NCBI GenBank assembly: GCA_037379345.1
Contig: CM074524.1
Location: 19,154,750 to 19,218,749 of the forward strand
Length of the DNA stretch: 64,000 nt
Source: Perna viridis
Lineage: Eukaryota
Reading direction: 5' to 3'
Part shown: in pieces, positions 1 to 64,000 of the stretch
Position numbering within the stretch: position 1 is the stretch's first letter
Layout of the letters: each line of letters opens with the position of its first letter
Program-made: the position numbers and the translations under genes
The notes under the pieces: generated by a model
Database searches by the model: none
What the model saw: only the letters and a program-made list of their open reading frames with translations
What the model was told of the DNA's origin: nothing

Positions 1-1236
1 CTTTGTACTAGAGTTATTATTTTAGTGGTTCTTTAATCTTAAAATATTTAATTATTGTGTGTGGCTTACAGCATCAATGATGTGGGTGTTATTCCCTTTT
101 GTAATTCAGCAAGTTGAGCACCATATTTCAATATGTTATGCAATATTAAGTTTTGGCCTCATCTGTTGTCATTTAGGTGCCATAAGTTTCTTTCATGACT
201 GTATGCGTGTTTGTTTGCCACATGTTGAGTACTAGTCCACATGAAATTAAGACACTGCCAACAGTTCATGGTGTAAAAAAAACACCCAAAAACAAACAAT
301 GCTTTTTCATTTTTTTTTTTACATTTTTATGTAATGATAGCCCTTACTGTATTAAGATTTTGTATTTATGAGAAAATCATACATCCCACTTTTAATCAAC
401 TAAATCTAACCAAATCAAGAACCATAAATCTTGCAAAGTTCCAATTTCATACACTTTTTTTTCCAACAGCATATCAACCAATGAAAAAGTACGACTAAGT
501 ATACGATCAGTAACTGTTTCCGAAGTGAGTTCTATGGGTTTTGACATGCATGAATTGCCTCATATCTGATTTTAATATAGACTGCTTATTAAAATATTTC
601 TTCACAAAACTTTTGGAATCTGTTTTTTACTTGGTTTGCAGATTTAGCTTAATGGGTTGTACTGTGATAAAAATTTCAGACTCGATTGCCAAAACTTTAG
701 TTGCTTTAGGGTTTCACAACTTTTTGGTCCCAATCATCACAACAATCCTCCGAATATTTGTTTTAAGTGTAAGCTTAAGAAGGTGACATAAGATCATAAT
801 CATAATCCGAGGACCAAGACAAGACAAATTAACAGAACACCTGAAAAAAAAACCACACACACTCGAGGAGCAATACAGTTTATCTGGACATACAAACCAG
901 GTGGTGCACTGGCCATCAGGATCAACATCCTCTTGCTCTTCTAGAGTGCAAGACTCATGGTCATACATGTAAATTGCCTCATTCAGGTACTTAAGACTTT
1001 AATATTGGTAGTTACAGCTTCACCACTAAGGAAGCTGCATATATATAAAATCATTACACCTGGTAAACTCAGAATATTGTGGCTGAGTATGCATGTCTAT
1101 GAGCAGTTTGTTGCCTGTGTACAACTTATCATAATCTGGCTAAGTGTGTTTAGTCTGAGTCATACATAAAATATTTGAAATTACAGCAATAGAACGTTAA
1201 AACTACAATCAAAATTGCTCCAATGATGTCAAATCA

Positions 1237-1509
1237 AGTGTCATACTATATTTTGACCCCATGAATATTGACCAAAGGTCCATCATAGGAAAGGTTTGAC
1301 CCCTCTTATAATTAATACTTCCCTTGCATATTTCAAACCCCTATTCACTACAAATTGAATAAACATGGGGAGATTATAATGTTAACCACACTGCTCTGAT
1401 ATTAAACTTCACGTCCTTATGACAAACACCCCTGCAACAATAAATTAGCCCCCATAAATTGGGGGAGTATGTATTTATGAATGTCGGGGTCAAAATATCA
1501 TGTGACACC
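1237..1509. mobile_element. Non-autonomous DNA transposon (MITE) with ~23-bp terminal inverted repeats
   Basis: Left end gtgtcatactatattttgacccc is an imperfect inverted repeat of right end ggggtcaaaatatcatgtgacac; internal ttgacc(cc) sub-repeats; no ORF. Confidence 0.6.
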
Positions 1510-1660
1510 AAGTTAGAAGGAAACTAAGCGAACATATACACAGACAAGAAAACAGTGGACTCCCTTTTCTACAGAGCTTAGGAAAAAGGATCTGAAATCC
1601 ATAAAAAAAACAATGCAGCAGAGCAAACTCAGTATTTCCAGGCATTTAAAATACTGTTAA

Positions 1661-2350
1661 GGTTCAGCTAAAGTCAATATCTAGGACATTCCTTAATGAA
1701 ATGTTTCATTCATGGTTTTAATAATACATTAAATTTAGCACTGAAACATTGCTAAATGCATCTTTATATGTATATGACACACAAGCACAAGTCAAACTTA
1801 GGAACACGTTTTGTAACTTCTATACAACTTTACAACAAAAATGTATACAACATATTTTAGAATAAATCTACAGCGGTCAAAAACAAGAATTGATGTCTGA
1901 AATTCATATAGTTCTGTTCCTAAATGAATAATGCAGTGCAAGCTAGCAATAATTTATGACATATTGCCAGATTTGAATGAAAACTTAAATAATTTATGTT
2001 CATTGGTGTTGGTATTTAGCTGGATCATGGTATAAAATATCTCAATTCATCTAAATTTAAATTTTAATGCTAGCTTGCCCTGCATTAAACATATAGGAAC
2101 AGAACAATATGAATTTCTGACTTCAAATCTTGTTTTCGACAGTTGTAGATTTATTCTAAAATATGTTGTTTACATTTTTGTTGTTAATGTTATATAGAAG
2201 TTACAAAACATTTGTTCCTAAGTTTGACTTGTGTTTGTGTGTTATATACATATAAAGATGCATTTAGCAGTGCTTAATTTAAAGTATTCTAAGAACTATG
2301 AATGAAAACATTTCATTAAGGAATGTCCTAGATATTGACTTCAGCAAAAT
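1661..2350. mobile_element. Foldback/MITE with ~320-bp imperfect inverted arms, possibly Kolobok-like
   Basis: About 1661-1980 is the diverged reverse complement of about 2045-2345 (e.g. aagtcaatatctaggacattccttaatgaaatg vs catttcattaaggaatgtcctagatattgactt). Left end is TTAA|GG, as in Kolobok elements; right terminus is degraded. Confidence 0.75.
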
Positions 2351-2364
2351 TGAAGGTTTTGCTG

Positions 2365-2513
2365 GAGTTGCTCATTTACTTTTGTTACTTTGTATGTATG
2401 ATTTTAGTTACTTTGTTCTTTGTTGTGTATTTCTGTTTTCCATGTCTGGTCTTTGTCCCTGGATTACATTCTTTTGATTACCGCTATAACCTTGGTTCCC
2501 TTGATTACTCTTT
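2365..2513 (+). mobile_element. Penelope-like (Naiad-type) family A, 3' terminal fragment
   Basis: gagttgctcatttac...cttggttcccttgattactcttt matches the 3' end of the longer RT-bearing copies at 37112-37737 and 48309-48908. Confidence 0.85.
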
Positions 2514-3573
2514 CAAAAAACAAATAACTAGAACAAAATTATATCTGGATCTCATCAATATGCACCAGCATACAAAAAATCGCCTTTGGAGCAGGAGAAT
2601 ATAACAGCTTGTGGACCACAATATTACCTTTTAATCATCCATGAAAGCTGTTTGGTACCAAATAAATGTAAACTTAAAGAAATCAAGTAAGCACTGTCAG
2701 AATATGCCATATGCCCTCATATGTAAACTTCGGAAAAGTCAAGCCCTATAATACAAAATAAAGCACAAAATAAGAAATTAAAGGAGAGCGAGAAGTACTC
2801 CCCCACCCTTGCAAAAAAAAAAATGAAGTGCAAAAGTCTAATAATTCCTGTAAAATTTTACCTACAGTAATTGAAATGGCAGCACAATATGATCACCACA
2901 TATGGTGCCAAACAGTCCTACAAAATTCAAACAAAATACTTTCATGGTATGGGAGGAGTTGCATCCATAGTGGTCCTATAGTGCATCATGTACAAATTCC
3001 ATAACTCCTGTAAAATTTGTTGATTTGAAAGATCAACTACATGATGACTTACAATCCTACAAAATTTGAACAAAATCCAAGCGGCTTCCAAGAAGTTTTG
3101 TCAAGGCACAGAGAGACGCGTATTTTTCTGACCCCTTCCATGTGCCCCTTATAACTCAAACACCATAACGTAGGGGTTATCTGAAATTTCAAAGCCAACA
3201 AAACGTGACTGTAGGAGCAAATGCATGAAACAGTGATATAGATTTGTGATGCAATGATACTAAAACAGGTTGACCAAGCAAAATGGGTTGTCTTAAAATG
3301 ACATTATAAATGCGTACAGTACAGCTGAATATAAAGTTTATTTCACCAATAATTTATCTGAAAATAAGGAAAATGCCTGTTTCTGTCCCCTAATTCCTAA
3401 ACAGTGCAAGTATATCATCAATCCAAGCCTTTATATTGTGATTTTGGTACAACTTCAATGAGACGAATCCACTTTTACTCCACCAAAATCAGTTTTTCAG
3501 TGCAAAAGAAGTCACTCTCCTAAAAACTTAAATTTAATCAGCTCTCTAACAGTTGCATGTTGATAATCTTGAT

Positions 3574-3819
3574 ATCTGCACCATGAAAACTGATTTGTTC
3601 ATGGTGTCATAGTTTTCCCTTCCTCTTTTGTCTACCCTGAACTAGACTTTTTACAAGCAACTCAGCAGATGTTTCTAGAAAGCAGAGGATGCCTATCCTA
3701 CCGGTGCTCCTGGCAAATGCTCCCAGTTTTGTGTTTGTCTGTTTTCCATGTCTGGTCTTTGTCTCTGGATTACATTCCTTTAATTTCTACTATAATCTTG
3801 GTTCCCTTGGTTACTCTTT
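3574..3819 (+). mobile_element. Penelope-like family A 3' fragment with internal deletion
   Basis: RT C-terminus ICTMKTDLF plus 3'UTR; lacks the segment between cccagtttt and gtgtttgtctg; ends ttggttactcttt. Confidence 0.8.
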
Positions 3820-3906
3820 CATCATCTCCAAAGAAATAATTTAAACCAGTCATAACTGAGAGAAAAATCTATATGTACACATGTATGGAAATGTGCTTTG
3901 ATTATT

Positions 3907-4028
3907 CTGTAAATCAGAAGAGGGTTAAGGGGGTTGGCACCCCTCCTTTTTGTGTAAAAATGGCAAATAATGTCCTAGTATCCCCCTTTACTGAGGAACC
4001 TTTTCGAAGTGCCTTGATTCACACCTGG
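3907..4028. mobile_element. Short non-autonomous DNA element (hAT-like MITE), related copy at 27145-27326
   Basis: Shares gcacccctc, aatggcaaataatg(t/c)cctag, ctgaggaa and cttgattcac blocks with 27145-27326. Confidence 0.5.
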
Positions 4029-4072
4029 TAATTGAGTTTGCCTTTACCAATACAGTGACACAATGTGATACA

Positions 4073-4208
4073 TGCAGGTAACGAGGATCCAAGCAATCAT
4101 ACCACTTGCAGGTAACGAGGATCCAAGCAATCATACCACTTGCAGGTAATGAGGATCCAAGCAATCATACCACTTGCAGGTAACGAGGATCCAAGCAATC
4201 ATACCACT
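4073..4208. repeat. Minisatellite, 34 bp x 4
   Basis: Unit tgcaggtaacgaggatccaagcaatcataccact starts at 4073, 4107, 4141 and 4175; one substitution in the third copy; no spacers. Confidence 0.95.
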
Positions 4209-5046
4209 TTCATAAAGTACATTTTATTACAAATATACAATTATAAAAAAAGAAGTTTAAAAAAAAACACATATGTACAGGATGTGAACAGGCCTTCAAG
4301 GTCTAAAAAATTAGTCATTTGAAATACTTACTTTTTTTTGCAAGATTCAAATACTTGTTTGGGGGGGTGTGTGTGTGTGTGTTGGGGTGTTAGCCAACGA
4401 AAAAAAAGATGAATATTTATAATAAGTCATAATGATAATTAATAATATGAAGAAAAGTGATTTTTTCAGGGGAATAGTAAGAAATATGGGAAATAGAGGA
4501 CTGCTTGAAGGCCTGTGTACAATACAATTCCAAAATATAATTCCAAAACAAAAATATAAATTAAAATATATTTACAATAGAAAATTATAAATTCACCCTA
4601 TGACAGTCTGTCACAGATAATAATTCAAAGAGGTGTAAAACTGACTGTTACGTTTATTACAAGGGTAAAGCGAGGACAAAACACGAACTGATATGCTTCA
4701 GAATTCCCAGCCACCCCCAACCCACTGCTAAATTACTGCTGCATTCCAGGGGACCTTTCCAACCTACATGTATAGACAATATCACCAAAGCCTAGCTATC
4801 ACCAATTTCAAGAATTATGTCCCCTAACCTAGGTCTATCTCCTTAAATACGTACATAAAAAAGGTGGGTGCAGGCACTAAATGTGCAGCAATTCAAAATC
4901 TCATGGAAATTCTTTCATTTACACTTCATTTTTTCTACCAATGCCCCTGCATACAATGGCTGGTACAATAAATTCAACCCCCCGTCACCTTAGTTTGTTA
5001 TGCTAGTCTAGCTCCTACAGGTCAACTGTGCCTATGTAAACTTGTT

Positions 5047-5430
5047 CAGAAACTATGATTTTGGCTAGTAGGCTGATACAGAAACTAGGATTTAGGCTAG
5101 TAAGCTGATACAGAAACTATAATTTAGGCTAGTAGGCTGATACAGAAACTAGGATTTAGGCTAGTAGACTGATACACAAACTATAATTTAGGCTAGTAGG
5201 CTGATACAGAAACTAGGATTTAGGCTAGTAAGCTGATACAGAAACTATAATTTAGGCTAGTAGGCTGATACAGAAACTAAGATTTAGGCTAGTAGACTGA
5301 TACACAAACTATAATTTAGGCTAGTAGACTGATACACAAACTAGGATTTAGGCTAGTAAACTGATACAGGAACTATAATTTAGGCTAGTAGACTGATACA
5401 GAAACTATAATGTAGGCTAGTAGACTGATA
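5047..5430. repeat. Minisatellite, 32 bp x 12, with dimer/tetramer higher-order structure
   Basis: Consensus cagaaacta(ta/gg)atttaggctagta(gg/ga/ag)ctgata with exact 32-bp period from 5047. Confidence 0.95.
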
Positions 5431-6200
5431 AGGTACAATGTTAGAGTAAAGACTAACTGTTTTATCCGCTTTGACAGGATTGAAAAGTTAACTATGCATG
5501 TATGACTAAGCTTTTCTGCGGAGGGCAATTTTTCAAAGAAATAAAAAGATAATATTGAAATTGTTCATGGAACAGTACAAACACAAGTTAGCGAAGATTT
5601 TGCCTTAACTTTTGGCTCAATGCATTACATGTCAAAATTAAGAGATCCTATCATTGTCACATAAAATCCTATTATATAACTTATTCCAAAACTCATCTAC
5701 TTCCAACTTCAAGCCATAAAATTAAGATTTTGAGCAGATTTATTTGGATAAAGGGGTACACAACACATTGGGGAAATAACACTACGAGTTATTTTACATA
5801 GTGACATTCTGATATCAAACATAAAGCATCTTAGTGATCCAAAGTTTTTTTTTCCAAGTAGCTTTTACATGCTCATTGAAATTATTCCTATGAACCATGT
5901 GGTAAAAAGTTCTAGTTATTTGTAGCTTCTTTTATCAAAAATAAAGCACTGAATAAAATTTCAAGAAGTTTTATTTACTATACCGAAACAATAATTACAC
6001 TGGTACTAGGTTTTCATAATGCTGTCTGTATGTCTGTTTGAAATATGAATATTCATATGGAAGTTATAAATGCATTACTATCTAGGATTACTATCAATAA
6101 AACAAGAAAAACTGAGAAAGTCCCCTTCCCAACTTCAAATGGCCATCTCTGTAAAATTTTGCAGGATTATCTCCCTTTGGCATCATCCAACAGTAATTAT

Positions 6201-6346
6201 TGTGCTGTATCACTTAAGGAAAGATAACTATCATAACTATGTATAGTATCATCATCATTATCTCCCTTGTATCAACAGGAAATATAGAATATACATGTCT
6301 ACCTTCAATGGTTTTGTTTATTTTGGGTTTAATCCCGAGTTTCCCC
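6201..6346 (+). repeat. 5' LTR (3'-truncated)
   Basis: Roughly 90% identical by eye to 9424-9571; similarity stops after gagtttcccc. Confidence 0.92.
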
Positions 6347-9196
6347 GAGGAAATTATGGGAGGATTTAAAACGTCAACGAATAAACTGTAAGTCAAGGAT
6401 GTCTTCCAAAAAAATTTATGTGCATGGCAGCGATAAGCCATTAACTGTTGCTGGTAGTTTTACTACAGATATGCATATAAATGACCATTCATTAAACGCT
6501 GAATTTTTTGTAATTGAGGAAAACGAACAGGCTTTGCTTGGACATAAGACAGCTGTACAGTTGGGTATTGTACAAATTCATCCCAATCAGGCCTTTACAT
6601 AAATTAATGCTGTACATGAGAATGACTTTAACGGGGCAATGGTCCACAAGTTTCCAAATGTTTTTCAGGGAATTGGAAAATTGAAGGATTTTCAGCTGAA
6701 AATTCCAATCAAAGAATCTGTATAACCAGTTATCCAGCCACTACATCGTGTGCCATACAATTTACGAAACAAATTAGACGAAAAACTAGTCGAGCTTGAG
6801 AAACTGGACATTATAGAGAAAGTCAAGACCAAGTAAACAGGTTTTGCCAATTGTTGTAGTACCAAAGAAAAATAACGAAATACGCATTTGCGTCGATATG
6901 CACCGTGCAAATACAGCAGTCATTCGTGAAAGGTACCCCATAGCAACTGTAGACGAGTTGTACATGGCTCATCTGAAGTAGAACACAAGCAAAATTTAGA
7001 AGCTGTGTCAAGTCACCTGCAGTCTGAAGGAATGACACTTAATGCAGACACATGCCACTTTAACATGGAGAAAATAGAATTTATGGGATACGTCTTATCA
7101 GAGCATGGAATTGGTGTGGTGGAAACCAAAGTACAGGCTATTCGTAATGCAAGAGTACCACAGTCTGTAGCTGAAGTCCGTAGTTTTTTTGGACTTGTGA
7201 ATTTTACAGGCCGATTTATTCCTAACATGGCAACCATTGCAGAACCGTTGACTCTTGCGTAAAGATCAGTCATTTGTCTGGAACAAGGACCAAAATGACG
7301 CGTTCAAGAAACTGAAAGACTGCCTAGCAAATGCATCAACTTTGGCTTACTTTGATGTGAATGCCAAGACTCAAGTTATAGCAGATGCCAGCCCAGTCGC
7401 TTTAGGATCTGTACAAGAACAACAAAGGAAAAACAGGATCATTAATTATGTAAGTAGGTCTCTCACGGACATAGAAAGGAGATATGCACAAACCAAGAAG
7501 GAAGCACTGAGCTTAGTATGGGCATGCAAAAGATTTCACATGTATCTGATGGGCAAGACTTTCGAACTTTTGACTGATAATAAGCCATTGAGTTTATCTT
7601 TTCGCCTAAGTCAAAACTGTGTGCCGGAGTGGAAAGATGGCTATTCCGAATGCAAAATTACAATTTTACTGTCAGACATATCCCTGGAAAAGAAAACATA
7701 GCAGATGAATTATCAAGAATGTTATCGCTTGAGAAATCAAACAAAACGTCTAATGACACCAAGGAGTACTTGCACATGATTGCAAATGAGGCTGCACCAG
7801 TAGCCATAAGAATCAGTGACATCGAGGAAGCCTCGATTGAGGATGACGATTTCAAGGACATTTGTCAGTGCCTTGTATCAGGAAAATGGTATACTTTGAA
7901 CAACAAGGACTATTTGACAGTTAAGTCAGAATTGAGTGCAGTTGGAAATTTAATTCTGCATGGAACATGAATCATTATACAGAAAGAATTGTGTCAACAG
8001 ATATTGGCACTTGGACATGAGTGGCATCCCGGTATAGTCGTCATGAAACAACGTTTGTGTTCAAAAGTTTGGTGGCCAAAAATAGACACCAATATCGAAC
8101 AGTGGTGTAAATCATGTTATGGCTGTCAAATGGTTTCACTGTCTGAGAAACCCGAACCGATGTGTAGGACAAAATTACCATCCCGTCCGTGGGAACATTT
8201 ATCAGCTGACTTTTTAGGACCATTACCGTCTAGTGATTATATTTTTGCACTAGTGGATTATTATTCCAGGTGGACTGAACTAGCTATACTCAGATCAATT
8301 ACTTCAGAGAAAGCAATTGAAACTATGAACAAGATATTCACAACACATGGACTCTCTATTTCTGTGACAACAGACAATGGACCCCAGTTCATTAGTGAAC
8401 AATTCAAACAGTACTGTAACAACAATGGAATTATGCACTGTTGTGGCCGCAAGCCAATGGTGAAATGGAAAGACGAAACCAATCGATATTGAAACGTCTA
8501 AGAATCGCAAGTTGAGAAGACTGGAAATCCGAAATTCAGATATATTTGTTGATGTACAAATCGACTCTGCATTCAACAACAGGAAAAAGCCCTGTGGAAC
8601 TTCTATTCGGTCGAACAATTAGAACCAAAATACTTGATATTCAGAAATACACTGATGATCATCATGAAATCCGTGACAAAGACACCGAGAAAAAAGAAAA
8701 GGAGAAAGTGTATGCTGACAGTAAACGTAGAGCTGCATCAAATGATATTACACCAGGAGATCGTGTGTTGATGAAGAGGAATAAAGAAAACAAGTTATCT
8801 GCGAATTATCATCCGAATCCGTTGAAAGTTCTGGAGAAAAATGGAAATAGTATTCTCTTAGAATCACAAGATGGTGTGCGTTACAAAAGGAATATCACTC
8901 ATGTGAAGAAATTTGTAGAATCGAAAGAAAGTTCAAATGTGTCAAATGAAAAATTAGTTGATGATTGTGAATATAAGCAAAATAAAAGTCAAAGTGTGTC
9001 AAATGAAAATTCAGTTGTATATGAAAATAATGTACCTAATGAGGAATTAGAAGCAAATAATGAAAATGTCGAAATCGAAAATTTTAGTGTTCAGGATAGC
9101 AACGATTCACAAAACGCGACCGAAACACCAGAAAGATCCAACCGTCCTATTAGACGAGTCATGCCGGCCAAGTTCAAGGACTACATTATGTCATAA
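6347..9196 (+). pseudogene. Gypsy pol remnant (protease C-half, partial RT, RNase H, integrase) with stops and frameshifts
   Basis: Motifs IRICVDMHRAN, IEFMGY, FFGLVNF (RT); ADASPVALG, ERRYAQTKKEAL (RNase H); GHEWHPG..WWP..CKSCYGC (IN zinc finger); DFLGP, VDYYSRW, TDNGPQF (DDE core). Split over several ORFs. Confidence 0.93.
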
Positions 9197-9423
9197 ATTT
9201 TCAATTTTGTACAGTTGAGTTGTTTTGAAATTAAAAATGACAGTATTTTGAACACAGACAGTAAAATTAATTTTTCTAGTCAATTTAGTCATTCTAGTCA
9301 AATTTGTTTAATCGTTCTAGTTCAGAAAGATTTTTTTTTTATTAATAAGTTTATTCTAAGATACATTTTGTTTAAATTTGAATTTGGAAATTTTATAACT
9401 TTAATTTGGAAATAGGGAAGGGA

Positions 9424-9587
9424 TGTACTGTATCACTTGAAGAAAAAGAACTCTATCATAACTATGTATAGTAACATCATTGTTATCTCCCTTGTATCAA
9501 CCGAAAATATAGAATATATATGTATACCTTCAACGGTTTTGTTTACTTTGGGTTTAATCCCGAGTTTCCCCTAGCATAGACATTACA
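9424..9587 (+). repeat. 3' LTR (164 bp, complete)
   Basis: tgtactgtatcac...gacattaca, preceded by PPT and followed by TSD. Confidence 0.92.
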
Positions 9588-9834
9588 ATTATACTAGTTT
9601 AGGCACATCTACATGACACCCAACTCCTCTGAAGTTTCATTAAAGTGCCTAGAGCAGTTTAGGAGGAGTTGCACTTACATCCTTAATTTGGATTATCTCC
9701 AAAAAACAGCTTTTAAATAAAAGTTTGATTAAAAAAAAAAACAATAGTGAAAAAAAATCTTTAAAAGACCATTGAATCATTTGTACCCCAAAGTCTTAAG
9801 GTATCAAAACTAGTGGGATATATATATATATACC

Positions 9835-12365
9835 AATGAGTTCACAATAATAAGAGAGTTTCGTAGGAATTATCCTAGATTTCATCTTGGCTCAAATCTT
9901 GACATTTATAGATACCAAAAAAAGGGGTCAAGAAAAAAAAGAAAAGACACATAAAAATGAAGCTTTTAATTTTGTATTCTGGTTTTTAAACTTTTTCCAT
10001 TAAAATATCAATTTTTTTTTTACAAAAGTCCAGAAGGAAGGCTTATTTCTTTTTAACATGAAGAGGTATTGACAAAATTTAGAAACATTGAAAATTGCCT
10101 GCCAACATAGAGAGGGTTATAAAAATAAAAGATAGACATATGAAGAGGGCTTCAAATTTTGTATTTTTTTTCTTTTTTTGGAAGAAGGTACCGTATTAAT
10201 ATTTGTTTTTCAAAATCAAAGATCAAAAGGGGGAGATAATTTTTATCACATTGTGGAAGAACGGTCTTATTGTTTAATTTTAATAGTAGATGAACACAAG
10301 GCAAGATAAAAGGAGTTGCTTTCAAAGATAGATAGGAATCTAACAACCCTAATCAGTTAGCCTTGGTGTACCAGGTGATCACAGAGTGGCAGTACTTAAA
10401 GCTAACTGAGCAATAGGTATCTACTGTGATAACCTGGTAACCCAAAGGGCTATCAGCAGATCAGACTGGTGTTTTTGGATTCCCGAATTCCATCAGCACC
10501 ACCTTCTTTCGACCTTGTTTCATGCCAACTAAACTTCAAAGTGATATTTGCCCCATAACTCGAAATGTAACAGATATCTGAAATTTGAATGAAAAACGCT
10601 GGCAGGGATTTTCATGAAGAATCTGAGAAAAAATACATAAAATTAGACCAAAAATATACTAGAAAAACGAGTTAGTGATAACCCCCAATTCCCTTGAAAG
10701 AGGCCAAAGCAAACAAAAGAATTCAAATGGAAAAACAAAAGAGAATGTGCACAACGAATGGTACCATGTGATAGAAACTGAATATTTCATCAAATTCCAT
10801 TCATCCAATATATAAAAAAGTTGGGAATTAGAATAGAGTAGGTGACATTATCATATGTTTCATTTTGGCTCAAAATCTGTTGTTAGGAACCAGTTATTTA
10901 TTGTGAAAAGTAGGGTCTTTCTGGGGTAAAAATATCAGGCACATAAAGGGGGCTTTTAATTTTGTATTCTTGTTTTTAAACTATTTCCAATTTAAAGATT
11001 TAAAGGAAGGGATGAAATTCTATAAAAGTCAAAAAGAAGAGCTTGTTTTTTTTTTTTCGCATGGAGGGGTGTTGAGAATTGAGAACACTGAAAATTGCCT
11101 GCCAACAAAGAGGGGTTATAAAAGGGTAAAATATATAAAGTGGGGCTTTGAATTTTGTTTCCTAATTTTTATAGGAGGCATAATTTTTTTTTTTTTCAAA
11201 ATTAAAGATAAAAAGGGGGAGATAAATTTCATCAATATCTGGAAGAAAGGTCTTATTGGTTAAACCTTAAAAGTAGATGTGCACGAGGGCAAGATAAAAG
11301 AGATGCTTTCAAAAATAGACAGGAATCTAACAACACTAATCTGTTAGCCTTGGTGTACCAAGTGCATATAGAGTGATAGTGCTTATGAAGCCAACTGAGC
11401 AATAGGTATCTACCAATGTGATAACCTGGTACCCCAAGGGCTATCAGCAGATCAGACTAGTGTTTTTGGATTCCTGACTTCCATGAATACCATCTCCTTA
11501 TGACCTTGTTTCATGCCAAGTAACTGTAATATTTGGCCCTTGCTAACTGGAAATGTAAGAGTTATCTGAAATTTGAATGAAAAATGCTGGTAGGGATTTT
11601 CATAAAGAATCAAAGAAAAATACATAAAAATTAGACCAAAAATAAACTAGAAAAGCTTTGATTTAGTGATATCTACAATCCCTTGAAAGAGGCCACAGAA
11701 AATAAAAATTCAAATGGAATAACAAAATAGAAAGTGCACAATGGCACCATGTGATAACAAAAATGTAAAAATATCATCAAATTTCATTCATCAATTATAT
11801 AAAAGTTGTGGATTAGAGGAGACTAGGGAAAATATCCTAGATTTAATTTTGGCTAAGATTTGTCGTTTATAAGGGACCAGTTATTTTCAGGGGGAAATAG
11901 GGTCTTGATATTTTGGGTAACCAAAAGACAGGAAGAGGGGTCTAGAAAAAATCAGGCACATAAAGGGGGCTTTTAATTATGTTTTCTGGTTTTTCAAATT
12001 TTTTCCAATTAAAACATTAAAAAGGAGGGATGAAATTTTATAGAAGTCCAGAAGGAGGGTTTGTTTTTTAATTGAGGGCTGTTGAAAAACTTGAGAACAT
12101 TGAAAACTGCCTGCCAACAAAGAGGGATATAAACAAAAGTAAGATATACACAGGGGGCTTTGAAATTTGTTTTCTTTTTTAATAAGTATTTTTTTTTTAA
12201 ATCAAAGATCAAAAGGGGGAGATAATTTTTTTTTCAAATTCTGTAAGGAAGGCCTATTGGTTAAGCCTTAAAAGTAGATGCGCACAAGGCATGATAAAAT
12301 GAGATGCTTTCAAAGGTAGACAGGAATCTGACAAGCCTAATCTGTTAGCCTTGGTGTACCATATG
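9835..12365. repeat. Diverged ~1-kb tandem array (2 full units plus 1 partial; extra fragment near 13490-13750)
   Basis: Anchor agccttggtgtacc at about 10359, 11346 and 12347; anchor gcttttaatt at about 9962, 10952 and 11969; cagcagatcagact also recurs near 13503. Confidence 0.85.
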
Positions 12366-14339
12366 ATCATAAAGTCACAAAACATTGGTGTGGTTATTGA
12401 AGAGTTGATCTTGGAAAATTGAAAACTGAATGATTAGATAAACAATGATGGCCAATTTGTTAAATCAAATGAACCAGAAAGGTATCAATTGTAGAAGATT
12501 TTACAAACATCACTCCTATAAACTATGATACAAATCACTCAAGGAGTTAATAAAAAATGTTAAAATATTACAGACAACAGATGCCAAAAGCATGATCAAC
12601 TTAACAAGTCATCCAAGCAAATAGAAATGATAAATAAATGTTGATGTTAGAAGTTTGGCAACAATTCACTTCAAGCCAAAATTATACCAATTTTTCTAAA
12701 ATAGTGAAGTAAAACAGTGTTAAAAGGTTGTAATTGAATCGGCCACACCGAACCCACATCAGACCCTGCAACTACATTACCGGTATTAGTAATCCAAGGG
12801 TAAAATATGAGCTGTGGCAGATCTCTAGGTGAACCTCGCGCTGCATGACTTCACTTAATTGGAACCAAAGAGCTCCAATTCTTTTGAGGTACAAGCTTCA
12901 AATCAGTTGTTGTCAAACCTCAACAATCATCAATATTTACCACCTTCCATTTTAAAAAAATCATTTGACTGTTTCTTTTCATATATTCTTTCTGCCTCGG
13001 TGAAGTACTCAAAATTTGTATCCATACCCTAGTATGGCCCCAAAAATACCAATTAGAAAAGATGTACAATCTCAAAAATACCACAATATGTAGGTTCCCT
13101 AAAAAATACCTTTTCCCCCACACCAAAAATATATCTTTTCACAACCTCCAATAGAAAACAAAAGATTGACCAAAAAATTAGTCCTAGCTTATATATGGCA
13201 AAAAATCTGAGCAAAAAAGATGTGCAAACCTACAGACTACAGCATGTCAGCAGAATTAAATGCTAGTATTGGTTTTTCTTTACCCTACTTAAAAACCTCT
13301 AAACTGACTTTATCATACAGTTTCATGAATAATGTAATTTAGAGCTTATGTTTGTATGAACCCTTGATATCAAAGGTGCCAATGTTTTGAAACTCTAGAG
13401 ATGGTTACCTCCATGCCACCTCAAAAAGGACCATGCATGTTTGATGTGGCTCAGTTATCAATATGTTTCTACCACTATTATTTTCTAGTATCCAATGGCT
13501 ACCAGCAGATCAGACTAGTATTGTAGGATTCCTGCCTTCTATCAAGACCACCTCCCTGTGACCTTGTATCATGCCAATTTACCTAGGCTCATTTGACCCC
13601 CTTATAACTCAAAACTGTAAAGAGACATCTGATGAATCTTAGAAAAAATATAATAAAATTAGAAAACTAGAAAAAAACTGAGTTATTTATATCCCCATTC
13701 CCCTCCAAAGAGACTACAGAAAACAAAATAATTCTGATAGAAAAAGAAAATGGATACCATCCCCCTGCTCCAGTTGAATGTAGAAAATTCCATGTTTTGC
13801 ACCAGGATAAGGATTTCCAATGAAACTCTCACTATTATGGCACTCTACTTAATATGGAGATGTACATTATCACAAAAATTTCATCAAAATTAACTTTTTC
13901 TCAACTTTTAAAATGAATAATTCAACTTACGTAATATATGTATCTGAATAATAAGTATTTTAATGCTTAACAACTGAAATTCAATGTTTTGACCCAAAAG
14001 AAATCTTCAAAGCCAACTCCTCTCCTCATCCCCTTAAATAGTCTAGTCATAAGAACGATTCAAAAATCAATGCTGGCGTCCTGCCTTTATTTTACAATAT
14101 TCCTAATACTAAATCAAATGGGTATTTTAGGAGGTAAAAAATCACTCCTCTATTAAATCTATAATCAATGAAAGTCTGAACTTTAATTTTCACAAGATTA
14201 ACATACAGATGTTTATCAATCAGATCAGAACAATTTTTTGAAGTGACAGAAAGAATTACTTGTAAAACATCAGGAAATAAAAACATAGAAAAAAAGAAAG
14301 ACAGTACATGTGTTTATAACCAAGGTGATTGATGGGTCG

Positions 14340-14722
14340 ATCAGGATATGGTAAAAAAAAACTTCATTTCACAGTAAACAACAAATCAGCTCAACATTTA
14401 TATACACTATAGAACCTTTACTTCAAATTTTTTACTATTTTTCTTTTAATTCTTAAATTTTTATTTAATTTATATTTTTTCTAATTTTTTTTTATTGTTT
14501 TTTTTTTTATTTTTATTTAATTNNNNNNNNNNNNNNNNNNNNNNNNNNNNNNNNNNNNNNNNNNNNNNNNNNNNNNNNNNNNNNNNNNNNNNNNNNNNNN
14601 NNNNNNNNNNNNNNNNNNNNNNNNNNNNNNNNNNNNNNNNNNNNNNNNNNNNNNNNNNNNNNNNNNNNNNNNNNNNNNNNNNNNTTTTAAAGAAAATTAA
14701 TGAATTCCAAAGTACTTGTCTA
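14340..14722. repeat. Dispersed repeat with central T-rich tract, copy 1 (spans assembly gap)
   Basis: atcaggatatggtaaaaaa...aacatttatatacactata and ttaatgaa(t/c)tccaaagtacttgtcta are repeated at 15379-15701. Confidence 0.8.
14523..14684. other. Assembly gap (162 N)
   Basis: Run of N inside a T-rich low-complexity tract. Confidence 1.
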
Positions 14723-15378
14723 TATTTTCTTTATAGCAGTACCTAACAAGAACTTATCTGTGACCATACACTACATCTGTTAGCATTTAGAAATAAAAAA
14801 AAATAAAAACTAAATATCATTGTTCAACAGCCTTAAGTCAAAATCCACTTACAACAAATAGAAATAGTGCCATCGTACTGATTGCCTAGGTTACCAGGTA
14901 GTTAAAATGCCACTCTAGGAAGAAATGCATCCTATATTAAACCAATGTGTTCAACTTTATTACCAAAGAACACCTGGAATCTTTTGGACACAGTCTTTGA
15001 AGTTTGAATAGCTCAGTCAAATATGACAAGATTATCATAGTGCCTATTTCTACTTAGAAGGCTTGTGGTTTGTATCTCAGTCCATTGCCAGAAATGATCA
15101 TACCTGGAGTGCTGAATTTTTTTACCTGTGGACCTGAAGCATGTGAACTAGCATACCAGAAAGTATATCTGACATAAAATTACATTATGGGTCTAGGTAT
15201 ACTCTCATCCTTACAGGAAGTAGATATTGGACAGAACCCTAAATTGCCTACAATTTATTTAATCCTATCTGAAAATAGCCACACACCAAATTTGAAATAA
15301 ATCCATCAAATGTAACTGCGATAATACCTGCTATGTTACAAGTCCAGTACAGGTGTGACAGATAGACAGACAGACAGT

Positions 15379-15701
15379 ATCAGGATATGGTAAAAAACTT
15401 CATTTCACAGTAAACAACAAATCAGCTCAACATTTATATACACTATAAAACTTCCACTTCTAATTTTAAAATTTTTTTTGATTTTTGATTTTTGATTTTT
15501 TTTATTATTATTATTTTGAATTTTTTATTTAATTTTTTGTTTTTTCTAATTTTTTTTTTATTTCTTAATTTTTTTAATGTTTTTTTAAATTTTTTATTAA
15601 TTTTTTGAAAAATTCTTATTTTTTTTTTTTTTTTTTTATTTTTTTTCTAATTTTCTAATTTTTTTTTAAAGGAAATTAATGAACTCCAAAGTACTTGTCT
15701 A
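15379..15701. repeat. Dispersed repeat with central T-rich tract, copy 2
   Basis: Near-identical unique flanks to 14340-14722; directly follows a (GACA)n tract. Confidence 0.8.
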
Positions 15702-16206
15702 CTTTTGGACTTTAAAAGTCTTTTCATTGAGACAGGTGTTTGATTACCCAAGATTCAAAATACATCATGTAGACATGATTTTACTAAGTCAACAAAACAT
15801 TCAGAAATTGACAAAATTGATTTGAATAAAAAGTAAGAAAAGAAATGTTGCAGTAAAATCCAAATTGGAGAAAAAAATCATGTCTGTTGATGTAAAGGGA
15901 CTTCATTAAGTTTACATTTACAGGTTTTGGGATTATTCAGGGTTCAGTTTATACGGGAACATCAAGTTTCCTGGGGCAGTCGCTGCAATGTAGCTGATTA
16001 TGGTCAGTTCTGTGATATAATAAAATGGCTAAACAATATATAGCCATAAATCAAAGAACTTACAATACAGCGTACAAATACATACACAATAAATCTAATA
16101 ATCAAAAATAAATATAGTACAAATACGAAACACAAGAGAAAAATACAAAATATGCATAAATGCAAATTATTAATATCTTTGAGCACATAAAGTACATTGA
16201 ACTTAC

Positions 16207-16512
16207 TGTAAACATATGCTTCCGCTGTTTTCTGAGAGCAATGGAATAGCCAGCATAGCAAAATGTTTAAAGAGTCGTGGAGACAAGTACATTATTACAG
16301 CTACAACCAAAAGGAGCACAAGCAGCTGCTAAGTCAATGTCATATCCTGAATTTCTTTTCATGTCAGTTTTTCACTATCAAACATGTACTTCCAACCATG
16401 ATCTTGATATTGTCTGAGCAGTTCCATAGGTGGCTGAAAGCTATGAGCATGACTTGCTTCAGAAGGTTCCAGTCATCAACGAGAATAATAATCCTCTTAT
16501 CATGATGCACCC
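16207..16512 (-). pseudogene. Axonemal dynein heavy chain (DNAH6-like) pseudo-exon, AAA3 region
   Basis: taacAG acceptor and GTAAGT donor; translates with frameshifts/stop as KRIIILVDDWN..QPPMELLRQYQDHG..EKLT*KEIQDMT..ACAP..SPRLFKHFAMLAIP, matching the dynein pattern KRIVIFVDDLN..QPPIELLRQYQD..WKEIQD..ACAPPGGGRN..PRFIRHF. Confidence 0.9.
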
Positions 16513-18261
16513 CTGTTAAAAGAATAGTTTAAGTCTAAATCAAATAGTACATATTCATATTTCCAAACAACAGACACAAAACACCAATAACCATGAATAT
16601 AAATTATAGTAAGTCAGATTTTGTATAAATTTCAAATTAAAATAAAAACAAAACATGTCTAAATGGAGATCAAATGTCATTGATAAGGCAAGTTGTTGAA
16701 ATACCTAGCTTGAAAATATGCAGTATGAGTTTCTAAAAAGCCTGAATTGTTCACCTGGCTTGATGCCCAACATTTTTTATTTTGTAAAAGTGGTCATGTT
16801 TTTTCTCATGGATAAAAATTTCTAACACTCATATCTAAGGAACAATCGTAACAACTGTCATTAAAGTCTGTCTATTAGTTTCTGAGGAGAAAAACTTTTA
16901 AAGAATAACATTAAAAATAACAAAAATATGAGACAGTGATAGATATTTTGTAGATATGTGAAAAAAACTGATGTCTGACCCCTACCATCTACATCTAGTA
17001 ATGGTTGCCACTGTTTTCAAGGATAAAAAATCCTGCCTTATTTGTATGCAAAATAACCTACAGATCATTCAGACAAATTTTGGTTCAATTTGGCCTTATA
17101 GTGCCATAGTAAGCATGATAGGAGAAGATCTAGAACCTTTTTAACGTTACAATTAAAATAGTAAAAAAATTAACTCCAACATGGCTAAACAGATTAACAT
17201 GAAAGTTTGACCATAGATATATCTTATCATGCTTAAGGGTTTTGAAGATAAATGTAAAAAAAGCTTCTGTTCATGAAGTAAACGTCCAACCTCACATCAC
17301 AATACCTCAAGGTACATTCAAACAAAGTTTAATTCTAATTGGTCTGGTAGCGTCGGCAAAAGTATTGAAACATGGCTCTCCAGGCCAGCTAAAAAGAGGA
17401 CTAACTATATTCAAATACAAAATACACAACTGTTGAACGCAAAATTACATCAGTTCAATTGTTCTACTGATAATCACCAGAGACTATTGTCTTAATTGTG
17501 GGTTGTTGGTAAGAATTTGTGACATACATTTCCACAAAAAAGGCTTGGGATAGTGTATATATGTCATGCAAAAATGCTCAAATTTAAGGCAAAAAGGTCT
17601 ATGACTCCAAATTTACATATTCTGCCAATGTTTATTCAATTAAATTGTCAGTTTCTTAATGTCTATCTTAAATAACTTTCTTGTGTGTTGTTTTCTTTCT
17701 ATTTCATATCATTGATTTCATCGACTCGGATGCTTTTATTTTACTGGAAACGGACATAATTCATGCATGACATAAAAATCTACTACTAAAGTTACCTTGG
17801 CATCTCTGGTCATTTAGAAGTACATGTGTATAATATTCCTGCAGTCTTTCAAAAAACAAACATTTTGCACGAGAAGGAGGGGGAGGAGCTTTACTGGGTC
17901 CTGGTTAAAACTGGACTGGTTACTCCTCATGTTAAAAAAACAGGAGTGATTTCAGCTGCATACAACCAAGTGAAGTAACTTTACTGATCTAAACCTAAAA
18001 AAAGATAAGAATTGAAAAGTACATGTAGCATATTGCAGGTAGTTGTTAAGCATTTGTGACAAAGTTTGAAAAATAAACTTATAAGAATTTTTCAAGGATT
18101 TATAAAACACAGACTACACCTATTGAAGCTATGACATAATTCAAAACACTGTCTAGAAATGTTTCAAGGACCTGTTTGTTATTTCATTGGTGGAAATATA
18201 TGTCACATGGCAGGTCTTTGAAACATTTATCAACTTCATTGAGCATAAAACAAATACACTG

Positions 18262-18900
18262 AACTTACCGTAAGCATATGCTTCCCACTGTTTTCTGAGG
18301 GCAGTGTTCTAGGATTCCCATTTCCCATTACCCCGGGCAAGTGAAATTTGTGTCAGGGAAAGTTAGGTACTTAGTTACACTTTCCCATGGCAAGTTGAAA
18401 ACTTCATATGCTGTAAGGATTTGTTTTGTTAGGAAAGCAGTCATTGACTGTGGGAAAGTTGATTTTATATGGATTTTTCCCGAGGAAACCTCAATTTCTG
18501 AAAAATCCTAGAACACTGGAGGGTAAAGCAATTTAGTGTAAATTTCATATAAAATCAAAAAATGTATAATTGATGACCAAATGTTATTGATATGCCAAGT
18601 TGTTGATATACAAAGCTTGAAAACATGTACCTCAAGGTTCTCAAAAGCTTGAACTGTTCACCTGGCTTGATGAGCAACATTCTTTATTTTGTGAAAGTGG
18701 TCATAGCTTTTTCATGGATGAAAATTACTAATTTTGCTAAACCTAACAGTTTTGTAGATATATGCAATAAAATGATGTCTGACCCCAACCATCAACTTAT
18801 ATAAATGGTGGACACCTTTTTCAACGGATCAAAAATCCCTCATTTTTACATTAACAACCTACAGACCATATGTGAAAATTTTGGTTAAAATTGACCATAT
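18262..18900 (-). repeat. Old local duplication of the dynein exon 3' end and adjacent intron
   Basis: gaacttaccgtaagcatatgcttcc..ctgttttctgag repeats 16200-16236; about 18535-18900 resembles 16620-17100 (ttcacctggcttgatg, aaagtggtcat, tgatgtctgacccc). Confidence 0.75.
18302..18518. mobile_element. MITE with 15-bp perfect TIR, hAT-like CAGTG termini
   Basis: cagtgttctaggatt ... aatcctagaacactg; GAGGG on both flanks. Confidence 0.85.
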
Positions 18901-19502
18901 TTTGTTATTCTGCCAATGATTATCAAAGAAATGCTGCCATGTCACTTCTTTGATTATAATTTTAACATTCTTGCCTAAGGATCAATTATATAAACTTTCA
19001 TCGAATTCTGTCCAGAAGCTCAAAAGAGATGGAATGGCTCACCTGGCTTAATGAGCTAAATTCTATTTTTTCACAAGCTGTCCTACTTTTTTCTTGGATA
19101 CAAAATCCAAGCACTAATACCCAAGGAACAATAACATAAAATTTCACTGAATTCTATCAAGAAGTTTCACAGAGAAGTCTTAAAAGGATTAAAAATAAAA
19201 ACAAAATATAAAATTTAGCAATAACTCCAATATAGGTAATCAAATTTAACCACAAACAGATTTTGTCATGCAAAATACTTTTTATGTGTGAATGTGAAAA
19301 CAATCAAATTATTTGAAGTGGTTCATAACTATTGTGAACCTCCATAATTCAACAACAGGAGATCCTCAATTATTTCAGGAGGTCCTTAAATATTTCTGGA
19401 CCTCAGCAATTTGATTCTAGGACCTGTTCATTTCAGGACCACTATAATTATTTCTGGAGCTCAACTTTTTTTCATCTAGGCAACAAAACTACATCAACTT
19501 AC

Positions 19503-19654
19503 TGTGAGTGGTGTGATGACAGTCTTGATAAGGCTTGAGGTACTCATATCTATACACGTGTAACAGACATTCTGACCATACAATTGTCCATCTCTACATT
19601 CCAGGAATATCACAGCTTATTGTACAATTCAAATGTTCTCCAAACTGGGGCTAC
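19503..19654 (-). pseudogene. DNAH6-like pseudo-exon, linker/AAA1 entry
   Basis: taacAG..GTAAGT; FELYNKL*YSWNVEMDNCMVRMS..YEYL..SRL/VITPLT matches the dynein motif FDWQRQLRYYW..DNCVARM..YGYEYLG..RLVITPLT. Confidence 0.88.
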
Positions 19655-20231
19655 CTGTTAATTAAATGGTTTATGTATAACAACATTGTAAGGCCATCTA
19701 ATTAAAATTAGACCTATTAATTTTTCCACTGAGTCATGCACTGCATGTAGGATCTAACAACTCTCCATTCTAGTTTCAGTTTAGACCAAAGGTCTGGAAA
19801 TTCTGAGAGGCCATGTCGGACATTTTATCAAATTTCAGCAGACGTTTGTGTCAGTCTTTTCCCTGCCTTTTATAAGGTCAAGAATTGACTTTAAAAAACC
19901 TTTTCTGTAGTAATTTAAAGATAAATATTGAACTTTGCGTTATTCCATCACTGTCTTTTACAAAATATCTGAATGAGTGAACAAGTTCAGTTCGACCACA
20001 CAAGGATGTTCTGACATGTAAACAAAAACATAGTGTCTCTCAGACTTTTTCATCACATCAGCAAAAAGACGAAAACTTCCAAGTAATGAAAAAAATGTTG
20101 TTATTTGCAAAAAAAAAAGAAAAAAAAAAGCAAAACATCCTTGAACAAGCTGACACTATTATATTCTTATGTATCCTACCATGCTTATTACAAGTTTGAC
20201 CTTTGACCCTTAATTAATATTTGACATTTAC

Positions 20232-20354
20232 CTTAGACTTGACCATTCCTGTGTTCATGTCTGGACATCTGTTTCGACCAAGGCGAACAGGTTATATAGC
20301 TCTGGCTAGTTTAGGTATCACCTGTCTTACAATAACAGCCAACTCTGTCAAATC
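20232..20354 (-). pseudogene. DNAH6-like pseudo-exon, linker
   Basis: ttttgtAG..GTAAAT; DLTELAVIVRQVIPKLARAI*..ALVETDV..TGMVKSK resembles LNALAAIVQGSLPKLHRNILTALITIDVH..TELVQSK and joins in phase 0 to the 19503-19654 exon. Confidence 0.8.
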
Positions 20355-21149
20355 CTACAAAATTTACAAGACTGTCAAGTCCTAAATTAGCAAGAAAGTA
20401 AAATATTGGAAACAAATACATTCAGTACCGAGGTTTGATATCATATTCTAATCTATGTTAGACCTAATCAATTGCCACATTGCCAAATATTGTAGAAAAT
20501 GACCAGTAGCCAATAAAAATTGTGTGCCGGTCCCAACTGTGGCAAAAGAATGCGTCGGTTATAATTTTGAAAGTAAAATAGTTTCTGGTATGGAGCATGT
20601 AAATTCTGAAAACAATGTAAAAAGATATCAAGATTGACTACCAAAACTTTTATACAATTTATTTTTCAATAAATCATTCTGTTTTCTCGCATTAAAATAA
20701 GAAAAATAATAATAATAAAAAAAAAAAAAGAAAACAAATAAAATTACATTAATAATGTCTAAATATGAAACTGCAATCTACAATACTAAAAAAGTTCCAA
20801 CTAAGATTACATAAAACCTAAACAATTTTATCATGACACAATTGTGTTTCCTCAAGTTTAAGAAAAATTTGCTCTGGAAAATAGAATTTTATTTTCTCTA
20901 TGACGACTTTGAAGACTATTAGAAATATTTTATGAATAGATTGTAAACACAGATGTGAGTGTTCTCTTGGCCTAAGTCTACATGTTTAATATTTGCAGGT
21001 TTAGATTTTATTGTATTTGAGTTTGGTGTTACATTTATTTAATTTCAAAATTCAAAAAAAATAATAATAATAATTTTTTTAAAAACCTACTGACCCTACA
21101 AAAGTTTTGAGGATTGATCAGAAACACAAAATTATATTTTTAGGCCTTA

Positions 21150-22420
21150 TAATTATGAGAGAAATGTAGTTATTTCGAAAAAAAAATTAGGCAATTAGAA
21201 AAAAAATTCTAAAATTTTGCAAAAATTCGCAGAAAACTGGTCAAACTAAATTTTAAAACTTAAAGGGACACAACTCCTTCAAAAAAACAACAAACCAGAA
21301 AAAACTCGAACTTTATCTGCAACTCATCAATGTACACCTGACTACAAAAAATCATTTCAAAATCTCAAGGCATTTAGAGGAAAAGTCTGGAAAAGTGTTC
21401 AAACAGCAAAATTTTTAAAATTTAAAGGGCAACTCCTTCAAAGAACCAGAACAAAACTCAAACTTCATTTGTAACTCATCAGTATACACATGTACACCAA
21501 AAATCACTTCAATTCCAAGGCGTTTAGAAAAATCTGGAAAACTGGTTGTCATGGAAAGAGGAAATGCAGGATAAGGGTCCTAACAGCTTTGTGGCAGGGA
21601 CATAAAAATAAAATAATCTTCCAACCTACCTAACATATTTCACTTTTCATAGCAGGGAATATAAGACTTAATTCTGTTTGGCCTAAACTAAAGAATGGAT
21701 CTTACCATCTTTCCAAGCCTTTGCCAGTACAACAAACTACATTTCACCAATAGCATCAAAACATTTCTTTAGATAAGGCCGTACAGCCAAAGGATTACGT
21801 GTCTGGGTCAAGACCTCATGCAATTCTTCATTTGCTAGAAAGTTTAATCTGAAATAGAATGTATATATTTATTTACTCCATGGTTCCATACAAATTTCCA
21901 ATTCTTTTGAAACTCTTCACTTATATAATTGAAATATCTCATTAATCAATATATACTGTATAGGTATAAGCCATATGTAGGAGTGGATTTCTGTGATCTA
22001 GCCCTGTGTCAAATATCAAAAACCTACATTGAAGGACAAAAATATTACAGCCTTGACAAGAGTTTGTAAACAAAAAAAAGGAATTTGACCTTGAGGTCAA
22101 AGGTCAAGGTTATAGACCACAATTCATGGTATGCAACACATTGTCTTTAGGTAATAATCACATGCTAAAGATCAAAATCTCACATCAAGACAAAAAAGTT
22201 CCTGCCAGGACACAAGTTTGCTACAGAAAAACCAAGATATGACCTTGAAGTCAAAGTTCAAAATTGTAAGCCACTATCCATAGTACGGGACACGTCATTT
22301 CTGCATGATCTACCCACATGCTAAATATCAAAAGCCATCATGGAAAGACAAAAGAGTTGCAGCCTGTACACCAGTTTGTAATGAAGAGCGATCAGTCACC
22401 CCTTTTTATGGCAGGGCCCT
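21150..22420. repeat. Degenerate non-autonomous elements with internal tandem subunits (Helentron/HINE-like) flanking the dynein exon: about 21150-21610 and 21975-22420
   Basis: Internal ~140-170 bp subunits (taaagggc..aactccttcaaa at ~21260 and ~21423; tgaccttga(g/a)gtcaaag at ~22085 and ~22240). Related remnants, some with (GGAC/GACA)n tracts, at ~2700-3140, 9590-9680, 15215-15378, 33420-33720, 41945-42180 and 43075-43315. Family assignment is inferred. Confidence 0.45.
21706..21848 (-). pseudogene. DNAH6-like pseudo-exon, N-terminal region 2/linker
   Basis: tttcAG..GTAAGA; (R)LNFLANEELHEVLTQTRNPLAVRPYLKKCFDAIGEM*F matches [32 protein letters not shown]; premature TAG. Confidence 0.92.
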
Positions 22421-22537
22421 GACAAATATTAATAATCTGTGTTAAGTGCTTATTTGGTTGCATTCTAGTTTATTCAAGACTTTTAGGTTTTCATAAATTG
22501 CCCATGTGTTAAACTGATTTACTAATTTACCGATTCA

Positions 22538-22683
22538 GAGTTGCTCATTTACTTTTGTTGCTTTGTATTATTTTCGTTACTTTATGTCTTTTGTTGTGTA
22601 TGTCAGTTTTCCATGTCTGGTCTTTGTCCATGGATTACATTCTTTTGATTTCCGCTAGAATCTTGGTTCCCTTGATTAATCTT
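22538..22683 (+). mobile_element. Penelope-like family A, 3' terminal fragment
   Basis: gagttgctcatttac...cttggttcccttgattaatctt. Confidence 0.85.
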
Positions 22684-24736
22684 ACAATATTTTAAACAGG
22701 TTTCAAAAATTTAAAATGATAGATACATGTATATCTCGCCTGTAACACATGAATGCTGTTATTCAAAACCTGCTTCATGGTGACTGTTACTACATGTGTT
22801 TATATTATGGACAATACATAATAACAGTTCAACTATTTGACACCTCTGGTATAGTTAAATATTGTTTACAGAAATGATAATAAGTGACTAAGTAATAATC
22901 TCAAAGTCAATAGACCCTGACTGCTGGGGAATTTGCACAAAATGGGTACAGAATTGAGGTATAGAGATGCTAATGCAACTGAATTTTGTGTTTATATTCT
23001 TTTATCTTTTCTTGTGGAAACAGGTGCAACCATTACTAAAACTAAGAAACTATCCAAAAAAAAAATCATTAATGAGAAATTAAAAGAAATTGAAATCGAC
23101 CTTACATCAATATAAATAAACAAATCACCAACTTTCATTAACATTACATAGCTGCATGGGCTTTTGAGTAGTAGTCCAAAAACAGAAATATTAACCAACT
23201 TTTGTATGCATAAAGTCCCTATAGTCAAGCCAAAGAAAATTCTAATTTTCTATATCAATGTTAAAGAAAAGGGAGCTCACTACACATCAATGGGATGAAA
23301 CAATTTCAATAAAGTTTCAACAAAATTGGGGGCATACCTTTTTGGTGATTGTGCTGTGGAAAACTGTCACTGTGTGCAAATTGGTTCTCATGGCTCAGAT
23401 GGTCACACCATTATAAATTATGTATCATCCTCACTATTTAACCTCCATATCTGTTTGGACCAAAATCTAAAATAGGTGATGTACAATGGGAACTAAATAA
23501 ATATTAAAATCTGTGAAAGTTTCATTCAAGTCCATTCAAAGGTGTAGAGTAATGGATAAGAGATTATGGGTTGCCTGTGCAATGGAAGCAGGACAACCCT
23601 TCCACTATAAACCCCACACAGATCGTTTTAATAATGATAAAAAATTTGAACGTTTGGGGTTTCCATAGAATTTTGATTCATACATAGAATGACCCTTGCT
23701 TAATATTTGACCTTTACCTATTTTTTTTCATATACCATGACAGATTTTCCTAGCTTTTGTCTAATTTTTATCTTTATTTTTTATATGGATCATTTGTACT
23801 AGATACAAACAAACAAAAATTTCTATGATAAATCTAAGTTTCAGTTATAATTTTACAGACACGACAGTAACGATGTAAACAACATACTTCAGAATTTAAT
23901 GTAAAAAGCATAGGTCACCAAACTAATGATTTTTAGATAACTGAGCCTTAATATAGTCATTTTTTATAAGACTTTATATGTATTCAGTAAAGAATTTTCA
24001 CTATTTTGCTATCTATTAAAAACTTATACATACAAGTTTGTACATATATAGATTTTTTTTTAAATTGTGTACAAAAAACTTGTTTTTTCATATCAGAATA
24101 TTTCAAAAAGAAAATTGAGGGTCATAGAACTCTTTTAAGTAATATCAAAACAAATAAAATTTCTATTACATTTTTATAAATATTTTTCTGCCAATTATCT
24201 CCCTTTGAAAAAAGGCTTTTTGAAATTAAAGTTTTTAATTGTTACCTCTCCCTAAAAAAAAAACAAAAAAACAAAAAAAAAACAATATACATTCAATGAA
24301 TACTTTATTACCGGGTTAATCGTAAGTGAATTCTTGGTGAGTCTGCTGAATGTAGATTTGTCAACCATTTAACAAAATTTACCTTTCTCTGCAGTTTTGA
24401 TTAAATGGTATACGCATGCATCTGCGACACCATTGTGGCATTGGTACAATTAAGTAATTTATAGTTAAGGCTACAGAATAATTTTTACTACGTTTTAAAC
24501 AATTTTTATGTTATTACAACAGAGTTGGAATTTTTGTGCCATATATGAATATATACAAACTACTGCCCCTACACCTCTATTTTTTGAGGCAACCTAGTCA
24601 AATAGACTAACTATAATAAACCATTGATGAATTATATGGTAAGTTTGACACTTTACCAGTGGCCATGTGGTGGAAGTTTGATATTAAGTACCAGTGGCCC
24701 TCATGGTGTATCCAAAAATCAAATAGAGAGTAACAT

Positions 24737-24987
24737 AAGGGGATGACTATTTGATTCTGAGGGGGCTGACATTTTTTTAAAATAAATATTCTGGCCCTGG
24801 CAAAAATTCTGATCTACATCCCTAGAAAATACATTTTTCTAACCTTAACCTGTACACTTTATACAGTAAAATGGAAAGAATCTAGTCCTAATGTGCTTGG
24901 AGAACAGTTTTTTCAAAAATAATTGTTCTGTCACCCCACAAAATTTTCCAGCCCCACCACAAAACAGAATCAAGTAGTCAACCACTT
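24737..24987. mobile_element. PIF/Harbinger (Tourist-like) MITE
   Basis: aaggggatgactatttgattctg vs cagaatcaagtagtcaaccactt (imperfect 23-bp TIR). Confidence 0.7.
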
Positions 24988-25215
24988 TGGTCATCAGGGG
25001 GGTCCAAGAGGACTAAAAATGTACACCACTGAAGCATTCTCAAACCCACCATTTTAATTTAGGTCTATCAGTGCAAACTCCTTTCCAGAATTTCTGGATC
25101 CACCGTTTTTTTTCTATGTAAAGACTTGCAAGGCCTACATTAATTATTATCTGTATATATTTTGTTAGTTTGCCCTTGAAATATAAACACACCCTTTAGA
25201 AGTCCCTGTATACAG

Positions 25216-25271
25216 TTTGTTTTTTGGGGGTTTAAAGCCCGAGCAGCAATATTTCAGCTATATCTAGGCGA
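25216..25271 (-). mobile_element. 5'-truncated SINE/LINE 3' tip with 12-bp TSD
   Basis: ccctgtatacag at 25204-25215 and 25272-25283; insert on the minus strand reads gatatagctgaaatattgctg..gctttaaacccccaaaaaacaaa (A-rich tail). Confidence 0.75.
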
Positions 25272-26544
25272 CCCTGTATACAGAGTTGGTAACTCACCTG
25301 TTTATTTTTAAAGGGAATTCAGGGAAAATGAGATTTTTCCGAGAAACAAAAAGTCATTAATTGAATTTTGTGTGCTACATTTGGGAATGTATACATGTAT
25401 CAGGCGAGTTTTTGATATAATTTTACACAAAATGGATTAAACTTTCTCATATCTAGAGGATGCTATGCCTAAAAATTATAATTATAATTACCTTACTAAA
25501 ACCTCCCCTTCAGCTCCATAGTTGTGTGGTGGCCGCATGGTTGACAAATAACATACATGTGGATCACGAGCCGACTTCAGATTAATGGCGCGAAATCGGG
25601 TATTGATTTGCTACAACATATGACTGGCGCGAACTCAGGTATTTACGGCAACTGCCATTTGAATTTTAGGGGTGACTAGGTTCAAAATCGGAACAAAGTT
25701 AACACAAGCTATAAGAAAAAGCAGGATCATAATATTATTAATATCATAATATTTTTTTTTGTCAATATAATATCATTAAAAATTTGATCCTAGCCCCAAC
25801 CTATTGATCAATTGTTTCAGTTTTATGTTACGAAAAGGCCGTAAAATCCATTAAGCCGGAGGAGACAGTTGTATTTCCTTACTTCTGGGCATTTTTTTTT
25901 ATTGGAGTGAAGAAAATGAAAGCAGGAGTTAAATATATATTTTACTCCTTGATGAAAGATACAAAAAAATCTACAATCCGAGTCATAACAAAAAACCTAT
26001 GATCAATGCCGTAGCATGGACATATAACTATCTATTTCAAAGCGGTGAGCATTTGACTTATAAAAAATAAAACCTGAATGATTTGGCTTTTTGTGATTAT
26101 GCTTTCAACATTTATTTTTTTCTTTCCATCTTTTTTTTTTCAAGGGGAGGGTCTTGTCTTGATAATCATGCGTCTTAGAAAAAAGGAAATGTGTACCAAA
26201 TATGCAGTAAAGTGCATTCATTTTTATTTTTGTGTTGGAAGGCTTTATCTTCTCAAACACATTACACCAAACAAGATTAGCTCCTTCAATAATGCACATT
26301 CGTGTCTAGGCACTAGGCCGTCTATTTGATTACGCGTATCAGTAGATATACAGCAGAGTAATTTCTTGTAAGTGAAGTTTCTGTTAGTCGTCTTCTATGG
26401 ATTTTATGATTTGGGCATTCACCCTATACGTTTTTTCCACTGTATGTCTCCTTGGTAACAAAAATGAAGCATTCTAGATTATCTTTATGGGAAAGTTAGA
26501 ATTTACGTTCTCTCTGAGAATAAGATATTGTCTTTATTGCATAA

Positions 26545-26851
26545 GGGGGCTACCATTTAATTTTTATGGGGTGCTAGGATTAAATTTTAAAACAAAACAC
26601 ACAGGATTGATATTTTCAAGAAATAAAAAAAAAACCAAAAAAAACGGGACAGATTATAAGAAAAAAGTCAGAGTCTAATAGTATCTAATCACTGTATTGA
26701 TATGTTTGTTTATACATGTATACCCTAAAGATTGCACCGTAGAGAAAAAGCCAGTACCCATATTTTTTTTTTCAAAATAAAAAGGCCGGATAGAAAATTT
26801 GATCATAGCCCCCCCCCCCCAAAAAAAAAAAAAAATCAAACGGATACCCCC
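26545..26851. mobile_element. PIF/Harbinger MITE with TAA TSD
   Basis: TAA|gggggctaccatttaatttt ... aaaatcaaacggataccccc|TAA. Confidence 0.75.
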
Positions 26852-27144
26852 TAAAGCTTAATAATCTATTGCCAACATAGTTGTAATTATGTATATGTAT
26901 ATGAGATACAATAGCGAATGAAAATTGCATTACATCATGCTTATGTTCATTGTATAAAACCAGGCGCGGATTCAAGGACGGGTGTGCCGAACGTAAGCCC
27001 GTAAGAATTGAAAAAAAATTCTATAAAATCTTGATTTTTCACAAATTTTAATTTACCCACAAATTTCTTTAGTTTTATTTACCCCCCCCTCCCCCCCAAC
27101 AACAACCCGAGAACAGCATAATCTAATGGTAACAACTTATTTTC

Positions 27145-27326
27145 CCAGTGACGAATCGAGAGGGAAGGTGCATGCAGGGGGTCGGCGCACCCCCTCTTTT
27201 TTATTGCACAATTTGTCTTTTTCTTGTGTAAAAGTGACAACAATGGCAAATAATGCCCTAGGACAACCTTATTTCTGAGGAAACCCGGCTGGCACCCCTC
27301 CTTTTCAAGGTGTCTTGATTCACCCG
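27145..27326. mobile_element. hAT-like MITE, same family as 3907-4028
   Basis: ccagtgacgaatcgaga ... tcttgattcaccc imperfect TIR; shared internal blocks with 3907-4028. Confidence 0.5.
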
Positions 27327-27588
27327 TTTTTCCACTTATTGTATTGGATCTAAGCTTAAAATTTTATCTGATCTACGTAATAAGTTGTTTTTTTACAGCA
27401 TCGTGATTCTGAAACTTTAATAATATATACAAATTATTAACACCAAGTCATCAATTATATTAAAAAAGGTTAATATTAAATTCTGAGTTGTCTATAAGCT
27501 GGACAAACCAGAATAAAGTAATTTACATTATCTACCGATTTTTTTAACAACATGTATGTATACTCTCTATCTAGCTATAGGTGTATAA

Positions 27589-27869
27589 GAGGACAACCAT
27601 TTGATTCTGGGGGAAATTGCAAATTTTGTATGATCGGAAAATTTTATTTCTGAAATTTTGTGCACCAGAAAATTTATTTTTAATAACATTGGGGGAAGAT
27701 TATTTATTTTCACTTCACTGTATAAACTATCTGCACTTGCTGAGGCCAGAAAATGTATTTATTTTCTAGGAGGTGTAGACCAGAATAGTTATTTCCAACT
27801 TTTTCAGAGACAGAATAATCTTTTCCACATTATACCAGCCACCTCCCTCATAATAAAATACTCGCTCCC
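27589..27869. mobile_element. PIF/Harbinger-like MITE, degenerate
   Basis: TAA|gaggacaaccatttgattctggggg left end resembles the 24737 element; right end ataaaatactcgctccc is degenerate. Confidence 0.55.
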
Positions 27870-28913
27870 ATAGTATAACGTCCCTGTTTCATTATTCTGA
27901 ATCTTGATTGCGACAATAAACCTACAGTTATATCGCTAAACAAGTGCTTTCAGTTCCAATTCATTTTTTACATTAAATGTAAAGTTTTTGTGAAACTTGG
28001 GCAAAAAGGAAGAAAAAATCAGAAACATGTATGTAAAAGAAAAAAAACACCGATCTGACAAAATATGCTTTCTGTAGAATGTTAAGAAGTTGAGGGGTTT
28101 GGCAGAGTAATCTGCCCCTTGAATTGTTTATTTTCAGTGCGTTTCAGAGCAAACATAACTCAATTTACCAAAATGATATGCAAAATCTTGTCTTTCTTCA
28201 CTGATTTTTATGAAGCGAATAATCAAACTAAACTTTCAAAATGGTGTTTTTATACCATATTTCTCACCCACTGCCTGATTCTTACGGAGACTTACACTTA
28301 AAATATAGACTGAAAAGATACGTACGGTACCAGCTTTGATAAAATTGATCTAAAAAAGCGAACATTCAGAACCTCATAATTCACCACATTATAGTAGTTG
28401 TTACAGAGGGGCGGGCGGGGGATGTTTGTCCCCTAAAATTGAGTTGTTTCACCTGTTCTAACCCCAGCCCATAATTTTTTTGCTTTGGTTCGTCATTATC
28501 AGTTATGTTTACGCCCCCTCTAATCTTTATCTTGAGTCCGCCCCTTCTGATATTTTATTCTATTTAGGTGTTGTTACAATATTAACACAAAGCGCGGAGA
28601 ATCTCAATTGGTACGACAAACGTAGTCACCGAGTAAAATCCCCTGGTTTTTATTTTTTTTTTTACAAAAATTTTAGGTATTGCATGACGTACCAACAAAA
28701 AGTATTGGTACTGCTCCAGCACCAGCTCAGCAACTACGCCACAGATACTTCAACAAACGTTACGTTCTTAAAATACATATTGGAAGAATAAAAATCGCGA
28801 ATTTGCACTTTGCGCAAGCCCCGACAAAAAATCCTCGGTAATTAATGACAATTCTTACTAGTCAAGTGAAAAATAACACAAAGACAGGGGCGGACCCAGG
28901 ACTTTCTCAGGGT

Positions 28914-28914
28914 A

Positions 28915-28952
<38 letters not shown>
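28914..28952. repeat. (GT)n microsatellite inside a caggggcggacccagg-type MITE end
   Basis: Visible TG run with one interruption. Confidence 0.9.
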
Positions 28953-28953
<1 letters not shown>

Positions 28954-29326
28954 TGGCGGTTTGGGGGGTCCAAATTAAAAATATAAACTTTTATGTTCTT
29001 TAAATACATATACTGATGGTCATTTAATAAAAGTGACTCGAGCTCCTTCTTCCTTGTTTGGCGTCTGCCAAAACTGTCCACTATTCTGTCCATATCTATA
29101 AATGCATATCATCGTACGCATAATGGACGTGCTTTGCGCCAGAGCCATTATATCAGCGGTGGGGGTTAAACATCAGGCCATGTAAAATTGGGGCAGTAGG
29201 TGAAACATGGTTTAAAAAAAATGTTTTGATAGTGTAATTTGACTATTTGCATTATCCAAATCAAGGAAAGCGGACAAGATTTTCCATATGCTGGCTCATT
29301 GAGTTACAAATCACTGAAAGGCACTG

Positions 29327-29538
29327 AAAGAGTAATCAAGGGAACCAAGGCTACAGCGGCAATCAAAAGAATGCAATCCAGGGACAAAGACCAGACATGG
29401 AAAACAGACATACACAACAAAGAACATAAAGCAACTAAAATCATACATACAAAGTAACAAAAGTAAATGAGCAACTCGGACTCCACTAAAAACTGGGAGC
29501 ATGGACCAGGTGCACCGGTAGGGTAAGCGTCCTCTGCT
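29327..29538 (-). mobile_element. Penelope-like family A 3' fragment
   Basis: aaagagtaatcaagggaaccaagg...gggtaagcgtcctctgct is the reverse complement of the family 3'UTR. Confidence 0.88.
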
Positions 29539-32500
29539 CAGAACTTGATAAGAGAAATTCGTTCTTTCAGTTTCCAAAGCATCATTATAATAAACAGAAA
29601 AGTCATACAAGAAAGTAGAAATACAGTTACTATCTGGATCCAGGAGGGGTTTTGAAATAAAAAAAAGTTATTCATGTCTTCAGCAAAGACAACTTAAATG
29701 AAATATGATAAGTTATTGGTAGCTCTACACAAACAGGTTTTATTTAAAATAAAGTATCAATCACTACAAAAAATACTTTATTTTGAATGCATTTGTCATT
29801 AACATGTTTATTATTTTTATTGAAGTATCTGAAAAATAAACTGCCGACGGGGAGTGTGGTCTGGCTCTACCAGACCAGGATAGGTTGTACCCCTTCCCTA
29901 GAGTGTGCATCCTCCACAATGGAGCTTAATACATGTATATAATTGTTGGTAAGAACATAGATATTAAATATATACCTGTGTCATTCTGTGAAAACAGATT
30001 TATGACCAATAAGTATGTAAGTCACAGTTACACCTTCAGTAACTTTCTTCAGGTTATATTCACGTGCATGTAACGTGAATGTGACAGAGTCTAGAAGTAG
30101 TTAAATATGATTATTATCCTTTGTACATATTGTTTTATAGTACAATATTTATTGTTTTATGGAGTTGTCATAGTTAATTCTTTTAAATCTGCAAATGACT
30201 CTTCTAATTGTAGATGATAGTTAAGTGCAAGATGTTTCTACTGGACATCCCGAAGGAGATGACGAGTGCCCTTGTCGGGATGGTATTCGGGATTATATCA
30301 TTGTTGGTTAGCATCAAAGTTAGAACCCACAGGAGGAGACTGATTTAGAGGAGGATGAGAATGGAGACTCCTATCTCCATGCGTCAACTTACTCTCGCCG
30401 CATCAACCCCTAACTTATCATACATGGTTTAGTGGTTGATGTATTGTGTAATAATGTGCATGTTTTAGGTTTTACTCATAGATACAAATCCCTGGTTTTA
30501 TGTTTCACTACTTGTATAAGTTATATTCCTACAATATTCATTTGAGAACATTATTTTTTTTATATTTTCAAAAAGGCTTTACTCATTATTTCTTAAGCTA
30601 TTTTATTTCTAAATTTCATTTCCCAGTATATTTAAAAGTCAACATTCAGCATTCAGAGTAACGTAAAACTGAAACATGCATATTCTTTCACAAATGTATC
30701 TTTTTAATTGTTTTGATTTGTCAGGTAGACTGTATTTTATGTATTTTTTTTATCATGACTGTGTATTTGTTTTTTATATGTATAACAGATCCCTCCAATA
30801 GTACATGTTGTAAAAAGTATGTCAAAGGTTTTATTCAAAAGACTATTTCTGTTATAAAAGGATTCTGCTACCCAGGTTTCTGACATGAATATATCATAAC
30901 ATTTCAGATTTTAGTACTTTTTAATATATTTCAAAAAAATTATGCAGCATTTTAGAATTAGATAAAACCTTCAACCTGCATATTTTCTTTACTAAGTTTA
31001 CTTTTCATTCTTCTTTTATATCTATTACACTCTATTTTTCTTATTTCTGTAACTGCTGCATGTGTTTTTATGCACATTTAATTATTTTATGCCTATCATT
31101 GTATTTATATTGAGGGAAAAAATGTATTTTTAAAGGTTCACCTATACTTTTGTTTCAATTAAAATGTCCACGAACACTTTTTTAAAAAGCATTTTATGGT
31201 TATTTACTGTAGAAATCTTACGTATACTTTAAATGTCAGTTATACATGAACAATCTATTGAAATACTCCTTTTTATGTAAAAATCCGCACTTTTACCTCA
31301 GAAATACATATTTCTGAATCAACTTTTATTGATTCTCATGTTTTTAATTATGTCTATGAGACTATGTTTTGGTACACACTTTTTATATACTGTTCATGTA
31401 TATTCATGTATATCCATGTTACAAGTGCGACTAATTTTAATAATGTTTTTTTTTTATATTTTAAGTCTGTTAGAATTTTGATTTTCACTGTTTATACAAT
31501 AGCTTATGAATTACTGTTTTAATTTTCGTCATCTCTTGTGTGTTGGGTATGACACCCTGTCATCTAATATGTAATGTTCGTTTGTTTGTTTGTTTTTTTT
31601 ATTATTTTAATGATTTCCTAACTGTCTCACAGTTTAACAGATCTATATGTATGTTCCTTTTTCATATGAATGTTTTGAGTCCTTTTTATTTAGTTTTAGT
31701 TCAAGACAAAAAGAGGTGGAACTTCTTGATACGATTCCTGCTGATAAACCATTCCAACATGCAACCATTTTTTCCCTTAAGTTTATTTTACTTATAATTC
31801 TGTAAGTTTAGTCAACACGATAAATATGCAGCAAAAATGTAATAAAGATGGTAGTTTGTTTTTAACATTGTTTCTCTTGTTTTTCATGGTTTCTTATATT
31901 AATTATCTCTCTCTTTTTTCTTAATTTTTACATGTTTTTCTTTAAAAAAAACCCTGTTTTTAATATCACTTATCGTTGAACATTGATACCGTTTATATTT
32001 TGTATACCGCTATGCTATATAAAGTTATCTGAAATATTTAATTTTGAAATATTCGTTCGTTATCCAGCTTTGGACAGTTTAGTAATGTTTTTTCACTATC
32101 ACTGAACTCTGAAACATGTTACGAAAGAAAGCTTGTATTAATAGCGACAACAACAAAACAAGATAAAACCGTTTAAAAATGACGATAACACTTCAAGTAC
32201 AGATGACAAAGAATTTATTGTAAAACTAAACAGAACGAAAACAGGTAACACAGAAAAAAACCCAGTGGGAACCCCTTGTAAAAAGGAGTCGAAAACACAG
32301 AAGTTTCTTTCCTCTTTGCAAGATAGCCACTGTGTCCAACAGTCGAATAACATGGGTATTTCCTGCTTATGCTTTCTATTTTTGATACTTAAAACCTGCA
32401 TTCCATTTCAACGTTTTCTTTCTACTTATACGATAGATTTGTGTTTGGACGATGTATTTTAAAAAGTACATTTGTAGTAGTAATATCAAATCCATAAATG

Positions 32501-32790
32501 CCCTTTTCTTATAAAATGCAAGTCAGTGTATGCTTTTGCCATCATTTCTCATAGTATTGTTTTTTTTTATTTTGTCATATTGATCTTGTATATAAAATAA
32601 ACAACAGTCTTTCTAGTCGGTGAAACACATGAGGGAAAATAAACTATTTTAATTTTGGTCAGCAAGCCATCTTTCTTGTTGAATATATTAGAAGTTTCTG
32701 AGTAATTACAAATCTAAAACAACCAAATATGTGTATAAAAAACTGCTAAGCCACAGATATTAGACACACAATCACCCAATATTGATACTG

Positions 32791-33238
32791 AGAGAGTAAT
32801 CTAGGGAACCAAGGTTATAGCGGTAATTAAAAGAATGTAATCCTGGGACAAAGACTAGACATGGAAAACAGACACACACAACAAAGAACATAAAGTAGCT
32901 AAAATCATACATACAAAATAACAAAAGCAGATGGGCAACTCGAACTCCACTAAGAACTGGGAGCATGGACCAGGTGCACGGTAGGGTAAACGTCCTCTGC
33001 ATTTCTAGAAACACCCGCCGAGTTGCTCATAAAAAAGGCAAGTCCGGGGTAGACAAACGAAGAAAGGAAAACTATGACCCGTTGACTGAATCAGTTTTCA
33101 TGGTGCAGATGGATACACCATAAAGATCCACGAGTTCATGATGACGACCATAAAACTTCTGTAGTGATGACTTCAATCTTGTAGCAACATAACCCTGTTC
33201 CAGAAGCCTATTTGTTAGAGTTCTAGCGCGATACAAAA
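32791..33238 (-). mobile_element. Penelope-like family A, RT C-terminus plus 3'UTR
   Basis: LYRARTLTNRLLEQGYVATRLKSSLQKFYGRHHELVDLYGVSICTMKTD followed by the shared 3'UTR. Confidence 0.9.
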
Positions 33239-34847
33239 TATCATGATTAAACTTAAAGTAAACATTAAAAAACATCACAAAGGAAACGGGAATGACTTCA
33301 AGTGCTGGGGATGGCTTTAATACTTTAAGTTTAAGCATTCCTCCTTCTACTGTGGCTTTCGTAACACTTTGTAGGCAAATTCGTAGTGCAAGTCCAATAA
33401 AACAAGAAGTTTATACTAGACAGCAACCATGTTATATTTTAACGCAAGCCCATTCTATACTAATATAAAGCAGTATACCTGATTTGACATAGATACGTTT
33501 AGTGACAGCAAAGATGTCTCTGACGAAATCTTTCCCTATCACTCCGTATATAATAAATGTCTTAACCCTATAGATCAGGACAGCAACCAATGTATGCCTT
33601 ATCTATATAAAGCCTTACACCAAATTTGATGTCAATCCATCCATTGGGTGGGGAAAACTGCAACCATATTTGGAGGAATTGACGGACGAACAAGGTGATA
33701 CTAGTTAACCACCCTAACAATTATTACTCCCTGAAAGGTTCTTATAAGTATTTTTTTACTTCCTCTTCAAGTTTATACAATGCAAAGAAAAACAAATAGA
33801 AGTAGTCCCAGATGAGTACTGTTCACATGGAAATCTCAACCGAAACAAATAAGAATATAGTATTCAACAATCCCCTTATTTGAGGTTAAAACAAGTCCTT
33901 AATACATTCCAGCAATATGTCGTTTCCGGAAAAAGGAAAAATATATTTTCGAAAATGATTTTAATAAACCGGACATAAAGAAATAATGAAATTTTAATAA
34001 ATGAAAAATACAATTTTCTTCTATTTAGTTGAAAACAAACATAAAATCTAGCAAAAATATATCACAGATGTTAGAAAAGAGTATCAATTAACAGCATTCA
34101 TTGACATTGCATGGCAAATAAAAGTGCTAATAACAATTTTTTTCGGTATGAGTTTGCCCTTTTTCTCTTAATTTTGCTTCAACTTAATATCTTATACCGT
34201 AAAACTGTTCTTCGATATTAACGCTTGTTTCTAACTGAAATCAATCTACATATCATTAAAGTACTTTTTTACAATTGTTTCTTCAAGTAATAATTCGATA
34301 CTATCAAAAACCTCGAAAATTAATACCCCCGAATAAAACAAATCCACAATAAATTTTCAATATGTCAAAAAAATCATTTTCTGTTTTTTTCTAATTCTGC
34401 AGTACTAAAAAGAAGAGCCACAGTGTTTCAAAGACAGAACTCGTCTAAATGAATGTGAGCTCATTGGAAAACATATAATTTGTAACAAGTCATGTCTTTA
34501 GTGATAAAAAAAACATTGAGAATATAAAAAAGTAAACATTTTACATTGTAATAGATTAAATCATACGATAGAACAAACACATCAGATTCAGTAAAAATTC
34601 AATTAAATTCATCACTGAAAAAGAAAAAAAGTGCATACATTTAAGTTATTAGCTGCCAAGTGATCGTCCATGATTATTCGGCTGGCTGTCGAAATAATCA
34701 TAGACAGTTATGGAAGATTATTACATTTTTGCATGATTTTGCTTGACCACATGATAAGAAATAAATAATCTTTGTATCGAACTTTACTTTGGAAGTCATT
34801 CAGCTTATACTATGTTTGTCTTGGCGTCCAGGTCATATTATTGAAAG

Positions 34848-35119
34848 AACCAAGGACACCAAGGTTATAGCGGCATTCAAAAGAATGTAATCCAGGGACG
34901 ACACATGGAAAACAGACATACACAACAAAGAACTTGAAATAGCCAAAATCGTACATACAAAGTAACAAAAGCGAATGACCAACTCGGACTCCAATAAAAA
35001 CTAAAAGCATGGATCAGGTGCACCGGTAGGGTAAGCGTCCTCTGCCTTTCTAGAAACACCAGCCGAGCTGCTCATAAAAAGTCAAGTCCGGGGTAGACAA
35101 ACGTGTGGAAAGGAAAACT
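34848..35119 (-). mobile_element. Penelope-like family A 3'UTR fragment
   Basis: Same 3'UTR, including the stem-closed domain at about 34975-35075. Confidence 0.88.
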
Positions 35120-36709
35120 GCGCATAATTGTTTACTTCCGGGTACTCGAATTGCTGTATAACAATGCAAAATCTTCTATTTTATGTTACACAAAAATATT
35201 TTTTATCCTCGACACTGAACGCAATGCTTTCTAAATGACAAATCTCCATGATTTTGAAATCATGAAATCACGAGGTCACATGACGAGAGTTACACACCCG
35301 ATACACATTCACTTTGCGCACCATAATGCATTTTTGTCGTTTTGTGTCATTATGGCTCATTCTTGTTCATGGAAAGGAAACACTACTTTGATAATATTCT
35401 ATAAATCGTTTTTCCATAAGAACAAATACGCATCTGACACTTTTAAAAATTGCATGCTTTTTATAACTATATGATATACATCTTTTTGTTTGAAGAATTA
35501 GACCATAGCTTATAGAGAAATACATTTACCCATTTCTGAACAGCACAGCATCATTTCTTTGTTTTCTTCGCTAAATAAACAAATAAGGAATATAAACATA
35601 CATAATACCACTTTTCAAAGACTAATGACCGATATCTGTAATTAAATAAATACTAAGCATGCAGACATATTATTATTTATAAGCTCCCAAATTATCGTCT
35701 AAAATTAATTAGACATTCTGATAGAGAATGAGGCGCTAGCTGACTGTATAAGTGATCATAGACGGTACAGGAGCTTATAATATTTTTATACGATTTGGCG
35801 TAACTATATCATTAGGAAATAAAATGTGTTTTGTATCAAACTATACTATTTCAAAATTTATTTTGAAAGTTTTTTTTCAGCTGTTTCAATAATTGAAATT
35901 ACTGACTGATTCTACAAATATTGTTTTTATTGGTTGGCGATTTTCCCTTTATGACTATTTTCACCAATGGTGGATGGATTTAATATGTATGGTCTTCATT
36001 TGTACATTACTGCTTCGGTTATTTGGTCGAATGGTCAAATCAACGCTATATCGTACAACCACATGTGCCCATTGAAAGTCTGTTCACCTCCTCGAGTTGG
36101 ATGTATACGAAGTTTTAATTCTGTTATATTTATGGTATTGAAGACTTAAGTTAAGAACATTAATATAAGGAAGACGTCGTTCTTAAACTAGAATATGCAA
36201 TTGTGCCTGCTTTTATCATTAAAACTCAAAGCTACAATATGAGACATAAAAAAGAAAATACATGAGAAGAGAAAATTAGTCAAAGTATAGGAAGCACTGT
36301 ATCATAGTATAATATATCTTCAAGGAACATCAATTTTTGCCGTATTTTTAGTGGACAATAAGACCTTGGAGGTTTAATAACATGAACAACAATATTGTTT
36401 GACGGAACTTCACAGCATGTGAAGCCACTTATATTGCGTTGCTTTTATACTTGCAGTATTTGTGTAAATCATATCGATGGAATGATTTTGTAGTTCAAAA
36501 ACTTTCTTTTAGTAATACAATTGGCTGCATAAACGGTGAATAGAAAAAGTATGTTGTGTTTAGGAACACATTTACTTACGCCTCAAGTCAATAGTTAAAT
36601 GATCTGACATTAATCTGACTATTTAACTCTTTCCCTATCACTGAATTGTAACAGTAACTAAATAACAGTATCATTAAATGAGGTGTCTGACATAAGTTAT
36701 ACAAGATAC

Positions 36710-36772
36710 CTGAACAAATTCTTGCCCATTGCATGTTTTCGAATATGACTTGACAAGGCATACTGGCGTTGG
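36710..36772 (-). pseudogene. 63-bp exon-like cassette of an unidentified gene, copy 1 (paralogues at 38656-38718 and 41078-41140)
   Basis: ttttatttAG|..CAG|GTATC; phase-0 translation PTPVCLVKSYSKTCNGQEFVQ; length and splice dinucleotides conserved in all three copies. Confidence 0.5.
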
Positions 36773-37111
36773 CTAAATAAAAATATCATCAAGTTATAAG
36801 TTAGTCCGCTGTCTTAATGATAAAAAGACAAAAAAATCCGTGTAAATGATAGTTCTATGTCATCTTGTTAGTAAATGTTTGACATGTATTCATATTTGAA
36901 TAAAAAAGTGATCAAAATAAGCAGAAATGTCATAAAAATAATGGGTATGTTTTTCCCACATCTTAAAACTCATTAGATAGGTAAAATAAGCATTGAATAT
37001 TCTATCATTTAGATTGAAAATATAGTTTAATATTTTATTTACATTACATAATTTGAGGACGGGGAATATCTTGAAGAATATGCATTTATTATGATTATGC
37101 AGTATTAAGTT

Positions 37112-37737
37112 TATATTTTGACCTACACTTAGAAATCGATGTTAAAAGAAAGCCATTGACCAAACTTTACAACAAAAGTGATGACTTTTCATTCAGAATT
37201 GTCAATTTTCCTTTCATCTAGGGCAACATCCCTTCAGCACCTGCGTATGGAGTGTTCATATCACAACTCATACGTTATGCCAGAGTATGCCGCAGACTTT
37301 TTTTATCGCGCTAGAATTCTAACAAATAGGCTTATGGAATAGGATTATGTTGCTACAAAATTGAAGTCATCACTACACACGTTTTATGATCGTCATCATG
37401 GACTCGTTGCTTGCTACGGTGTATCCATCTGCGCCATTAAAACTGATTTGTTCAATGTGTCATAGTTTTCCTTTCCTCTTTTGTCTACCCCGGGCTTGAC
37501 TTTTTATGAACAACTCGGCGGGTGTTTACAGAAAAGCAGAGGACGCTTACCGTACCCGTGCACCTGTTCCATGCTCCCAGTTTTTAGTGGAGTCCGAGTT
37601 GCTCATTTGCTTTTGCTATTTTGCACGTATGGTTTTAGTTACTTTATATTCTTTGTTGTGTATGCCTGTTTTTCATGTCTGGTCTTTGTCCGTGGATTAC
37701 ATTCTTTTGATTACCACTATAACCTTGATTACTCTTT
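37112..37737 (+). mobile_element. Penelope-like family A, longest plus-strand copy
   Basis: DLHLEID..TKLYNKSDDFSFRIVNFPFI*GNIPSAPAYGVFISQLIRYAR, an RT thumb/C-terminal motif, then stop and 3'UTR with no C-terminal GIY-YIG. Confidence 0.92.
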
Positions 37738-40700
37738 CAGTGTTGGATTTAACTAAACTGCATTGTTTATTTCCATTAACAGATTGGAAGAGTTTTTTGC
37801 AGTGTTTGTACATCCCTTTTATATTTTTATACATTGTACATCAGGTTCAACTTTACCATATATGATGATAAAATACTTTAAAGTCTGGTTTTCCTTATTA
37901 CTGTTTTATTGAATCTTCTAGATGCAACTAGAGGCTGTTAGGGATAGGTAACACACGCATGTTTGTTATATCATTGGGACTGAACAATATGATTCTTATA
38001 AAAGAAAATATATGAAAACAGGAAACTATTTAAATTATAGGAAGCAATATACAGTTGTCAGGTATGTGATATAGGTCTAGGGGTGTGATATATAGGGTAT
38101 GCAATATAGGTATGCAATACTTGGTTTAAACAAACACTTATAATGCATGTACAAAAAGTTATATTTTAATCTAAATATATAAAATTTCATAATATTAGAT
38201 ATCTTCTACAAAGATCAAATTGAATTATTTCTATATTTAGATCTTTTTTTTTAAATATAAGACGATAACGGTCAATAAGACATTGGAGGTCATATAACAT
38301 TACCATCAATATTGTTTCACGGATCTTCACAGCTCTTGAAGCCTCTAATAATGAATTGCATTTTACTTGCAGTTATTTATGTGTAGCATAACTTACACAC
38401 TCTTAAACAGAATAGAATAATTTTGTAGTTCTAACAAATTGAATGGAAGTTTTTTTTCTTTAAGTAACACTGTTTGACTGCATAAACGGTGAATAGAAAG
38501 TGTATGTTGTTTTTGCGAACACTTATATCAATGCCTCAAGTCAATATGCAATTGATTAAGGACATTTAAATGACTCTTTTTCTTCCCTTGAATTGTTAAG
38601 TTAATTAATAAACATAACATTAAATACGGCGTCTTACATAAGTTATACAAATTACCTGAACAAATTCATTCCCATTGTTTCTTCTGGAAGAAGACTTGCC
38701 AGGTGGTTGGAGCGTAGTCTAAATAAATGATAGTCAAGTCCAATATTTTAATGATAAAAATACCAAAATAATCTATGCGAAAGAAAGTTCTGTTTCCTTA
38801 TGTCAGTAAATGTTTTACATGTATATTAACATGTTAGAAGTGTTGTTTTTTTGTTTTTTGTTTTTTTGTTTTTTGTATATCCCTTTTATATTTTCATACA
38901 TAATAAATCAGGTTCAACTTTTATAAATATAATATACTTTATATTATGTTTTTCTTTATAACTGTTTTATTAAATTTTCAACTAGAGGCTTATGTGAATA
39001 GGTAAAATACGCATGTATGTCATTTTTAAAATATCTAAAACACCGAGGATTTATTCCTTGTATTAAACACGGTGCTACAATATTATTGCTCCTGTAAAAT
39101 GCTTAGGTAGAAGTGGCTTGATTTGGCTTCTTATTTTAATATTTATTTTGGTTTTTAGTAATTCGTGTGTATAAAAGTAGTTCCAGCGTCATTCGCAATT
39201 TCCAGAAAATTGCGAATTATCTGTTAATTGTCCATTTGTGTATTCCAATGATCTTGAACATGCTAAATAAACTGCTTATAATGTTACTTTGTTCGAATTG
39301 TGATTTCATTTAAATCATCTGACAGACATTTGATTTTTGTAAAAGTTAAATGTGACTGTCACATTGGTTATGGACACTCAATATCAGTCATGTGACTACC
39401 TTAAAGTCTTGGAAATGATGATTTCCTATTGACTAAATATAAGCGTTTCTGTAGTTTATATTCCGAGCGCTAACCTCTAACTAAGAAATTGGCATATACG
39501 GCTATATGAAGAAAAGAGCTCGGGTAAAGAAACTAAATTTCCATACACTAGAAGGAATGGAATGTTACGAAAACGAAAGAAGTTAACAATGGGGAAACGA
39601 TGTCATCGCGTTGTCACGAAATGTCAATGACTGTTTTCCCTTAAGACAATATGAAGTGGTATGTCACAGGCAGTTCAATATATGTCTGTTTGATCCTTGT
39701 ATTTCAAGTTGTCTTAGGTAAATGTGATAATTACAGCAACTAATAGCGGTAAAAGATCATCTGTATTGGAAAGTATTTTAAGTTTGCATTATAGATGTAC
39801 GGAAAATGGTATGCAAGTAGAGATCCATATCTAAAGCAATATATAATACATATTTTTCTGTAGATAAAATATAATCTACTAAAGTTGTGTTCTCTCACAA
39901 AATGCTTAAGATATTAACGGTTTCATCATAACATAATAATGACGGGTATCTGTAATTGACAGACCAGACATATATTAAGTTATTAGCTTCCAAATTATTG
40001 TCTATTGTTATTTAACATTTAGTAAATCCTGTTGGAGGTTGAGGCGTTAGCCGAATCCCTCCAACTTGTCTACTAGCCGTCGAAGCAATCATAGACGGTT
40101 ATGGGAGCTTATAACATTTTTGTACGGTTTTGCTTATCCATTCTATGGGGAAATATGTTATTTTTTGTACCAAACTATATTTCTTTTTTTAAAGTCTCTC
40201 ATCGGTTTCTATTTTTGTCTTTGCGCCCATGTTTAATTACTGCATAATAGACAGATTCTATAACTATTGATTTCATTGATGGGAGATTTTCCCTTTATGG
40301 TTTATTTCACATGAATGGGTGATGAATTTTATATGTTTGGTTTTCATTTGCTGCTCCGGTTATTTGGTCAAATAGTTTTATCCGATTAGTCCACTCAATG
40401 CAAAATTGTACAATCATAAAAGCCCCATAAAAGTCTGCAAACCACTTTCGAATTGAATGTATATGAAATTTTGATAATGTTTAAAGTGCTAAAGAATGAA
40501 TATAGGAACATTAATGTAAGAAATCCAAAATCGTTCATTAGACTTACATAAACCTTTACATTATTTTACAAAACATTATTCTTAAACTAAAATATGAGCT
40601 TGCCTGCTTTTATCAATTAGTCCGAACACTTCTATATATATATGCGTATATATGTATGTGCGTCTTAATAAACGAGGGGAGAAAATTAGTCAAATTATAG

Positions 40701-41927
40701 GAAGCAATATATCATAGTATCAGATATCTTCAAGGAACATCGATTTGTTTTTTTTTTTTCTGTTTTTTTAGGGGTCATAAGACCTTGAAGGTCTTATAAC
40801 ATGACCATCAATATTGTTTGACGGAACTTCACAGCACGTGAAGTCACTAATATTGCATTGCTTTTTACTTGCAGTTATTTGTGGAAAGCATAACTTACAC
40901 AATCTTAAAAACAATGGAATAATTTTTGTCCTGTTAACTTTTATTGAAATAAATTTTTACATAATAGACTGCATACACGGAGAATAGAAAGTGTATGTTG
41001 TTGTTAGGAAATCCTTTAATAATTGAATCGTGTAAGTATCATTAAATCATGTGTCTTACATATGTTATAAAAAATACCTGATAAAAATCATGCCCATTGT
41101 TCCGTTTGTACGACAACTTGGCAAGGCATCAGGAAGAGGTCTATATAAAAGATCATTAAGTTATAAGTTTGCCCAATATCTTAATGATAAAAAGACAAAA
41201 TGAATCGTTTCTTGGTAAATGGGATTAATAAAGCAACTTAATATATGATTATTTAACGGTAAAATATCATTTACATCCTTTTGGATGAAGTCTGAATCAA
41301 AGAAATGCAGGAAAGGGTAAGCAAGTAGAGATTCACATCTAAATCAATGTTTGATACATACTTTCATTTTATAAAAAATAATAAACCAAATTTTAAAAGT
41401 ATGTTTTCTAAAAAAAATGTTAAAATAGTAACAGTTTCGCCATCTTTATATTTGTTTATGCTGAGAATCACTATGCACAAGGTAAGCTGTCTTGGGCCAG
41501 TCACGGATAGTCGTACCTCAAGTGCCGGTGATTTGTAAAAAAGCCGTGCTGAAATATTGTTATTAGTATTTATTGAAGAAAAATGTAGAATAGTAGAATA
41601 AAGATTGCAGAAATAGAAAGCGTTCATACTACATCATAAAGAAAGCAATTATGATCTTCAACGCGATATAAGTTAATTTTTTCAAACTTAGGTAGCTTAG
41701 ATAGAGGTTGATAAATGAACATGGTTGACCCTTTCGATGACCACACAGGTGCAATAATGGAAGATGGGAATCTTCGCTTTTCGTTGAAATGCCAACGGAA
41801 GAAAAGCTTCATTAGTTCATTATATAAATTAAACTGTTACTTTATATATTGGAATAGAATAGATCAAATATCTCACTCCTTACATTGATATTATATTGAC
41901 CTTTATCCAATACTACTAAGAGGTATA

Positions 41928-44107
41928 AATGAGTTGCACTTATGAGGTTTCAACACATAAATCATCCCTGAAATTTGTTTAAATATATTTGAAGTCACAT
42001 TTCTTCACGAACATCTTCATTTGATGTCCAACCATAACTTCAAGAAATATTACATACGAATTCCGGAAACGGTTAAGGAGTAGTTGCTTTAACAGTCACT
42101 GTGAATTGACGAACGGACTAACGGGAAGACAAACAAGCACGGTTATTCATACATACCACCAAACTTTGCTTCGAGGGGAAGTTTGATGAAATGGATACAT
42201 GTATTAGAATATTGCCTTTCAATAATATTTGGGCACTATTTGATACTACGTAAAACAAACGCTGATTCGCTAACTCTGTTGACATGCTTGTTCAATATAT
42301 AGGATTTTGGTTCTGTTGTTAATTAATTTGTATCGTATTGTGTCTTTCTTTTTTCTTTAACTATAATCAAAGATGCAAGTAATATTATTTTTACCTTTCA
42401 TTTGCAAAAATTAATGCAAGAATGCGGTTATTAAAAAATTACTTACGCTATGTCAAATTCTGTTGCGCTTTAAAAAAATAAATAAATGTTAAATGTTAAT
42501 AAGTAAAAAGTCTATGAGTTGATCATATCAAAATATGCCAAATGTACTCATCCCTACTAGAATTACCAAAAAAGCATTGTAGTTATAACAAGAAATGAAC
42601 AAAGAGTAAGATTTATCAAACGACCCTTTAATCAGATATGGTAGCGGTTTCTTAATACAGCAGTGTTGTATAAAGAGTATAAAAGTCATAACTATCTATT
42701 GAATCATAGGACTCTTGAAAGATATGAAGCTGATTTATTACTTCAAATGAATATTTGATACTCCAAAAAATAGTTAACACCATTATATTCTTAACATTTA
42801 TCGCAATAATTTATAACAAAGTTTTTAAAAATAGTTAAAGTAGAAGTTAATAATACATCAGTATTAGAACATTTCTTTGAAGATGAAATAAAACGTAATT
42901 TGAACGACTTTTCATGAAGTTTTTGTGTCCAGTATAGAGTCCGCGCAGTCATATGATCGGTGTAAATACACAAAAAGCAGCAGATTTATAATAATCCAGT
43001 TAAAAAAGTACATTGAAAATTTTATCATTTATATTGAGAAACAGTAAAATATTTAGTTTAATGAGTTGAACTTATGAGGTTTCAACACATAAATCATCCC
43101 TGAAATTTGTTTAAATATATTTGAAGTCACATTTCTTCACGAACATCTTCATTTGATGTCCAACCATAACTTCAAGAAATATTACATACGAATTCCGGAA
43201 ACGGTTAAGGTGTAGTTGCTCTAACAGTCACTGTGAATTGACGAACGGACGGACTAACGGGAAGACAAACAAGCACGGTTATTCTTACTTACCACCAAAC
43301 TTTGTTTCGAGGGGAAGTTTGATGAAATGGATACATGTATTATAATATTGCCTTTCAATAATATTTGGGCACTATTTGATACTATGTAAAACTCTGTTGA
43401 CATGCTTGTTCAATATATAGGATTTTGGTTCTGTTGTTAATTAATTTGTATCGTATTGTGTCTTTCTTTTTTCTTTAACTATAATCAAAGATGCAAGTAA
43501 TATTATTTTTACCTTTCATTTGCAAAAATTAATGCAAGAATGCGGTTATTAAAAAATTACTTACGCTATCTCAAATTCTGTTGCGCTTTAAAAAAATAAA
43601 TAAATGTTAAATGTTAATATGTAAAAAGTCTATGAGTTGATCATATCAAAATATGCCAAATGTACTCATCCCTACTAGAATTACCAAAAAAGCATTGTAG
43701 TTATAACAAGAAATGAACGAAGAGTAAGATTTATCAAGCGACCCTTTAATCAGATATGATAGCGTTTTCTTACTACAGCAGTGTTGTATAAAGAGTATAA
43801 AAGTCATAATTATCTATTGAATCATAGGACTCTTGAAAGATATGAAGCTGATTTATTACTTCAAATGAATATTTGATACTCCAAAAAATAGTTAACACCA
43901 TTATATTCTTAACATTTATCGCAATAATTTATAACAAAGTTTTTAAAAATAGTTAAAATAGAAGTTAATAATTCACCAGTATTAGAACATTTCTTTGAAG
44001 ATGAAATAAAACGTAATTTGAACGACTTTTCATGAAGTTTTTGTGTCCAGCATAGAGTCCGCGCAGTCATATGATCGGTGTAAATACAAAAAAAGCAGCA
44101 GATTTAT
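41928..44107. repeat. Recent near-tandem duplication of ~1.05 kb (41928-42989 and 43060-44107)
   Basis: Both copies start aatgagttg(c/a)acttatgaggtttcaacac and end aaaaagcagcagatttat; few substitutions, one ~18-bp and one 4-bp indel; ~70-bp spacer. Confidence 0.93.
42530..42990 (-). mobile_element. Penelope-like (Naiad-type) RT N-terminal fragment, duplicated copy
   Basis: LYWTQKLHEKSFKLRFISSSKKCS..NYCDK..GVNYFWSIK..SYDFYTLYT, resembling LYWxPKLHK..RFI..DFSTLYT of PLE RTs. Confidence 0.8.
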
Positions 44108-44520
44108 GATGTCCACTTCTGTATAATATTTACGTCATAGTATAACCAATTTGTTAGCTGCTTTATCCACCGGGCCAAAATTCTTTTCTAGCCTTTTTTT
44201 TTTTTGGATAGTTTTTCTCTTCTTATAGAGATGCGTGTCGAACGATACTTAATACTTTTCGTGATGTTTAATCATTTAATCAACAATGATAATAAGCGTA
44301 TTTTTGAAATTCTCCAGGGTGTTTTTTCTGCTTTTCCCTTTCGAATCCATTGCTTGCAAACATCATTAAATGAATCTTCTATGGTTTTGCGACACTCCTT
44401 CCAGTCAATTTTAACTGGAGGACGATATTTGTGTTCTGTTTTTCAAATTTGATATTAATCGGTTTTCAACGATATTTAAGTTCTGTAATAATATGACCAC
44501 TGGATGCATACTAAAACGTA
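43650..44520 (-). mobile_element. Penelope-like (Naiad-type) linker and RT N-terminal fragment
   Basis: YASSGHIIT..IDWKECRKTIEDS..PVDKAANK..LY/CWTQKLHEK..YDFYTLYT, degenerate. Confidence 0.8.
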
Positions 44521-45239
44521 AAGAGAACGGGCCCTATTGTTCATAATGAATGAATAAACGCATACGATTATCACATAAAGGGCTATTTTTAGGGATCATC
44601 ATTTTCCTCAGACTATAGCGAAGGCTGTAAACAAGCAATGGGCGACACGAGTATGTAGTTTACTATAATTGTTATTGAAAAGATCACATGTAATCATTTT
44701 TTTTTCATTATAAAAACAACTTTTTAAAACGTTTATATATGTTGCAAAAGCGAAAGACACCATCAAATTGAAGGTAAAACATAACATAATCATACACAAC
44801 AAAATGAAGCGCACTTCCGCATTGCATGTCCAGACAAACTTCGAACAACTACGTCCTTTTGCAGGTCCGAATCTAACTTGCTTTATCTTATATTAAATGC
44901 TTCAAATGATAACTCCCATTAGTTTGAAGAGCACAATTTATATGGATATCAACTATAAAAGAGCATATGAGTTTGTGTCTGATAAATTTCTTCCAGAAAA
45001 AGTATGTGTCAAAATCTTGACCATCATATTTCATTTGGTGATACATACATAATACAAAAGAAAAAAGGCAAAAATAAAAACATAAAAACATAAACGGTAA
45101 GAAACAAAGACATATTGTTGAACCAAATGAAATAATAAAAGATAATAAGCTGTTTACGTTTTTGAATAATTTTGACTGAAGTATATAAGTCGCAGTCATC
45201 CACTGTGCTTATGGTAGTAATATTACGTCAATATGTAAG

Positions 45240-46270
45240 TCACTAATTTTCTCATGGAAATCAAAAGTGCTCGAACTCATACATTTTGCAAGAATAAGAT
45301 ATTTTTAAGGAACATTGACTCAAATAAATGTGTCACAGCCACCGACATGATAGTTATATTGAAAAATATAAACACTTTAGTCATTAATTTTAGACCCTAA
45401 TTGAAATTAAAAGTGTTTGCACTCATACATTTTGCAAGAATATGACATTTTTAAAGAATTTTGACTCAAATTAATATGTGGCAACCCCTATATGACAATT
45501 ATAGTGAAATATTAAGCATTTTAGTCATTAATGTTAGACCCTCATGGAAATTGAAAGTGTTCGCACTCATACATTTTGCGAGAATATGATATTTTTATAG
45601 AATTTTGGCTCAAAATGATGTGTCGCAGACACCATATGATATTTATTTTGAATAATTTAGCATTTTAGTCATAAATTTTAGACCCTCATGGAAATAAAAA
45701 CTGCTTGCACTTATACATTTTGGAAGAATATGACATTTTAAAAGAATTTTGGCTCAAATTAATCTGTCCCAGCCCCGATATGATAGTTATATTGACAAAA
45801 CTAGCATTTCAGTCATTAATTTTAGACCCTCATAGAAATTAAAAGTGTGGGCAATCATACATATGATGGAATATGACATTTTTAAAGAATTTTGAAAGAA
45901 ATATATGTGTCACAGTCACCCACTTGATAGTTATATTGAAAAAAAAGTATTTTAGTCAATAGTTTTAGACCATTATGAAAAATAAAACTGCTGGCACTCA
46001 TACATTTTGCATAACTATTAGAATTTTTACTTGAATACATGTGAGACAGTCACTAATATGAAACTATACATTTTTAATTTCTACATTTTCTACATATAAG
46101 ACCATATAGGTAAATTGGAAGTGTTCACACTCATATTCGTTGCTGAAAGTGGTATTTTGAAGAATTTTGACCGAAATATATAGGTATCAGTCACCCATTT
46201 AATGCTGCAATTGTCAATTCTAACATTTTTTTAGAATTATTTGTGACCCTTATGTTATTAAAGGTAAATT
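45240..46270. repeat. Satellite-like array, ~145-bp unit x ~7
   Basis: Anchor (c)actcatacattttgc near 45275, 45420, 45565, 45708, 45852 and 45996, more decayed near 46128; also tttagaccctcatggaaat. Confidence 0.9.
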
Positions 46271-46682
46271 TCACTCAAAAAGTACTTTGTTAATCTTGAA
46301 CTTCGTGAAAATTATCAAACATCTGAAAGTTACTTGTATCGGCTACCACTTTTACTCTTAGAACAGAAACATAGACATTTAATTATATAATTAAATAATT
46401 TAATTTAATTAAAATCACAGGTATATGACAGAATGTAAGAAAATTACACATGAAACAACGATAATTTTTAAACGATGAGTGACTGGACCGTGATCGACGA
46501 AAATTAGAACATGAACGAAGATCGAGTGATTGTTGGATGATGATCACATCGAGCTTTCTATATATAACTGAAAATTTAATGTAAATTTTGTGATCAAGAT
46601 TTTTTTCCTTATCGGATTTGCTAATTTACATTAGTCACACAATTTCATTTATTAATCGCGGACTTCCTGTTCTAAATTACGT

Positions 46683-46905
46683 CACACAGAATAGAAAGAT
46701 TTAGTGTCAGGAACTGTCCAGGGGTATGACAGTTTATAACAGCTTTTCGTATTTTCTTTGTCACGACCCAGGACAGTTTCTGTCAGGATCTGTCAGGGAA
46801 TAGGGCAAAATGTGTCATGACCCAGGACAGCCTGTGTAAGACCCTGTCAGGATCTGTCAGGATTTCTGTTATATCTGCTGTCGTAAAACAAAAATCCTGA
46901 CAACT
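46683..46905. mobile_element. Terminus of an EnSpm/CACTA-like non-autonomous element
   Basis: Starts cacacag; multiple tgtcagga motifs in both orientations; gtca(c/t)gacccaggacag duplicated. Confidence 0.4.
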
Positions 46906-47724
46906 TCTCACATAATTTAAGAGAGATTAGAAGTGATCGCAACTGTAGTTATACTTTCTTTGCAAAGTTTGAAACCGTGAATGTGGAAACAAGTAGCGTT
47001 TTTCTATATCATTTTCAATGGAACACTAGAAATAATCCATGTATGCAACGCTTTATGATTTATATAATTAATTAATACAAGCTTCAATTTTAACAATATT
47101 CCACCGTTATACTTACCTAAAGGCGATATGATTAGGCGGTTCCTCTGTGCTACAAAACAAAAAAGATTTCTGTTCAAATCATAAACATACAATCTTTATA
47201 TACGTTGATATACATTACAAAATAAGTAGGTCATTCAAATTGTATAACCACTACGTTTGTGTTTGTTAGTTCAACTTATTGAATAACGATTTCAATTCTA
47301 TTCCTATTTGTCTTTAGCGAACACGAATGAATTCGAAAGATCATCTGAAAACATTGAATACAAGTTTATTATAAAAATATAATAACATTATCATGATCTA
47401 TAATTTTCAATTGTTTTACGACTATTCCCAGCTACAAAAAACATTACACATCGGTGTTACTCTAAAAAGATAGAAAACCTAGATTCAAATAAGTGGTACT
47501 TGGTAGAAAGTATTCATAATTTATACAAATTAAGGCAGTTCCAAATCATTTTCTAAATATACCATAGAAGAAGATGTTGTTAAAATACTGAAATATCTGA
47601 TCGAAAACATAAATTACATTTGTCCTATGTGGTAGTCGAGTTTGTCGACAGACGGACGGCATTCAAAACGGAATTAATTGTGCTCCACCCACTACTCGCT
47701 GTGCTGATCTATTAATTTAATAAT

Positions 47725-48160
47725 ATAAGGCTAACTTTATAGCTGATCTCATCCAAAAGAAGGAACATCGTTTGTTTAATTGTTTTCTGCTCAATAGATG
47801 ACGTGTTGTCTTCAATTAATTAGTTCAAGAATTTTATTGACCGCATCTTTTCTAAACAAACTTAAGATAAGGAACACTTTAGACAAAAAGTGTCCGGTCT
47901 CGTAAATTGAGCTACTTTAAGAGATTAATCATTATGGAAAAGGAAAATTATACGACGGTGACGCAATGACTCCTCGTTTATTAGTGTGACAGTTCCTTGT
48001 ATCTGTACCAACCTACTTTCCGCACCTGTGCATGGAATTTCTCATATCATAACTCCATAATACGTGATGCCAGAGCTTGCCAATCATTATTCACTACGCA
48101 GAATTTTTGTATCGTGCTAGACCTCTTATAATTAAGCTTCTGAAATATGGATATGCCATT
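47725..48160 (+). mobile_element. Older, decayed Penelope-like RT fragment (catalytic DD to thumb)
   Basis: ANFIADLIQKKEHRL..SIDDVLS..FIDRIF..SAPVHGI..ARA..EFLYRARPL..KLLKYGY. Confidence 0.75.
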
Positions 48161-48308
48161 ATGGTTGTTTCTGTTTGTTTTTTTTACGTATGCGTCTTTT
48201 TTTACTCTCTTGTCTTCATCATTGGATTATATTATTTTATAAATTTTAAATATTCTTTTAATAAACATTTGCACACATTTGATGGCACAAGAAAGTTTAT
48301 ATTGTTTT

Positions 48309-48908
48309 AAAGAGTAATCAAGGGAACCAAGGTTATAGCGGCTATCAAAAGAATGCAATCCAGAGACAAAGACCAGACATGGAAAACAGACATACACAAC
48401 AAAGAACATAAAGTAACTAAAATCATACATACAAAAGTAACAAAAGCAAATGAGCAACTCGGACTCCACTAAAAACTGGGAGCATGGACCAGGTGCACCG
48501 GTAGGGTAAGCGTCCTCTGCTTTTCTAGAAACACTCGCCGAGTTGCTCATAAAAAGTCAAGTCCGGGGTTGATGAACGAGGAAAGGAAAATATGATCCGT
48601 TGAATAAATCAGTCTTCATGATGCAGATGGCTACACCATAACGATCCACAAGTTCATGATGACGACCATAAAACTTCTGTAGTGATGACTTCAATCTTGT
48701 AGCAACATAACCCTGTTCCAGAAGCCTATTTGTTAGAGTTTTAGCGCGATATAAAAGTCTGCGTAGTTTCGGCAAGCTCGGGCATAACGTATGAGTTGTG
48801 ATATGAACACTCCATACGCAGATGCTGAAGGGATGTTGTCACAGATGACAGGAGACTTGACAATTTTGAATAAAAAGTCACCACGTTTGTCGTAAAGTTT
48901 GGTCAATA
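48309..48908 (-). mobile_element. Penelope-like family A, best-preserved copy
   Basis: LLTKLYDKRGDFLFKIVKSPVICDNIPSASAYGVFISQLIRYARACRNYADF / LYRAKTLTNRLLEQGY..KFYGRHHELVDRY, plus the complete 3'UTR. Confidence 0.93.
48450..48550 (-). ncRNA. Candidate cis-acting structured RNA domain in the PLE 3'UTR
   Basis: atgagcaactcgg (48450-48462) and ccgagttgctcat (48538-48550) are exact 13-bp reverse complements enclosing 75 nt with further potential helices. Confidence 0.5.
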
Positions 48909-50269
48909 ATGAGTATATGGACATTGTTTTGTTTCTATGTACGCATGTATATGTGTCAAATAAATATTATTACATAATATTATCAAAGGATTACAAGTGA
49001 CTCCCTTTATTAAAATTCAAAACATTCAATGGTTGCCACGATGAATTTTATATGCTTTTCGTAGTATTCATCATAAAGACAGTTGATGTACTTCTCATTA
49101 TATACTTTCAAACCTATTAACTTGTAAAATGTTTACTATGTTAGCAATACTCTCCTTTTCCAGAAGGAAAGAAACGGAATATAATTTGATTCATTTAAAC
49201 TAGTAAAGCTGCTATTATTTTAGCAATATTTTTAATTTGTACAAATATTCCTCGTAAAATGTCCTTAACATAAGGGGACACAAAAATATATACACATCAG
49301 AAATGCCATAAAACAGTGACAATACAAATTTTAATATCAACAATATCAATGTCCTATACGCGTTCACCAAGTAATACACTGACGACTGGATTTTCTAGAT
49401 TAGAATAAAAATTGTTCCTATTTGTAGACTATGAACAATTATATTTTTTCATAAGGAGAAATATATTAAGTTTCGATCGACTGTTTTTACTTAAACATTT
49501 TTCTCATCATATCTTTTCTTACCTTTGTTCCTGCTTTCCCACTCTTTTTTCCAGTTCCCTGTACCTTTGAAGCAATAAATATCATTTATGAATAATATTA
49601 GTACGACTTACTCATCTAAAGACAAAAGAAAGCAACTCAAAGAAACCGACGAATTAGAAAAAAATAGGGCAGGAGCAATTAATACCAGACACAGTACAAA
49701 ACAGATAAATGAAAAGTGCCGGAAAGTAAATGCAAAAGAAGTTTGATTTGTATAATTTTATTACAAATTTACCGGGTACCATATTAGAATGGCACGATAG
49801 AAAAATACTTTTGTTGGGTTTTGAAATGTAATGACTTCTTACTCAGTTTGTAATCGCTTAGTACAAATCTACACAATCTAAAATACATGACTCATAAATG
49901 TCCAATAATATAATGCAAAAATACGCTACGTGTAGGTCAATTGTTTATGTTCCTAGATTGTGTTGGTTTGATTTCCTTTAGATTCTAACATCTCATCATG
50001 TTATTGTCTTGCTTAAATTATTATTTCTATTGGAGATAAATATAATACAAGTAATGATTTGTTTTTTATTTGTGAGCAGCGAGCTAAAGACTGGTCAGTA
50101 TAACCATTTCACCTTGTTTTGAAATATCCCACACACAAAAGATAATTGTTTATAGAAAAACGGAAAAAAACCTTTGTATTGTCCGAACTCAACAATCATT
50201 TATTAACTGGATGAACGTCATGATGTGATTGATCATCATGATATAGATATAATAAGTGTGGTGCCGACG

Positions 50270-50680
50270 TTGATACAGTTGACCCAAAATGAACAAAGTT
50301 TTTGGGGATTAGGTCTGGCAAAACTCTTTACAATAAATGACAAAAGCAGCTATTACGAGTAACATGTGATCGGTATGCTAATGATTCTGTTTGACAATAA
50401 ATTTGTCACTTTTGGGAATAGTCCCTCGGAACAAAGTATCGGCATTCCTAAGGGCACTAAGTGTACCCTTCTACTAGCCAATGTGTTCCTTGCGCAAGTC
50501 ATGACAGATAAAGGGGCTTGATCCTGTAATGCCACTTAATGATATATTGGTAATGTTCTCTTCAATAATCATCCTAAATTTCTAAATTTCTAAATGTCTC
50601 TCATTGCCTTGGAGACAGGCTTTTAGACCAAGGATATGAAGATGCGTCTCATAAGCAGCCTTAAACTTTATTTCCGATTT
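50270..50680 (+). mobile_element. Decayed Penelope-like RT fragment (different family)
   Basis: LFDNKFVTFGNS..EQSIGIPKGTKCTLLLANVFL resembles LIDNIFV.FG...QQ..GIPMGTNCAPLLADLFL; RLLDQGY downstream. Confidence 0.75.
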
Positions 50681-53600
50681 CCAAATTATCAGACAAACAT
50701 AGGACACAATGTAAATCAAAGGGGAACCCATTTGTGAATCCTATTTGATAGACTAAACTGCGTTTTTGATTTTATGTGTTGCATCAATGATGTGCAATTG
50801 AAACCTTAAAAATACATTGTCTTGGTTCATTCGGTACTCTTTAAATGCTTTTTCATGTACATATTTTAAACAAATCTTCAATTGCAAAGTTTTAAATCCA
50901 ACATCTTCTTCCTGTAACAAACTGCACAAACTGCACAAACTGCATTAAATCTTGTTTTGCATTTGGGATAAAATAATACTTTATATATCTATAGGTTACT
51001 ATTCAATCCGTCACACATGTTAAGTTAGAAATACTTACAGAAATTCATAGTATTTTTGAAATCCATTGGCAAAATATTTAAAAATACTCCTGGTAAAAAA
51101 GAAATAAGCGGATTAAATGTATAGTTATATTGGCGCTTTAATGTATTTTTCTTATTGTGACTTACACGGGAGTGTACATGTTAAACAGTAAAATAGTATT
51201 GAGAAAAATAACACTAAGCTTAAGATTATATCAGGCTAACACTAAAATCATGACATTCTGAAAATATTCAATTTGGTATTAGCTGGATGTCGACCAGATT
51301 GTTCCTTGATTAAGATATTTTCCCTTATTGTTTTTTTTCCACTATTTACTTTGACATGGTCCTGTTTCGTCATCTTTAAAAATATCATTATCGGATTAGC
51401 ACAATATACTTCATGTAGGACTTTTACAGAATGACTCTGTTAAGAATTTCGTCATCCATTATAGATGTTGTCTCCCTTTATTGGCGTTTTTTTTTCAACA
51501 TAGGCCCTCTATTCATTTTTAAAGATAGCATAATAATACTTGACTAACAAATATACATCATCATGTTCTAAAATGAGATGACCCTGCGAAGGAAGTCACT
51601 GTCTTCTTTAAGAGTTAAGTCCCTTTGAAACGATTTACTTCAATCGTTCATTTATTGGAAATAATTATAGATAGAATTAATCTGATTACAAGTACATAAA
51701 TAGATGATCTAATGAATCATTATGGATGTGTATTTTGTTTTTATATTTCCCATGAGTATTATCACTTGAAATATACTTAAAATTTGAAAAATCATACTTT
51801 GAGAACTGGAAGTCGTAGTCTTAATTTAAGTTTTCAAAAGCGGGGTATATAATTAAAATCTACAATAGGTACACAAATGACCTTTACACAGAATGAAAGA
51901 TCTTTTCAGGTATATCTGTACGACACAATAAAAGACTTATATAAATATCAACGAAACTACCACTTGCAATTTTCATATTTTACAGTGGTTTTGTTTTTTT
52001 CAATAGTAACTATTTATTGAATTGATATTGCATCAAGTTTTTTATTTCATCGAAGGGTGATAAATTAAGTTTGAATATATAAATAAGCACAAAAATCAAA
52101 GTCCCAAACCCGATATTTCATACATGTTCAAAGGGATAGAGTCATTAAGTGGACATGTTAAAAGTTTGAATGTTAGGTTGTCGCATATCAGATGAAAGGT
52201 CTTAAAGCGTACATCCGAAATCTCGATGTTTTATCTCAAACAAATGTTGGGTTGGGTCTTTAAGATCAAAAACTAAATTGTTTATATTGTTGTGTTATTG
52301 CGTATCAAATGAAAGATCGTAAACACAAAAAATAATTCAATTTTACCACATAAGAGTCTGATTGGGGTTAATAAGTGCAAAACGTTTAAATTCAAAATTT
52401 GTGCAAAATGCTTAAATTCAAAGAAAGTAGGATGGTTGCATATCAACTGGAAAGCCATCAAATGTTCAATACAAAAATCATGATGAAGACCTCGACAACT
52501 GCATGTGAAAAGTGCAAAAAGGAAATTGTTGTGAATATTTAGTTTGTGATTTATCAAACAAAAGGAATTTACGTGTATATTACAAGGAGAAAGCTTTGAA
52601 GGGAAACACCTTTTAATTGTTTACAAACAATTGACTAACTAGTTTACTCGTCATTTTTGTTTGAAAATATGATGTTTGATTACATACATTTTTGGAAAAC
52701 CTAGAAATAATAAGGGAATCATTCTAACATTTTGCAACCTTAATTGTTGGCAGAGAGATAGTTTAATCTATTGGCATTAGATCTGCTATTTTGAAAAATG
52801 AGACATGACCGCAGTCTGAAAACAAAAATATTCAAGATCAAGTTAGGAAGACTAATTCCTTCCTAATTCATTTAAATGAATGATTTAAATATGACACCCT
52901 GTCAAATCCTACCCACTCCCCTAAATAGTAGCTATTTTTTATAGAAAACAATAATGCCAATCCATGTTTCAGGAAGTTTTTAACCCTAACGCGAATCAAG
53001 TTGTCAATTCTGAAACAAATATCAATCCGAAGATCTATTTTTATCAAAAGCAAAAACAAAACAAAACAAAACATCGAAATTACTTTATAGAACATTTTCA
53101 CACAAATTGTTGCCCCTTTGAAAGAAGTTTTCAATTTTCTATTAATAGTTTTATGCCTTAACATGTATTAAACATATGTTGAAAAATAAGTTATTTTATG
53201 ATATTCAGTTCTATTGGCTCATCCAAATTACATATTTCTAAACAAATTCATTAGATGCCCGAAAAAGATGACCTTTATATGTTTTTTTTAAATATAATTT
53301 TTGCATTATTCACACCTTTTTCGTTGAAGCAAAAGGGCGTGAAATCACATTTTACTTAAATTGTAAAACTCATCCACAGACTTGCGAAAGATAGATCATG
53401 ACAATAACAATGTATGTAGAATATGATTTCCTATGTCAGTATTCATGAATAGCACTGTTCTATATTGGGAGAAATACTTTTTTTTAAGTTTACGATGTGC
53501 CGGAAAACGCCTTATCGAAACCGATCCTTTAACTGATAGATGAGGCATGTTGTTACGTCAAATTGGTGATGCCGTTATGCTCCCAACATCGATAACGATA

Positions 53601-55626
53601 AACCTGTGCCAGGACAGCAGTTATATTTTCTTTTTTGTTTCAAAGTTCAATAGAAACATCGGCGAAATATTGAGCAGCGTTTGTACATTTACGTCTAAGT
53701 ATTTACATTACAAGTAAGTTTGCTTTTGAACACTCTAAGCACATTCGAGAATTAAGTGTTTACACAGCCAGAAGATAGAATTTGCACTGCTGAACTTGCC
53801 ATAAATTATCGTCGGAACAAAGTGCTCTTTACTAGTAACGAAAGAAGTTGTCACTTGGAAAGTAGTGATATGTAAAATTCACCCTCTTCGATTAGAAATG
53901 TTTTGTTGCAATTCTGGATCCGTCCTTGTCTGTAATTAAAATATTTCTCGGTCGGTCGTATGTTTCTTCAAATTGTACAAAGAAAGCATTTATCACATAT
54001 CACTACATAAATCTAATGATTTAATAGCAGATTAAATTAGTCTTAAATTATTTGTAAATTCAAACATTATCATTTCTTTTTCAATCGGTACATCCTCGGC
54101 CACTCCCGGCTATGCCCAGAATCAAAGAGATTGGCCGATAAGTTGTGATTGATTTCTTTTTATCGTTTACTTTCTTAGTAAATTCAAAATTTTACAGTAA
54201 TTTACCGTAAGTTTACTGGATACACTAAGTTTATGCATTTACGACTAGTTTACTGTTTAGTCGATTTGACGTTTACAGAGGATTTACAACACTTTCTATT
54301 TTCACGTTGTTGGTAGAAATAACTTGTAAACTAAAACATACTGCAAATTCAACTTAGTTTGATTCCATATAAAAAGGAAATATGAAAATATGACTATTTG
54401 AGATATATTTGCAGATTATTGCATTCTTTATATCAAGTATAATACTTATTATACAATTTAAACTTCATTTAGGATATTTGGGTTTTCGTCCTAACACGAC
54501 TTGTGACGTATAGTTTTCTGAATAAGTATGTGAAACCTTTGCCTTAAAACATAATTTTATACAAGAATGTGTCTTTGTACCTAAGGTTCGAAAAAGGAAA
54601 TTGAAATCGCGTGTCATGCGTAATTTCCTGATGAAAATTATAAGTAAAAAAAAAAAAATTTACTGCGTCAGCTATCTTTCTTTTTAAAGATAGTACTTGT
54701 TTTATTTCCGTTGATTAATCTTTCAACATTTGTTCAATGATAACGTATATTACAGAGTTAAGAACCATACAATATTAAGTAAGTCAAATAAAATAGCTGA
54801 CGTTTTATTTCTAGATAAAGCATTATCATACATGGCAATACACTATCCTCTACATACATGTATCTACAATACTTAAAAAAATTCAATTGGCAAATAAATG
54901 TTACAGGCATAAAATCAGTCAGAAGATGCACACCGATGATGAAAATAAATTTAATTCTAATGTTGTTAAAAGAATATAATATAATAGAATATTTCATTTC
55001 TCCAAATCATTGGGCCCATATAGAACACACTCTTTAGATACGATGATTTAAATAATTAAGCAAACTGAATAAAATTAGTTGACAACTTCAACAACAATTT
55101 TAAAATTAAACTGGAATATTTAGTATTAATTATTTAGGATTCAGCTAAAATACAAAAATTCCGATAAACAAAATATGTGTACTTGCAGTTGAAAAAACTC
55201 AACCATAAACTATTAACTCTGATTCCGTGGTCCTTACCAATAAGTAAGATTGATCACTGAAAACTTATTAATTACATATATGAAATATAGAGTGGTGTGT
55301 CCTCGATATTATATTAGGTTTGTCACAATATTCGTCCTGAGATAACTCAAGAACACTCTACAGTAGTATCTCAAAGCTACCGTATCTATGCATGGTGCGT
55401 GTTCAGTCACTTCATTTCATTTGTGTCAAGGAAGGCTATTTATAGCATGAACTTGACTTAGAGATCGTCGGCGAGTGGGATTCAACCGGAAGTGGGATAT
55501 TGCCACATGAGACCGCCTAAATATTCCGCGGTCTGTTCTCTTTACCCTTCCACTTTTCAACCTTGCAAATTTTAAGTTAGTATATCGCTCCGCCGCCGAT
55601 CATTCAATTATCAACACTACCGTGAC

Positions 55627-57040
55627 AAGCATAAGCATAAAGCAAAAGCATAGAAGATTTATTTAAACTTGGTTTTACATATAACAATACAACATAAGCT
55701 CTGTAGAGCTTTTATCAGACATACATATATGACAAGCACAATACACAGAACACATAAAACAGTAAGCACATCATGCAAAGAATAAATAATGTTTTTAAGC
55801 ACAGCAGTTTGTAAGCAAATTTAAAACATATAAAGCAAACTTAAAATTCAGATAAACTAACATTCATGCAATAGCTATTATATAAAGCACTAAAAGTAAT
55901 TCAAGCATTTAAAACACAAATGAAAAGTTATGCATCAAAATATAAAAGCCAGAGTATACAAGATAAATAAATAAATTAATAAATGATCTACAACTCACTG
56001 AGATCTGCATTAGGAACACTGACACGAACAGCCCTCCCAATTACCAACCAAACTTTTAAACTGACCCAAAGGCATTTCGTCGCTCATCTCATTCGGCATT
56101 TCGTTCCAGAGTTTGGCTCTTGCATATCTGAAAGAGTGTAGGCCGTGGGTAGGTGTCCTTACCCTGGGAACATCTGCTATGTTGTTATTTCTAAAAGAAT
56201 AATTACTTTTTTTAATTTCAATAAGTTCATGTAGATATAATGGACACTGTTTATTATAATTTTATACACCTCTATTGCTATCATTCTAATTCTTCTGATT
56301 TTTAAACTTTTGATTTAATCAACAGTTGTTGATAAGAACTACAATAGTCTTCATATATAAATCTTAGGGCATTAAACTTAAGATGATAGTCAATTGTTAC
56401 AACAAGTAATTTCACTTCTTTTTCACAGTGTATGATATTACCATCTAGATTAAAAGAAATATTTTTATGTTCAGTTTTCTTGCTAATGGCTATTTCCTGA
56501 AACTTGTCAGGGTTGGCCTTCATATGATGTAAACTAAACCAGTTAATTAGCTCTAAGCTTTCTTTTTCTAAAATATTTACAACAGTGTCTATATCAGAAT
56601 GTGAATAAGATAAAGTATTGTCATCTGCATAATTATACAATGAACTGCTTGTTACAAAATGAAAAATATCATTCAAGAAAATATTAAGAAGTATGGGTCC
56701 TATTATAGAGCCTTGCGGTACACCTTTATATATATCTTTCCAGGTACTTATATTTATACCAACGTTTACGCATTGTTTTCTTTTACTTAAATAGTTGTCT
56801 ATTAAGCTTAAAGCTGATTCATATAATCCATATGCCTTTAGTTTTCAAGTTAATAAATCATAAGGAAGGCAGTCAAAGGCTTTCGAGAGGTCCATCAACA
56901 CAGCAGCAATGTATTGATTATCATCAATAGCCTTCTTCCAATCCTCAATGATTTTCGAAAGTGCTGTCCATCAGCCGTATCCTGCTCTATAGGCAGACAA
57001 ATATGGGTAATAAAATATTTTGAAAAAATCAACTAGCTGT
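55627..57040 (-). mobile_element. 5'-truncated CR1/L2-group LINE (ORF2 RT pseudogene plus 3'UTR)
   Basis: SAYRAGYG..AVLMDLSKAFDCLP..KLKAYG..GVPQGSIIGP..LNDI..YADDNTL..MKANPDKFQ; C-terminal CSCQC; 3' hairpin aagctct-gt-agagctt (~55696-55711), AATAAA and (TTATGC)n-like tail; internal deletion near 56375. Confidence 0.93.
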
Positions 57041-57901
57041 CGGAAGTTTAATATGTGATGTTTTATTTTTCGTAAGAGATGGAAGTGTTATGAAAGCTTT
57101 TGTAAGATTTGTTGAATTGCAATATTTCTATGATTATGTGCTTATTTTAAACTGTTTGAATTTTGTCTTAGCGAGAAGGACTATTTTTTTCCTAATTGAC
57201 CTGACGCAGGTCAAACACTGTACCTCCAATAACCTGAAAACAATATGGCGTCGGAATGACAAGTGACTATTTTCAAAGTACTGACGCCATATTGATTATT
57301 ACAAACTTTCGTTAGATCGCTAGAAAGTGCTGGAATACTAATAAAAAACTTATTTGCAAGTGAGCAATTATACCACCCAAAAACGTTATTATTGAGGTTG
57401 GCATTCCTCCTTTTTATGGGAAAATTGAAATTTGCATGTGCAAAATTCACAAACATGACAAATAATACCCTAGCACCCCCTTTTTTCTGAGAATCCCTCA
57501 TTTTCAAAGTGTGTGATCCGCCTGTGCCAGATGGGTCCTGAAGGTTTGAAAGTGTTCTATGCATAGTGTTTGTAAATTACAGGCATTTTTATGAACACTT
57601 TTGATAAAAAATATTATTACTTATGCTAAGAGTTCTCTAGTTGTTTTATATTTTATACATATTGTAATTTTAAATGGATGTAAATCCTATATATTCCATG
57701 TGTGTTCGATTTGATGCCAGGAATTTAAAATGCAAGCAGTGTGTACATGTACCTAAATAAACATACATGTATCAAACAGTATGAAGTATTTAAACTAGAA
57801 AATAAACATTCAAATCATGAAATTGTTAAATTAATATGATTTCAAAGCAGGAACATAAATATCTGTTTCAAAGTTAAGAATGAAAGTTAATATAATTAAA
57901 A

Positions 57902-57982
57902 TTAGATCTTAATTGCTCCCCCTTTTTTCTATGTTACATGAGGTCATGCGACAAAGAAAAAAGTGGAGCAATTAAAATCTAA
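57902..57982. repeat. 81-nt near-perfect palindrome/hairpin
   Basis: ttagatcttaattgctcccccttttttctatgttacatga-gg-tcatgcgacaaagaaaaaagtggagcaattaaaatctaa. Confidence 0.85.
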
Positions 57983-59599
57983 CCTGAATTAGACTGGGAT
58001 GAAATAAGACCATGTGGCATATTTATCACATTCAGTAGTTGATCTTGATCTATCAACAAGGGGAATATCTAGTAAACTTTAGGTATTTGTATGTAGCCAA
58101 ACAACATTTTAAGGCATTAAGAGTCCCCGCTTATGACATTCCTGCTGAGAATTTTCCTAAATATGTTAAAATGATTTGATTACATTTTGATTGTATTAGA
58201 AATTGTCCAACTCTTAAATTTTCAATCATGATCATTATGGCCGACCTGCGATTTAAATACCCTATATCACGCCCCTAGGCATAGACCTTGTTTGTGTCTT
58301 GTATAGACAGGTTCCGTGTCATTTTCATGGTATACATGTAGTAATCGGATATAGAGATTTTAAGATTGGTTGCAGAAAAAGAACTGAATATTGCAGGTTA
58401 CTACTTGCTCATTTGTCCCACATTTTGTATGGTCCTCCTGTACCCGCCACAGTTATATCACTTAAAAATTATCAATATTCTTTTTTCTGTGAAAAATATT
58501 TAAAGTAGTAAACAGGAATGCAACTATATCATATTGTGCTTCATGTGCAGCCTAGAATAACTATACATACTTCATATTGATGCCACTTTCATTCTCCGTC
58601 TTCCATTCTAAGGTATTCTGCGTACCCATTCCTCACAGATTGCTACAAAAATTTATATTATATAAAACAATGATTTTAGGTGAACGTGTGCCCGTGAAAA
58701 CGAATGCTTTTTTTTGCTCTTTTGTCAATGGGAGAGAATAGGTGGTCCGTACTCATCGGGTTTGTTCGTAAAATTAATAATTACCCCGATTAGGAAACTT
58801 AATGGACAATATACATAATTATTTAAAAGAGTTGTTCGAATATTCCACTGCAGGGTGTACTGAAATGACAAAGGGCCGGGGACGCTAGAGTACATGTAAC
58901 GATAAACAAAATGTTTTATTTGAATGAGTTGATAAATAAATATGCTACAGACTCTTCATAAGTGAATTAAAAACTTATTAGTTGTCACTAATATACATTT
59001 AGCAAGAGGTCATGCTATCAGCATGGAGAGGGTCAGACTCGAGAAATGATCACATGAACAATGGCGGATAAAAATAGGATGTGAAAAATACTATGCTAAA
59101 ATCTGTTAAGCTAAGTCAAATATCTGTGTTAACATAAAACTTGACCGCTTTAATCGTGTCTATGAATATAAAAATTTCTTGACGAAATGATTGGAATGTG
59201 GTGTTATGAAACTTTCGAACAATGACGAGGATGCACGCGATATATTCCGGAAGTGCATCTTTATCGGCCTGTTTGTGGCTATTCATTTTTGTTAGATTAC
59301 CGATGGGTAAAATTTTACTTTTATTTGTAAAGAGTATATGATATATGTACGTTTTGAACAGGAAGTGAAAGCGGGATACTGGCAAGGTTCATGTCTATAA
59401 AGGTGGTAAATGGAAGAGGTCGTCGTATATTTGATGAACGCAAATCTCAATGTGACTTTTAACAGTAGTTTCAGTAAGTTTCACTTAATTTTTCATTAAT
59501 TTTACCCCTTGTCCCCTGCACTTTGTAATTCAGTTCCCGCAATTTTATTCCCAGAAATTGAACCAAATTATGCCACATGCATTTTTTTTTTCTAAAAAG

Positions 59600-59775
59600 G
59601 AACTCCATCAAAATGGTGGCTGATGTCTTAATATTTTTCATTCCACTAGCGCACAACACCAGCCTATTTATACCCCACTTGACATATACAGCTTATCAAG
59701 GAACAGGTGCAGAAACTAAGAGCCTTAAGATTTCTGCATATGAAATTTATGAAGGCATAACACAAAATGGATGGT
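59600..59775 (+). pseudogene. RecQ-type helicase pseudo-exon (motif Ia region)
   Basis: Polypyrimidine AG acceptor and GTATG donor; frameshifted LFIPHL../LIKEQVQKLR/SLKISA resembles RecQ ISPLxSLMxDQVxKL..GIxA. Confidence 0.65.
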
Positions 59776-60008
59776 GTATGTGTTTGTCATTAAGTTAATA
59801 ATAATCTTTTTTTTTCAGTGTAACTATGAACAAATGAATTAGGAATGGGAAAAAAGTGAGGGGTGTCTTGTCAAAAATGCAATATATCCATGCATTGGAA
59901 ATGTTATGTGAAATCAATGAATGATTCAAGTAAACAGTTTTGTTTATGTGTACATTTAGCATGATCACTAGAAATAACAACTTTTCAATTAACTGATTTT
60001 TGCTTCAG

Positions 60009-60148
60009 GTATCAAAGAAGGTTGTGCTACCATTCTCCTGGCATCACCAGAATATGTGATTAAAAAGCACTAGAGAGACATCCTGTTAGAAACATATTCT
60101 GAAAAAATGTTTAGTTGCATATGATGAGGCACACTGCATATCAGAATG
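60009..60148 (+). pseudogene. RecQ-type DEAH helicase pseudo-exon (motifs Ib-II)
   Basis: ttttgcttcAG|..|GTATGT; IKEGCATILLASPEYVIKKH*RDILL../CLVAYDEAHCISEW. DEAHCISEW is the RecQ motif II signature; one stop and one frameshift. Confidence 0.88.
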
Positions 60149-63100
60149 GTATGTTGTATATAGTGACAAAAAATATGTATGCAGTACAGTTAGAAATCTA
60201 CATGAATGTCTTGTTGATGTACATAAAATGACAAATACAACATCTAACATTTGAAGACAAAAAGCCGTTAAAACTTATATCAGCATAAAGGAAAATGAAT
60301 CCCAAATCGAACTAGGTATGCACTACCTACACGATTTTAACATGAAAGTCGAAAGAAGCGCGTGAAGGGCGATACTTCGCGGTACAACTGAATCTCCAAC
60401 TTTTTGTATGGCACATCGTTCTGACCCCAACCCGACATATCAATATCCAAATAAAAAAGAGGAGGGTTGCGGGGTCAGAGGAAATTCGGACTATTACCTT
60501 CTAAATAATAAGCGAACATACACTGAATTATCCGGGCTGAATTATAATTCGTGCACCGAACGAAAATATATCCCACATCCATTCATATTAATGTTTACAT
60601 GAAGTTGAATTTTAATAATAAATGCGATGTATCTTGATAAAATTTTGTACAATAATCCAATGATAAAAAACATACATACTGCAATTTATGCCGGCACTAC
60701 AGTCTTCTGAATCCTAAATTTTTGGGAGGCTTGTTGATCCTTGGTTAAGAAGTTGAATTACAATATCCTTCTTATCTAAGCCCTGGTTGGTTGTCTTCCA
60801 TTTTCTTCAGCTGTGATTGCATTTTGCTTTTTCTTTGATCAGAAAGTCAGTCTGCAAATCCTTAAAAATATTAATGGACAGTTTATTTCGTCACTTTAAA
60901 TGCCATGTTGAAAGGGTGTGCCATCTAGGTTTATCTATTTATACACAGTTATACTCGGAAAGGCACAGGAAATTAAATCAAATCACGGGAAATAAAGTTA
61001 CATGTGTACATACATGTATGTACAATTTTATTGACAACCTGAAATACAAATGTTTAGAATTGGTAATTTATCTTTCATTTGTTTTATCTAATATTGAAAT
61101 AAATAATTTATTTTCATATTGATGTCTTTGGTATCGCCTTAAAATGTTTGGTTTACATCTAGCCAGTCGTCATGGGAAAACTGTTCAATATCGAAGTTTT
61201 AATAGTACCATGTTAAAAGAGGTGTACTCATATATATTACACGTCGATGGTCATCAAACTGTTATAGATACATGAAATTTCACAAGTGCATTCAAACAAA
61301 ACAGCTTGAAACAGCATGAAACATATCTTTGTATGCGAGGGTTTCCACGTCGGGGTGCAATAAGCAATACTGAGTAGATTATTACATAATGATACAAGAA
61401 ACGATTTTTCGAGAATTTCACTCTCGGGGCTATAGAGGTTCCTAAAAAATTATTCTTTACGTGCATAAATAGAGATCGTCTAATTCTACAATTATACATG
61501 CAAATAAGGACAAATGTGTGGTCGGACGTTAGGAATCAAGAAAGCAGTTATCATTGACAATAGTAAAAATTGGTGATACTGATAAGTCAATTTAAAAAAA
61601 AAATACTCCTTGATCGCTGACAATGCAGTCCGAAACATGGCTCTGAACTGTACAAATGCGAGCAAGATTGTAGACATGAGTTTATATGACTTTTCTTAAA
61701 AATAAATACATGTATCTCAGAACAGTTAATATCAAAAGCTTGTAGATTATTATTTAAATGAATCTAGGCGTCAATGGTCATTAATAATAGTCATGAGTGG
61801 TGCGTTCAAACTTTGGATTCAACGTTACAAGAAATAAAAATATAAGTTTCAAAGTGAGATCATTTACCCATTCCCTACCTTGTATGATATTTCATTTTTC
61901 AACCACTGCGATATTTTGACCTTCTTACAGAAAATTGAATGTTTTTGTGTGAAAATGACATTTCCGAAATTCTAAAACACAAAATGCACTTATACATAAA
62001 TTACACCATTTTTCTAAGTCAGTACGTTATAGCGAGCACAGCTAAAGCTGTGGCAAAGCGGAGAGATCTACAGCAACATGCACGTTAAAGGTAGCAAGGT
62101 GCAGATTGCTCGGAAATAATACACGTCACAGATTGGAGAAAATGTAAAATAACAGTAAATGTCCCAAATAATTTATCTGCCATGGGACTTTCACAAAATT
62201 TGCCAATCAGTGCCAAGACTTTTTTCAAAATATATACAAGAAAGTCTTTAGCAGAGACGTCTTCTGTGTTTCAAGGACTTCTGAATTTGTCCTTCTCGCC
62301 AAAAATTTTATCATTCTAAATGTTCATGCTTCAATCATTACTTTTACTAAAAAAATATTGGAATTATTTCTATCACATTGATAAAGAGGTTAGAATGAAT
62401 GACCATATATATGTATATATTTTCATTTTTTTTTTTTTTTCGGTTTGTATTTATGTCTACATGTTAGTTTGCGCAATTTCAGAAAAAAGGGTATTTGTCG
62501 AAATTTATAACCAGCAAAAATATCATAGAAAATAAAAACCTGCTCAAAATAATACCACCTTCCAGTTGTAAGGACAACAGTCTGTTCTGGCTCACGAACT
62601 TCATATACTAGTATAAAGTCGCGTATTTAGGTCTATCACTACAGTTCGCACAAACGCGCTGCACACTACCAGTGACATAGATTACGTTCGTATTATATGT
62701 CCCTGGCACGACTCAGGACTGTATCAGAAGGATTCGATCACCAGTGTATGAATACATGTTACAAAACATGTGTTTAATGTTCTTTGGATGGTTTAGAATA
62801 TCCGATAATGTATTTTAAGGTCTATCATATCGTTCCTCATTCCCTTCCCAAGCTATATTGCGGACAGGTAATTTAATAATTAACTAAAAGCAATTGTTTT
62901 TCATGTATATGACAGGCAATTGGATGGTGTTATACCGCATCCTGTATACAAACTGTGCTGCATGATTTGTCTGTGTACATGTATAGTGTACCATTTTTAA
63001 AACTAGTTTAATTAACAAACTGTAGCAAACCAAATTGAGTCACGCCAGTCACGCCCGTCCTTTGGACCCGTGCCTGAAGATGTTTTTTTTTTTTTAGAAA

Positions 63101-63537
63101 TTCGTAATTTTCGGACAACTGACGGTAATGCCGTATTTTTTTAACCTGAAAACCGTAGCAGTCTAATTAAAGTATAACCCTTCCGTCAGTATCTTAATAC
63201 CAGAGCTGATTCAGACAAATAGTTTAATAAAAATTCATATATTAATGACGCGCGCAATATTTTTTTTCAATTTAAATGGACTTGAAAAGTCAATGTTATC
63301 TGCTATTGATACTGGCCAAAAAGAAATGCTGTCCTCACTTAAAGCAGGGAGCGTGTTCTTATACCTGTAATAACGTACTGACTTCGTGCTAAGTCCATAA
63401 TCGATAAATTTACAGTGAATCCTGTCTAAACTGAACATCGTCATTACTTTGACTTACCCAGGTTAAAAATTCATAATATTTGCAATGATGTAATAAGATA
63501 ACAATATATGTAATAAATAAAATGAGGTATATCTTAC

Positions 63538-63917
63538 TTCATTGGTTGATCCTGTTGCCTTCGACGTGCAGTCTTCATTGGAGGGAGTCGTTGTTCGGCT
63601 ACCTGTAAATGGCTGTAATGCCCTTGGTACTGGTGTGCTGGACCTGCTCGTAGAATCTCACAGAGATGGTGTGCTTGTTCGGCTAGAATGTCTCGGTGTA
63701 GTTATTTCACTTAACTGACTTAAACTGATCGAATTGTCTGGTGGCATGTCAACCTGGCCACCACAGGCTCCATCTTCATTTAGTTCTTTTCGTTTTGCTA
63801 AACTTTCATCTTCACTTGACGCGAGGTACTAAAGATGAAGACTTTCATTTGTAGTGACATTATCAACTACATCAAAACCGCCGTCACTCGATAATAAAAG
63901 CGATGAATACATTTGTA
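63538..63917 (-). pseudogene. Ser/Thr-rich pseudo-exon of an unidentified gene
   Basis: GC-elevated ~125-codon frame with two stops (..SSEDESLAKRKELNEDGACGG..SRTSTPSL*DSTSRSSTPVP..SRTTTPSNED..) ending at a GTAAGA donor; possible next exon after ttattacAG near 63364. Confidence 0.5.
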
Positions 63918-64000
63918 CTTAACATAGAACATTCGAGGAAATGTAGAAAATGAATACGAAGCTCGGCTCAATTTACCATTATATGTTATTATGAGAATTA

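Follow-up and report, generated by a model that had tools for sequence, protein, structure and literature searches.

Naiads are Penelope-like elements (PLEs) diagnosed by a CxC linker, a DKA motif, an IFD insert and a GIY-YIG domain placed ahead of the reverse transcriptase (RT) (Craig et al. 2021, PMC8557442). They are reported to carry no canonical hammerheads, which has been taken as a sign that PLE ribozymes may be dispensable passengers (PMC8557442). PLE hammerheads lie in the pLTR; their helix III is palindromic, as dimers they cleave weakly, and their cleavage followed by circularisation has been proposed to explain tandem insertions (PMC4209133, PMC6765202). The single PLE assayed in vitro inserts without hammerhead cleavage, which itself needs the protein; its reverse transcription starts internally, and no RNA-seq ends occur at the cut site (PMC11167929). 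Few natural RNAs act as homodimers (PMC7357161). The locus described here combines a known host element with an RNA fold that is real and, in the literature searched, undescribed, and whose likely role resembles that of the PLE hammerheads.

The conserved RNA domain occupies 48450-48550 on the minus (sense) strand of the window (the whole 64-kb stretch of DNA analysed) and starts about 40 nt past the last RT codon (48593), in agreement with a preliminary description of this DNA. It belongs to a 5'-truncated Naiad PLE copy (48309..48908, minus strand; 93% to genomic copy L044) consisting of the RT C-terminus and the 3'UTR. The RT part is a broken remnant of the last ~105 codons (48593..48909, minus strand; tblastn 83-89% to the L041 ORF). 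The window contains eight fragments of the Naiad 3' end: the whole domain is present in four and part of it in two, and two further fragments begin within its closing helix. The other full copies lie at 37506..37609 (plus strand), 34972..35075 (minus) and 32930..33030 (minus), close to where they had been announced (37506-37606, ~34975-35075 and ~32931-33030). The partial copies are truncated at the 5' side just past the palindrome PAL1 (29463..29539, minus) or decayed with an internal deletion (3658..3742, plus). Remnants of older Naiad RTs (36-40% identity) were also noticed at 47466-47795 and 50345-50581 on the plus strand, and at 42773-42940 and 43891-44058 on the minus strand.

The assignment to Naiad, which the preliminary description had made, held up in the longer copies. 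The N-terminal GIY-YIG, the CxC and the DKA occur in the long copies L041-L045, with DCSC, PADKA and an IFD insert after motif A in L041-L044. In the L045 and L042 translations, a GIY-YIG region and a CxxxxCxxC finger were seen by eye N-terminal to the RT, and this N-terminus resembles the Naiad-1_Pfla protein of the published supplement. Besides GIY-YIG, CxC and DKA, our element shares with the described Naiads an ORF whose last part is the RT, 5' truncation, pLTRs in partial tandems, a very high copy number and the lack of a canonical hammerhead (PMC8557442). Its RT is close to those of bivalve Naiads, which suggests that the host is likely a bivalve. We sampled the genome at even intervals in 60 pieces of 10 kb, of which 590 kb could be read; 39 matches there span the core, which extrapolates to ~48,000 copies per genome, and a sequence-only model gave 50 matches in these samples. 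Pfam matched 0/3 Naiad proteins, and a search for RT relatives in viral contigs found none.

The strands of the domain follow one another in the order P1, A5', PAL1, RCAG, B5', GCUYAC, PAL2, A3', B3', hairpin C and P1 (all coordinates in this paragraph are on the minus strand). The closing helix P1 (5' strand, 48538..48550; 3' strand, 48450..48462) has 13 bp here, perfectly paired as previously claimed, and 5-13 bp in other families. Stem A is formed by 48532..48537 and by CACCUG at 48490..48495; it is near-invariant, with a conserved G-U pair, and its 5' strand reads CGGGUG in most copies and CGAGUG here, a G-to-A change from the majority form (CGGGTG in 47/69 own-genome copies). PAL1 (48522..48531) is a 10-nt loopless palindrome, UUUCUAGAAA, predicted to form an intermolecular helix. 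It is followed by the conserved single strand RGCAG (48517..48521), of which CAG is invariant in the alignment A4 presented below, and by the 5' strand of stem B (48512..48516). All five pairs of stem B covary (98.7% paired), and its 3' strand (48485..48489) adjoins the 3' strand of stem A without a gap; since stem B crosses stem A, the two form a pseudoknot. A second conserved single strand, GCUYAC with a pyrimidine linker (48503..48511), is a candidate catalytic or protein-binding core. PAL2 (48497..48502), a 6-nt loopless palindrome, reads ACCGGU here and UCCGGA or UCGCGA elsewhere. Hairpin C (48463..48483) has 5 bp here, and 5-9 bp with loops of 3-20 nt in 11 other families. No linker separates P1 from hairpin C in 11/12 families, whereas our own family has one additional letter before hairpin C.

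This fold retains part of the preliminary one. The CGGGUGU/GCACCUG helix proposed there survives as the stem CGGGUG/CACCUG, and the GCUCC/GGAGU hairpin as hairpin C, both being kept across families. The AAGC/GCUU hairpin finds no support: its four columns show no compensated double change, one of them being unpaired in 3/12 families and another in 2/12. P1, stem A and hairpin C thus stand from the proposed multi-way junction, but not the plain junction itself, which gives way to the pseudoknot stem B and the two palindromes, absent from the earlier fold.

The folding z-score was -3.76 for the 48450-48550 copy (0/200 shuffles), and -2.20, -1.12 and -1.63 for the other three full copies. As the reverse strand scored -3.51, folding energy alone does not identify the strand. 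Because minimum-energy prediction on single copies can represent neither pseudoknots nor dimers, the inner folds that it gave were inconsistent.

We rely on comparison between families. RT relatives were gathered blind to the RNA: metagenome contigs supplied the best 80 of 361, and genome contigs another 28. Of these 108, 91 had at least 150 nt downstream and formed 53 clusters. The 108 include 28 Naiad loci from prokaryote genome assemblies (L127-L154), several of them from invertebrate symbionts, which are likely host DNA contamination. Sequence-only anchors detected the domain in 24/91 loci and 13 clusters, or 12 after removal of L152, a false anchor match (RT 27%, only 2/5 and 1/5 pairs). 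Hence, among the best 80 of 361 metagenome and the 28 genome relatives, the domain stands behind the RT in 12/53 clusters, at 52-70% identity. L152 was removed from the cluster tally and is still within the anchor-based pair counts, which take in all 24 anchor loci: 111/120 pairs were formed in PAL1, 113/120 in stem B and 66/72 in PAL2. When PAL2 was read in three registers, 24, 66 and 44 of the 72 pairs were found.

Alignment A4 comprises 15 rows, our own copy and 14 hand-picked from 27, decayed and near-duplicate rows being omitted. In these rows 98.9% of the cells were paired versus 78.6% after shuffling, slid registers paired at 33-47%, double changes occurred in 12/19 pairs and 0/500 shuffles matched any measure, a count that is not a probability since the rows share kinship. 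For the same reason, we place the weight on the following lines of evidence. First, in the cross-family control the domain's own halves paired at 0.92-0.95 versus 0.57-0.58 with foreign halves. Second, PAL1 has 12 distinct sequences in 12 families. Within A4, 5/5 pairs of PAL1 were altered on both sides while remaining 100% paired, 2/3 pairs of PAL2 were altered on both sides, and stem A, near-invariant and with G-U, showed double changes in 0/6 pairs. Together, the covariation supports the closing helix, the pseudoknot of stems A and B, hairpin C and the two loopless palindromes.

One could suppose that the domain has no function as RNA, being inherited sequence or a set of DNA-level palindromes used by an endonuclease; both strands do fold comparably, and copies within one genome share ancestry. 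Covariation already largely refutes this reading, which we regard as having next to no chance: changes are compensated across families at 52-70% RT identity, G-U pairs are retained on the sense strand only, and a pseudoknot is present. Furthermore, a structure-only descriptor retrieved 21/91 real regions (3 of them chance-like) versus 4/455 shuffles and 2/91 antisense regions.

The domain is also present in at least 12/54 published Naiad consensi, as judged by eye. These are hydrozoan (Chem-1 and Chem-2, which are Clytia by their headers), bivalve (CGi, Sglo, Olur, Tgra and Pmar), hemichordate (Skow-1, Skow-2, Pfla-1 and Pfla-2) and fish (Cmel), Skow-1 and Cmel being assigned from the file order in the published supplement. 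The invariant unpaired letters are kept from hydrozoan to fish, and PAL2 is likewise palindromic with changed letters (CCUAGG, CCAUGG, UGGCCA; by eye). The partial text of the paper that released these consensi reports SECIS elements and hammerhead core fragments in Naiad UTRs, not this domain (PMC8557442). Nor was a description of the domain found in the literature we searched, mostly non-subscription full texts available in part (including 10.64898/2026.07.22.740005, PMC10085705, PMC11662667 and PMC7357161).

Although their letters change, both palindromes remain self-complementary, an indication of an RNA dimer. PAL1 has six distinct central tetramers, all self-complementary (about 1e-5 if independent). 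A tetraloop hairpin would free the middle four letters, yet all six middles can pair with themselves, which favours the dimer. The self-duplex of PAL1 was computed at -9 to -18 kcal/mol and that of PAL2 at -7 to -9 kcal/mol, the hairpin energies being ~0. Covariation and duplex energies together predict dimer formation, and the comparative support for the pseudoknot and the predicted dimer is strong. The two palindromes are located in the pLTR, as is demanded of the palindrome in minimal PLE hammerheads.

The core of telomerase RNA is a pseudoknot inside a closing helix, an arrangement also observed here, and the domain might accordingly be a monomeric pseudoknot serving RT recognition or template positioning, with the palindromes as tiny hairpins. 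The sister relationship of PLE RTs and telomerase RT (PMC8557442) would suit this proposal. We consider it unlikely: it leaves the self-complementary PAL1 centres and the loopless PAL2 unexplained, and a telomerase RNA core, with its RT-bound template next to the pseudoknot, was rejected because the cDNA would start ~140 nt away and Rfam returned no telomerase match.

We compared the predicted dimer with the known RNA classes. Rfam gave 0 gathering-threshold matches in the 64-kb window and two noise snoRNA matches, both off the domain. In the hammerhead, the CUGANGA and GAAA cores flank stem II; the first core, or both, occurred in 0/12 families, and Rfam was silent. The SECIS pattern (AUGA/GA quartet and AA loop at 10-13 nt) also fitted 0/12, so that the preliminary description was right in seeing neither element. 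The compensated changes across divergent families, together with the lack of any Rfam or SECIS match to the domain, leave its claim of a conserved structure standing. The domain resembles PLE hammerheads in its position in the element, its predicted palindrome-driven dimer in a tandem transcript and its proposed role in cleavage and circularisation. It differs from them by lacking the CUGANGA/GAAA core, by its two palindromes instead of one and by its pseudoknot, and its cleavage is only predicted. Like the SECIS of clam and spider Naiads, it is a structured RNA immediately past the RT stop; unlike the domain, SECIS elements were detected by Rfam after the RT of further Naiad lineages, in L085:1987-2048, L134:3608-3670 and L142:1060-1123. 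A weak one was seen in L099:3095-3159, a locus that seemingly has SECIS and twister together.

Hatchet and Varkud satellite form strand-swapped RNA homodimers of the kind predicted here, hatchet through a palindrome, but the hatchet palindrome is 4 nt long, not strictly conserved and dispensable (PMC7357161), and the domain has no Rfam match. In HIV-1 DIS, a six-nt palindrome drives RNA dimers in a retroelement (PMC7357161), as is predicted here, but from a hairpin loop in the 5' leader, whereas the domain has loopless palindromes in a 3'UTR pseudoknot with invariant unpaired letters.

A known ribozyme (HDV-like, twister or hatchet) could have been rearranged so as to be overlooked by covariance models. 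The HDV fold is a nested double pseudoknot in the order P1-P2-P3-L3-P1.1-P4-J4/2 whose P1 begins with a conserved G-U, and the conserved G-U opening stem A recalls that pair. Rfam also missed the permuted Naiad twisters described below at E<=0.05, with one 15-bit partial match only, so that its silence is weak evidence where permuted forms are concerned; this bears on hatchet, pistol, twister sister, hairpin, VS and glmS, for which Rfam returned no match. When the HDV, hammerhead, twister and hatchet layouts were mapped by eye, none fitted. HDV-like forms were rejected because B3' comes directly after A3' and before the hairpin, the L3 pattern was found in 1/12 families and Rfam gave no match. 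Twisters are marked by a conserved L4, the T1/T2 pseudoknots and a U-A cleavage junction; twister descriptors matched 0 motif clusters, and the loose L4 pattern occurred in 3/12 families at no shared place. Given these counts, the hammerhead core in 0/12, and a strand order unlike that of HDV and that of twister (the latter in PMC5408937), we hold a rearranged known ribozyme to be very unlikely.

As a further comparison, we examined what other Naiads carry in the same slot. Among the best 80 of 361 metagenome and the 28 genome relatives, the twister L4 signature was present in 6/91 loci and the full type-P5 descriptor in 4/91, with 0 antisense matches for each. All four full-descriptor matches have two palindromes replacing P1 (L099:3370-3440, L101:2173-2245, L102:1554-1625 and L126:2426-2500), and further 3'UTRs of this type were found in L055, L062, L128 and L130, T1 covarying across the set. 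In total, 5/53 RT clusters bear a type-P5-like twister, none of them together with the domain, and 36/53 have neither, many such UTRs being broken or incomplete; the slot, therefore, need not hold a ribozyme. The twister design with two palindromes also appears by eye in the published Mgal, Bpla, Mphi, Scon, Mmer and Movir-1 consensi, and a printed description of these Naiad twisters was sought in the literature and not found. The domain shares with them the slot, the pseudoknot and the placing of two palindromes within a helix, between its strands, but it lacks the conserved L4 and the U-A cleavage junction, and its conserved letters and strand order are others. Since twister remains active without P1 (PMC5408937), the palindromes may be a dimer module apart from catalysis, serving the element.

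A quick RT tree, which omits L076, L120 and L154 (too short) and in which L102 was labelled before its twister was recognised, explains the distribution of the motif with 2 changes and that of the twister with 3; one twister clade was nested among motif lineages (unstarred support 93-94). On this tree the motif may have had a single origin. Decayed twister-like stretches with upstream palindromes were noticed in two of our own genome samples (L188 and L205), which suggests that this genome likely also holds a twister-bearing Naiad family. Reversed-order hammerhead cores (GAAA before CUGAUGA), type-II-like, were seen by eye in the L111 and L113 3'UTRs, where our own descriptor did not score them, as well as in the published Bfor, Acropora and octopus consensi.

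The ends of the element bear on what the domain does. A fixed 3' end, likely the cDNA start, lies ~140 nt past the domain (48307..48313, minus strand). Counted from stem A, the element 3' ends are concentrated between +225 and +231, a point reached by 61/93 matches and with which loose ends in assembled contigs coincide. Upstream, 28/30 element starts (the best 30 of 651 candidates) seamlessly adjoin a pLTR. The starts of 24 independent pLTRs fall upstream of an intact domain in 15 cases, as far as -806 (~800 nt into the ORF), inside it at differing places in 3 and downstream of it in 6. The 15 upstream starts cannot come from a linear RNA that was cut within the domain; a circle, a jump from one terminal repeat to the other or read-through of tandem copies can produce them. 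A cut-site footprint was sought in the insertion 5' ends and pLTR starts, and none was found; in truncated copies, the 5' ends do not peak within it (13/45 at risk versus 10/32 and 10/55 in the flanking bins). The missing peak neither shows nor excludes cleavage, given that the PLE tested in vitro initiates internally and inserts without hammerhead cleavage. The preliminary description had offered an uncharacterised RT-recognition or 3'-processing element, or a non-canonical ribozyme. The uncharacterised conserved structure stands and the ribozyme perhaps; 3'-processing finds no support, as the element ends ~140 nt downstream and no 5'-end peak falls in the domain. As a separate observation, four element starts ~5.1 kb apart with an identical pLTR start (L241-L244) form a tandem array amplified after insertion.

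By analogy with the PLE hammerheads, we propose, at about an even chance of being right, that the pseudoknotted domain of the Naiad 3'UTR/pLTR cleaves itself as a dimer and thus represents a ribozyme class not yet described, catalysis being the likeliest role suggested by the comparisons. Transcription from the upstream pLTR through to the downstream UTR would give an RNA with two copies of the domain, PAL1 pairing with PAL1 and PAL2 with PAL2. The conserved strand formed by CAG, B5' and GCUYAC of one copy would overlie the stem A of its partner, in a strand-swapped dimer with two sites, each of which would cut once. The unit-length RNA would then be ligated into a circle, on which the Naiad EN/RT would begin the cDNA ~140 nt downstream of the domain and copy round beyond its start, thereby generating the pLTR. 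Seamless pLTRs of scattered length are what a circular template would give, and they are also explained by strand transfer or tandem read-through. In favour of the ribozyme we count the covariation, the invariant unpaired letters, the seamless pLTRs and the parallel with PLE hammerheads, which occupy the same pLTR slot as palindrome dimers, and with the twisters that fill this slot in other Naiads; against it, the 0/6 double changes in stem A, the lack of a 5'-end peak in the domain, the 36/53 clusters with neither motif and the insertion of the tested PLE without cleavage.

The same palindromes could instead operate without catalysis, in dimer linkage or strand transfer. They would hold the two terminal repeats together within a single RNA, or link two separate RNAs, while the core binds the Naiad protein; the RT would then switch from the 5' end onto the 3' repeat and so build the pLTR, on the model of the retroviral dimer-initiation palindromes that hold two genomes together. 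Such palindromic signals are known in retroviruses (PMC7357161), and the palindromes with their covariation, as well as the lack of a cut-site footprint, agree with this proposal. So does the recurrence of two palindromes in Naiad twisters, where twister catalysis can spare them, and so do the predicted dimer of the PLE protein and the uncut RNA that was its main substrate in vitro (PMC11167929). However, a protein-binding core should not be missing from twister-bearing RT clusters as close as 51-57%, and the protein of the tested PLE needs the RNA around the cDNA start (PMC11167929), here 140 nt away. We therefore view dimer linkage as a tentative alternative, possible and less probable than the ribozyme.

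The presence of a conserved fold, predicted to form dimers, in the hammerhead slot, alternating with twisters, argues that this slot matters. The natural classes of small self-cleaving RNAs known number only about ten; if the domain is self-cleaving, it would be a new kind of RNA enzyme. Even without catalysis, it would define a new RNA family of eukaryotes and provide a non-viral retroelement with a dimerisation signal. The way in which PLEs build their pLTRs (circle, strand transfer or read-through) becomes testable on a 100-nt RNA.

Several other features were noticed in the window. An integrase frame (rve and H2C2) of an LTR-type element lies at 7971-8489 (plus strand), and an RVT_1 frame at 56305-56844 (minus strand). 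A 1.1-kb tandem duplication (96%) spans 41928-44110, a decayed ~145-bp tandem array 45156-46169, and a 64-bp tandem array 5036-5439.
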